Shown: piece after piece, positions 1 through 64,000 of the stretch
Layout of the letters: the number at the start of each line of letters is the position of its first letter
How positions within the stretch are numbered: position 1 is the stretch's first letter
Assembly: GCA_951406725.2 (NCBI GenBank)
Contig: OX597835.1
Coordinates: 22,010,001 to 22,074,000, forward strand
Length of the DNA: 64,000 nt
Source: Octopus vulgaris
Lineage: Eukaryota
Reading direction: 5' to 3'
Notes under the pieces: generated by a model
What the model saw: only the letters and a program-made list of their open reading frames with translations
Databases searched by the model: none
Told to the model about the DNA's origin: nothing
Made by a program: the position numbers and the translations under genes

Positions 1-787
1 ATTATAGTTGTTCTAAAGAGAGAGGTAGCTACCTGGAAAGTTCATATTCTAATATTGCATACAAAAGAAAGGAGAATCTAAGTAATCCTTCATAGGTTCT
101 TCATAGATAGGTAGATATCCAGGGAGTTCATATTCTAACCTCCATAAATAAGTGAAAAGGGAATAAGAACAGTCCTTTACATCTATTTCTGGAGTCTGGC
201 AATTAGTAAATGCAGTGTTTTATCTTGTATTTTTTTCTGTTTTTACAGTCATTAGACTGTGGCCATGCTGGGGCATGACCTTGAAGAATCTTAGTTGGAT
301 GAAATGATTCCAGTGCTAATTTTTTTAAAGCCTGGTATTCATTATATTGACCTGTTTTTTGCCAAGTCACTAAGTTACGGGGATGTAAACACACCAACAC
401 TGGTTGTCGTCGGTGGAGGGGACAAACACAAATACAAAGATACATGCACACACACACATAGATGAGTCTTCTTTCAGTTTCTGTCTACCACACACACACA
501 GATGACAGTCTTCTTTCAGTTTCCATGTACCACACACACACACACACACGCATATATTATGGAGTCTCCTGTCTTTAAACGATGGGTGGTCAAGGATCTG
601 CAACTTCTGGCTGAACAATCAGCACAAATGATTTGCTTATGATGGTCAAACCTATGTGCTGTACATCAGCTCACTCCCTTTAAATGCTGAGAGATCAATA
701 CTCTTTTGGTACAGGCATAGATGTGTGATTAAGGAGTTCACAATGATTCAATTTCATGTCAATACAACTGTGCTACAATTATCACAA

Positions 788-1085
788 TCTCAGGTCCACT
801 CGAATTTGGGTAAATGTTTTCCTACAATGACCTGAGATTGACCCAAACTTGGGCAGATGTCTTCCTACCACAGCCTCAGGTTGGCCTAAACTCGGGCATA
901 AGTTTTCTCACCACAACTTCAAGTCGATCCAAACTTGGGCTAATGTCTCACAACCACGGTCTTAGGTCGACTCAAACTCAGGTAAATGTTTTCCCACTAC
1001 AACCTCAGGTTGCCTCAAACTTGGGCAAATGTCTTCTTACCACACACAGTCTCAGGTTGAGCTAAACTTTGAGTGAAACTGAGCA
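788..1085 (+). repeat. Degenerate ~43-bp minisatellite, about 7 units, embedded in a decayed SINE
   Basis: Recurring CTCAGGTTGnnnnAAACTTGGGCAAATGTCTTCnTACCACA, related to the SINE segment TTGGGCAAGTGTCTTCTACTATAGCCTC. Confidence 0.7.
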
Positions 1086-2318
1086 AATGGAAACTATGAA
1101 GAAGCCTGTTGGCTGGACTTTACCTGTTATTGTGTGATAACAGAGGAATATGGCTAAAAAGACTCCCTTCAGTCACAAATGACCATGGGATTGCACCTAG
1201 AAAGTTCCCCTCCAAGGTGCAAGTCCAGGCAAAGTTGTTTTGTGAAAGACCAGCAGTCACCCATGCATACCAGCCTCCCTTCTCCACATCACTGATGTTA
1301 TCCAAGGGAAAGGCAAAAGCTGATACAGCTTGGCACCAGTGATGCCACAACACATTTCTACAGCTGAGTGAACTGGAGCAACATGAAATATAAAGTCTTG
1401 CTCAAGACCACAACACACACAGTCCAGTCCAGGAATCAAACTCACAACCTCACTATTGTAAGCCCAACACTCAAACCAATGAGCCATGTGACTTCACTCA
1501 ACAGAGGAGTATGGCAGCACTGTATTATTATTATTATTATTAACTGCAGACTAGTTAAGAGGGTCACAGTAGCTCTGTATTATTAGCTACATGTTACTTA
1601 AGAGGGCTTTGGTAGCCTTGTATTAGATCCATCCCTCTTTTCTGCCCACTGTTCTTGGGAGGTTGTAGGGGCAGAGACCTCAGGCATCTCTTCCATTGGG
1701 TCCTCTCAGAAGCACCTCTTCCACTGGGTCCTCTTCCATTGGGTCCTCTCAGAAGCAACCTTCATTACACTTTCTGGCTGGATTACCAAGCATGACCAAT
1801 GGAAACTATTAATATTATCCAACCATCGGAAGGTGGCAAGGTGGCAGAATCGTTAGCACGCTGGATGAAATGCTTAGCAATATTTCACCTGTTGCTATGT
1901 TCTGAGTTCAAATCCTGCTGACATCATCTTTGCCTTTCTCTCTTATGGGATCGATAAATTAAGGACCAGTGAAACACTGGAGTCAATGTAATCAACTAGT
2001 CCCCTTCTCCCAAATTTCAGGCCTTGTGCCTTTAGTAGAAAGGACAATATCCAACCATCTCATTCTTGGTCAACCGCCAAGGTCTCCTGTTGGATGGCTT
2101 GACTTGAAAAATCTGTCCTGTGATTCTCCCCTGTGACATTCTAATCACATCATGTAGTGCCAAAGCTGTGAGTTCTCAATGTGGACAAGTAGTGGCTTGG
2201 CCAGGAGAGACTTGCTCAAAGTGTTGCAAAATTTAAATGAATACAATAGCCATTGAGTATTTGTAACAAAATCAGAAAGTTGTAAAAGCTTGGGAAAAAC
2301 AAAAGTGAAAGTTAAGGA

Positions 2319-2495
2319 AGCAGGAGTGGCTGTGTGGTAAGTAGCTTGTTTACCAACCACATGGTTCTGGGTTCAGTCCCACTACGTGGCACCTTGGGCA
2401 AGTGTCTTCTAATATAGCCTCAGGCCAATCAAAGTCTTGTGAGTGGATTTGGTAGACGGAAACTGAAAGAAGCCCGTCGTATATATGTATGTATG

Positions 2496-2532
<37 letters not shown>

Positions 2533-2750
2533 ATTTGTGTGTCTGTGTTTGTCCCCCTAGCATTGCTTGACAACCGATGCTGGTGTGTTCATATCCCCGT
2601 CACTTAGCGGTTTGGCAAAAAGAGACCGATAGAATAAGTACTGGGCTTACAAAGAATAAGTCCTGGGGTCGAGTTGCTCGATTAAAGGCGGTGCTCCAGC
2701 ATGGCCGCAGTCAAATGACTGAAACAAGTAAAAGAGTAAGAGTAAAAGAG
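2319..2750 (+). mobile_element. tRNA-derived SINE family A (internal microsatellite); other copies at ~9335-9797(-), 10769-11175, 11349-11718(-), 14970-15370(-), 47712-48115, 49965-50420(-), 60141-60545, 63629-63955
   Basis: Head GCAGGAGTGGCTGTGTGGTAAG..GGGTTCAGTCCC with A/B-box-like motifs; shared body and AAACAAGTAAAAGA tail. Confidence 0.85.
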
Positions 2751-3364
2751 AAGCTATTACCTCTGCTGGCAACAAAGAAATTCACTTTCTGAGTGTGGAG
2801 GCGTGTGGCTTAGTGGTTAGGGTGTCAGACTCATGATCGTAAGATTTTGATTTCAATTCCTGGACTAGGCGGCATGTGTTCTTGAGCAAAACATTTCATT
2901 TCACATTACTCCAGTCCACTCTGCTGGCAGAAATGAGTAATCCTGTGACGGGTCGGCGTCCCACCCAGGTGGGGAATATGTACACCATGAAACCAGGGAA
3001 CTGGCCATTATGTGTCAGTATGACTCGGAAAGGAGCTTTATCCTTTTATACATTCTGAATGAAGGGGGCAGATTGTATGATGCTTGTGTATGAAACACAA
3101 TGTTGCATGGTAGTGAAACATGGGCTTTGCTTGCAGAGAGTATGGGAGAGTTGAAGAGAAATGAAGCACGGCTCTGCTGGATGAGTGAGGTTACTGTGCA
3201 TGAATAACGGATTACAAATGAGCACAGAGGGAGAGAGAGAGAAAGAGGGTAAAAGAGGAACCAGATGAAGTGGACAAAGGAGATGACTGCACTGAGACAG
3301 ATAAATGATGCAGACATACAGAGAATGTGTCAGTTGTATAAAGAAGTACCAAGCAATTGAAGTA

Positions 3365-3766
3365 GATGGCTCAGAAACCTGGATGTTATCAAAGAAGCTT
3401 GAGAGGTGGTTGGATGGAACCTACACTCGCCTCCATATGAGAGCTCAAAATCTCTCGTGGAAGCATCATCCAACCAAAATGCAAATATATGGGAAACTAC
3501 TACCTGTGTCATCTCTTGTGAAAGGTAGAAGAGTCCAGTTTGCTGGACATTGTTGTAGAGCTGAAAACGAGGCAATTTCTACTCTTCTCCTCTGGAAGCC
3601 ATCTACTCCCGATACCAGAGGGCGCACGCTCTCCTACCCTGATGTAATCTCCAGGGATACAGGCATCCAGCAGCAGGACCTCCGTAATGCTATGATGGAC
3701 CGTGAAGTCTGGCGTAGCATGGTAAATTCCATTGTCTCGACCACGGTCGAACAATGATGATGATGA
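3365..3766 (+). mobile_element. 5'-truncated LINE 3' end (RTE-like) with a (TGA)n tail
   Basis: GSETWMLSKKLERWLDGTYTRLHMRAQNLSWK...QFAGHC...AMMDREVWRSMV is typical of the post-RT C-terminus of RTE-group LINEs. Confidence 0.75.
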
Positions 3767-4419
3767 GATGGAACCTGTGGTAAGTGGAAACTTGCTAAAG
3801 GGCAAACAAGTGTTTCGGCTAGTTTAGTTCCTGACACTCTCAGGGAGTCAGGCTCAACTAAGTAGTGACTCCTAGGCATACTCCAGCTGTTATTAAACCC
3901 TTTAGCATTTAAACTGGCCTGATTGTTCTGCCAGGTATATGTTCAAACTGGCCAGACCTGGTCTCTCACACCTACCCTAAAACGTCATTCTAAAAACAAA
4001 GAACCTCATCATCAAATCTCAAAGCTATGAGATAATGCATAATCAATTCAAAATAATCCTTTCTTTTCTTTTCTACTAAAGGCACAAGGCCTGAAATCCA
4101 GAGAGAGGGGACTAATTGATTACATTGGCCCCAGTGTTTCACTGGTACTTAATTTATCAACCCCGAAAGAATGAAAGGCAAAGCTGACCTCGGCAGAATT
4201 TGAACTCAGAACATACTGACGAGCAAAATACTGCTAAGCATTTCGTCTGGCATGCTAACGATTCTGTCAGCTCACCACCCTATAATCAACGCCACACTTT
4301 GCGGGAATTAAATTCAGAACCTTTGGGTTAGCTTATTGCTGACCCACAAAGACCACGGCACAAACTGGGCTTCTTTCCTCCTATGTTTAGTAACTGACTG
4401 TATTCCTTTTCAATTGCAT

Positions 4420-4650
4420 CTATCATTTTTTTCCCCAGCCATAACCACATTGAGGACTTCTCAGCTGTCTCTGGCAGGCGTTTCATCGTAGCTGTTCTTT
4501 TGTGACCCTTGACTCCGTGATGACCTAGTAGTTGGCACATGGATGCTACAACACAGGATGAAGACTGACCTCAAGAGAATGACCATCGAAAAGACCCATG
4601 AATGGTGGTGAAGTACATGGGGCAGGAAAAGACCCACCCACAAGCATAGC
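4420..4650 (-). mobile_element. Possible decayed 3' end of an RLE-type (Hero/NeSL-like) non-LTR element
   Basis: LLGHHGVKG..TATMKRLPETAEKSSMWLWL resembles the C-terminal 'AE.SS.WLW' motif of such elements (recalled, weak). Confidence 0.35.
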
Positions 4651-5312
4651 AAAAGGGCCAGTGAATGATGGAGGTTGAGATTATCACCATCATTAACATC
4701 CATTTTCCATGCTGGCACAGGCTGGATCATTTGAGAGGATCTGGCAAGCTACGGGGCTGTGTCATTCCTCAGTATTTATTTGGGGTCATTTGCTCATTGT
4801 ATTTCTGCTATATCTCCATCTACTGCCCACGCTGCTATTCCCAATACTTTGCTTCCTGCATAACGACAGATGGCATTTGAGCTGTCAGCATCCAGTCCCT
4901 TCCATCACAAACCCTGTATAGCAAGGGACAGCATCAGAAGATCTGTCCATATTTAGTCCCCCTTACCATCACCGTTTGTTTCTGCTGACCATCCATCACT
5001 TCTCTGATTCTTTCTCTCGCATCACTTCTCATAGATATACACGTCTCTATTGCAATCCCATCAGGCCCACCCATGTTGTTTATTTCTCTATTCAATCCCC
5101 TTAGTAACAGAGCCAAGCAGGGCTGTGGAGTCGAAACAAAAACCTTCGACTCTGACTCCTCTACTATTGGCACTTCCGACGCTGACTCCTCTTTATGTAA
5201 TTAAGTGATTGTGGTCTACATACCTCATAAAGCATATCCATACGCTTGTACTAACCGGTTTATATTAAAGAATAAAGATCTTGTGAATAGGAGTCAGTAT
5301 AGTTTTACTAAC

Positions 5313-5725
5313 TAGAAAGGGTATGGCCTGGTCAGCCTGTAATGACATGCATAAGATCTGGTCATCAAATCTAAGTAGAGACTTCAAACTTGAAATCTTC
5401 AAAGCCACAGTCGAACCAATTCTACAATATGGCTCAGAAACCTGGACGTTATCAAAGAAGCTTGAGAGGCGGTTGGATGGAACCTACACTCTCCTCCTTA
5501 TGAGAGCTCAAAATCTCTCGTGGAAGCGTCATCCAACCAAAATGAGGCAATTTCTACTCTTCTCCTCTGGAAGCCATCTACTCGCAATACCAGAGGTCGC
5601 ACACTCTCCTACCCTGATGTAATCTCCAGGGATACAGGCATCCAGCAACAGGACCTCCGTAATGCCATGATGGACCGTGAAGTCTGGCGTAGCATGGTAA
5701 ATTCCATTGTCTCGACCACGGTCAA
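5313..5725 (+). mobile_element. Second copy of the same LINE family with an internal ~87-bp deletion
   Basis: AWSACNDMHKIWSS..FKATVEPILQYGSETWTLSKKLERRLDG is near-identical to 3365-3757 but joins CCAAAAT directly to GAGGCAA. Confidence 0.78.
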
Positions 5726-6615
5726 ACTGACTCTGACTCCAGCTACCCCTTAATTGTTTCCGACCCCAAAGCCCTGCAGTAAACACAGTTTCTTTTCTAT
5801 TACTTCCTTCTCTACCATCCTCTCACTTCTATCCCTTTGTTTACTCCATCACATTAATATTCTCTCTCTCTCTCTCTCTCTTCTATTCACCTCCTCTGTC
5901 ATAGTTACCTCGACCACACAGAGACAAGAAATAGGGATTTGACTTTTTAAGTGTTGCAGGGCATTTGGCCATCCAAACCCATGCTGGCATGAAAAAAACA
6001 GACGTGAAGACAGCTATCCCTGTCCCTCTACCATACACCAACCTCTTGTCTGACACACAGACACTTTTCCAGTTCGTCTCCCTCTCTCAGCTGAGATGTC
6101 TTTGTCTTGCAAGCTACTTAGTAACCCTACAAATGCTGGTACCACATAAAAAGCACCAGTGCTGGTACCACATACAAAGCACCCAGTACACTCTGTAAAG
6201 TGGTTGGCATTAGGGAGAGCATCCAACTGTAGAAACCATGCCGAAACAGTTAACTGGTGCCTGGTGCACCCCTCCGCTTTGCCAGATCCTGTCAAGCTAT
6301 CCAATCCAAGTTTGCATGGAAAACGGACGTTAAATGATGATGATGATGATGATAAAACTCGAAATTATACACACACACACACACAGACACAGAAGTGGGG
6401 GAAATAAATAGCTGTGTAAACACCTCACCATGTCCCTTTGTATGGACACATAGTAATGCTCGTGGTGAGGCGGTGGGAGGCAAGGCAAATAAGAGTAATA
6501 ACTGCTTTTTTTTTTATATATTTGCCACAAGGGCAGTGGCTGAGGGGTACATTACAACAACAACAACAACAATGTAAATAAAAATAATAAAGAAAAATAT
6601 TTCAGAATCCCTCAC

Positions 6616-6999
6616 CTTTCCGGTTAGTTTGTTTCCTTCATCATCCATAGCAGTTTTCAGCGCCACTCCTGCAGCAATCCCAACTTCGGCTATTAAATTG
6701 TGGCCACAAGCGTGGCCGATATCGGGCAGGGCATCGTATTCGCACATAATGGCAATGTGTGGGCCGTTCTCTGACCCAGCTGTTTCGAATGTCGCCCGAA
6801 ACGCAGTCGGAAGGATGTACTTTCTTTCAACTGTTAGGCCGTAGTTTTCGAGAAAATTCGTCAGTATGTCGTGGGCTTTGTATTCTTTGAATCCCAGTTC
6901 GGGGTTTGTCCATATTTCTTTGCTAATGTCGGAAAGTTCTTGGGCAAAAATTTCGTTAGTGAATACATCGTGTACAATGGATTTAACATCAACATCCAT
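6616..6999 (-). CDS. PM20D2: First coding exon of a peptidase M20 domain-containing protein 2-like amidohydrolase; remaining exons lie left of the window
   Basis: Translation MDVDVK...IWTNPELGFKEYKAHDILT...EYDALPDIGHACGHNLIAEVG carries the M20D/ACY1L2 motifs PELxxxE and EYDALP..GHACGHN. A phase-0 donor AAG|GTGAGG at 6616/6615 follows 128 codons. No further exons were recognised in 1-6615. Confidence 0.88.
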
Positions 7000-7052
7000 A
7001 ATTGATGTTTTTTAAATATAATATATTATATATATATATATAATATATTTAT

Positions 7053-7150
7053 ATATTTGAAGAACTAAGTTTTAGATCTATATATATATATATATACAGA
7101 GATGTTTATATATATAAGTATATTAAGATGTATGTTCCAAAGCCTTTTAA

Positions 7151-7192
<42 letters not shown>

Positions 7193-7295
7193 TTGAAGAC
7201 CTAAGTTTCAGATCTATATATATATATATATACAGAGATGTTTATATATATAAGTATATTAAGATGTATGTTTCAAAGTCTTTTAAAGATATATA
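7053..7295. repeat. Tandem duplication (period ~136 bp) just upstream of the PM20D2 start codon
   Basis: TTTGAAGA.CTAAGTTT.AGATCTA(TA)nCAGAGATGTTTATATATATAAGTATATTAAGATGTATGTT..AAAG.CTTTTAAAGAT occurs twice. Confidence 0.8.
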
Positions 7296-9601
7296 TTTAT
7301 ATATAGATATATATTTTATATGTGGGTGTGTATATGGAAATGAATGTTTATGTTCTTTATGTCAGAATTTTGTTGTACGAGTATGTGTGGATTTATGTAT
7401 TATATAAAAGATCTGTACTTCAAATATCTGTTTTTTCTGTGCATCGGTTTGCATATAGTATGATTAATTTAAACTCGTATATTATTCATCTATGCAGATA
7501 ACAGACCACTTTCTGTCCATGAATATATATATGTGGGTATATATGCAATTACATGTGTCATTCAAGCTGTGTGTCTATTTATACACACATACATGTATAT
7601 ATATACATATAATGTTTGTATAGCAAAATTACATGTATCTGTGTAAGTATATACACACATATATATATATATACGTAGGGATAGTTGTGTTGTTTTAATC
7701 CTCTTTCTGACTGGATATTTCAGAATTAAATCCACAAACAAATGAAGTAATTGGTCTTTGGTTTACAAATAAGGATTAAAATAGTAATCAAACATAAATT
7801 AAATTCGAAAAGGGCAGGATTGATAGTAAAAACAAATGGGGGTGTGTGATGCGTAAACTAAAGAACATAAATGATTAAATAAATCAAATAAAATATAAAG
7901 TGTGGTGATTATAAGTGGGTACAGCTGTACCTACCGTCCTCTCTCATTTGTACCTTGAACAGGTTTCGAATTCCATAAATGACGGTTATTATTATTGTTG
8001 GTATTTCTGTTCGTTTGTTTATTTGGTTGGTTTGTTGGTTGGTTGTCTTTTACTGAGACGTTTCTTTTAACGATCGAAGTAGACGTAGAGTTGTGGTGTT
8101 CATGCCACGCCTCGCCTCGGCCCTGGGGGTGGTTTTTTTGGTAACAGCAAAAGTAAAAGTGAAGTGGAGCGGTTCCAACCGGGAGAAGAGGAGAGGAGAG
8201 GAGTAAGAGGTTAGTCACTCATCCAGAAAACTGGTTGATTAGTATTTCTATGAAAGACACGGAAATTTTAAGAAGATCAAATTTGAAGTGATGACATTCA
8301 TGCCTTTCCTCCACAAGACGAATTTAAATGAAATCGAAGCGAAATAGGGGGAGAAAAAATCCACGACGGTTGTTTTATCGAGTATTTCTTTTAAATACAA
8401 TATATAAACATTGGGGGGGGGGGTCGTTTAACACAAAGAAGGACTTTAAACCGAAGGAGTGTATATTAAAGATACTCAACTGAACATCCTCAGTCTGTTT
8501 ATGCGGGAGTATTTTAAAGATACTCAACTGTATAGAAATAAATAAATATATACATATATATATATATATATGTGTCTTTTTTGGAAGAATATATTGATAT
8601 ATATATATATTGTTGAAGTTCCTTAACTGAACATGGTCAGTCTTTGAGGTCTTCAGGAGAAGCAGAAGAAGACCAAACTCTGCGTTTATTCAATACTGGA
8701 ATCAAAGACAGAGCGAGAGCTTTTGAAAAAAAAAAAAAAGCCAAAACGACACAAGGATTCGTTCGTTATGACTTTGAATACATTGCGATCCTTTTTGGCA
8801 GTTTAATGCTTTACTGTTGTTTTTGTTGTTGTTGTTTTTTCTTAACCAAATTCTGTTTATTAAACTCACCCCAAACCTGACACAATAGCAGCAAATGCGG
8901 TGAAAAGCAACGGTGCTTGTTAAATATTGTATCTGCTGTTAATTAGGGTACAACAGTTCTTGAGATATACAAAAAAAAAAAAAATACCAAAACCATACGC
9001 ATCTCTCCTATTATATAATTCCGTTCACTTTGCCTTTCATCCTTTCGGGGTCGATAAATAAAAGTACCAGTTTCGCACTGGGGTCGATGTAATCGACTTA
9101 GTCCCTTTGTCTGTCCTTGTTTGTCATCTCTATGTTTAGCCCCTTGTGGGCAATAAAGAAATATATATAATCCCATTCACAGTAAGGGTTCATTGTGTAT
9201 ATGTATATATATATATGTGTGTTTGTGTGTTTGTCACACACCCTCCTCAACATCGCTTGACAAACTGGTGTTGGTTTATTTACGTTCCCATTACTTGGCA
9301 GTTTGGCAGGGTGATAGAATAAGTACTCTCTCTCTCTTTACTCTTTTACTCTTTTACTTGTTTCAGTCACTTGACTGCGGCCATGCTGGAGCACCGCCTT
9401 TTTTTAATCTAGCAACTCGACCCCGGGGCTTATTCTTTTGTAAGCTCAGTACTTATTCTATCGGTCTCTTTTGCCGAACCGCTAAGTAACGGGGACATAA
9501 ACACACCAGCATCGGTTGTCAAGCAATGCTAGGGGGACAAACACAGACACACAAACATACACGCACATACATATATATATATACATATATCTATCTATCT
9601 A

Positions 9602-9641
<40 letters not shown>

Positions 9642-10330
9642 TACGACGGGCTTCTTTTCAGTTTCCGTCTACCAATTCCACTCACAAGGCTTTGGTCAGC
9701 CTGAGGCTATAGTAGAAGACACTTGCCCAAGGTGCCATGCAGTGGAACTAAACCCGGAACCATGTGGTTGGTAAACTAGCTACTTACCACACAGTCACTT
9801 AAAAAAAAAAAAAAAAAAAAGGAAAGAAGTTCTGGGGGCAATTCTTTTTTACTGAAACCTTGTAAGTTAATACCCCAGCAAGACCGCAGTCCAATGACTG
9901 AAACAAGTAAAAGATAAGACATATAACTCTTTGTAACCTAATTTTTACTAAATCTATCCATTCATTTCTTCCTCGGCAGATTGTTAAAGTAGAATCAACA
10001 GACACCTCCTCCAGAGAATCCTGTCGGAAGCAACCATTATTAGACTTTCTGGTTGGGTTGAAACCATATATATATATATATATATATATATATCTTTTTT
10101 TTTTTTTTACTACCCACAAGGGGCTAAACACAGAGAGGACAAACAAGCACAGACAAACGGATTAAGTCAATTAGATCGACCCCAGTGCGTAACTGGTACT
10201 TAATTTATCGACCCCGAAAGGATGAAAGGCAAAGTCAACCTCGGCGGAATTTGAACTCAGAACGTAATGGCAGACGAAATACGGCTACGCATTTCGCCCG
10301 ACGTGCTAACGATTCTGCCAGCTCACCACC

Positions 10331-10427
<97 letters not shown>

Positions 10428-10710
10428 TTTTCTTTAACACTTCCTTCAGATACAAACAGACACACGCGCACGTGCGCTCTTACTTTCTCCCCATTCCTCA
10501 CCCTCTTGTACTATCTTATATCTCTCTCCACCCCTACACACTCAATAATACTATAAAAAGAGACAAAATTCCTGCAAAACTTCAATTTGACAACTCCACT
10601 AGAGTGGACGAAAGCGCTAATATATATGATATATGATTTATAAAAGCATGTAACATACTAATAAATATCTGTAAATATAAAACCATCCACATTTCTGAGT
10701 ACCTCATTTC

Positions 10711-10764
<54 letters not shown>

Positions 10765-12039
10765 TATAGGCGTAGGAGTGGCTGTGTGATGAGTAGCTTG
10801 CTCACCAACCACATGCGTGGCACCTTGGGCAAGTGTCTTCTACTATAGCCTCGGGCTGACCAAAGCCTTGTGAGTGGATTTGGTAGACGGAAATTGAAAG
10901 AAGCCCATCGTATATATATATATATATATATATGTATATGTATGTATGTGTGTGTATATGTTTGTGTGTCTGTGTTTGTCCTCTCAACATCGCTTGACAA
11001 ACCGATGCTGGTGTGTTTACGTCCCTGTAACTTAGCAGTTCGGCAAACGAGACCGATAGAATAAGTACTAGGCTTACAAAGAATAAGTCCTGGGGTTGAT
11101 TTGCTTGACTAAAGGCGGTGCTCCAGCATGGCCACAGTCAATTGACTGAAACCAGTAAAAGAGTAAAGAGAGTAAATATATATATATATATATATATGTA
11201 TGGAATTTAATGTAAAAAAAATGGTGTACGCTCATTCTGACACATAATATGTAAATATATCTACAAAATGAAACTTGAAATTTTGAAAATTAGATGTGAG
11301 CGCCCAACAATTCCACCGCCACCCCATTAAATACTGATATGATCGGAAACTTGTTTCAGTCATTTGACTGTGGCCATGCCGGAGCACCACCTTAAAAAGT
11401 TGTTTAGTCGAAGCCAGGACTTATTCTTCATAGGCCAAATACTTCTCTCTTTTGCCAAACCTCTAAGTTACGGGGACGTAAACACACCAACATCGGTTGT
11501 CAAGTAATTATGAGGACATACATAGGTACAAAGACGCACAAACATACATCTAATACGATAGGCTTTCTGTTTCCGCTGACAAATCCACTGGCAAGGCTTT
11601 GGTCTGCCTGAGGCTATAGTTGAAGACACTTGTCCAAGGTGCCACGCAGTGGGACTGAACCCAGAACCATGTGGTTGGGAAGCAAGATTCTTAGGCGCAG
11701 GTAGCCACACCTGTGCCTATCTATTTATCTGAAAGTTATGAGGAAACCAAATCAACTCGTTTGAACCAGTATATAAGGTAAGTAGAAGATAGATAAAGAG
11801 GAAAGGGAAAAGAGAAGAGATGGTTCAGAAAAAGAAGGAAAGAAAGGAAGAAACAGAAAGAGTAGAGGAGGAGAGGCATTCTGTAGGAGAAATGGCAGAG
11901 GATGGCCAGAGTTAAGGAAAAGAGAGTCATAAAACCACTAGTGTTTGTATTTGGGCCATTGCAGACGAAAATATTTGCATAGTTTGCAGGTCAAGTACTC
12001 TCTAGACCCGGCCTGGCCAACACAAATTACATTGCAGAC

Positions 12040-12850
12040 CGGTGCTAGTGGTGCTGGTGGAGCTAGTGGTGCAGGTGGTGTTGGTGGTGCTAGTGGTGCT
12101 GGTGGAGCTAGTGGTGCTGGTGGAGCTAGTGGTGCTGGTGGAGCTGGTGGTGTTGGTGGTGCAATGGTGCTGGAGGTGTAAGTGGTACTACTGTTGTTGG
12201 TAGTGCTAGTGGCACTGATGGTGCTAGTGGTGTTGGTGCTGGTGGTGCCGGTGGTGCTGGAGGTGTAAGTGGTGCTACTGTTGTTGGTAGTGCTAGTGGT
12301 ACTGATGGTGCTAGTGGTGTTGGTGTTGGTGGTGCCGGTGGTGCTAGTGGTGCTGGAGATGTAAGTGGTGCTACTGTTGTTGGTAGTGCTAGTGGTGTTG
12401 GTGTTGGTGGTGCTAGTGGTGTTAGTGGTGATTGTGGTACTAGTGTTTGTAGTGGTGTTCTTTGTGCTAGTGGTGCTTTCGGTGCAGGTGGTGTTAGTGG
12501 TGCTGGTGGAACTAGTATTGGTGGTGGTGCTAGTGGTGTTGGTGGTGCTAGTGGTGCTGGTGGTGCTAGCAGTGGGGGGGAAGTAGTGGTGCTTGTAGTG
12601 TTGGTGGAGCTAGTGGTGCTGTTGTTGCTAGTGGTGCCAGTGGTGCTGGAGGTATAAGTGGTGCTAGTGTTGTTGGTGGTACTGATGGTGCTAGTGGTGC
12701 TGGTGGAGCTAGTGGTGCAGGTGGTGTTGGTGGTGCAATGGTGCTGGAGGTGGAAGTGGTGCTAGTGGTACTGATGGTGCTGGTAGTGCTAGTAGCGGTG
12801 GGGGGGAGTAGTGGTGCTAATGGTGCTTGAAATTGTTGGTGGAGCTAGTA
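12040..12850. repeat. Degenerate GGT/GCT/AGT trinucleotide-based minisatellite
   Basis: Long run of GGTGCTAGT/GGTGCTGGT/GGTGTTGGT variants, with the higher-order block GGTGCTGGAGGTGTAAGTGG recurring. Confidence 0.9.
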
Positions 12851-13267
12851 TTGGTAACTTTCTAGGTGCAATCCTGTGGTCGGTCATGACCAAAGGGGGT
12901 CTCAGCATATATATACAACGGGCTTCTTTCTACCAAATCCACTCACAAGGCCCTGGTCAGCCCAGGGCTATAGTAGAAGTCACTTGCCCAAGGTACCATG
13001 CAGTGGGACTGAACCTGGAACCATGTGGTTGGGAAACATGCTTCTTACCACACAGCCACTCCTCTGTGTGTGTGTGTGTGCACATGAGTGTATCTTCATC
13101 ATCATCATCATTCTCAACATCATTTTATGTCCATTTTCTATGCAAATGTGAGTCTGGATGTGTACCTTGTTAGCCTTTGTTGATTAAAAGTGATCAGAAG
13201 GGTAAGATTTTTTTTATTTCTCAACACTCAAGGCATCATTTCCTTCTTCTTCTTCTTCTTCTTCTTC

Positions 13268-13303
<36 letters not shown>

Positions 13304-13308
<5 letters not shown>

Positions 13309-13672
13309 CCCCACCTTAGTGAAGGCGGAGGTATTGTTTTCAGTTGAATTTGTTTGTTTGTTTCTCTGTGGACAAGATATCTTAAGAACATCTCGATGGA
13401 TTCAGATGACACTTTCAGGGACATTTGGACTTGCAACTGGCACGGACTGATTAGATTTGGGGATCGATCTGGTACTAGACAAGGATTCTGGGTTATCTTT
13501 CCTGTTCTTTTATTTAATTTTTGAGAGCAGTTGGGTTCATTTTTAGTATTCTCGTTTGTGAAAGCAGTCAAGTTTATTTCAGATATTCTCATTTTAAAAC
13601 CATCTCTGGCTAATTGTTGGGAGGACATTGGTGTTACTTTGGTGGAGGCTTGCACTCTCTGTGTGCTCTTAT
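13304..13672 (+). mobile_element. Probable non-autonomous Helentron (DINE-1/HINE-like) element; an inverted relative lies at ~36323-36692
   Basis: 5' subterminal inverted repeat CCCCCACC..GGCGGAGG, internal (GTTT)n, 3' GGTGGAGG plus the short hairpin GCACTCTCTGTGTGC; both ends sit in (TTA)n. Confidence 0.5.
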
Positions 13673-15165
13673 TATTATTATTAATATTATTGAGTGAGAG
13701 AGCAGTGCATGCCATCAAAGTGACACTGGGGTAAAATATACAAAGCCCAGTATACCCATCATGACTACCTGTCTGATAAGGGTACACCAGGCACATGCAT
13801 CACAACCATGCGTGTGTGACATGGTGATCTCATATCAAGATAAACAGCACATATCCTTGCAGGTGGAGCCCATTTAAAGTAACCATTCCCGCTCAAAAGG
13901 TCCCTGAATAAGAGTTGTTTAAGGATGTTGAACGAAACACCCGTGTTCCCAGAGCTGAATTATCCAAACCTCAAAGAATCCCTCTCAACACATGGCTATG
14001 ATGCTCCCCCACTACTTCTGCTCGTGATCAGAGATGCACATATCGTCAGCCACTAAGGGACATGCTCAACTGGTTAAAGTCAAACAACTGACAAGCAAAT
14101 CTGTGGTATTGAGCAGAATATTTGCTGTAGCCCATCTTTTATACCAAGACAAAACAATGTACATTATAACACTTCCAATCAGTTTATTATTATTATTATC
14201 ATTATTATTACAGCTTAGTATATTCAATATTGTAATTTCTACTTTATTTCTTGTGTAGCACATTGGTTGTGATGTCGTTGTTGCTAGTGGTGGTGGTGGT
14301 GATATTGCTGCTGTTGTTGTTGTAGTTGTTGGTTTTAGTCATCAGCCAGCTGTGACTCAGCATTCCCTATAACCAGCCGCAATCTCTTATTCAGATGTCA
14401 AATATCTGGGACTGTATTATGCAATCTATCTTTCTTCCCATTCCCCCTCCTCTTTCACCTTCTATTCCTCCTCCTCTTCATCCTCCTTCTTTCTCCTACT
14501 CCTCTTCTTCCTCCTCTTCACAAGGGGCTACACTCAGAGTGGACAAACAAGGACAGAACAAATGGATTAAGTCAATTATATCGACCCCAGTGCATAACTG
14601 GTACTTATTTAATTGACCCCGAAAGGATGAAAGGGAAAGTCGACCTTGGTGAAATTTGAACTCAGAATGTAGCAGCAGAAGAAATACTGCTAAGCATTTC
14701 GCCTGGCATGCTAACAATTCTGCCAGCTCGCCTGCTTCTTTCAGTTTTTGCTTATCAAATCCGCCCACAAGGCTTTAGTCAGCCTGAGGCTATAGTAGAG
14801 GACACTTGCCCAAGGTGTCATGCAGTGGGACTGAACCAGGAACCATGTGGTTGGGAAGCAAGCTTCTTACCACACAGCCACGTTTGTGCCTATTCTTACC
14901 ACCCAGCTGGTGTTAGAACACCTACAATGCTACATGTTCTATATTTTCATTACTGGTGTCTTCAACTACTCTCTTTTACTCTTTTACTTGTTTCAGTCAT
15001 TTGACTGTGGCCATGCTGGAGCACCGCCTTTAGTCGAGCAAATCGACCCTGGGACTTATTTTTTGTAAGCCCAGTACTTATTCTATCGGTCTCTTTTGCC
15101 GAACCGCTAAGTGATGGGGACATAAACACACCAGCATCGGTTGTCAAGAAATGCAAGGGGGACAA

Positions 15166-15207
<42 letters not shown>

Positions 15208-15859
15208 GACAGGCTTCTTTCAGTTTCCGTCTACCAAATCCACTCACAAGGCATTGGTCGGCCCGGGGCTATAGCAGAAGACACTTGCCCAAGATGCCAC
15301 GCAGTGGGACTGAACCCGCAACCGTGTGGTTGGTTAGCAAGCTACTTACCACACAGCCACTCCTGCACCTATAATTGAATGAGAAACTTGGTAATAACAC
15401 TTTGGACCTGTTCTTTACCACCACTCCTAGAACTACAGCTGGATGCCCTTCCTAATGCCAACCACTCTGAGAGTGTAGTGGATGCCGTTTTTACGTGCCA
15501 CTGGCACAGGAGCCAATTTCCTGCCTACTACTCATTTCAGATCCCCAGTTTATCTTTTCACTTTTCATTCCTTCTAACTTCCTTCCCTCTACCCCATCTC
15601 TCTATCCTTCTCCTGAGCCTTCTCATTGTACCTTTGGAACACAAACACCACTATTTTCTTCCCTTTTTTTTTTTTTGGTTAGTTTTTGTCATGTAGTGTC
15701 CCACATTTTGAAATACTTGCAATTTGTATTTTTACTGCTTATTTTAGCTCTGCTTAATACATTTCCAAAATTAAACATTTTAATATGCAAAATATACTTC
15801 ATATTAGTATATATACTATGCATTAATGCAAAAAAATATTGTGCTTATTGGCTATCTTC

Positions 15860-16312
15860 AAAATGATCACACCATCAATGGAAAATTTCAATACCAACTT
15901 CCTAAGGCAGTTATGAAAGTCTATCAAGACCAAACACCCAGAAAAACTGTTTCATTAGGACAATGCTTCAGCACACAAGTCCTTGGTTTCAATGGCTGCT
16001 GTGTGTGACTGGCTTTGAACTGGTTGATCATCTTCCCTATGTTAGTGATTTGATTCCTTCTGGTTATCATCTGTTTCCCAACATAGAAAAACACTCAGCT
16101 GAGCACCAGTATCACTATGATGAGAACATCTTATCTGTTGTTGATGACCATTTTCATCAACAGAAAAGCTTCTTCACCAGTGCGATCCAAGCACTGCAAC
16201 TACTAATGGAAGTGTGTGGACAGTAAAAGGAACTATGTTAGAAAATGAACTTCATTTGGTCACATTCCATTGAGAGTGTCTTGCTCAGATTATGAATATT
16301 TCAGCCAACCCT
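15860..16312 (+). mobile_element. Decayed mariner transposase 3' fragment
   Basis: GFELVDHLPYVSDLIPSGYHLFPNIEKH resembles the mariner HPPYSPDLAPSDYHLF motif; the frame is broken. Confidence 0.75.
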
Positions 16313-17181
16313 CATAATAATAAAAATTATTATTATACCTGCATTTGTTTTAATGTTAACATTGGAAAAAATCCACATTTTTCATTAAAAAAATTAGTAC
16401 CTGGGTTTGCACTCCCTTAGCAAATTTTGTTGCTGGGCCACTGGACATGCTCAAGTGGTTAAGGTCAAGCAACTGACAAGCAAATCTGTGGTATTGAGCA
16501 GAATATTTGCTATAAAATGATATTTCTGCTTCAACTACTCAGCGCTGAATTTGTCTGAAATGTAATGGAATGTGTATATTTGTGTGTACTGGTTTTCTGG
16601 ATCACAGGTGACTCGTTAGTGTACCAGAAGGCGAGGTTCATTTTCTGACCGTTTATTTCTTATAAAATAGAAATTAAAAAAAAGTATGTTAAGTCGAAAA
16701 AGATGTTACTGGAAACTGCACATGTTCGGGTATGTCTGTATATAGAGTATTTAGTATAGAATGATCCTAAATTTTGGCCGAAGGCCAGTAATTTTAAGGG
16801 AGGGATATAATCGATTACTTCGACCCCTTGAAGTTGACTGATACTTTATTTTATCGGCAATATCAACTGATGAAAGGTAAAGCCGACCCCGGGCGGAATT
16901 TGAACTCAAAAAGTAATGAACCGGATGAAATAAGTATTCATGAAGAAGAAGTGGACCCGCGCTAATCATTAAGAAAAGTGAAAATAAAACAAATTTTCAA
17001 ATTGAAATAACATGTTGTTCAAAAGTAAACCATTCCGAAAGATGTTTTACAATCTTCTGAAAACATTCATTCCCCGTTTTTCCATATTTTTCTCTCCGAA
17101 GAAACTCATCTAGATGGGATTCCATCATATTTGCTTGTACTTCCATAACTCTTGAATCCTGTAACATTCAACTGAGTTATG

Positions 17182-17294
17182 GGTGAAGGTAAAAAATATG
17201 CATACCACCCGTTTTCGGTGTTTAGGGTTAGGTTTAAATTTAGGGTTAGGGTTACGCCGAAAACGGGGCAATGTGCGTACTCTTTACCTCTGCC
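17182..17294. mobile_element. 113-bp MITE with GG termini, 8-bp TSD and a TTAGGG core (Merlin-like)
   Basis: TSD GAGTTATG at 17174-17181 and 17295-17302; imperfect TIRs (GGTGAAGGTAAA...CCCGTTTTCGG / CCGAAAACGGG...TTTACCTCTGCC); centre TTAGGGTTAGG...TTAGGGTTAGGGTTA. Confidence 0.75.
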
Positions 17295-18032
17295 GAGTTA
17301 TGAATAACATTTTATTTCAATTTCAAAATCGTTTTATCTCCACGCTGTGAATAACTACCGCGGGTTCACCCTTCTTTATGAGTATCACGAAATATCGATT
17401 AAGTATTTTGTCCGAGCTCTAACGGTTCTGTCAATCTATCGTCCTTGTATAAGTATAAGGCAGCATTAAACGTATCATTTAATAATAAACGTATTTATAT
17501 AATACAGAGTACATGTCCTATACAGACAGTTTATAATATGTAATGTAAATTATATGTAGTATAACAGTGCATTCATTACATAATATTGAGTAGTTATTTT
17601 TAACAGCTGGTTAATTGCGAACCGGTGCGCCAGAAATGGCCATCAATTATTTTAATTAAGACGTAACGTATCTACGACTATATTACTCAATGTGTCAGTC
17701 CTTGGTTTTTTCAAGACGGTAGAACGTGCTTTGAGGGAGAGAAGTGGCTTCGATTGCTAGTAATTAGTGTTACAGTGTCTTACAGTTCGAATACATTTCC
17801 CCCTCATTGCTATAATTTAATGTTAGTGCCGTCGAACGTAACATATGGAAATACCCTGAAAATTATATCCATTACAAATAAACGTCAAATTAGCGTAGAT
17901 CTTTCGCAATCTGATTGTATTGACACTAAGAAAGAAAATTTCTAAAATACATTAAAAAATTGATAGATTTAAACATGTTCGGTTTATCAAGAAAGTAGGT
18001 TTATATAGATAATTTGGCAACTATTTGGGCAG

Positions 18033-18126
18033 GCCTCGGTAGCGCAGTAGGCAGCGCGTCAGTCTCATAATCCAAAGTTATCGTCGAGCCATCTGAAGGT
18101 CGTGAGTTCGATCCTCACCCGGGGCA
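18033..18126 (+). tRNA. Elongator tRNA-Met(CAT) with a 21-nt intron (18070-18090) between positions 37 and 38
   Basis: GCCTCGGTAGCGCAGTAGGCAGCGCGTCAGTCTCATA[ATCCAAAGTTATCGTCGAGCC]ATCTGAAGGTCGTGAGTTCGATCCTCACCCGGGGCA. Acceptor stem GCCTCGG/CCGGGGC, T-arm GTGAG/CTCAC with a TTCGATC loop, anticodon CAT at 18066-18068. The spliced sequence is nearly identical to the metazoan elongator tRNA-Met as recalled. Confidence 0.95.
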
Positions 18127-18128
18127 GA

Positions 18129-18134
18129 TTTTTT
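18129..18134 (+). terminator. RNA polymerase III oligo-T terminator of the tRNA-Met gene
   Basis: T6 run starting 3 nt after the discriminator base. Confidence 0.8.
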
Positions 18135-19420
18135 AATTTTTAGTTTCGTACTTTACGAAATGTCAATTTCTTTTTTAAATATGGTAACTTTATAAAAAGT
18201 TCTCAACATAATTTACGAACATATTAATTTGCTGTAGAATTTGGCACGAGGCCAACAATTTTAGATTGAAGCAGTTGGTCGATTTACATGGACCACGATT
18301 CTGAAATGGTATTTTATTTTAACGACCCCCGAAAGGTTTAAAGAATTTACCTACACAATTAATGAAATAATTTAATTATTACGAAATACCTAAAATTAAT
18401 TGATAACTATTGAGCAGTTACAGAGGAAGTGTTACGAAAAGCAATTAAAATACGTACACTCACAAATCACAACGGTAGAGGTTTACCAATATTCCCTGTA
18501 CTTATGCTATCGGTTCTTTGGTCGAACAGTTAAGAGGACATAAACAAAGCAACACAGGTTGTCAAGCGCTGGGGTACAGACACACACACACACACACGCA
18601 CAAAGTCTTATTTTACAAAACTGCTAACTTAATTGACTTAATTAAATAATATTGGGTAAATGAAAACAATAATATATTTAAAAAATTATCATTTTGAAAC
18701 CGTGACCTGTTCACGGACAAAAAACCGTGCAGCATATAATAAAAAAACTATAACAATTTATTTTAAACCCCTTTGTTACCAAATTTCAATTGAATTGAAC
18801 TGCCTTTGAATTAAGCAGGTTTTTGGAACATGAATCAACACGAAGTTTTGGCGGAAGACTTTGATTGAAGTCGAATCAAAACAAGAAGTTTGTATCAGAG
18901 AAGCAGAGGTGGTCTCAGGCGAGTTCGTTGCAAAAGGGTGTATATGTATTCGTTTCGGTCATTCAAGATAAGTCATGCTATTTTTAAACACTACCCGCTA
19001 TTGTGAATGTATCTGAATGATGGATATATATTTCTTTATTGCCCACAAGGGGCTAAACACGGAGGGGACAAACAAGGACAGACAAAGGGATTAAGCGGAT
19101 TGCATCGACCCCAGTGCGAAACTGGTACTTAATTTATTGACCCCGAAAGGATGAAAGGCAAAGTCGACCTCGGCGGAATTTGAACTCAGAATAGAGCCAC
19201 AGGCGAAATACGGCTACGCATTTCGGCCGGCGTGCTTACGTTTCTGCCGGCTCGCCGCGTATCTGAATGATGGATAGGAGGGCAGGAAGGGTCCTCTTAT
19301 TTGACGCCGCTTTTGTTCAAGATTACCATTACACACACATAACTCTCCCCGCCTGCATCTCTCTATATTTTTTGAAGAATATATATTTATTATTACGATT
19401 GCAGCGTAAAAGACACTAAA

Positions 19421-19849
19421 GGCGATCTTTCGTCTCTAGTAGACCTTTCCGTCGATTTCCGTAAAATTTTTTTTTTTTTTTACTTATGGGCTTGCGGGAA
19501 CTTTTGAAGTAATATACATACATATACACATACACCGAGTAAAAAATTTCAGTTATCTCTCTCTTTCACACATTACTCTCTCTGTCTCTTCACACATACT
19601 AACAGAAGCACTTCACTTACACAACATACTGTCTGTCTCCCACACCCCATCAAACACACACACACACACATGTACATCAATGCTTCCCATGCACGGTAAC
19701 TTCAAAAGAACTTCCCTTGTCATACAATCGCTTTCTCTTAGTCTCTTTCGCTCTCATTACTTCAAAAGTTCCCGCAAGCCCATATGTAAAAAAAAAATAA
19801 AAATTTTACGGAAATCGACGGAAAGGTCTACTAGAGACGAAAGATTGCC
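19421..19849. mobile_element. MITE with ~90-bp terminal inverted repeats
   Basis: GGCGATCTTTCGTCTCTAGTAGACCTTTCCGTCGATTTCCGTAAAATTTT...GGGCTTGCGGGAACTTTTGAAGTAAT is mirrored at ~19757-19849. No clear TSD. Confidence 0.8.
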
Positions 19850-20122
19850 AATTCACTTAAACATTAAACATTTATTGTTTGTAATAAGTTGTCGCAATTT
19901 TCATCACTGGAAACTGCGACCTGGTCACACACAAAGTTCCACAGCAGAGTTTCTGAATCCCTGTGTATTTTCCACTCTGCAATCGTTTTAGTTTCAACAC
20001 GAAAGGGATACCGATGGTATCTAGCAGGCCGAAACTTCGAAGTCACTTTCATCCCTCTTATTGTAAAAACGTAAGAACGTAACGATAAGCGTTTTCTTCA
20101 AACTTTCATGGTGACAATTCAA

Positions 20123-20587
20123 GGATTTTTTCGGTTTGAACGGCAGTTTTTTAAAATAATTTCCACGTAACTAAACACTTTTAAACTTCGTATACGGGTA
20201 GAATGTGTTTATAAAACATCTTTTTCTCTTAACTTTATTGAGAAAATTCTATTGTTTGTAAGATATTTGGGATCTTTTCATTTTGAAGGCCCTTCAAAAT
20301 GAAAAGATCCGATATTTGTTGGGTTTTTTTCTTCAATTTCTGCAATTTCAACCAATCAATGACGTCTATTGAGGTAAAAAAAAACATTCTGTGCCGTATG
20401 AATATGTCCCTCGTTTAAGAAACAGATTGGGTTTATTAACATTTCTGAAGAAAAAAAAAAGATACCCTTCCCCCAACCCCTAACCCTAAAACAGATTGAA
20501 ATGCAATAGATCGATACTAGGGTCATAATTATGGGTGACAATTTCATGACACCGCTAGAAAAACTGCCGTTCAAACCGAAAAGATCC
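20123..20587. mobile_element. MITE with ~28-bp TIRs (GGATyTTTTCGGTTTGAACGGCAGTTTT) and a near-perfect 8-bp TSD
   Basis: TIRs at both ends; flanks CAATTCAA / AAATTCAA; contains CCCTAACCCTAA near 20479. Confidence 0.8.
20270..20310. mobile_element. 41-bp perfect-palindrome mini-MITE nested in the 20123-20587 element
   Basis: GGATCTTTTCATTTTGAAGG-C-CCTTCAAAATGAAAAGATCC flanked by the exact TSD GATATTTG (20262-20269 and 20311-20318). Confidence 0.85.
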
Positions 20588-20689
20588 AAATTCAAAAGAA
20601 ACCCAGGCTCGGTTTGCCCGCTGATGATCGGAAACGAGTAAATCGGAGTTTTTCAGTTATAACGTGCGAGTATGTGTGCGCGCGCGCAC

Positions 20690-20748
20690 GTAGATGTGTG
20701 TATGTGTCTATGTGTGTATGCATGTATGTATGCATGTATGTATGTATG

Positions 20749-20782
<34 letters not shown>

Positions 20783-21160
20783 TGTATGCATGTATGTATG
20801 TATGTATATATGTGTCTATGTATGCATGTATGTATGTGTGTATGTATGTATGCATGTATATATGTATGTGTGTATGTATATATGTATGTGTGTATGTATG
20901 TGTGTATATGTATGTATGTATGTGTGTATATGTATGCATGCATGTATATATGTATGTATGTATGCATGTATATATGTATGTATGTATGTATGCATGTATG
21001 TATGCATGTATGTATGTGTATGTATTTTTTATGCATGTGCGTATGTATGTATGCATGTATATATGTATGTGTGTATGTATGTATGTGTATGTATGTATGT
21101 ATGTATGCATGTGCGTATGTATGTATGCATACATGTATGTATGTGCGTATGTATGTATGT
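20690..21160. repeat. Compound (TATG)n/(TG)n microsatellite ~450 bp upstream of the ANAPC1 start
   Basis: Seen directly; it produces the spurious overlapping YMCV/HTYI ORFs. Confidence 0.95.
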
Positions 21161-21604
21161 TTTTGAACGTAAAAGTAAGGGGTTAATAAGCCGGATATTT
21201 TTGGCAAGGTATAAAATTTGAAACCCTCACCGTTTAAATACATAAGTGGGGGAGAGAAGGTAAAAGAAATAATTGGAGAGAGATGGGAAGTAGAAAGAGG
21301 AATAAAAATAGAGATGGTGGGGATTGAGTTGAGAGAAGGAGGTAAGAAAGTAGCGCAAGAAAGAGAGGGTGTGGAAAGCAAAGAGAACAGGATAAGTAGA
21401 GAGGATGATAAAAGAGAAGGAAGCGATGACAAGGGAGATCACTCTCTGTTACCTAACATTGTCGCGGGAAATATTCCCTACAAAAAAAAGATTTATATTT
21501 TGTGCATCATTGAAACTTTCAATAAAATGCACGAAATTCTATCGGAAAACATTTTATTTATTTGAATTAAGTTTCCATCATCCATCACACTGGCTTCGGA
21601 GGAT

Positions 21605-21688
21605 ATGATAGCAGCCTGTGAAACCCAGGATTTTGTACCCTTTGGGAGGGAATATATCCATTTGCATCCCGGCAAGTTCGAAATACAG
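21605..21688 (+). CDS. ANAPC1: ANAPC1 (APC/C subunit 1) coding exon 1
   Basis: MIAACETQDFVPFGREYIHLHPGKFEIQ resembles the APC1 N-terminus (vertebrate MIAARDLQEFVPFGR as recalled). The phase-0 donor CAG|GTTATA matches the phase-0 acceptor at 23553. Confidence 0.85.
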
Positions 21689-22789
21689 GTTATAGAAGAT
21701 TTCCTTATGCTTTCGGTTTTATATGAAATATTTGTGATTTTTTTTATAAAAAAAACTTCATATTTATTCAGTATTTTAAAATTAGATTTTTTTTACCTTT
21801 TTTCATTATGTAACAAATTGTACATTTTCAATTGAAGTTAAACAGTGTGAAATTTTTGAATAGCTAACATGTGCCTTCCACGTTGTAACCGTTTTTAGTT
21901 TCGACACAGATCGAATCACTTGCCTGGTTAGTACATCTCCGAAATATACATAGGCCTATATATATATTTAACACTTACTGGGTATGGTTTTTGAATATAC
22001 AACGCCAGAAAACCAAAGTTTTTCTTTCTTCACAAGAGAGAAAAATACTGTTGAATGACCCAAAGTCAACATACATCAGTCCAGTCGACATGCATTTTTA
22101 AAGGATAATTTATTTTCATTATTTCACGTCGGTAAACTACATGTTAATCTGAAATCCCAGGAGCCCTGTCCACTTAAGTTGTAGTTTACTTCACCGTAGT
22201 GAACATGTTTAGCTCTCAACAAACCGATCTAGCTGAGTATCTACCAGTGTAGGTTACTTCACTGTCAACCGCCAACGACTCAGTCCACCTTGTTGTGGGA
22301 GCATACCCACATGAGGACATAAAGTCGGTGGGTAGGTACCACAGTGTACCAAATTTTGGTGCGTGATTTAAGGTCTATTTAGCTGTTACTTTTAGCTTAT
22401 CCGATACCCTCCTCATTTGCCAGTCATTCTGGCGTATTGGTGTTTGTGGATATCTTTCTCTCCAGTCCAAAAATTCGGACTGCCAGTATTTTAAAGTCTT
22501 GTAAATTCCCGTGTGTAAAATACAAATTTGCAAAATTATTCTGGCAATTCCAAACATTAAAAAAAAGTTATGATGGGGGTTATATGGTGTGTGCTGTTCG
22601 CTAGTAGTACCTGGTGTGCTTTACGTAGAATTCCTCCGTGGTACCAATTTACAACGTCGATTTGTGTTCAGAAATAACTAATTTTGAAAAAATATGGCCC
22701 AAAGGAACGACGGAAAAAAACCCCAAAAAAACAGGAAACACAGTAGACGCGGACATGTTCCTCCTTGTTTAGTTATCTTCCGAATATCT

Positions 22790-23174
22790 GGATGGAAGCA
22801 CTCCGTCGGTTACGACGACGAGGGTTCCGGTTGATCCGATCAACGGAACAGCCTGCTCGTGAAATTAACGTGTAAGTGGCTGAGCACTCCACAGAACGTG
22901 TACCCTTAACGTAGCTCTCGGGGATATTCAGCGTAACACAGAGAGTGACAAGGCCGGCCCTTTGAAATACAGGTACAACAGAAACAGGAAGAAAGAGTGA
23001 GAGAAAGTTGTGGTGAAAGAGTACAGCAGGGATCACCACCATCCCCTGCCGGAGCCTGGTGAAGCTTTAGGTGTTTTCACTCAATAAACACTCACAACGC
23101 CCGGTCTGGGAATCGAAACTGATCCTACGACCGCGAATCCGCTGCCCTAACCACTGGGCCATTGCGCCTCCACA
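22790..23174 (-). mobile_element. Full-length tRNA-derived SINE (family C) in ANAPC1 intron 1 with a 10-bp TSD
   Basis: Head GTGGAGGCGCAATGGCCCAGTGGTTAGGGCAGCGG; TSD CCGAATATCT at 22780-22789 and 23175-23184. Confidence 0.85.
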
Positions 23175-23552
23175 CCGAATATCTAAAGAGTGATGACAAG
23201 ACACTCGATAATATTGTTTAGTCTGGCGATGTCAGCAATATAAGCTGCCGGTGTATGAGTTGACATCATGCGATGGTTGTCAATAAGTATCGTAGTCATG
23301 CAAGTGAGGGTATTCATTTCTAGTCTCCTGTGAAAAACGTACCCGACTATGGGGTGGGGGGATGCTACCTTGGTTGGAAACAGGTAAGGATTGCAAGAAG
23401 GGCATCTGGCTGTAGAATATCTCCCTCGACAAATTTCGTCTGACTCATGCAAGCGTAGAAAAGTAGACGTTAAAATGATGGTGATGCAGTATAGGCTGTT
23501 GAATAGTTAGCTTGTATTCATTCACTAAATACTCATTCTTTGACATTTCCAG

Positions 23553-23865
23553 GTACAACGAAGTCATCATGCTGATCATGGATTGCCATTGCTTCGCTCG
23601 TTCCGTGACATCTCCATCAGTGAACAGAGCCCCAAAGAACAATGGTATCTACATTGCAAACCAGATTCGAACTGTGTTGGTGCAGTGGAAGAAGAGCTGT
23701 ATGTGTCTGGGAATACAGTTGTCTGGAGTGTCGGCACCCGACAAGAATCTAGGCGGGTACTGAAGACCTTCACTGTTGAATCGCCAGTCATTCAAGCCAT
23801 GTACTGCAGCTTCTTGCTCTCCTATAACACCGAGATTCCAGAACAAATAGATTTAGACATTCCTG
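23553..23865 (+). CDS. ANAPC1: ANAPC1 coding exon 2
   Basis: Acceptor tttccag|GTA. Encodes VQRSHHADHGLPLLRSFRD...EEELYVSGNTVVWSVG...KTFTVESPVIQAMYCSF, matching the APC1 motif EELYVxGNxVIWS..FTVDSPV. Phase-1 donor CCTG|GTGAGT; 313 nt. Confidence 0.92.
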
Positions 23866-25191
23866 GTGAGTTGTCAATATTTTCTGAGATTTTGTATTTG
23901 TTTTAATGAAGGCACTCTTCTTTGCGCTTTTTCCAGTAATTTCTAAAAGCTTTCCAGGTTTTCATGTTTTTAATTGCCTTATCTACCATACTACTGGCCA
24001 CTAGGATAGCTGGTCCCTCTGTTGGGTTCACACGAAGGGGACTCCCTTTATCCAGTTCATTCTCTACATTCAACAGTCTCACATATTAACTTTTCTTTCT
24101 AGCGCGGTGGCCAATGCCAGTGCCGCCTTGACTAGCTTCCGTGCCGGTGGCACATAAAAAGCACCGACCGATCATGGCCGTTACCAGCCTCCCCTGACAT
24201 GTAAAAAGCACCCACTACTCTCACAGAGTGGTTGGCATTAGGAAGGGCATCCAGCCGTAGAAACATTGCCAGATCAGACTGGGCCTGGTGCAGCCTTCTG
24301 GCTTCCCAGACCCCAGTTGAATACACACCAATACACTGTCTAACAACCCAGAACACTTCAAGTCTCAGATCTTCATGCCGTAGGACATTGGCAAACCTCT
24401 TCTTTTTTGCTTCCACCCTAGCTACATAAACCTAACATCCCTTTTAGTGTTCTGATATGATTCTTTGCTACTCCCTCTTTTCTGTTCTTTCCGGACTCGT
24501 CTCTTCTTTTTTATGGCCCTTTCAATATCACTGTTCCACTACTATATCACCCTTGGTCTGACAGAGGCTTTGCTCCAACCACAGATTCGGTCTGTTGCCC
24601 TTAGTAGATTGTCCTGCAGGAACTTGCAGTTGTCCTCTACATCATATGTTTCTTATATCTTCCTCCTCCTCATCGAAGGCCTCATTACAGACATCTCTAA
24701 ATCTCTGCCCATTTGAAGGATCCTTCAGCTTCCACCTCATCCCATGTCTTCCTGGATCTCCCTCTACCCTGGATTCTTTCCATTGTTTGGGAGTGGCACT
24801 TCTTCACACAGCTCTCCTCGTCCATCCGTAGTGTCTCACCCATGGAACACAGACGTTAAATGATGATAATGATTGTTATTGTCAGAAGTAATGCATGGTT
24901 CACTCATGCTGACCATTCACCTATTCATTATGTGCAGGTCTGTGCCTCATTTTATTCTTTAGGAACACAGATGTTTATGCAAGGAAAAGGCCATGGGTGT
25001 TGCTGACAGAATGCAAATAACCTGGTCATTAACTGCTAGGCATCTCACCTGCCTCTTTAACAGTTCAGCTGATCCGTTCTCTTAGATTAGCATTTTTTAT
25101 GTGTTGTTGTTTCCATGACTTACATCATGTGATAGTTGTAAGCAAGGCCTCTCACACATACCCTACAATATCCCTCTAAAAATGAGCAATT

Positions 25192-25533
25192 GGTGACCCC
25201 CTTCGGTCAGACACTGACCATGGGTTTGCACCTAGAGAGTTACCCTCTGAGGCACAAGTCTGGGCAAGGTTGTTTTTATGGAAGACCAGCAGTCGCCCAT
25301 GCATACCGGCCTCCCCTCTCCACGTCACCGATGTTGTCCAAGGGAAAGGCAAAGGGGCCGATACAGCTCGGCACCTGTGACGTCGCAACTCATTTCTACA
25401 GCTGAGTGAACTGGAGCAACGTGAAATAAAGTGTCTTGCTCAAGAACACAACACGCAGCCCGGTCCGGGATTCGAGCTCACAACCTCACGATCGTAAGCT
25501 CGATGCTCTAACCACTGAGCCACGCGCCTTCAC
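25192..25533 (-). mobile_element. Full-length tRNA-derived SINE (family D) in ANAPC1 intron 2 with a 15-bp TSD, inserted into an older TTAA-type MITE; other copies at ~1160-1497(-), 34637-34942(-)
   Basis: Head GTGAAGGCGCGTGGCTCAGTGGTTAGAGC..GAGCTCGAATCCC; TSD TAAAAATGAGCAATT at 25177-25191 and 25534-25548. Confidence 0.85.
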
Positions 25534-26042
25534 TAAAAATGAGCAATTACACCATTAAAATCTCAAAGCTACAAGATAATCTATGATTCAAAACAATGTG
25601 AATAAATCAACTTTACATTTGACTGAGTATTATGGACGCTGGAGGGTTAAACCATGCAGACATAGAAGAGTGGGTATTATGATGATGACGATGGTGATGG
25701 TGGTTTTCTTAATGATTATTATTATTATATTCGTTAGCACACCTGGGAAAAATGCTTAGTGGCATTTTGTCTGTCCTTATGTTCTGAGTTCAAATTCCAC
25801 CGAGGTTGACTTGCGCCTTTCATCTTTTCAGAGTCGATAAAATAAGTACCAGTTGAGTATTGGGGTCGGTATAATCAACTATTCCACCCCCACTCACCCC
25901 CGAATTTCAGGCCTTGTGCCCATAGTAGAAAGGATTATTATTACTACTATTCCAGCAATAATAACAACAACAGTTGTCATATTTGATACTAACCTCACAT
26001 CTTTGTTACTTTCAAACTAATCCAATCTGTCTTGCATTTCAG

Positions 26043-29000
26043 GTGAACTCCAAGAAGGTATCTGTGTCCTGGAATCAACTACAGCATCCGTGTTTACCAG
26101 CCAAGGCGAAGAATACAACGTCGCTTTGCCATTCCAGGTTACTAAATCCTGGGTTATTAAGAATGGGCTTCTCTTTGAACGTTCCTTGTCGTCGTCAGAA
26201 ATTGTTCCAAAAGTGTCCCGAAATGCTGCCAACCACTCCATTGTGTTCAGTATGTTGCATCCTCTTAATGACATTGCTCCCGTCATTCATGGCCCTAGCA
26301 ATGCCAACACCACACAGAACAAGGTTAGCTATTTCACTGACACGTCTCAGAGTATTGTGTTCAGCTGTGTCGAACCCTCTATACTTCTTGTGTACGACAA
26401 CACAGCTGGACTACACTGTGTGTGGAAGGTCCGTCGTGTGAAGCCTGAGGAGAGTAATTTTCTCTTTGAAACCTGTGATATGCCAAGTTTATGCCACCTA
26501 AATAATTCTCTACTGAATACATCTTCTCATAACCAGTCAAAAGTCAGCAACATTTCACCTGGCATATCTCTGTTGCAGAATTTCTCCAACAGGACATTCT
26601 CACCTTCTCCTTCATGTTCCATAAGTCCTGTTGTCAGTAACCACTTGACATCTTCTGGAAATTCAGGCAGCTGCACTCAGTCTCCATTGGCTTTTGCGTC
26701 TTCAAGTCAATCTCGACCGTTCTACAGCCTAAATGCTCAGTCGAGGTCTTCCATGACGTACATGCGTTCTCCTCCAGGCAGCCAAAACTTCTCAGTGATG
26801 TCCGAAAGCATGAATTATCGAATTGAACCGGTTAATCCTGATATATGTCTGGACCATATCTGGACTGAGTCGGCTACATCAAATCGTGAAGAGTTTGTTG
26901 GGAAAGCGAGCAAAGCATTCATTGCTAAGGATCTTTGTGAGCAGAACTATTTGTGTTACTTGATTCCACAAAGGCAACATCTACGTTGTGTGAAATTTGA
27001 GAAAAGCAATGATAATTCTCAGCTGATATTCGGTGCAGTTTGTACAATAGCTGCCAAAGATGCCCTCCCAGTTGAATTGCTTAACTTAACTGTAGTGCTA
27101 GATTTATCTGGCAGCCTTATCATATACAGTGGAACAACCAAAATCAACAAGTTGTTTGTGCCCAAATTGCCTATAGGAATTGCATCGCTGAATGCTTCGG
27201 CATCGCTGACTCCCCACAACTCTGTCCGAGTCACTAGCATGATCACATCAAGTCGGCCATCAAGCACAAGCAATGTATCTTTCGAAGATCAATTGTCTCA
27301 TATTTCTCCAGTAATTGGATCACCAAATGTGCATGATAACCATGTACTTGAGAGTTCCACCAGAGACTTGGAGATTTGCTGCCACGACAACACAGTCCAT
27401 TGCATTCGAGATAACACCCTCTCACGGTTCACCATAGAAACCACCGATGGCTCTTTGCTGCGAACGTCGCTGCCACCACTTACCGAGTCGACAGGAATCG
27501 AAAGTAGTCTCGAAGCCCTGCGTTACATCTTACCCAAAGACTGTGCCATGAAGATGTTGTCTCGCTGGTATACGACACGTAATGTCACCAGTGGATTTGA
27601 CAATCAGTCGGAGTGGGTGGTCTTCTCTCGTTTTCTCCTGGGACAGATGGGTTTTGATACTAGCCGTCTGCCATTGACACATGAAAATGAATTCAACAAC
27701 ACAACATCTCCTGTGGTGGAAGTGAAACGAGCTAAACCATCCAACCAGGGCTGCAACGACGATTGGGAATATCTACTCAAATCCGAACACCATCATTTCA
27801 CATCTAAGTACTTTGATTCTGCCCTTGGCTTCTCACTCGTAACCATACCCAACATATATTATCCAAAACCTTGCACTGTTAACCCATCAGCTCCTCTCTT
27901 CTCTTATATACCAAGCATTCTCTTCTCATTACACTTGGTTTATGAAGAACTCAAACTAAACACTTGTCTCTCTGGACAGCTCGAATATTTAGCTCTGATG
28001 CTTTTCTTTCTGGCTAACAATCTGAAATGTTTCTACTACACTGACATCTACTGTCGAGATTTCCCTCATCTCTATAATATGGTCGATGAAAACCACCAGA
28101 TACATCCTGAACAGTGGGCAAAGCTGCAGTTCTCATCTATATTTACTGAAGTGCCCCCTAACATATGCATGTGGATTTCTAAACTGTTATCTGGACTGGA
28201 ATGCCAGCCAGTTCCGTTCCTGCCCAATATTTGTAAACGAATAGAAAATATCGTCATACTCTACACCACCCTTGTCAATCAGAATTGTGAGGTTACCCAT
28301 TTCCTGAGAGAAATCCCTGTTTCTGGTTACCGAACTCTTTCCTCTCGAGCAAAAGGTTCTTTGAGTGAAACTGAGAAAAACTCGCTGTCAATAGCGGAGA
28401 GTATAGTGCTGCTCATGACTCGGCTGGGCATCACAAAACGGGATCTGGAATCGTATCCCATAGGTGTTGTGCTGCCATTACGAGAAGCAATACTACAGTG
28501 TCGATGGGATCCACCATCGGATTGGCCTGAGGAAGCTTACATTTTGATTGGTCGTAAAGATTTGTCCCGAATCAGCGCTTACTGTAAATGTCAGTCGGGT
28601 TCTTCCCTGAATGAAGGGCGCTACGTGAAAGAATGTCCTTCTCTTGGGAAAACAAACAAAGAAGACGATGATGGAATGGGTCACCTCGATGAAGAACTCT
28701 TGAAATTACGGTTCAGTGAAGACCTTCGAGTGCAAGAGGTTCGCCACATGTTACAGTCATCTCGTCCTGTTCGTATTTCACTTCAACAGAAACCGGAAGT
28801 GAGTGACCATGAATTCATTGAAGAACAAGAACGCTACCTGTACGCAATCTGTACGCGAACAATGGCCTTACCTGTTGGTCGAGGAATGTTTACTCTGTCT
28901 AGCTTCCATCCGTTACCTACCGAAGCCCTTCCTATTCCGAAACTATGCCTGACCGGGAAAGCTCCACCTCGCAACACCACAGTTGACCTCTCCCATATTG

Positions 29001-31474
29001 AAACCCCTTCCAATATGGCCACATGGCCACACTTTCACAATGGGGTCGCCGCTGGATTAAGGATTGCCAACTCTTCCCAGATAAATTCCACTTGGATCAA
29101 TTATAACAGACCTAAGACTTGTGATTTCACTACAGAATATGCTGGCTTCTTGATGGCACTTGGACTGAATGGCCATTTAGCTCATCTTGCTACCCTTAAC
29201 ATTCACGAGTATTTGAGCAAAGGTCAAGATATGACTACTATTGGGGTCCTGTTAGGGCTGGCTGCCACCAAACGGGGAACAATGGATCAGGGTATAACAA
29301 AGGTACTCAGCATCCATGTACCGGCCCTTTTACCACCGACATCGACCGAACTGAATATTTCTCACAATGTCCAAGTCGCAGCTGTTTTAGGAGTTGGTCT
29401 TGTCTATCAAGGCACAAGTCATCGTCACATTGCTGAAGTACTGCTGTCCGAGATTGGACGTCCACCTGGTCCTGAAATGGAGAACTGCACCAACCGCGAG
29501 TCATACGCCACAGCTGCCGGTCTTGCCCTTGGTCTGGTCATGTTTGGTAAAGGAAGTGAAGCTGCTGGCTTGTCCGATTTAGGAATGGCAGACACTCTCT
29601 GTCACTTCATGATTGGTGGTCATAAACGGCCGGTGACGGGGCCAAATCGGGAACGTTATAGGTCGCCAAGTTACCAAATCAAGGAAGGTGACAGCGTGAA
29701 TGTTGATGTCACTTCTTCTGGTGCAACACTGGCCCTCGGTATGCTTTACTTCAACACAAATAACACAGCAGTTGCCGACTGGCTGAAGGCACCAGATACT
29801 CAGTTCACCCTGGATCACGTCCGACCAGATTTCTTAATGCTGCGTACTTTATGTCATGGATTAGTGTTGTGGGATCACGTACTTCCAACGACGACATGGA
29901 TCGACAGCAATTTACCAATAATTGTACAGAAATACGGTTTCAAACGAGAATCCCACAGCAGAGATGAAGACAACATCGATTATGAAACAATGAGTCAAGC
30001 TTATTGCAATATCGTCGGTGGTGCTTGTATGGCAATGGGTTTGAAATTTGCAGGAACCGCTAATGCAGTCGCTTACCAAACTCTGCTAGATTGCATGAAG
30101 CGCTGCATGTATCTTTTACCAGTTCCTCCATTCTGTGAACAAGCCGGTAAAAGCACTGTTGAAAACTGTACCGTTGTAGTGCTTCTTTCCCTTGCAATGG
30201 TAATGGCAGGAACTGGAGATCTCGATGTGCTCCGAATAGCCCGGGCTTTGCGAAAACGTGTCGGTCCACAACATTCTTATGCCACTTATGGGTCTCACAT
30301 GGCTGTGAGTATGGCTATTGGTCTTCTCTTTCTGGGTGGTGGTAGATATTCCCTCAGTACAAAGCCAGAAGCTATTGCAGCCATGCTGTGTGCCTTCTTC
30401 CCCAAATTCCCCACCCACAGCATTGACAACCGCTACCATCTACAAGCGTTCCGCCATCTCTATGTCTTGGCTGCTGAACCCCGAGTCTTGATACCAGAGA
30501 ATGTTATTTCACGCCAGCCTTGCTATGTTCCAGTGGAAATCCGGTTTAACGACACCAAATTTTACAAAAACGTCTGTTACACTACAATGGCACCGTGTCT
30601 CATTCCAGAGCTAAACTTGCTGAAGGAGGTAAAAATCTTGGGACCTCGTTACTGGCCAATCAGATTCGATGTAGACAAAAACTGGAAAACTTTAGAGTTG
30701 CTTCTTAAAAATAGTGGTGTTGTATATGTGAAACAGAAAGCTGGACATTTGTCTTACAGCGAAGATCCTAAAGGTTACCATGGTCATTTAGCCAAGTCTT
30801 TGACAAATAATGAGTCCAGTTTTGAATCAACAAAACTTCATCCAAAATCTATAAAGTCCTTCACATCAGATGCTCGAATATTGGCCTTCTCTGAGTTTTT
30901 CCTATTTAAAAATGAAAAAGAATGTGACAGGCTGGCCCCTGTTGTCTACAGTTGTGCCTTTAAAGAAAAACCAGAAGGGATCCCGACTCAGATGAACTTA
31001 GCCTATGAAGTCTGGCAGTCACAGATTAACAAAGCTCCTTTAGGACTTTGGCAACTGAAGATTGTCTTGAACTATTACGGCAGCAAATACCAGTTCAAAG
31101 CGAGTGAAGAAACCGAGAAAGTGCCACTTGTGGAATTGGATTATGTATTATCTCTGAAGAATGAACTGGAAAAGTTCCTTGCTGATTGGGAATCTAACAA
31201 CATGGAAATTCTGTTGAAATATTTCCAAGGAGAATCGTTGAAAGACGAGCAATGTGGACACTTGTCTGCTTTCATTGTTTGGTACGACATTCCGCATCCT
31301 CACGATTTAGCAAGTATCAGTGTGAAAGGAAAGCCCACTCTTCCGGTGTTGTGTAGCCAGCTTCCTCATTTACCAATGTCATCCATTATGAAATTGCTGA
31401 ATGCATGGTGCATCAAACAGACCTACTCTGAGAAGGGCCACCTTCCTGAGTTTTCCCTTTCTGCCGATTCCTGA
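26043..31474 (+). CDS. ANAPC1: ANAPC1 coding exon 3 (5432 nt: rest of the N-terminal region, mid domain, PC repeats and C-terminus)
   Basis: Acceptor catttcag|GT is phase 1 and in frame with the 1794-aa ORF. APC1 motifs include LPFQV..GLLFER, RFSEDLRVQEVR, RTMALPVGRGMFTL, WPHFHNGVAAGL, PC repeats (AGFLMALGL, AAVLGVGLVY, AGLALGLVM) and NRYHLQAFRHLYVLA. Spliced CDS = 84+313+5432 = 5829 nt, giving 1942 aa plus stop. Confidence 0.97.
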
Positions 31475-31590
31475 TTTTGAACTCCTTGCTTCTGAGTGTC
31501 TGTACTTCGTGTCCTGTCTTCATTCTTGTGTATCTACATACATGTATAAATTATGCCTATAAACATACGCATAAATATATAAGTATGTAT

Positions 31591-31654
<64 letters not shown>

Positions 31655-31702
31655 TCTAAAGTATGTATTTATGTATAAAGAGACTATAAGTTATGTATAA
31701 AA

Positions 31703-31723
31703 AATAAAATCTTTATGAATAAA
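31703..31723 (+). promoter_or_regulatory. Candidate polyadenylation signals of ANAPC1 (AATAAA at 31703 and 31718)
   Basis: Two AATAAA hexamers ~230 nt after the stop codon. The AT-rich context makes chance matches possible. Confidence 0.4.
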
Positions 31724-34700
31724 AAAAGATGTTGCATAATCACAACAGCCTTGTTTTATTATAAATACAAATTTAAGATGGCTTCCGTGTCGGTGGCACG
31801 TAAAAAGCACCATCCGAATCGTGGCCGAAGCCAGTGCCGCCTCGACTGGCTTCCGTGCAGGTGGCATGTAAAATGCACCAATCCGACCGTGGCCGATGCC
31901 AGCCTCACCTGGCACCAGTGCAGGTGGCACGTAAAAAGCACCCACTACACTCACGGAGTGGTTGTCGTTAGGAAGGGCATCCAGCTGTAGAAACATTGCC
32001 AGATAAGACCGGAGCCTGGTGCAGCCTTCTGGCTTCCCAGATCCCCGGTCGAATCGTCCAACCCATGCTAGCATGGAGAACGGACGTTAAACGAAATAAT
32101 AATAAAAAAATAAGAAATTGATTTTTGCTCTACCAATATTTGTGGTGTTCTTTCAGATTCAACATTTCAGACCTGAGCACCAATCTTAAATTTGTTTAAC
32201 CCATAAGCATTCAGATTCTTCTATCAAATGTAAAGCTTATGTATTCACACCATATAAAATTAATCTTGCATCATTTCATGGCTTTGAGATTTCAATGATG
32301 TGATTGTTTATTTTTAAAATGACACAATAAGGTAGCTATGAATGACCATATCTGACTAGTTTGAACATAAAACTGGTAGAATATTTTGGCCGGATATGGC
32401 TGGTTTAAACACTAAAGGGTTAAAAAGAAAAAAATCGAGCCAGGTTGTTGCCAGTACCGCCTGACTGGCACGTAAAAACACCCACTACACTCTCAGAGTG
32501 GTTGGTGTTAGGAAGGGCATCCAGCTGTAGAAACTCTGCCAGATCAAGACTGGAGCTTGGTGCAGCCATCTGGTTCGCCAGCCCACAGTCAAACCGTCCA
32601 ACCCATGCTAGCATGGAAAGCGGATGACCGAACGAAGGTGTATGTGTGGTTGGGTAGTAGAAGATCGCTTCAAGTCCACCCATAGTTTTTGGGTTTACTC
32701 TTTTTTGCAAGACATGTTTGTCTTCTATAGCCCTGGGACATCTAATGCAGTGATTCCCAACGGTGGGGCATGGGGTCTGGGAAAATTGTGGCTTCCAAAT
32801 TTTTCTTTTTTTTTCACAACAAACACATTACACCTCCATTCAGCCCAGCCAATCCCTCGAAAAATACTCTGTGAAGACTGTTTGCTGCAGTATAGCACAG
32901 TTCTTATGCCATAGTGTGGATGTTTCCCTGGTGCAGTATACATTTTTCTGGGAAGCTATAGTGAGGCCATGGGATAAAACAGGTTAAGAAGCACTGTTCC
33001 AATGCCAAATGAGTTTTACTGCAAAAATCTCTCCATCCAGAATTGATATTAGCAAGGTTATCTCCCTTGAATTAATTTACATCCGACGCGAGGAGCGATT
33101 TTATTAGTTTCTGTTAAAATATCTTGAATCTTTTACTTGCTTCTGTAATTGGACTGCGGCCACGCTGGAGCATCGTTTTAAAGGGATTTCGCCAAAAAAA
33201 TTAACCTTAGTGCTTATTTTAAGTTTGGTGTTTATTTTACTGGTGTCTTTCGCCTAACCACTAAGTTGGCTGGGACAAACATACATGTATATACTGTATC
33301 ATCATCTTTACTTGGGGGAGCGGCCTTAACACTTTCTGCTGTGGAGAACGGGTCTTCTTGTGTACAGCAAGCTGCCAGGTATCTCGATCCTTTGTCATCT
33401 TGTCCAAAAGGTTCTGTGTCCTTGTGCAATATAAAACCCAAAACGAAAGTTACTTCTTTTGGTTACACTTGAAAATGATCAAGCAGCTTGGATCAGGATC
33501 CCTTCCTGTCTGATTAGGTGTCTCCAATTAATGTTTAAAACTAATAGCAGGGCCGCAAGCCAGCAGAACCTATTTCTTTATTGCCCACAAGGAGCTAAAC
33601 ATAGAGGGGACAAACGGATTGATTACATTGACCCCAGTACGTAAATGGTACTTAATTTATCGACCCCAAAAGGATGAAAGGTAAAGTTGACCTCAGCGGA
33701 ATTTGAACTCAGAATGCAACGGCAGACGAAATACCACAAAACATTTCGCCCGGCGTGCTAACGATTCTGCCAGCTCGCAAGCCTGCACAACCATTAGCAC
33801 GCTCAGAGGCATGTCTTCCGTCTTCACGTTCTGAGTTCAAATTCTACCAAGGCCAACTTTACCTTTTATCCTTCTGGGGTTGATAAAATGAGTACCAGTT
33901 ATGCACTGGGGGGTCAATGTAATCGACTTAACCTCATCCCTCGAACTTGCTGGCCTTGTGCTAAATTTTGAAACCAATATTAAAAATAATTCTTTCTACT
34001 ATAGGCACAAAGCCAGCAATTTTTAAAGGATGGAGTAAATCAATTACATCAACCCCAGTACACAACTGGTACTTATGTCACTGATCCAGAAAGGACAAAA
34101 GGAAAAGCTTACTTCAGTGGAATTTGAACTCGGAATGTTAAACCCAAAGAAATGCAGTTAAGTATTTTCTCTGCCTTGCTCAATCCCTGTAACTGGGGTG
34201 CTTGCTTTTCCACCCTGTCAGTTCTTCTCTTTCTCTCTCTCTGCCTGAGGCAGCCATGTCTCTCCTCTACAGCAAGGCACCATTTTCTGTCCCTCAACAC
34301 TGCTTTCTCCTCAGTTGAGAGGTATTGTCTTGCAAGCTACTTGATAAACCTCACTGTTGCCAGTGTCGCATAAAAGGCACCCCGGTACACTCTTGTAAAG
34401 TGGTTGGTGTTATGAAGGGCATCCAACTGTAGAAACTCTGCCAATGCAGACTGCATAGATTGGGGCAGTCTTCTGCCAGTTCAATGGAAAATGGAGGTCA
34501 CTGCTGCTCTCTTTCCTGTCTGGCTGTCACCCCTCACAGGTGGTTGCTGAACGGTGGCAGTGACCTGATTAGCTTGGCCTATGCAAACCTGTTGACGGCA
34601 TACTATCATGTCTAGGCCTACCTGTTAGCAAATAAGACTCCCTTCGGTCATGTTCCCCTCCAAGACACAAGGCCGGGCAAGGTTGTTTATGGAAGACCAG

Positions 34701-37122
34701 CAGTCGCCCATGCATAACAGCCTCCTCCCTCCATGCCACCAATGTTATCCAAGGGAAAGGCAAAGGCCGATACAGCTTTGCACCAGTGATGTCGCAACTC
34801 ATTTCTAAGCTGAGTGAACTGGAGCAACATGAAATAAAGTGTCTTGCTGAAGAACACAACACACAGCCCAGTCCAGGAATTGAACTTAATACTTCATAAT
34901 TGTAAGCCCACTGCTCTAACCACTGAGCCACACACCTTCACAGTTGTCAAATACTTCTTAAAGGGATTGGTGGCAGCAAACTAAATGAGGTGGAGCCATA
35001 ACTGCCTGTGATAACTTTAGATGACAGGAGCCACTTGCATGCTACATTGGAGATAACATCTACCCCAGCCCAAGCGTTTCAAGAAACCACTGAACCACCT
35101 CCCGTGATAGGGATCAGAGCTTACCAGCCCTACCCTTTCTGCATACCACCCATAGCTACTACCGATTGAATGGTCTCGTAAGGTCCTTGGATCTGGCTGA
35201 CAAACCTACTTAAGTGTGACACATTCCCTGGTGGCCCGGAGATGACCAAACCTGATTGCTTTGAGTAGTGGCTCTCAACCGGGGTCCATATGGCCCCTGA
35301 GGGTTCGCGTAAGATTTTTGGGGATCCACCCAAGCAAAGTAAATTTGGGATCAACCCTTAAAATACTATCATCATCATCATCATCATCATCATCAAGCGG
35401 ACGTTAAACGATGATGGTGATGATAGTATTTTAAGGGTCCATAAAAAATTTTGCTTTAGATGTATCTCGTATTGATATGTATTGCAAGAAACAGCTGGGT
35501 TTCTTTCTCTAACATTTTACATAGTTCAACCTAAACAAGGGAATGTGAGGAAAACAAAATAGGAATTTTGAAAGAAGTTTCTATAAAATTAGTTTTTAAA
35601 CATCAAATGTCTATGGGGGTCGACCAGAATGAAATAGTAATTAAAGGGGTCCATAGATAAAAAATGGTTTAGAACCCCTCGCTTAGAGGAAGTAAAAGTC
35701 ATAACAATGGTGTTGGTGATGGATACTCACTCCTTGATAGTTCTTTCACATTTTGGCACAGGCCAGCAATTCTGAGGGAAGTGGAAATGCCCCTAAGTAG
35801 GTTGGCTTGTGTGCTGACAATTCTGCCAGTTCACCATCTTACTACTACATAATAATAATAATCCTTTCTATTAAAGGCACAAGGCCTGAAATTTGGTGGG
35901 GAGGAGACCAGTCAATTACATCGACCCCAGTTTTTCACTGATACTTAATTTATTGACCCCGAAAGAATGAAAGGCAAAGTTGACATCAGCAGATTTTGAA
36001 TTTGGGATGTAAGGACAGATGAAATACCTCTAAGGGTTTTGTCTGACATGCTAACAACTCTGCCAGCTCACCACCTTCATCATAATCATAATCATAATAA
36101 TGACCCCTTTTTTTATTGGCACAAGACCTGAAAATTCTAGGGGAGGAGACTAGTCAATTACATCAACCATAGTGCACGACTGGTACTTATTTTATCGACC
36201 CCCGAACGGGTAAAAGGCAAAATCACCCTCAGTGGAATTTGAACTCAAAACACCAAGCCAGAGGAAATGCTGCTAAGCATTTTAACCAGTACACTAATGA
36301 GTCTACTAATAATAATAATAATAACAAGAGCACTCAGAAAGTGCAAACCTCTGCCATGGCAATACCAACATCCTCTCAATGATTAGCCGAAGATAATTTT
36401 TAAAATGAGAATATCTGAAATATACTTGACTGCTCTTACAAAAGAGAATACTAAAAATGAACCTGACCACTCTCAAAAATTAAGTAAAAAGAAAACAGGA
36501 AAAATTATCCAGTATCCTTATCCGGTACCAGATCAATCCCAAAATCTAAACAGTTCATGCCAGTCGTGAGGCCAAACATCCCTGAAAGTCTCATCCAAAT
36601 CCATCTAGCAGTTCTTGAGATGTCTTGTCCACAGACAAACCAACAAACACAACTGAAAACAATACCTCCACCTTTGCTAAGGCTGAGGTTAATAACACAG
36701 GCACACGACGAAGTTCTGAAATTTAGGTGAGGAGTCGGTTAATTACACTGACATTAGATAATAATAAAACAAACAGAAAAAAAACAAAACCTTGAGACTT
36801 GAAAAATATTCAATTCATTTGTGTTATTTTAATTTACATCGTTAACATAACGATAATATTTAATTGATTTATTAATATATGAAATATTTCATAAGATGAT
36901 TAGCTTTGCACATGTCTTTTTTTCTTTAATATTTTTTCCATTTTACAGTTGTCTTTATTAAGCATAATTTTAATATAATTATTACTAATTAGGTCAGATG
37001 AGTGCAGTGTTAAGTTCTAAGTGCACCAAATCTGCAATCAGGTTTTTGGATTTCATTGGAACTGCATTCTTCAACTTTTGTCCCTTTGATCGCTACCTGG
37101 AGTTCTTGGATGTCTTGCTTAA

Positions 37123-37594
37123 CCCTTTCGTTACTGTATTTCTGTTGAGATGCTCTGTGTTTCTTTCAATTACTTGAAATATAACAAAGAATTTAGTAAA
37201 ATAACTTAGTTATCATTCAGCTGGTGTTAGGAGCATAGATTGTGACTAAGGTTTGGTGGAAGATTTTAATTCAAAACTTATGAAAACAAGGCATTTGTAC
37301 TCCAGAGCTAGAGACAGTTTCAGTTAGGTTGGTATCAAAAGGGTTAAGAATTGTTTCTCTATCATATATTTTAACCCTTTCGTTACTGTATTTCTGTTAA
37401 GATGCTGTGTGTTTCTTTCAATTACTTGAAATATAACAAAGAATTTAGTAAAATAACTTGGTTATCATTCAGCTGGTGTTAGGAGCATAAATTGTGACTA
37501 AGGTTTGGTGGAAGATTTTAATTCAAAACTTATGAAAACAAGACATTTGTACTCAGAGCCAGAGGCGGTTCTAGCCATGTTGGTATCAGAAGGG
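37123..37594. mobile_element. Two tandem ~220-bp TTAA-targeting (piggyBac-type) MITEs, 37123-37343 and 37375-37594
   Basis: Both start TTAA|CCCTTTCGTTAC. They end GTATCAAAAGGG|TTAA and GTATCAGAAGGG|TTAT. The host sequence occurs uninterrupted at ~43400-43620. Confidence 0.75.
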
Positions 37595-39049
37595 TTATAA
37601 GATAACCATTGTCCATTCTCTTTGTTGCTAATATTCAAGAGGCCGAAATTCTGGTTTGAGGAAAATGTCCCCTGTTCTGTTCTGGAAGCAATGGAAAGGA
37701 TCAGAGGTGCTGCTTCTTCTTCCAATGAAACATTAAAGGCAAACACATGCATATGCAGAGAAAACAATGCACCACATACATAAACGGAGTCCTAACATAC
37801 ACATGCACACACATTTACACATCACATACACACACACACAGACAACATCACATAAATATACATGAAGGTACAAACTAATCACATGCATATACATCAATAC
37901 ACACACACACATGCACACAAACCACACCCTACACACATACATGAATATACAAGCAACACAATATATTTTCACATACATACATAAATATACACACATTCAT
38001 GTACACATACACACAAAAATGGTGATGCGAGTGGTAGTGAATGGAATGATGGCAGTGGTGGTGGGCATGGTGGTAGTGAAGCGATGGAATTGACATTTTG
38101 AAAGTACACACACACACATACATACACAGGCCACATTACACTAACCACACCATACACACAATATTTGAATAATAAAAAATGATATAAACGAGTTGGTCAT
38201 GGCTGGAATTCACCTGATGATTGGTCTGTGCAATCAGGATCAACCTATGGCTAAACAACAGCACTTCCATGTCCATCACCTTTAGTTGCCCTTAGCAAGG
38301 AATTCAATCTGTTGAATGTTCACTGATCAGGTTGCAGCTGGTTGGTTTTATGTCACCCTTAAGAAAGCCATCCTCCATACATCTCTTTCCCTACTCTAAT
38401 CAATCATATTCCACCCCAGTACCTTACTGGTAGAGAGAGAGAGAGAAGGAAGACATTGTGGCATAGCCCCACATTTTTCTGTCCCAACCTTTGAAAATCA
38501 GAAAAGTTGTGAAACCGGTTAAGCCTTTAAAAATAAACCCTCTAAATGACTCCCTGTGCATTTTCAATTTCTGTTTTTCTATATTTCTACCCATGTAGGA
38601 TAAAATAACTTTGTTTTCTATACTTACACACACTTATATATATACATATATATATATATATATACATATATGTGGTGCCGGTGCCGGTGGCACACAAGAA
38701 AACCATCCAAACGTGGCCGTAGCCAGTACCGCATCGACTGGCCTCCGTGCTGTGGGCACGTAACAAACACCATCCAATCGTGGCCGTTCGCCAGCCTCAT
38801 CTGGCACCTGTGTCGGTGGCACATAAAAACACCATCCGAGCGTGGCCGTTCGCCAGCCTCGTCTGGCACCTGTGTCGGTGGCATATAAAATCACCCACTA
38901 CACTCTCGGAGTGGTTGGCATTAGGAAGGGCATCCAGCTGTAGAAACACTGCCAGATCTGACTGGCCTGGTGCAGCCTTCGGCTCCCAGACCCCAGTAAC
39001 CGTCCAACCCATGCTAGCATGGAATGCGGACGTTAAATGATGATGATGA

Positions 39050-39086
<37 letters not shown>

Positions 39087-39091
39087 AGCAG

Positions 39092-39222
39092 CTAGGTACC
39101 TAACAACTATGCCTAACACTAACACCAAGATTGCCTGCTTCTTTTAGAGAAGGGAGAGAATTCTAAAAGAAGCAGGCAATCCTGGTGTTAGGGTTAGGCA
39201 TAGTTGTTTACGGGGTACCTAG
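39092..39222. repeat. ~130-bp hairpin/foldback element with telomere-like CCTAACACTAAC / GTTAGGGTTAGG arms
   Basis: CTAGGTACC..AACAACTATGCCTAACACTAACACCAAGATTGCCTGCTTCTTTTAGA is mirrored by TCTAAAAGAAGCAGGCAATCCTGGTGTTAGGGTTAGGCATAGTTGTT..GGTACCTAG. Confidence 0.8.
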
Positions 39223-40308
39223 TAGGGTACTGGGGTGGAATATGATCGATTAGAGTGGGGAAAGAGATGAATGGAGGATTGCTTTCTTAAGGGCGACATA
39301 AAACCAACCAGCTGCAAAGAGCAGGAAATATAGCAGTAGGACAAAGAAGGGTGTCTAGATGTGGAAGTATCCCAGTTTTAAGAATACCTGGAAGGAAGGA
39401 CAGCTGGCAATAAAATATCATCTCAACAAAACAGTCCAACCCATGCCAGCAGATGTAAAATTCTGTTATAGCTGCTGGCTATATATATATATAATACACC
39501 AATCCGACCGTGGCCGTTGCCAGCCTCGCCTGGCACCGGTGCAGGTGGCACGTAAAAAGCACCCACTACACTCACGGAGTGGTTGGCATTAGGAAGGGCA
39601 TCCAGCTGTAGAAACATTGCCAGATAAGACTGGAGCCTGGTGCAGCCTTCTGGCTTCCCAGACCCCCAGTCGAACCGTCCAACCCATGCTAGCATGGAGA
39701 ACAGACGTTAAACAATGATGATATATATATATATATATATATATGCGATTGTTTTGTGAATGTTCCGATCATAAATCTGCTCTGAAACAATTTTAACCTT
39801 CACTAAACAGTAACAGCAACAACAACAACAATGATATTCACTCAGTGGTATTGATATTGTATTCAGGCGTTAACCAATGAAAGTAAACATCTGTGAACGA
39901 GTCAAAAGTAGGTGGACTGTTTGACGCTGGTTTAGGATCAACGTAGACAGAGGGACGGCATTAGAGATTGTATTTACTTCTTCAGCCGTGAAACAAGGTC
40001 ATTTCTGGCATGTTTCAATTCGTTATTTACAAAAACTGAACAAAAAAAGGGAGGACGGAGAAATTATAATTGAACAGCTAATTAGCTCTTCGAAGATTCT
40101 TTTACTTTAAATATATTATAAAACTCTGTGTGTGTGTGTAAACACAAAAACACACACACATATATATCATCATCTGGTTAAGCATCCTCAGACAATACAT
40201 TTATATACACACACGTATGTGTGTGTGTGTTTAAATATATATATATACATATATATGTATATATACACATATATATGCATGTAAATACATAACATATATA
40301 TTTGCATA

Positions 40309-40368
<60 letters not shown>

Positions 40369-40599
40369 GATACACACACACACACACTCAAATATCTATA
40401 TATATATAGAGTGAGAGAGAAGGAAGACATTGTGGTATAGCCCCACACTTTTCTGTCCCAACCTTTGAAAATCAGAAAAGTTGTGAAACCGGTTAAACCT
40501 TTAAAAATAAACCCTCTAAATGACTCCCTGTGCATTTTCAATTTCTGTTTTTCTATATTTCTACCCATGTAGGATAAAATAACTTTGTTTTCTATACTT

Positions 40600-40632
<33 letters not shown>

Positions 40633-40756
40633 ATTCAAAAATATAAGGAATGGCCATAATAGGACATTCGACTCCCTAGAAAGAGCAGCCAAATTCAAAC
40701 CACTAATAGTTGTAATTCTGAAATTGAAAGAGAAATAAAAACATTTACCCCTTTCA

Positions 40757-40851
40757 TCTCTGGACTATGCATAGTTTCGGCAAACTTTAGTAAACAAATT
40801 AATTAAATTAAATTAAATTTATTTACAACTGGCGTGCCTCGTCAGCAGAGA
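40757..40851 (-). ncRNA. Second, identical type I hammerhead ribozyme on the minus strand
   Basis: Exact reverse complement of 41175-41269 over 95 nt, by eye. Confidence 0.88.
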
Positions 40852-41174
40852 AGCCAAGGACGAGTATATATCCATGAGGCGATGGTGAGGAAGCCTCAAG
40901 TCTATATGCTATAAATTTTCAAAATCTACCGCAATCGCGCGGTCTTCTCAGCAGTAAATATAAACTGCTGATTTAATTTCAAAATTAGCCAAAAAGTTTT
41001 TTGCTACCCTTATATTTATTAATTAATGATTTTTTGGCTAATTTTGAAATTAAATCAGCAGTTTATATTTACTGCTGAGAAGACCACGCGATTGTGGTAG
41101 ATTTTGAAAATTTATAGCATATAGACTTGAGGCTTCCTTACCATCGCCTCGTGGATATATGTTCGTCCTCGGCT

Positions 41175-41269
41175 TCTCTGCTGACGAGGCACGCCAGTTG
41201 TAAATAAATTTAATTTAATTTAATTAATTTGTTTACTAAAGTTTGCCGAAACTATGCATAGTCCAGAGA
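41175..41269 (+). ncRNA. Type I hammerhead ribozyme (Penelope/retrozyme-type), predicted cleavage after GUC at 41263
   Basis: Stem I TCTCTG/CAGAGA; core CTGACGA; stem II GGCA...TGCC, extended by GTAAATAAATT/AATTTGTTTAC; GAA; stem III formed by the 12-nt palindrome ACTATGCATAGT; C17. All core nucleotides are canonical. Confidence 0.88.
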
Positions 41270-41369
41270 TGAAAGGGGTAAATGTTTTTATTTCTCTTTC
41301 AATTTCAGAATGTCCTATTATGGCCATTCCATATATTTTTGAATGTAATGGAATTTGTATCTTTGTGGT

Positions 41370-41815
41370 ACCAGTGCCAGTGGCACACAAGAAAACCATC
41401 CGAACGTGGCCGTAGCCAGTACCGCATCGACTGGCCTCCATGCTGTGGGCACGTAAGAAACACCATCCGATCGTGGCCGTTCGTCAGCCTCGTCTGGCAC
41501 CTGTGTCGGTGGCACATAAAAACACCATCCGAGCGTGGCCGTTCGCCAGCCTCGTCTGGCACCTGTGTCGGTGGCACATAAAAACACCATCCGAGCGTGG
41601 CCGTTCGCCAGCCTCATCTGGCACCTGTGTCGGTGGCACATAAAATCACCCACTACACTCTCAGAGTGGTTGGCGTTAGGAAGGGCATCCAGCTGTAGAA
41701 ACACTGCCAGATCTGACTGGCCTGGTGCAGCCTTCGGGCTCCCCAGACCCCAGTTGAACCGTCCAACCCATGCTAGCATGGAAAGCGGACGTTAAATGAT
41801 GATGATGATGATGAT
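41370..41815 (+). mobile_element. Representative of the abundant retroposon 3' repeat with internal ~60-bp tandem units and a (GAT)n tail; other copies at ~6130-6352, 24105-24320, 31778-32092, 32440-32622, 38672-39052, 39497-39722, 46340-46672, 48147-48365(-), 57348-57725(-)
   Basis: Shared GTGGCACRTAAAAAGCACC units and the TGGTTGGCATTAGGAAGGGCATCCAGCTGTAGAAAC core. Confidence 0.8.
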
Positions 41816-41896
41816 GTATATTATATAGTCTTTGACCATCTTTTCTTTCTCACTGGACCGCTGGTAGCGGAGAATTTTTTGCTACCCTTATATTTA

Positions 41897-41931
<35 letters not shown>

Positions 41932-43281
41932 CCAGCAGCTATAACAGAATTTTACATCTGCTGGCATGGGTTGGACTGTTTTGTTGAGATGATATTTTAT
42001 TGCCAGCTGTCCTTCCTTCCAGGTATTCTTAAAACTGGGATACTTCCACATCTAGACACCCCTTGTGTGTGTGTGTGTGTGATGTACATGGCTGTAGGTG
42101 TATGTTTATATCTGTACATAAGTGCCTCTGTGTGAGAACATCGGTAAGTGTGTATGTGTAAGTGTTAGTGAGTGAGATGGAGTGTTGGTGAGTCTGTGTG
42201 TGATACACATTAGTCTAAGTATGTATCTCTATATAAATGTATGTGTGTGTGAACATGAGTGTGTTTGTGCATATGTGTGAATGTGTATGTGATATGTATG
42301 AGAGTAGGTATATATTTCTTTCTCTATATAAGTGTGTGTGTATATGTGTGTGAAAGAGTGAGAAAGAGAAGAGAATATTGGAGAGTGATCTATGTGTGTA
42401 AACAATTACATAAAAACCAATTAGTGAGAGGCTAATTATATTAAAAGATCATAAAACGATGTTGCAATTAACAGAAGAAATGTACAACATCGTTTAATTG
42501 TTGAATCAGAAGTAAAACACATTAACAAATATTATGAAGAATGTCTCTGTTAATTAACAGAAGAAAATTAAATACCAGTGCTACTGTGTTACTCTATGAG
42601 TGATATAAGTGACTAATTAGATAATTAGTGAACAGATCAAAGATACACTGGATTTTCGATCATAGACAGTATAACATTTCTATATTCATTTCTTGACTAC
42701 CCACAAGGGGCTAAAAACACAGAGGGGACAAACAAGGACAGACAATGGGATTAAGTCGATTACATCGACTCCAGTACATAACTGGTACTTAATTTATTGA
42801 CCCCGAAAGGATGAAAGGCAAAGTCGACCTCGGCGGAATTTGAACTCGGGATGTAACGACAGACGAAATACGGCTACGCATTTCGCCCGGCTTGCTAACG
42901 TTTCCGCCAGCTTGCCGCCTTTAACATTTCTATATTGTTAAGGATTATGCTTATGGTTAAGTTGTGTATAAGGAAATCTCTGGCCATCCTTAGGTCCCTT
43001 TTTGCAACCATAAGTCTTCTACATTTATAGAAAGTATATAGAAGTAAAACTAGATGTGGTAAATAGTATTTAGTTTTACTGGGTTTTGAAACTGGATGGT
43101 AAAAATTCCTATGATTAGCACCCACCTACATGTTTAGCAATGGATTAAAATTATTATTTTTTTTTTTGTGTGTGTGTATGTTAGAAAATTTGGGTTGGTC
43201 ATGTGATAGATTATTATCTTTAAATTAGGTATGGAGCCATTTTGTAACTTTTGTGAACGACTATTTGTTGAGATTCCTGTT

Positions 43282-43365
43282 CATCCTGATGAGGTGGCCA
43301 TTGCCGAGATACACCTTAACTCATAATCAAACCATGGCAGTGAACTCCCGAAATGGCCAAAGATG
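43282..43365 (+). ncRNA. Degenerate type I hammerhead-like motif
   Basis: CATC-CTGATGA-(long stem II including CATTGCC/GGCAGTG)-GAAA-TGGCCA-AA-GATG. Stem III is palindromic, but position 16.1 is A instead of U. Confidence 0.5.
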
Positions 43366-44016
43366 TGTTTTGACTTGATTTTGTGGAATTCTCTTGATTA
43401 GGTCACATGAGTGCAGTGTTAAGTTCTAAGTGCACCAAATCTGCAATCAGGTTTTTGAAGTTCATTGGAACTGCATTCTTCAACTTTTGTCCCTTTGATC
43501 GCTACCTGGAGTTCTTGGATGTCTTGCTTAAAGATAACCATTGTCTATTCTCTTTGTTGCTAATATTCAAGAGGCCGAAATTCTGGTTTGAGGAATATGT
43601 CCTCTGTTCTGTTTTGGAAGAATGCCAGCACTGCATGACTGGCACGTAAAAGGCACCATGATTTTTATGAAATGAACTTTTTTGACATATTTTTGAGGGG
43701 AGTAAAAACATTTTTTTAGTCGATTGATATTTTTATTTATATTTTTAGTCACATGACACGCTTTAGTAATTCATTTGGATTGCTTCATTTTTAGTTGATT
43801 GTATATACCTTCTCGATGGGACGTTCTATATATTTGTATTTTCATTTGCATATATATTTTTCACCTTCTGTGTTTTTTTTATATATGTATTCATTTTATA
43901 TGATGAAGGCCATGGAAATATTTATATCTGATCAAATGTAGGGACGCGTAGTGTTCTATAAAGTCGGTGACTTGAATTTGCTGTTTGTTCTATAATCAAT
44001 GTTTTATATGTGTGTG

Positions 44017-44091
<75 letters not shown>

Positions 44092-44384
44092 AAAGAGAGA
44101 GAGTATACAGATAATGGAGAAATATTGATCAACAACAATTGACTGAGATTAATTATTATTTTTTAATTCAATACAAATAGACTGCATCCCATCTAACAGC
44201 TGTTTCCTCTTCGTGTGTTACATGGTATTGCCACTGATATTCTAAAAATAATATTCATCATATTTGGTAATAAATCTGATCTGAAGCATGGAGCTTCATC
44301 AGAGTGTGTACACCAGCATGGCCACAGTCAAATGACTGAAACAAGTAAAAGATATGTATGTATGTATATATATATATGTGTTAG

Positions 44385-44705
44385 TTAGTTAGTTAATTTT
44401 TTGGCTCAAAAAGCAAAAAAGCAAGGCCATGTAGGGGGACATGGAGTTATGTACAGGGTGGTGTTCATGTAAAGAGTTCAGGCCACTTGTGGTCAAGAGA
44501 GACTTTGAACCGAGCGGTCGTCGGCATCTTCACCATCTCGTCCGGCAGCTTATTCCACGGATCCGCAACCCGGACGGAGAAAGCCCCTCTCCGATTGAGA
44601 TGAAATCGTCGCAGATAGAGCTTTTCGGAATGAACCCACAGCCGACGCTCTGGAGCAGGAGTGAAGAACAGCTCCTTCAAGAGGTTACACTTTCCGCTTA
44701 TGATG
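44385..44705 (-). mobile_element. CR1/L2-group LINE 3' end with a (TAAC)n tail; a second copy lies on the plus strand at ~61213-61532
   Basis: HSEKLYLRRFHLNRRGAFSVRVADPWNKLPDEMV...FKVSLD. Confidence 0.75.
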
Positions 44706-45679
44706 TTGTGAGCAAGTATATATGTATATATATATATATATATATATCTTCTTTTACTTGTTTCAATCATTTAACTGTGGCCATGCTGGAGCACTGCTTT
44801 AGAGGGATTCTTTTAGTCAAAGAAATCGACCCCAGGACTTTTACTTTGTAAGCCTATTACTCATTCCATCTGTCTCTTTTACTGAGCCACTAAGTTACAG
44901 GGACGTAAATACACCAACATCAGTTATCAAGCAATGTGGGGGTGACAAACACAGACATAAAAACACACACACACACACACGCGCGCGCGCGAACACTCAC
45001 GCATGCACACACACACTCACACACACATATACGACAATCTTCATTTCAGTTTCCACCTACCAAATCCACTCGCAAGGCTTTGGTATAACATACACACACA
45101 CACACGACAGGAGGTATTAGTTGATCCAAAGTTCCAGAGCTATAGAAGAAGACCTTTGCCCAAAATGCTGTGCAATGTAGCTTCACCCAAAACCACATTG
45201 TTTTGCAAGGCAAGTTTCTGAACCACACACCCACGCTTGCACCTATGTGTACACCACCAATTATACAGCCAAACCTCTTATACACACACACACACACACA
45301 CACAAGTAGTACAACAAAGCTTACCCTATTTGCACCGAAACATACAGCAAATACTGTGCCACGCAGGTCATGTTTATTCATTGTGCACATGACGTCTCAG
45401 TTTTCATTATTTTCTTGACAAATCTAATTTGCTCCTCGTTAACAAATACACATTTTGTCGCTTCTCAGTTATGCTAAATAATACACATTTGTGTGTATTT
45501 AAATTGGTAATTTAGTCAACAAAACATTAGACACGGGATACCTTTTTGATTAGTTAAGGCGTCCAGGTTTTTGACAAAGACCACAATAGCAGTAACAATA
45601 ACATTTGCTTTCATCGTTTTCGTATGAATTCATGTTTTCTTTTTTTTTCAGGTATTGTCATGCTTCTTGATTTACACTA

Positions 45680-45851
45680 CACACACACACACACATATAT
45701 ATATATGTATATACATATACATTATATATGTATAATTTATATACATACATACATATGTATGAATGTATGTATGTATATGTATATATATATGTATATATAT
45801 ATATATATATAAACATATATATGCATATATAGACATATATATATATATGTG

Positions 45852-45904
<53 letters not shown>

Positions 45905-46086
45905 ATATGTATCTATGTATATATATATACACACACACACATATATACATATACATGTCTTGCAAACAACTTGCGCATGCAAGTGCTACTAGTTAAAAGC
46001 TCCATATACCTTTTAACATATATATGCATATATATATATACCTACATGCATACATATATATATATATATGTATACATATACACACA

Positions 46087-46118
<32 letters not shown>

Positions 46119-46241
46119 CACACACACACATACATATACATATATATGCATATATATACATACATATGTATCTATGTATATATATATATATATATATATG
46201 TATCTGTGTGTGTGTGTGTGTATGTGTGTATACATACATAC

Positions 46242-46275
<34 letters not shown>
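45680..46275. repeat. Compound (TA)n/(CA)n/(TG)n microsatellite
   Basis: Seen directly; source of several spurious ORFs. Confidence 0.95.
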
Positions 46276-46668
46276 CGAATAAACATTGTCGAATAAACTA
46301 TACTTGAGAAGACAGACCTGTTGGAGTCAAGAGCAATCATTGTCGTGGCCGATGCCAGCACTGCATGACTGGCGCGTAAAAGGCACCATTCAAGTGTCAT
46401 CGATGCCAGTGCCATCTGACTGGCTCCCATGCTGGTGACATGTAAAAAGCACCATCGAGTGTGGTCGTTGCCAGTACCAATGCCGGTGGCACGTAAAAAG
46501 CACCCGCTACACTCTCGGAGTGGTTGGCATTCGGAAAGGCATCCAGCTGAAGAAACTTTGCCAGATTGGAGCTTGGTGCAAGCTTCTGGCTTGCCAGTCG
46601 TCAGTCGAACCATCCAACCCATGCCAGCACGGAAAGCGGACGTTAAACGATGATGATGATGATGATGA

Positions 46669-46723
<55 letters not shown>

Positions 46724-47150
46724 GTATGTATGTATGTATGTATGTATACATACATACATCTGTATTTATGTATATGTATGAATTTACCTGTTCAACAGGC
46801 ACTGCCATTGCCCCGAATAACCTTAATTCCCCCCCTCAATTTGATCTCAACCACCACCACCATACCACCAACAACAACAACACTTCACTTAAAAAATGTT
46901 GACTAGTAAGTTACTAATTGGCAATTAATATATTTATGTATTTATCTGCCAGCTTTAACTTCACTCTTTGTCATAATAAAAAGTTAAGTATAATGAACAA
47001 ACCTTTTGAAGTTGTGGCTGTAAATAAAATGCTTAAGGTGGGAGTTTGTAAAAAGATTTCCATTCGTTTTTTTACAGATTTTGACCTTTAAAAATGGAAC
47101 ATTGTAAATATGCAAAGCTTTTTCATCTTTTAAGATCAAAACAAATATAC

Positions 47151-47187
<37 letters not shown>

Positions 47188-47286
47188 AAGTTAATCCAAA
47201 CAAGAAAACACAGAAAAAAACACAGCAACGCGAGGACGTGGAACAATTAAAGTATTATTTGACACTCAGGAAAGAAGGGAAGGAGG

Positions 47287-47507
47287 GTTTAACGTTTCGA
47301 GCGGAGCTCTTCGTCGGAAACAAAGGAGAAGGGAAGACAGAGGAAAAAAATATTTTTGCTGGTGGTTCTCAAGAGATCACATGTTATATATATATATCAT
47401 GTTGATTCGTTAGCTCCTGCACGCATTTTTTTTCTCTCCTTGTTTCTCTCCGTGTTTCTTTTCTGTGTATCTTTCTGTTGAAGAGCATAGGCTCGAAACG
47501 TAAAAGA
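47287..47507. ncRNA. Two divergent minimal hammerhead-like motifs (minus 47287-47321; plus 47470-47507) in a Penelope-like remnant
   Basis: Plus: TCTTT-CTGTTGA-A-GAGC ATAG GCTC-GAAA-CG-TA-AAAGA. Minus: GTTT-CCGACGA-A-GAGC TCC GCTC-GAAA-CG-TT-AAAC. Each has one substitution in the CUGANGA box. Confidence 0.55.
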
Positions 47508-47874
47508 CCTGTTTTATTTCCATTCCTGAGTGCCATACTAATACAATTGTTTGTTTGTACTCCACCTGCCTTCGTCTTTTGTTTATTTTCGTAAAGCTTC
47601 CTGTTATATATATATACATAGATAGATAGATAGATAGATAGATAAGTAGACAGATAGATAGATAAACGGACAGACAGATAGACTGATAGATAGATAGAGA
47701 GATACATACATAGGTGCAGGAGTGACTGTGTGGTAAGTAGCTTGCTTACCAACCACATGGTTCTGGGTTCAGTTCCACTCTGTGGCACCTTGGGCAAGTG
47801 CCTTCTACTATAGCCTCAGGCTGACCAAAGCCTTGTGAATGGATTTGGTAAACAGAAACTGAAAGAAGCCTGTC

Positions 47875-47911
<37 letters not shown>

Positions 47912-48404
47912 TGTACATTTGTGTGTCTGTGTTTGTCCCCCCAACATCGCTTGACAACCGATGCTGGTGTGTTTATGTCCCCGTAACTTAGCAGTTTGGC
48001 AAAAGGACCAATAGAATAAGTACTAGGCTTACAAAGAATAAGTCCTGGGGTCGATTTGCTCAACTAAAGGCGGTGCTCCAGCATGGCCACAGTCAAATGA
48101 CTGAAACAAATAAAAAAATAGAAGAATACACACACACACACATATATCATCATCATCGTTTAACATCTACTTTCCATGCTAGCATGGGTTGGATGGTTTG
48201 ACTGAGGGCTGGCGAACCAGATGGCTGCACCAGGCTCCAATCCAATCTGGCAGAGTTTCTACAGCTGGATGCCTTTCCTAATGCCAATCACTCCATGAGT
48301 GTAGTGGATGCTATTTATGTGTCACCAGCATGGGTACCAGTCAGGCAGTACTGGCATCGGCCACGACAATTTCACTTGACTCATCATGTCTTCTCGAGGA
48401 GTAT

Positions 48405-48750
48405 CAATATATTCCAGGCTGGGGTGTTCGGTGGCCAGATGTTAAGGGTAATGTGGTAGCAGAAATTGTCTGGCAACTATGACTGGCTTCTCCTGATTGT
48501 GTGGCATGGTGTAGAGTCCTGCTGCCAGACATAAGGTCTTCCAACAGCCAACCTCTTGACCCAGGGCAGCACTACCTCCTCCAGGCACTTGATGCAGGCC
48601 TCCATGTTGAGTCTGAGATCGTGTTTGAAGATGAATGAGGGAATAACATTGCCATCACTAGAGATCACTCCAAACACCGTGATGTTGACTGGATGTTTCA
48701 GTATGTTTTTGGAGACACGGCAAAAGAATGGTCGTTGAGTGTTCACCATC
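48405..48750 (-). mobile_element. Tc1/mariner-superfamily transposase fragment
   Basis: KHPVNITVFGVISSDG..LEEVVLPWVK..RPYVWQQDSTPCHT, followed downstream by a WPPNTP-like motif. Confidence 0.75.
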
Positions 48751-51029
48751 TGTTTGTATTGGAGCTTCTGGCATGAATACCAAGCAGTACAGCGTATCAT
48801 TTCTAAATTTCTGGCAGAGTAAATTACATCATGATGCTGTTTTTCTCACAGACGGTGCCCAACTGACCCTACTATACTGTGTAGTCAACAAAATCAAAAA
48901 CAAACAATGCACATGTGCAAAATTTAAAATATAAAATGGCAACAATTTTCCCATCATATACGCTTGTCAGGCTTCTTTCAGTTTCTGTCTACGAAATCCA
49001 CTCATAAGGCTTTGGTCTGCCTCAAGGCTATAATAGAAAATACTTGCCCAAGGTGCCACACAGTGAGACTGAACCCAGAACCATGTGGTTAGGAAACAAG
49101 CTTCTTGCCACACAGCCACACCTGCACAACATCGAATGGCTATGAGAATTCACTGGAGTTCAATAATAAATCAAAGGAGTCCATAGATAAAAAATGGTTG
49201 AGGACCCCTGATCTGAATAAAGGGCTCCATCACAAACTTCAAATGGACTTGGTTTTGATATGGGTACCAACATGCAACCTAATCAAAATTTCCAAACACT
49301 CATTTAACCAATTCTAAAAAGTCATGACATTTAGACCAACATCAATATGTATACCACCTTGAAAATTAATATTCAGAATTCTCTTTATTAACCTTTAAGG
49401 TAAGCTAATTAATATTTCAGCATGTCATAAAAGTCGCGAGCTGGCAGAAATGCTAGTATGCTGGGTGAAATGCTTAGTGGTATTTTGTGTGTCTTTACAT
49501 TCTGAGTTCAAATTCCACCGAGGTCAACTTTGCATTTTTTCCTTTTTGGTGGTTGATAAATTAAATAACAGTTGTGTACTGGGTCAATCTAATTAGCTGA
49601 CCCCCCACCTTCAAAATTTTGGGCCTTGTGCCTAGAGTAGAAAAGAATATTTCAGCATGTCATAAAGGTGGCAAGCTGGAAGAATCATTAGCATGGTCTG
49701 AGTTCAAATTCCACCAAGGCTGATTTTGCTTTTCATTCTTTTGCGGGATCAATAAAATAAGTACCAGCTAAACACTGGGGTCGATGTAATCAACTTAAAC
49801 CCTCTCCAGATCTTGTGCCTTTGTGACAAAATTTGAAACCAATATTTTAGTACATCGCCTTGGTCATAAAGAAATAATGGAAATCAATATTTCAAAATTG
49901 ACTTTTTTATTGTTTTTCTTTTAGGTCTTTTATTTGACTTATTGATGAATTCTGGTTCTTTCTTCTTTATTTGTTTCAGTTATTTGGCTGTGGCCATGCT
50001 GGAGCATCACTTTTAGTCAAACAAATCAACTCTAGGAATTATTCTTTGTAAGCCTAGTACTTATTCTATTGGTCTTTCTGCTAAACTGCTAAGTTACAGG
50101 GATGTGTGTATGGGGTGACAAATACAGGCACACAAACATATACACACATATATATATATCTAATATATAAAATAGAGATGTGTGTGTATTCACTTTTCAC
50201 ATGAAAATAGCCTCACCAATTGCTTCCATCATTGTGATGCAAGAATAATTTGACCTCAGATACATGTTAGGCTCCCTCTGCTAGTATACAATATATATAC
50301 GATGGGCTTCTTGCAGTTTCCGTCCACCAGATCCACTCACAAGGCTTTGGTCGGCTTGAGGCTATAGTAGAAGACACATGCCTGTGGTGCCATGCAGTGG
50401 GACTGAACCCAGAACCATTAGACTTTCAGAAAATTGCTTGTTGACAATTCTCATATTTGTAGGGTTATGTAGAATTATTTCACTAGTTTCAATGATTTGA
50501 CAGTGGCCATGCTGGAGCACCATGTTTTTAGTTAATCATAAAGTTCGTGTACATGAATGTGTGCGTGTTTTATGAAAGAAAAGAACATATTGAAGACAGT
50601 TATCAGAGATATTAACTATAGAAAGTTGGGATGGTCATGGCAAGATTGTATTTGATCATTAATCTGATTTAGACTAAAAAACTGCAGGTCAGTATTTGGG
50701 AGACAAAATATCAGGCATGTATTGCTGTTTAGCCCCAGGTCAGTCCTTATCGAGCCGATCTATGATCAAAAGCATTCCAACCGTGACCTTCTCATCTTTT
50801 TTCCTTTCTGAAGGAAACCTAGAAATCTACTAAACAAATTCCATCTGAGGCATCGTATGCTTGGAAAAAATGATGTTGAAAGCAGAGACACATTGCTAGA
50901 ACTAAGATGATGGCAAAACTAACACCAAACGTGTCATTTACAAATAGTCTTTTACTAGTCTCAGACCATCAGCTGTGAATGCGCTGAAGACTGGTTACCA
51001 TTGGTGCTGGTGCTTTTATTTGGCTCTTT

Positions 51030-51500
51030 AAATAATAATAATAAAACATTGTGTACAGTGCTCAGGTGCACTACAACTCATCTAAAGTGTATGTATAATC
51101 AGGTGTAGTTTCGGCAGATTTCGGAAAGCATGAGGGCCTTAAAGGTTGCAGTGTCATGGCAGTCAACAACTGACGCAGGCAGTTTATTCCATGCTTCAGC
51201 AACTCTGAGCGTGAAAAAATGTTTCCGAAAGTCATGGGAGCTGTGTTGTTTTCTGACTTTGTAGGCATGTCCACATGTGTTAGACACATGGAGATCAAAA
51301 AGGTGTTCAGAGTTGTTGTTGGTGAGGTGGTTGATAACTTTGTGGGTGTTTACCAAGTACGGCGCCAGACGCCGGAGCTTCTGTGAATCCATGCCCAGGG
51401 AAACAAGGCGCTCAGAATATGGTAGGTGTCTGATGGAGGGTATGCGTTTGGTTGCACGTCTCTGGACAGATTCCAGGAGGTCAATGTTCTGAGCAAGATA
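51030..51500 (-). mobile_element. CR1/L2-group LINE 3' end; a related plus-strand copy lies at ~55478-55965
   Basis: LPYSERLVSLGMDS.KLRRLA...GHAYKVRKQHSSHDFRKHFFTLRVAEAWNKLPASVV, with an (ATT)n tail. Confidence 0.75.
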
Positions 51501-52395
51501 GGTCTAAGCAGCAGAGAATGTCCTAATTAGGTGCTCGTAGTCTTCTTCCTGCAGCTTTTCTCATGGCTGGTCCTTCCTATGTTTGGCAAGCAAGATCTGT
51601 AAGCAAGGAAGGTGCTGCAGGGCTGTGGTACGTCGTCCTTCTCTCTTTGGCATTTTGCTATGAGGGCCAGGATGTTTTTCTTTCTGGAGCCGTTTAACTC
51701 CTAAAAGCTTCTTATTTATGTTTACGTAAAAATAAATGAGTAAAAAAAAAAAAAAAATAACAAAATCCAATTAACAACAAGATAAAAAAAAATTTATTTT
51801 GTTTCTGTTTGTTTTTTGTGTTTTTTTGTATCTGCAATAAATTTGATTATTTTTATACAAATAAGCTTTGATGATATATAAACATTTATACAACATAAGG
51901 GATTGGTTTTTGTGATTGCGTCTTTGGTGATAAATATATATAAACATACAACATAGAGACTTCATTTTGTTTTTGCAATTTATATATAATAATTTCATTG
52001 TAGACTAGTTTATATTTAACAAATTCATTTTATAATAATAAACAATTGTATTAATCTTGAAAACAAAAAAAAAATGGAAAAAAAAAATTATGATAAAAAA
52101 AATATGTAAGGAATGTCTTCAGCATATAAATTCTTTGCTTTTTTTTGTTCCTTTTAAATAACAAAATGCAACTGCCATATTTCAACTTGAAATAGAAAAA
52201 TAAGGAAAAATTGAAAATAAAATAAAATCTAAAAAAAAAAAAAATGTTTAATTGCAGACATGACTCGTTAAGGTCATTTAATTTTGAAAGACATTCTTCA
52301 AGTTGATGGAAGTTCATGGCTAAGGGAAAACACTGGATTCTTAGCAAATAGATTTACACACACGAGTGATATATGAGTGATTATATGCATTATAT

Positions 52396-52454
<59 letters not shown>

Positions 52455-53306
52455 ACTTCTGTAATAGACATTATATGTACATATAGATGTATAACATATA
52501 TACATACATAACATACAAAACACACACACATACATATATACATAAATATATATAGACATACATATACATGTTTATTAAACAAGCTTCCATTTTTATTTTA
52601 AGAAAACAAAAAAAGAGAAAGTTTAATGGAGTTGCAAATGGCTGTACGCATGTGCATGAGTGTGTGTTCGTGAATAAAAAGCCAAAAGCCAAAAACCAAT
52701 ACAGACTACACTTGTAAAAATGCAAGCTTTCGTTCGATCATGCATGTGGACATCTTCAGAGAAAATAAATGTGTAACAAGTCATCACGTGTTCACAATCA
52801 GCATGAGCTTAGTTTCACAGCATAGAGGTGTGTAGGGGAGGAGGGGGGAGAAGCAGACAGCTGTTTCTTCAAAAAGTTAGCAACAAATTTAGGACAGCAC
52901 CAAATGTTGGTTGGCTGGTTACAAATATATGTGTGTGTGTATATATATATATGTGTGTATATGTATATATATATAGCATAAACAACAAGGAAAGCATTCA
53001 TAAGAAGAAAAAAAAAAACACTGAAGTAACCAACTGGGAATTGAAACTCTGTATAATATTTTGTTTCATCACCACATGCAAATTTATTTAAACTATTCCC
53101 ATGGTAATACTGTATGTAACCTTAACCTTTTAGCATTTAAAATAGCTGTATCCAGCCCAAATATTCTGTTTTTTTATTCACACCAGCCAGATCCAGCCTC
53201 TAACACCTACCCCAGCAATGTCATTCTAAGAATAAACAATCACATCATCGAAATCTCAAAGTTACAAGGTAAAGCAGGATTAATTTAAAAGAGTGGGAAT
53301 AAATAT

Positions 53307-53980
53307 GTGTTAGATTTGACAAAGTAATCTGACAACTAACTTGACCCTTTCGCACTTAAACTGGCCGAATCTGGCTCAAATATTTTGCATGTTTTATTAA
53401 GTAAAATAAGCATTTGCTGAAAACATCAAGGAAAGAGGGTGCACCACAGAAATGGTAACGGGTTTATGGCACAAAAGAAATCACTTTTAACCCTTTAGTA
53501 TTTAATCTGGCCATATTCAGCCCAAATATTAAGTGTTAGATTTGACAAAGTAATCTGACAACTAACTTGACCCTTTCGCACTTAAACTGGCCAAATCTGG
53601 CTCAAATATTTTTTATGTTTTATTAAGCAAAATAAGCATTTGCTGAAAACATCAAGGAAAGAGGGTGCACCACAGAAATGGTAACGGGTTTATGGCACAA
53701 AAGAAATCACTTAACCCTTTAGTATTTAATCTGGCCATATTCAGCCCAAATATTAAGTGTTAGATTTGACAAAGTAATCTGACAACTAACTTGACCCTTT
53801 CGCACTTAAACTGGCCAAATCTGGCTCAAATATTTTGCATATTTTATTAAGTAAAATAAGCATTTGCTGAAAACATCAAGGAAAGCGGGTGCACCACAGA
53901 AATGGTAACGGGTTTATGGCACAAAAGAAATCACTTTTAACCCTTTAGTATTTAATCTGGCCATATTCAGCCCAAATATT
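53307..53980. repeat. Three near-identical tandem copies of a ~225-bp unit
   Basis: The unit start GTGTTAGATTTGACAAAGTAATCTGAC occurs at 53307, 53533 and 53757. Each unit includes MITE-like ends (TTAACCCTTTAG). Confidence 0.9.
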
Positions 53981-54669
53981 CTACCTGTTTTATGTTCAAA
54001 CTGGGCCAGATCCAGCCTCTCATACCTATCCTGCAATGTCATTCTGAAAGTCAACAATGACATCGTTAAAATCCTGAAGCTACAAGATAATGCATGATTA
54101 ATTGAAAACAATGTGAATAAATAAGCAGATCCAGCCAGATCTGACAAAAACAGATAGTAGCCTTATGCATTACAAGCTCTGTGTGGAAGGATACGAACTG
54201 CTTGATGAAGTCCATACTGTTGAGGTTTGGTTTGAGTGACTCTTCAATGACCGAGTCACTCCTTGTTTCACTCAAGGATTAATTCGATGGCGGTCTTGTC
54301 TATATAGGGCTTTCTTATTTTTTTCGGTATCTCTTTCTCTTTAGCTGCCACACATACATTTCATACATGCTTACATACACGATGCAAATTCTACTCATTG
54401 GTGATTAGCCTAAGATTAAGCAGTGATGGATATAGGTTTAGATTTAAACAAAGCAACTTATGCATTCAAAGAGTGTGTGTTTGTTAGTGTGTATAATGAA
54501 AGCTGGTAAAACTCCTGTCTATATTCCATGGAGGATTCAATACGAAGATATGGATCCAAATTCTATGAAGTACTCATGCTTTTAGCTTCTCTAATACACG
54601 CAGGTACATACTTGTGTATATGTGTGCACACAGACATGCACATATATAAGCATATATAATTATATAAAC

Positions 54670-54870
54670 ATAATTATAATAACGAGGGCACTGATGAATA
54701 GCACCACATGCTAGAAATAGACACCAAATGGCTCTAAGAACTACAGTTATTCCATTAGCAGGGACTGAAATCCGTGCTAATGGAGTAAATAATTGTAGTT
54801 CTTAGAGCCATTTGGCATCTATTTCTAGCATGTGGCGCTATTCATTAGTGCTCTCATTATTATGATTATA
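54670..54870. repeat. ~200-bp foldback (MITE-like) inverted repeat downstream of the SNAPIN stop codon
   Basis: ...ATGAATAGCACCACATGCTAGAAATAGACACCAAATGGCTCTAAGAACTACA..TCCATTAGCA is mirrored by TGCTAATGGA..TGTAGTTCTTAGAGCCATTTGGCATCTATTTCTAGCATGTGGCGCTATTCAT. Confidence 0.8.
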
Positions 54871-54945
54871 TATACTTGTATTAATTGTTACCTGTATGGG
54901 TTATTACTTGATAAAATCTTATATAGATTTTATCCTTGGTCATTA

Positions 54946-54982
<37 letters not shown>

Positions 54983-55024
54983 TTGTATTGTAATAATATA
55001 TTTTTATATGTATATATGTGTGTG

Positions 55025-55062
<38 letters not shown>

Positions 55063-55172
55063 TATAACAGTCTGACTCAGCGCCATATGGCAAACTTCCG
55101 TGGGTAGATTGGAGACATCCACCTCATCAAATGTATTGAGTACTTCTTTCTTCTTCTGTTTGTTCATTCACT

Positions 55173-55232
<60 letters not shown>

Positions 55233-55315
55233 CATATATATAGATAAATAAAATTTTGCATTTTACATGTGTGTGTGTGTGTATGTGTGCATGTATAGAA
55301 TATATGGGTCTCTTT

Positions 55316-55408
55316 CTATTTTGGTTTTCCAGGAGAGGGTGGATCAAGTAACGCCTTCCTGCGTGCTGTTTCTTTTGAGACATTGTTGTGGAGTTTGTTG
55401 AGTCGTTC
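55316..55408 (-). CDS. SNAPIN: SNAPIN last coding exon
   Basis: tttttttccag|GAA CGA CTC ... AAA TAG encodes ERLNKLHNNVSKETARRKALLDPPSPGKPK* (vertebrate ERLRRLNHSVAKETARRRAML as recalled); phase 0. Confidence 0.93.
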   Translation of the reverse strand, partial: ERLNKLHNNVSKETARRKALLDPPSPGKPK

Positions 55409-56136
55409 CTGGAAAAAAAAAGAAACACAAAACAGAGAAATTAGTATCATCGTTATCATCAGCATCATCATTTAACATCAGGCATTTGCCATATCCTGAA
55501 TGCCTTACTTCCCTGGGCATGGACACATTGAAACTCCGACGTCTGGCAGCTGACTTGGCAGACACCCATAAAATTATCAACCATCGTACAAACAATAACT
55601 CTGAGCACCTTTTCAAACTCCACCCAAATAAACACCCGTGGACATATTTACAAAGTCAGAAAACAGCACAGCTCCCATGACTTCAGGAAACATTTTTTCA
55701 CGCTGAGAGTTGCTGAAGCGTGGAACAAACTGTCGGCATCAGTTGTTAGTTGTCGGAGCACTGCATCCTTCAAAACTTCCATGCTTTCTGAGATTCGCCA
55801 ACACTACACCTGATTTTCTCCCCTCCATACACACACAAGCATGTATCTGACTCATACATTGTTCGCTTTCCAGACATTTTTACATTACTGCATATGCTTT
55901 ATATGCACTTTCTGACAAGTTGTGGTGCACCTGAGCACTATATACAATAATTTCATTATTATTATAACATCAATTTGCCATGAAGTTATGAGTCGGTGGG
56001 AATTTGCCAAGGCAGATTTATTTATGGCTGCATGTCCTTCCTGTCACCAACCTTTACTAGTTACCAAAAGAAAATAACACTTTCCTTTAGCTACACATAT
56101 TTTACAAAAAAGACTGGAAATGAACAAGACAATAGT

Positions 56137-56167
<31 letters not shown>

Positions 56168-56232
56168 ATCAAACAAACTCCAAAGAGGCTGGCGTTGGTC
56201 TGCATTGGCAAGACTGGTATTTATTTAAGACT

Positions 56233-56650
56233 GCGGCGAGCTGGCAGAAACGTTAGCACGCCGGGCGAAATGCTTAGCCGTATTTCGTCTGTCGTTACGT
56301 TCTGAGTTCAAATTCCGCCGAGGTCGACTTTGCCTTTCATCATTTCAGGGTCGATTAAAACAAGTACCAGTTACGCACTGGGGTCGATATAATCGACTTA
56401 ATACCTATGTCTGTCCTTGTTTGTCCTCCTCTATGTTTAGCCCCTTGTGGGCAATAAAGAAATAGGTATTTCGTTTGTCGTTACGTTCTGAGTTCAAATT
56501 CCGTCGAGGTCGACTTTGTCTTTCATCATTTTGGGGTCGATTAAATAAGTACCAGTTACGCACTGGGGTCGATATAATCGACTTAATACCTATGTCTGTC
56601 CTTGTTTGTCCCCTCTATGTTTAGCTCCTTCTGGGTAATAAAGAAATAAG
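56233..56650 (+). mobile_element. tRNA-derived SINE family B with its 3' part duplicated in tandem; other copies at ~10100-10331(-), 14520-14731(-), 19031-19258(-), 33571-33780(-), 42692-42920(-), 59176-59408(-)
   Basis: GCGGCGAGCTGGCAGAAACGTTAGCACGCCGGGCGAAATGC..GAGTTCAAATTCCGCCGAGGTCGACTTTGCCTTTCATC..TAAAGAAAT. Confidence 0.85.
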
Positions 56651-59466
56651 TATTTATTTTATTTTATTTTTATTTTATCTAGTTTCAGCTCACGAGCTGT
56701 GGCCATGCTGGGGCACCGCCATTCAGTGTGGCGAAAGAGTCAGCAGAAGTTCGCATTTACCTTCTGCCGGAGCTGCGTGGAGATTAGGTGTTTCGCTCAT
56801 AAACACATAGTCTGAGATACGAACCCGCGATCCTTCGACCGCAAGTTCGCTGCTGTAACCACTAGGCCATGTGCCTCCATATAGCAAAATTGAAAAAAAA
56901 AGTGTATGGCAGTGTTTCTAAACCAGGGTTCTGCGAAACCCCAGGGATCTGCAAAAGGTTCCAAGAGAAAGAGTGAGACAAGCTAATGCTAATTTCATGA
57001 GCGTAATATTACTGTACAAGCACAACATATTACAGGTTATTGTAATATGGGGAATGGAATGAGGAGGAGAAGTGGGCAAAGTTGAGAGCGAAGGGAAAAG
57101 GTGAGGTTTTATGGCGGAGTTGAAGAATAAGAAAGGGTTTAATGATCTAAGAGGAGGTATAGGAGTAGAAGGAAAAACAAGGCTTTGGTCAGCCCAGTAG
57201 AAGACACGATGCTTGCAGTGGAACTGAACCCAAAACAACATGGTTGAGAAGCAAGCTTCTTAACCACACAGCCGGGTAATCTTTCTACACAAAATGAATG
57301 CTGTATGAGGCCCACCTAAGGTGTGTAATTTCAGTGGGTATTACATACATCATCATCATCATCGTTTAATGTCTGTTCTCCATACTAGCATGGGTTGGAC
57401 GGTTCGACCGGGGATCTGGGAAGCCAGAAGGCTGCACCAGGCTCCAGTCTTATCTGGCAATGTTTCTACAGCTGGATGCCCTTCCTAACGCCAACCACTC
57501 CGTGAGTGTAGTGGGTGCTTTTTACGTGCCACCCGCACAGGTGCCAGGCGAAGCTGGCAACGGCCACGGTCGGATTGGTGCATTTTACATGCCAACGGCA
57601 CGAAAGCCAGTCGAGGCGGCACTGGCTTCGGCCACGATTCGGATGGTGCTTTTTACGTGCCACTGGCACGGAAGCCAGTCAAGGCAGCACTAGCACGGAA
57701 GCCAGTCGGGGCAGCACTGGCATCAGTGTACCTTACTGTATGGCAGTGTAAAGATGCCACACACACACACATATATGACAGGTTTCTTTTAGTTTCCACC
57801 AACCAAATTCACTCACAAGGCTTTGGTACCAGGGCTATAGTAGGAAACACTTGTTCAAGATTCCACACAGTGGAACTGAACCTGGAACCATGTGGTTGGA
57901 AAGGAAACTTCTTACCCCACAGCCACTAAAACCTGTCTGGAAAAAGCAATGATATCAATATTTAGAGAAAAAAGAAAATCTATTATTCCAAGTCAACAAA
58001 GCTTTTATATAGTCGTTTGACTTGTTAGAAATGGTACACAAATATTCCTCAAGTTATACCCAGGTCTGTCTTACAAAGGAAGGACAGACCTAGACTAAAC
58101 AATCTCAACTGCCATTTCAAGATTTTTGTTTTTGTCTTACTGTTACACTCAAATTATTGTGTAGACGTTTCTTAATTAGCTGTTAGCTAATTAACTGCAC
58201 ATCAAAAGTCTTAATCGTTATTGGTTTATTGGCAGACCAGGCAGCAATGCATTCCATATTCAGAACACGACCATTCATCTTGCACTCAACCCCACCCCAC
58301 CCCACCCAAAATAGTATTCACTATTAGTGTTGAATCAATAAGCTCTGTGACCACCACTCCTGATGTACTCTCCAACCTTATTGATTATTTAAAACTTTGT
58401 CAAGTGTCCTCGTTAACATGGTACTAATTTATACACAACATTCATCATCACAAACTTGATAAATTTTATCTTCTCTTTCATTGCTTTCAATCTATGGTAT
58501 TGGTTAACGTGAGGCCATGATAGGAAATACACATCCAAGGTGCCACAACATGGGATTGAACATGGGACCATGTGGTTTTGAAGTGAACTTATTAACATCA
58601 GACATGCCTACACCCATGTTTAACAAAAGGGAAAAAAAAAAAACATTTTTTTTTTCTAATGCAGAGACTAGTGAATTACATTTCTATTAAATTTGCTAAG
58701 TTTCACATTTTCTATTGTTACAAAATGTCAAACTTTGCAAATTTTTCCAAACCCACAATACTTCAGTAAGATAAATAAATAAATAAAACTTGAAATTGAA
58801 AAAGAAAAAAAAAAGAAACAATAAAAATCTAAATGCCTGAAAGACTGCTTAACATGTCACCTTCTGAAATTAATTAAATCTTCCTGATCTTTTGATCATT
58901 GACCTTTGACCTTTCAAGAAATAACCTAAATATACAATGACAATGTTAAAATTCCACCTTAGTATAAATAAACAGTAGTTTGTCTGTGTGTCACTCTCCG
59001 TTTACTTTTTTTTTGCTCTTTTATTTGTTTCAGTCATTTTGATTGTAGCCATGCTGGAGCACCGCCTTTAGTCAAATAAGTTGACCCCAGGACTTATTCT
59101 TTGTAAGCCATGTACTTATTCCATTGATCTCTTTGGTTGAACTGCTAAGTTACGGGGACATAAACACACCAATATTTATTTCTTTACTACCCACAAGGGG
59201 CTAAACAGATAGAGGACAAACAAGGACAGACAAACGGATTAAGTCAATTATATCGACCCCAGAGCGTAACTGGTACTTATTTAATCGACCCCGAAAGGAT
59301 GAAAGGCAAAGTCGACCTCGGCGGAATTTGAACTCGGAACGTAACGGCAGACGAAATACGGCTACGCATTTCGCCTGGCGTGCTAACGTTACTGCCAGCT
59401 CACCGCCTTTTATTGGTTGTCAAGTGATGGTGGGGGGGACAAACACAGACACACAAATACATACAT

Positions 59467-59842
59467 GTGACAAAGGGATATACACTCAGAGTAAAAGGTA
59501 GACTGTATGACGCATGTGTGCAAACAGCCATGCTACATGGCAGTGAAACATGGGCCGTGACTGCTGAGGACATGTGTAAGTTTGCAAGGAATGAAGCCAG
59601 TATGCTCCGCTGGATGTATAATGCCAGTGTGCATACACGACAGAGTGTAAGCGCCCTGAGAGTCCTACATGTAAAAGGCACCCACTACACTCACGGAGTG
59701 GTTGGCATTAGGAAGGGCATCCAGCTGTAGAATCACAGCCAGATCAGACTGGAGCCTGGTGCAGCCTCCTGGCTTCCCAGACTCCAGTTGAACCGTCCAA
59801 CCCATGCCAGCATGGACAACAGATATTAAATGATGATGATGA
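59467..59842 (+). mobile_element. RTE-like LINE fragment joined to the abundant 3' repeat ending in (GAT)n
   Basis: LRVKGRLYDACVQTAMLHGSETWAVTAEDM, followed by GTGGTTGGCATTAGGAAGGGCATCCAGCTGTAG...CCAACCCATGC..TTAAATGATGATGAT. Confidence 0.7.
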
Positions 59843-61607
59843 TATATATCTCTGGCACTGAATATTTTAATGTAAATAAACACTATGTATAAATATTTAT
59901 TATTTTAGCTACAGCTCTTCATAGATGACATGTATGTTTACACTACAGAGTGCTAAAAAGATTCTTTTTAAATAACAGGGCTATAAATTGATAAACAATA
60001 ACCTGGCCTTGCTGAGGATTAATGCAGGGCTTCTATACCCTGTGGAGCTGTGGAAAGGAATTTTTCCATGGCACAAGTATGATCAAATTTCCCTCTTTCT
60101 CTTTTTGTTTTTTTTCTTAATGGAAGGCAGGCTCAGTTATAGGTGCAGGAGCGGTTCTGTGGTAAGAAGCTTGCTTCCCAACCACATGGTTCCAGGTTCA
60201 GTCCCACTGAATGGCACCTAGAGCAAGTGTCTCCTATAAAAGCCTCAGGTCAACAAAAGCCACATGAGTGAATTTGGTAGATGGAAACTGGAAGAAGCTC
60301 ATCATATGTGTGTGTGTGTGTGTGTGTGTGTGTCTTTGTGTCTGTCCTCTGCCACCGCTTGACAACCAGTGTTAGTGTCTTTACATACCTGTAACCTAGC
60401 AGTTCGGCAAAAGAGACGGTTAGAATAAGTACCAGGCTTAAAAAAATAAACACATAAATAAGTACCGAGGTTGATTCAAATGACTAAAAATTCAAGGCGG
60501 TGCCCCAGGATAGCCACAGTCTAATGACTGAAACAAGCAAAAGATGAAAGGTAAGACCCACAATTATCTCTGCACACAAGTCTTCTCTCCCTCTCTCCCC
60601 CCTCTACACCATCGATTTTGTCCAAAAGAAAGGACGTGTTCCAATGGATTTCAGTACTAAAGTTGTCACAGACATTGCTTTCAGAATGCAAAATGCTAGA
60701 ATGGCATTTTGCCCAATACTGCAAAGCTATGCCCTCTAATGGCCCTAACTCAGGACTGGTACTTTACTGACCCTGAAAAGCTGAAATGCAGAGAGGACCA
60801 CGGTGAAATTTGAACTCAGAATGCAGATGGTTGGAATGATATCACAACACATTCTATCCAACATTCTACATCATCAATATTAACATTTAACATCCGTTTT
60901 CCATGCTGGCATGGGTTGGACAGAAACTGGTATGTCCAAGGGCCACACCAGGTCCCATAGCCTGTTTTGGCTTGGCTTCTAAACCTGGATGCCCTTCCTA
61001 AATGCCAACTACTTTACAGAATGTATTGGGTGCTTTTTAGGTGACACCCACTAGCGTACCCAAAGTGTGTGCTGCCCAAGGTGGTCCTTCAGTTTTCCAC
61101 CCCTGGGCCCCCCTAAAATACATATTGCCTACAACAGCCCCAAAAGTGCCACCAGGGCAGACCACTCCCTCCACCCTACTCTAGCTACACTGTGGTTAAC
61201 ACCAGCACCAGCATCATAAGCGGAAAGTGTAACCTCTCGAAAGAGCTGTTCTTCACTCCTGCTCCAGAACGTCGGATGCGGGGTCACTCCAAAAAGCTCT
61301 ATCTGCGACGATTTCATCTCAACTGAAGGAGAGGGGCTTTCTCCGTCCGGGTTGCGGATCCGTAGAATAAGCTGCCGGACAAGATAGTGAAGATGCTGAC
61401 AACCGCTCGGTTCAAAGTCTCCCTTGACCACAAATGGCCTGAACTCTTTGCATGAACACCACCCTGTACATAACTCCATGTCCCCCTACATGGCCTTGCT
61501 TTTTGCTTTTTGAGCCAAAAAATTAACTTAACTTTTATGTGGCACCTTGGTTTTAGGATCTCTACTAATGTGCTGGCCTGTAAGATGTCATTAAAAGACA
61601 TATTTAC

Positions 61608-61726
61608 CTGTACATTTTGTAGAATGTTATTGACCAACATCACACGGCGCCGAGCATTACTAAGTTTCTTCACATAAGGTTCCAGGTCAACGGGCACTTG
61701 CTGACTGTCGGAGATTTTCTTCAAGT
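61608..61726 (-). CDS. SNAPIN: SNAPIN internal exon, 119 nt
   Basis: tgtttcag|AC TTG AAG ... CAG|gtaaat encodes (D)LKKISDSQQVPVDLEPYVKKLSNARRRVMLVNNILQNVQ. Phases match both neighbouring exons. Confidence 0.95.
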
Positions 61727-62781
61727 CTGAAACACAAACAGAGGTAATGGTTACAAGAGATGTTAGTGTCACTGATGTTGTTGTTGTTATCATAGTTTAG
61801 CACAGCAACCACCACAGTCAGGCTTGACTGACCAGCAGATAACAGATGTTCCATTTATGACCTCTCCCTCTTATCTGGGATATTGCATATCTAGAACTAA
61901 ATTGGCCGATGTGTCTTCTTTTACAATGTTGTAGAGTGTAATTTGATAGATTTCGCTGCTATTTCTAGCATGTCTAACAGCCTTGTAGGCTTATATTATT
62001 GGTATATTATGTTGTTGGTTCCTCCTGACTAAGATCTATGGTCAAAGAGATTCCAGCCATGACCATCCTACCTGAAACACAAGTGTTGCTGTTATTGTTG
62101 TTTAGCATGCCCCACCCCAGTTAGTTTTGACCAACTGACCAGGTGTTCTCATTATGACTTCTCACTCCTTCTTGGGTACATACCAAGAAGTAAATCGGTC
62201 ATGTTATCTACCTCTTCAACATAATAGGATGTAATTTACAAGACATAGCTGCTATTTCTAGTATGTTCAGCAGCCACATAGGCTTAAATCATTGATATAG
62301 TATGTTGTTAGTTCTTCCAGACTAAGAAGATCTATGATCAAAGAGATTCCAACAATGACCATCCTGCCTTTCATTCAGACATAGTGTATCTAAGATTACA
62401 AAGTGAACAAATCATACTGCTGCAAAGAGAGAACCTAATGTTTTGGACGAAACCTCTTTATCAGGAAAGCTACTGAGGCTCATTTGCTGGCTTGAGATAT
62501 TTTTGAGATATCGCTGGTGAGTAGCTCAGGTTAAATCTGGTCAATTCAGGTCAGTACTGGTCATCTTTACTCCAGTATCTTTCCTTATTTTTATCTCTTT
62601 GCTTGTTTCAGCAAATTCCCTTATTGACTGAGGTGGGGAGAAGATCAAGTTACTAGCTAGAAACCTCCCCACCTTCCACTCGGTTACATACATGTCTAAT
62701 TTGTAGACATGTAGACAGAGCATTCAATGGTAACCCAACAACATAATTACTGGTATAATGGTATGAAGAGAAGCAACTTAC

Positions 62782-62828
62782 CAATTGCTAGGCTGTCAAT
62801 CTGCTGGCGCAACTCCACTTGGCTCTCT
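62782..62828 (-). CDS. SNAPIN: SNAPIN (BLOC1S7) internal exon, 47 nt
   Basis: ttctatcag|A GAG AGC CAA GTG GAG TTG CGC CAG CAG ATT GAC AGC CTA GCA ATT G|gtaagt encodes ESQVELRQQIDSLAI (vertebrate ESQVELREQIDNLA as recalled). Absent from the ORF track. Confidence 0.92.
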
Positions 62829-64000
62829 CTGATAGAAATGAAATTATAAATAAATATAACAAGAGAAATGTTACTGGTCAGATTCTAAGGAAAAGACAAA
62901 TGGAACAGGAAAAGTAATAACCCTTTCTACTAGAAGCACAAGGCCTCAAATTTGGGTGAAGGGATTATGACCCCCAGTGTATAACTGGTACTAATTTTAT
63001 TGACACCAAAAGGATGAAAGACAAAGTAGACCTTGGTGGAATGTTACAGAAAAATTAACAATGCCTGCATTCAGTGTTTATATTTATGTTTGTGTGTGTG
63101 TGTATTTTGGTTCATGTTGGATGAATAACAAGAGTGCTCAAAACATACTGTAGAGGATATAACATTTTTGTTGGTTTTTTTTAATGAAAATGAAACTAGG
63201 AATTGTCTTGCAATTCAAGTTTCATGCCACGATGCAGTAGCATAAAACTCGAGTCACAAGACAATTCTCAGCTTTAGTTTCAAATGGGCCTCATGGAGGC
63301 AAGGTGGCCAAGCTCCTTTTGAGTGTTAGGCTTCACAGAGGCAATGACCAAGACCTTTGGCGTTATGTTGTGCTTAAGAAGAAGACCCATCGAGTTGAGC
63401 AAAATCGCAGTCGTGACAGATACCGGTGTCACGCAAATGGCACCCATATTGGTGACACATAAAAGCACCCATTATACTCTAGGAGTGGTTGGCATTAGGA
63501 TGGGCATCCAGCAGTAGAAAACCATGCCAAATCAGACTGGATCCTGGCACAGCCTTCCAGCATGCCAGCCCAGTCAAACCATCCAACCCATGGCAACATG
63601 GACACTGGACGCTAAGTGATGATGATGTGTAGGTGTGGCTGTGTGGTAAGAAGCTTGCTTCCCAACCACATGGTTCTGGGTTCAGTCCCGTTGCGTGGAA
63701 CCTTGGTCCAAGTGTCTTCTACTATAGCCTCAAGCCGACTAAAGCTTGAGAGTAAATTTGGTAGACAGAAACTGTGTGGGGTTTTGGGTGGGTGGGTAAA
63801 TGGATAGCTGGATGGATAGATAGAGAGGTATGTGTCTGTGTTGTATTTGTACCACACTTAAAAAGAAAAATAAGTACTGGGATTGATTTGTTTAACCCTT
63901 CAAGGTGGTACCCCAGCATGGCCACAGTCCAATGACTGAAACTAGTAGACAATAAAAAGACGTTTGGCAAGTGGGTTGCAATATTAATAGTTTAATTATA

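Follow-up and report, generated by a model that had tools for sequence, protein, structure and literature searches.

The palindrome at the centre of the analysed window (the whole stretch of 64,000 nucleotides of Octopus vulgaris DNA) is, judged from its sequence, very probably one insertion of a protein-free family of 467-base units with a predicted hammerhead ribozyme, likely copied into a TA microsatellite by the enzyme of a Penelope-like element (PLE). The features of PLE-type insertions are all present, namely 5' truncation, a partial tandem, an inverted copy at the 5' end, a tail at one end and a microsatellite target. The locus in the window is a decayed, ordinary copy of this family, here termed family A. 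A preliminary description had proposed a non-autonomous family of retrozyme or Penelope kind with predicted ribozymes and no ORF, and both the arm maps of the copies and the head-to-tail unit agree with this proposal.

Results

Structure of the locus

The inverted repeat of about 710 bp with identical, outward-facing 95-nt type I hammerheads noticed in the preliminary description measures 712 bp (40633-41344). The two arms match at 97.5% as complements along 281 nt, to which an outer piece of 37 nt is added, and the right arm lacks 45 bp that are present in the left one. Remnants of the target microsatellite enclose the insertion, (TA)n on the left (40606-40632) and (AT)n on the right (41902-41930). 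The inverted arm (40633-40995, minus strand; 95% identical to the unit at L012:1398-1864) is 5'-truncated, covers unit positions 105-467 and ends at the untailed 3' site. The forward arm (40998-41347, plus strand), likewise 5'-truncated, corresponds to unit positions 72-467, from which 45 bp are deleted at about 41311. It is followed by a high-copy, SINE-like retroposon (41348-41813, plus strand) with 62-bp internal repeats, a (GAT)n end and many matches of 77-95% elsewhere in the 64-kb window. Since family copies run from the unit end straight into the tail, and a 5-bp ATGTA duplication flanks the retroposon (41343-41347 and 41814-41818), we concur with the earlier reading of it as a later interruption.

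Behind the retroposon lies the tail (41816-41901, plus strand), which corresponds to unit positions 1-97 of the next repeat and ends at the second fixed 3' site. The tail also contains the second copy of a 27-mer that has exactly two exact occurrences within the window, at 40997 and 41875 (E 4e-8). This recurrence had been noted before and taken as a pair of direct repeats bounding a monomer; the recurrence stands, but the bounding repeats do not, because unit positions 72-97 are present twice in a partial tandem whose tail was split off by the later retroposon. The proposed monomer of about 430 bp has to be revised to the 467 bp obtained from family copies; the estimate fell short because the window copy has the 45-bp deletion and an 11-nt shorter tail.

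A nearby duplicate (38431-39100) repeats the left flank over 228 bp (97%), contains the retroposon (90-95%) and enters the right flank, but has neither of the retrozyme arms nor the tail. Additionally, 39349-39493 is a perfect inverted copy of 41917-42061. The duplicate either lost the palindrome or reflects a local rearrangement or haplotype artefact. We considered it as an empty site and dropped this reading, as the retroposon lodged inside the element is present there too. Further away, positions 18033-18126 (plus strand) resemble a tRNA whose anticodon loop contains a 23-nt insert (54 bits in Rfam); the sequence was not called by ARAGORN and represents either an intron-bearing tRNA or the head of a SINE.

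The predicted hammerhead

The two 95-nt hammerheads (41175-41269 on the plus strand, predicted cut after 41263; 40757-40851 on the minus strand, predicted cut after 40763) are identical and face outward. In the plus-strand copy, the 6 bp of stem I (TCTCTG/CAGAGA, 41175-41180/41264-41269), for which an extension is predicted, are followed by the CUGACGA core from 41181, the 4-bp base of stem II (GGCA/UGCC) within a stem II region of 60 nt, GAAA, and a stem III consisting of ACTATGCATAGT, a perfect 12-nt palindrome. The GUC triplet ends at 41263 and the predicted 3' product starts at 41264. These elements had been listed correctly in the preliminary description, including the product start. In terms of sequence, a CUGANGA core, GAAA, an NUH triplet, three pairing stems and an open stem I, as demanded of type I hammerheads, can all be read.

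The Rfam hammerhead models, suggested earlier as a check, gave no match in the window at the gathering score nor at E<=10, and we attribute this miss to what is likely its cause, the 60-nt stem II. Rfam matches to miRNA families in the window were below the gathering score and were rejected as generic hairpin resemblance. Our prediction of a ribozyme is based on reading the core and the stems directly from the sequence and on the compensatory changes that sister families display. The hammerhead fold of the monomer lies 2.1 kcal/mol above the minimum-energy fold. Stem III alone can form 4 bp, while two strands pair as a 12-bp duplex at -15.9 kcal/mol. Circular units are computed to be well folded (z -5.0 for the 467-bp unit, and -4.0; 40 shuffles). 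A caution against such predictions comes from Xenopus, where in vitro cleavage failed for eight of nine predicted retrozymes (10.64898/2026.07.22.740005).

Family A in the genome

The family A unit (467 bp, L012:1398-1864) is non-coding and joined head to tail. A query with one arm against the 2.8-Gb genome yielded 1426 candidates, 40 of which were scored; identity was 94-98% in each of these along about 280 bp. A 23-mer spanning the cut had 131 exact matches genome-wide. The copies and tandem joins expected in the preliminary description were thereby found, but the linkage to a Penelope RT/GIY-YIG ORF that it had also considered was not seen at 73 PLE loci. We pooled the top one-arm matches, the first 100 of the 131 23-mer matches and all 70 matches of a later search, and dropped 22 overlapping loci from the 156 retrieved, leaving 134 family A loci. 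The arms were head-to-head at 78 of these, tail-to-tail at none and not head-to-head at 56, and 54 of the 134 loci consisted of single arms.

Arms end at defined positions. Among 221 arm 3' ends, 100 were at 467, 87 at about 97 and 34 elsewhere, so that 187 fell on two sites 97 nt apart, each about 15 nt behind a hairpin. (AT)n was adjacent to 95 of the 100 ends at 467 and to 78 of the 87 at 97 (173/187 arms with a fixed end). The 79 inverted pairs comprised 50 with an untailed end and a tail, three with two tails, the window locus, and 25 with an arm ending elsewhere. The window pair shows two untailed ends until the retroposon is bridged and then an end and a tail; counted in this way, the two kinds of end are combined in 51 of the 54 scorable pairs. 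The 5' ends, on the other hand, are scattered, and arm lengths and junctions differ at every locus. The arm maps of the 134 loci contain unit sequence only, with no attached RT ORF and no LTR/PBS/PPT organisation. Arms that pass unit position 1 continue into position 467 of another unit and never into ORF sequence; two consecutive complete hammerheads occur at several loci, for example L093, and the longest arm measures 938 bp. At L092:2953-3760, a copy of family A is situated between two tracts of PLE ORF sequence on C8.

Copies differ by about 3-4% from the family majority. Arms of the same locus diverge by 4.1% compared to 6.6% between loci (56 comparisons, which are non-independent), and share 5.3 rare variants per kb within a locus compared to 0.49 between loci. 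This similarity could point to one source template or to later gene conversion in the palindrome. Because the first sample was chosen on a word spanning the cut, 5' ends at the cut were not assessable there and a 3'-anchored sample (n=105) was drawn for this purpose. It showed no pile-up at the cut (2/105 within 336-346, p 0.71); the wider interval 336-366 contained 12 of the 105 ends (p 0.046, the uniform null being a lenient one), with no sharp peak. Contigs from four presumed-RNA runs cover the 467-bp unit, although contigs cannot reveal circles. In a check of the centre junction of the palindrome with contigs from four runs, no contig bridged it, but contigs are uninformative for repeats. 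Our literature searches, among them one for an octopus retrozyme, listed no paper on family A, which may already be catalogued as a repeat in Repbase/Dfam.

Sister families and other hammerhead repeats

Family E came to light through a 57-bp look-alike, a fragment of it beside the end of a PLE (L033). Its 493-bp unit is alignable to that of family A over the full length and differs by 0.4% from its own majority, a 20-mer has 820 exact matches, and arms comprise up to 9-10 units. This very young family has a GUA cut triplet (L156:1500-1990, minus strand; L147-L175, L272-L361), and some of its junctions contain iterated AAAAATTT filler. Family C (L102:1837-2223, minus strand) is an older, diverged relative with 69% identity to unit A and a long stem II. 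Families A, E and C all keep the core, a stem II region of 56-68 nt and a stem III of 12 nt that can pair with itself as a 12-bp duplex. The letters of the hammerhead differ among them with pairing kept, and the end hairpins are likewise altered but still pair. These pairing-preserving changes are the best evidence that the predicted fold has been selected.

We sampled the first 100 of 181 family E loci, each chosen on one untailed arm. Inverted pairs were present at 76 of the 100, and the partner arm was tailed in 68 of 70 scorable cases and untailed in none. As to 5' ends, 20 of 99 anchored arms start within 360-370, next to the predicted cut at 361/362, whereas the preceding 60 nt contain 10 starts and positions 391-470 contain 17 (Poisson p about 1e-12; the 360-370 interval had been suggested by 30 loci, most of which are among the 100 tested). 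Since the arms that start near the cut mostly do so 2-8 nt behind it, stalling at the base of stem I has to be taken seriously as an explanation other than cleavage. Of the variants within family E arrays, 39 are present in every covering unit, 15 occur in some and 91 in one. The prevalence of one haplotype per insertion is as expected if a circle was copied, and would equally fit a homogeneous source array; the 15 partial variants do not fit a pure monomer circle.

A relaxed search for hammerhead patterns turned up an unrelated family with short stems. The repeats at L096-L125 form an older hammerhead family in which stem II is short and the unit measures roughly 300-330 bp; they also end in (AT)n and are sometimes inverted. 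A minimal hammerhead is found at L117:1500-1545 in a common repeat (stem I GACAC/GUGUC), and again in L128 and L150.

A co-resident Penelope-like element

A search for GIY-YIG domains gave 6136 candidates; we examined 150 and compared 73 PLE loci with the units. The search revealed many elements belonging to at least five PLE families by protein similarity, and none of the 73 loci shared DNA with unit A or E. L033 was rejected as a link between PLE and unit, its match being the family E fragment mentioned above. A young, intact two-ORF PLE (L076:945-4590; L081 near 2057, minus strand) encodes a 765-aa RT/GIY-YIG ORF (L076:2293-4590) with RVT_1, GIY-YIG and a CX4CxxC linker of the Neptune/Nematis type, a motif of these PLEs reported in PMC8557442. 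It has two 3' ends about 38 nt apart in front of (AT)n, and each of its eight scorable inverted pairs combines an end with a tail (45 loci, 29 of them chosen on a tailed arm). This element, too, has no DNA in common with unit A or E, and we regard it as a candidate partner of family A. Its pLTR contains a possible hammerhead with a UUGAUAA core, a U3-A8 variant as described in PMC4209133, and ACAUGU as stem III.

Discussion

Published PLE insertions are partial tandems truncated at the 5' end, where an inverted copy is frequently found, and carry a tail of 30-40 bp, often at one end only, with a bias for (TA)n (PMC8557442). In an assay with a purified PLE protein, both strands were nicked and extended, and the start points were two internal sites which mark the limits of the tail; the hammerhead of the assayed element required protein and was dispensable for insertion (PMC11167929). 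A comparable route can be proposed for family A. Tandem source copies would be transcribed and their hammerheads, which probably associate into dimers by means of the 12-nt stem III, would cut the RNA to unit length, which may then circularise. A PLE RT/GIY-YIG protein would use this RNA in trans and nick both strands of a (TA)n stretch, with one 3' OH priming cDNA synthesis at the unit end (467) and the other at the tail site (97), either on one RNA or on RNAs of one source. If the two cDNAs terminate prematurely and are then joined at their ends, a palindrome would arise as a by-product. At the window copy, the SINE-like retroposon would have landed at the unit end afterwards. Several observations weigh against this explanation: no PLE among the 73 loci is similar in sequence, the rule is violated by three tail+tail pairs, with 25 of the 79 pairs being unscorable, the tail has 97 nt instead of the 30-40 of described PLEs, family A 5' ends do not accumulate at the cut, the active fold is 2.1 kcal/mol above the minimum, and the similarity of arms could stem from gene conversion.

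In a more speculative extension, which we hold only tentatively and consider somewhat less probable than its opposite, the insertions would record PLE chemistry, that is, a two-strand event carried out by a PLE dimer on RNA of a single haplotype, with ribozyme-cut monomers giving rise to the arms that start at the cut site and RNA circles, copied up to ten times, to the long homogeneous arms. If true, an in-vivo role for the hammerhead would be shown and the rolling-circle mobilisation of animal retrozymes by PLEs would be settled.

An autonomous PLE whose complete copy escaped detection, the family copies being its pLTR ends after 5' truncation, is an unlikely alternative. Ends, target and inversions are indeed those of truncated PLEs, including the intact PLE found here (PMC8557442), and hammerhead pairs on opposite strands 100-700 bp apart have been ascribed to truncated PLEs (PMC4209133). 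However, arms extending beyond position 1 enter position 467 of another unit rather than an ORF, those of family E reach 9-10 units, and the unit has neither homology in the 73 PLE loci nor the linked ORF that an autonomous PLE would carry. The assembly-based explanation, a foldback of the assembly or of a chimeric read, is the least probable of those weighed here: the missing contig across the centre junction would agree with it but is uninformative for repeats, while an artefact is contradicted by the 2.5% divergence, the 45-bp deletion and the retroposon that distinguish the arms, and by the same layout with a fixed end rule at 78 loci. Hardly more credible is a foldback or MITE-like DNA transposon with TIRs and the hammerhead as a passenger. 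The 37-bp terminal inverted match at the window locus and the TA target would suit such an element, yet its right end runs on for 97 nt into the tail, and variable 5' truncation and partial tandems are marks of retroposition. The asymmetric ends of 51 of 54 pairs already contradict it, and 54 of 134 loci are single-armed.

The preliminary description had seen in the palindrome a possible built-in on/off switch. A palindrome selected as a regulatory unit, be it a ribozyme switch or a source of dsRNA, appears highly improbable to us, even though the arms in the window are still 97.5% alike and read-through RNA is computed to form a very stable hairpin (-531 kcal/mol, 90% paired). dsRNA would likely be formed if the locus is transcribed. 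However, whichever side transcription comes from, the antisense arm is made first and all 95 of the 95 ribozyme bases are paired with antisense, so that the read-through RNA would simply be off. Nor does the palindrome appear to be a designed unit: arm lengths and junctions vary by locus, 56 of 134 loci are not head-to-head, an inverted layout is normal for PLEs (PMC8557442) and shared by the autonomous PLE found here, and the palindrome is missing from the duplicate nearby. As copies are about 3-4% from the majority, their young age accounts for the intact state.

In 2020, several enzymes were still considered for the spread of animal retrozymes ('LINEs or PLEs among others'), with mobilisation by PLEs being proposed (PMC7229834), and later work argued for PLEs from co-occurrence and pLTR phylogeny only (10.64898/2026.07.22.740005). 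For family A, the insertion footprint itself, with two priming sites, one per strand, and a TA target, matches a co-resident intact PLE. With a short RNA and an intact candidate protein at hand, a direct in-vitro test would be easy. The long stem II of the predicted ribozyme also implies that whole ribozyme families are overlooked by Rfam scans.

With EN+ PLEs of the Neptune/Naiad type (PMC8557442) and Anolis PAc (PMC11167929), family A shares 5' truncation, partial tandems, an inverted 5' copy, the tail at one end, the (TA)n target, a type I hammerhead near the 3' end and two stem-loop priming sites. In contrast to EN+ PLEs, it has no ORF and its tail comprises 97 nt and not 30-40. The rule of one tailed arm is nearly strict in family A, whereas start sites were used equally between strands in the PAc assay (PMC11167929). 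Minimal PLE hammerheads (PMC4209133) resemble those described here in their palindromic helix III, predicted to favour dimeric cleavage, and opposite-strand pairs 100-700 bp apart were already noted for them; those of family A differ by the 6-bp stem I with its predicted extension, a stem III capable of 4 bp and a stem II of about 60 nt. The closest counterparts are metazoan non-LTR retrozymes (PMC7229834, 10.64898/2026.07.22.740005). Expression as RNA of unit length, in linear and circular form, also belongs to the criteria for such retrozymes, and the RNA of family A may likewise circularise. The words 'inverted' and 'microsatellite' are absent from the main text of PMC7229834, and among the papers listed in our searches there was no account of the one-tail rule in retrozymes. 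Unlike the retrozymes of these reports, family A has a 60-nt stem II, a 12-nt palindrome as stem III and mostly 5'-truncated, two-armed insertions. In common are a unit of several hundred bases that is low in GC, lacks coding sequence and contains a single type I hammerhead, head-to-tail repeats next to solos, a well-folded circular form and co-resident PLEs, and the 467-bp unit is larger than the 150-450 given in PMC7229834 but within the 51-972 of 10.64898/2026.07.22.740005. By the sequence criteria laid out in PMC7229834, family A is a metazoan non-LTR retrozyme.
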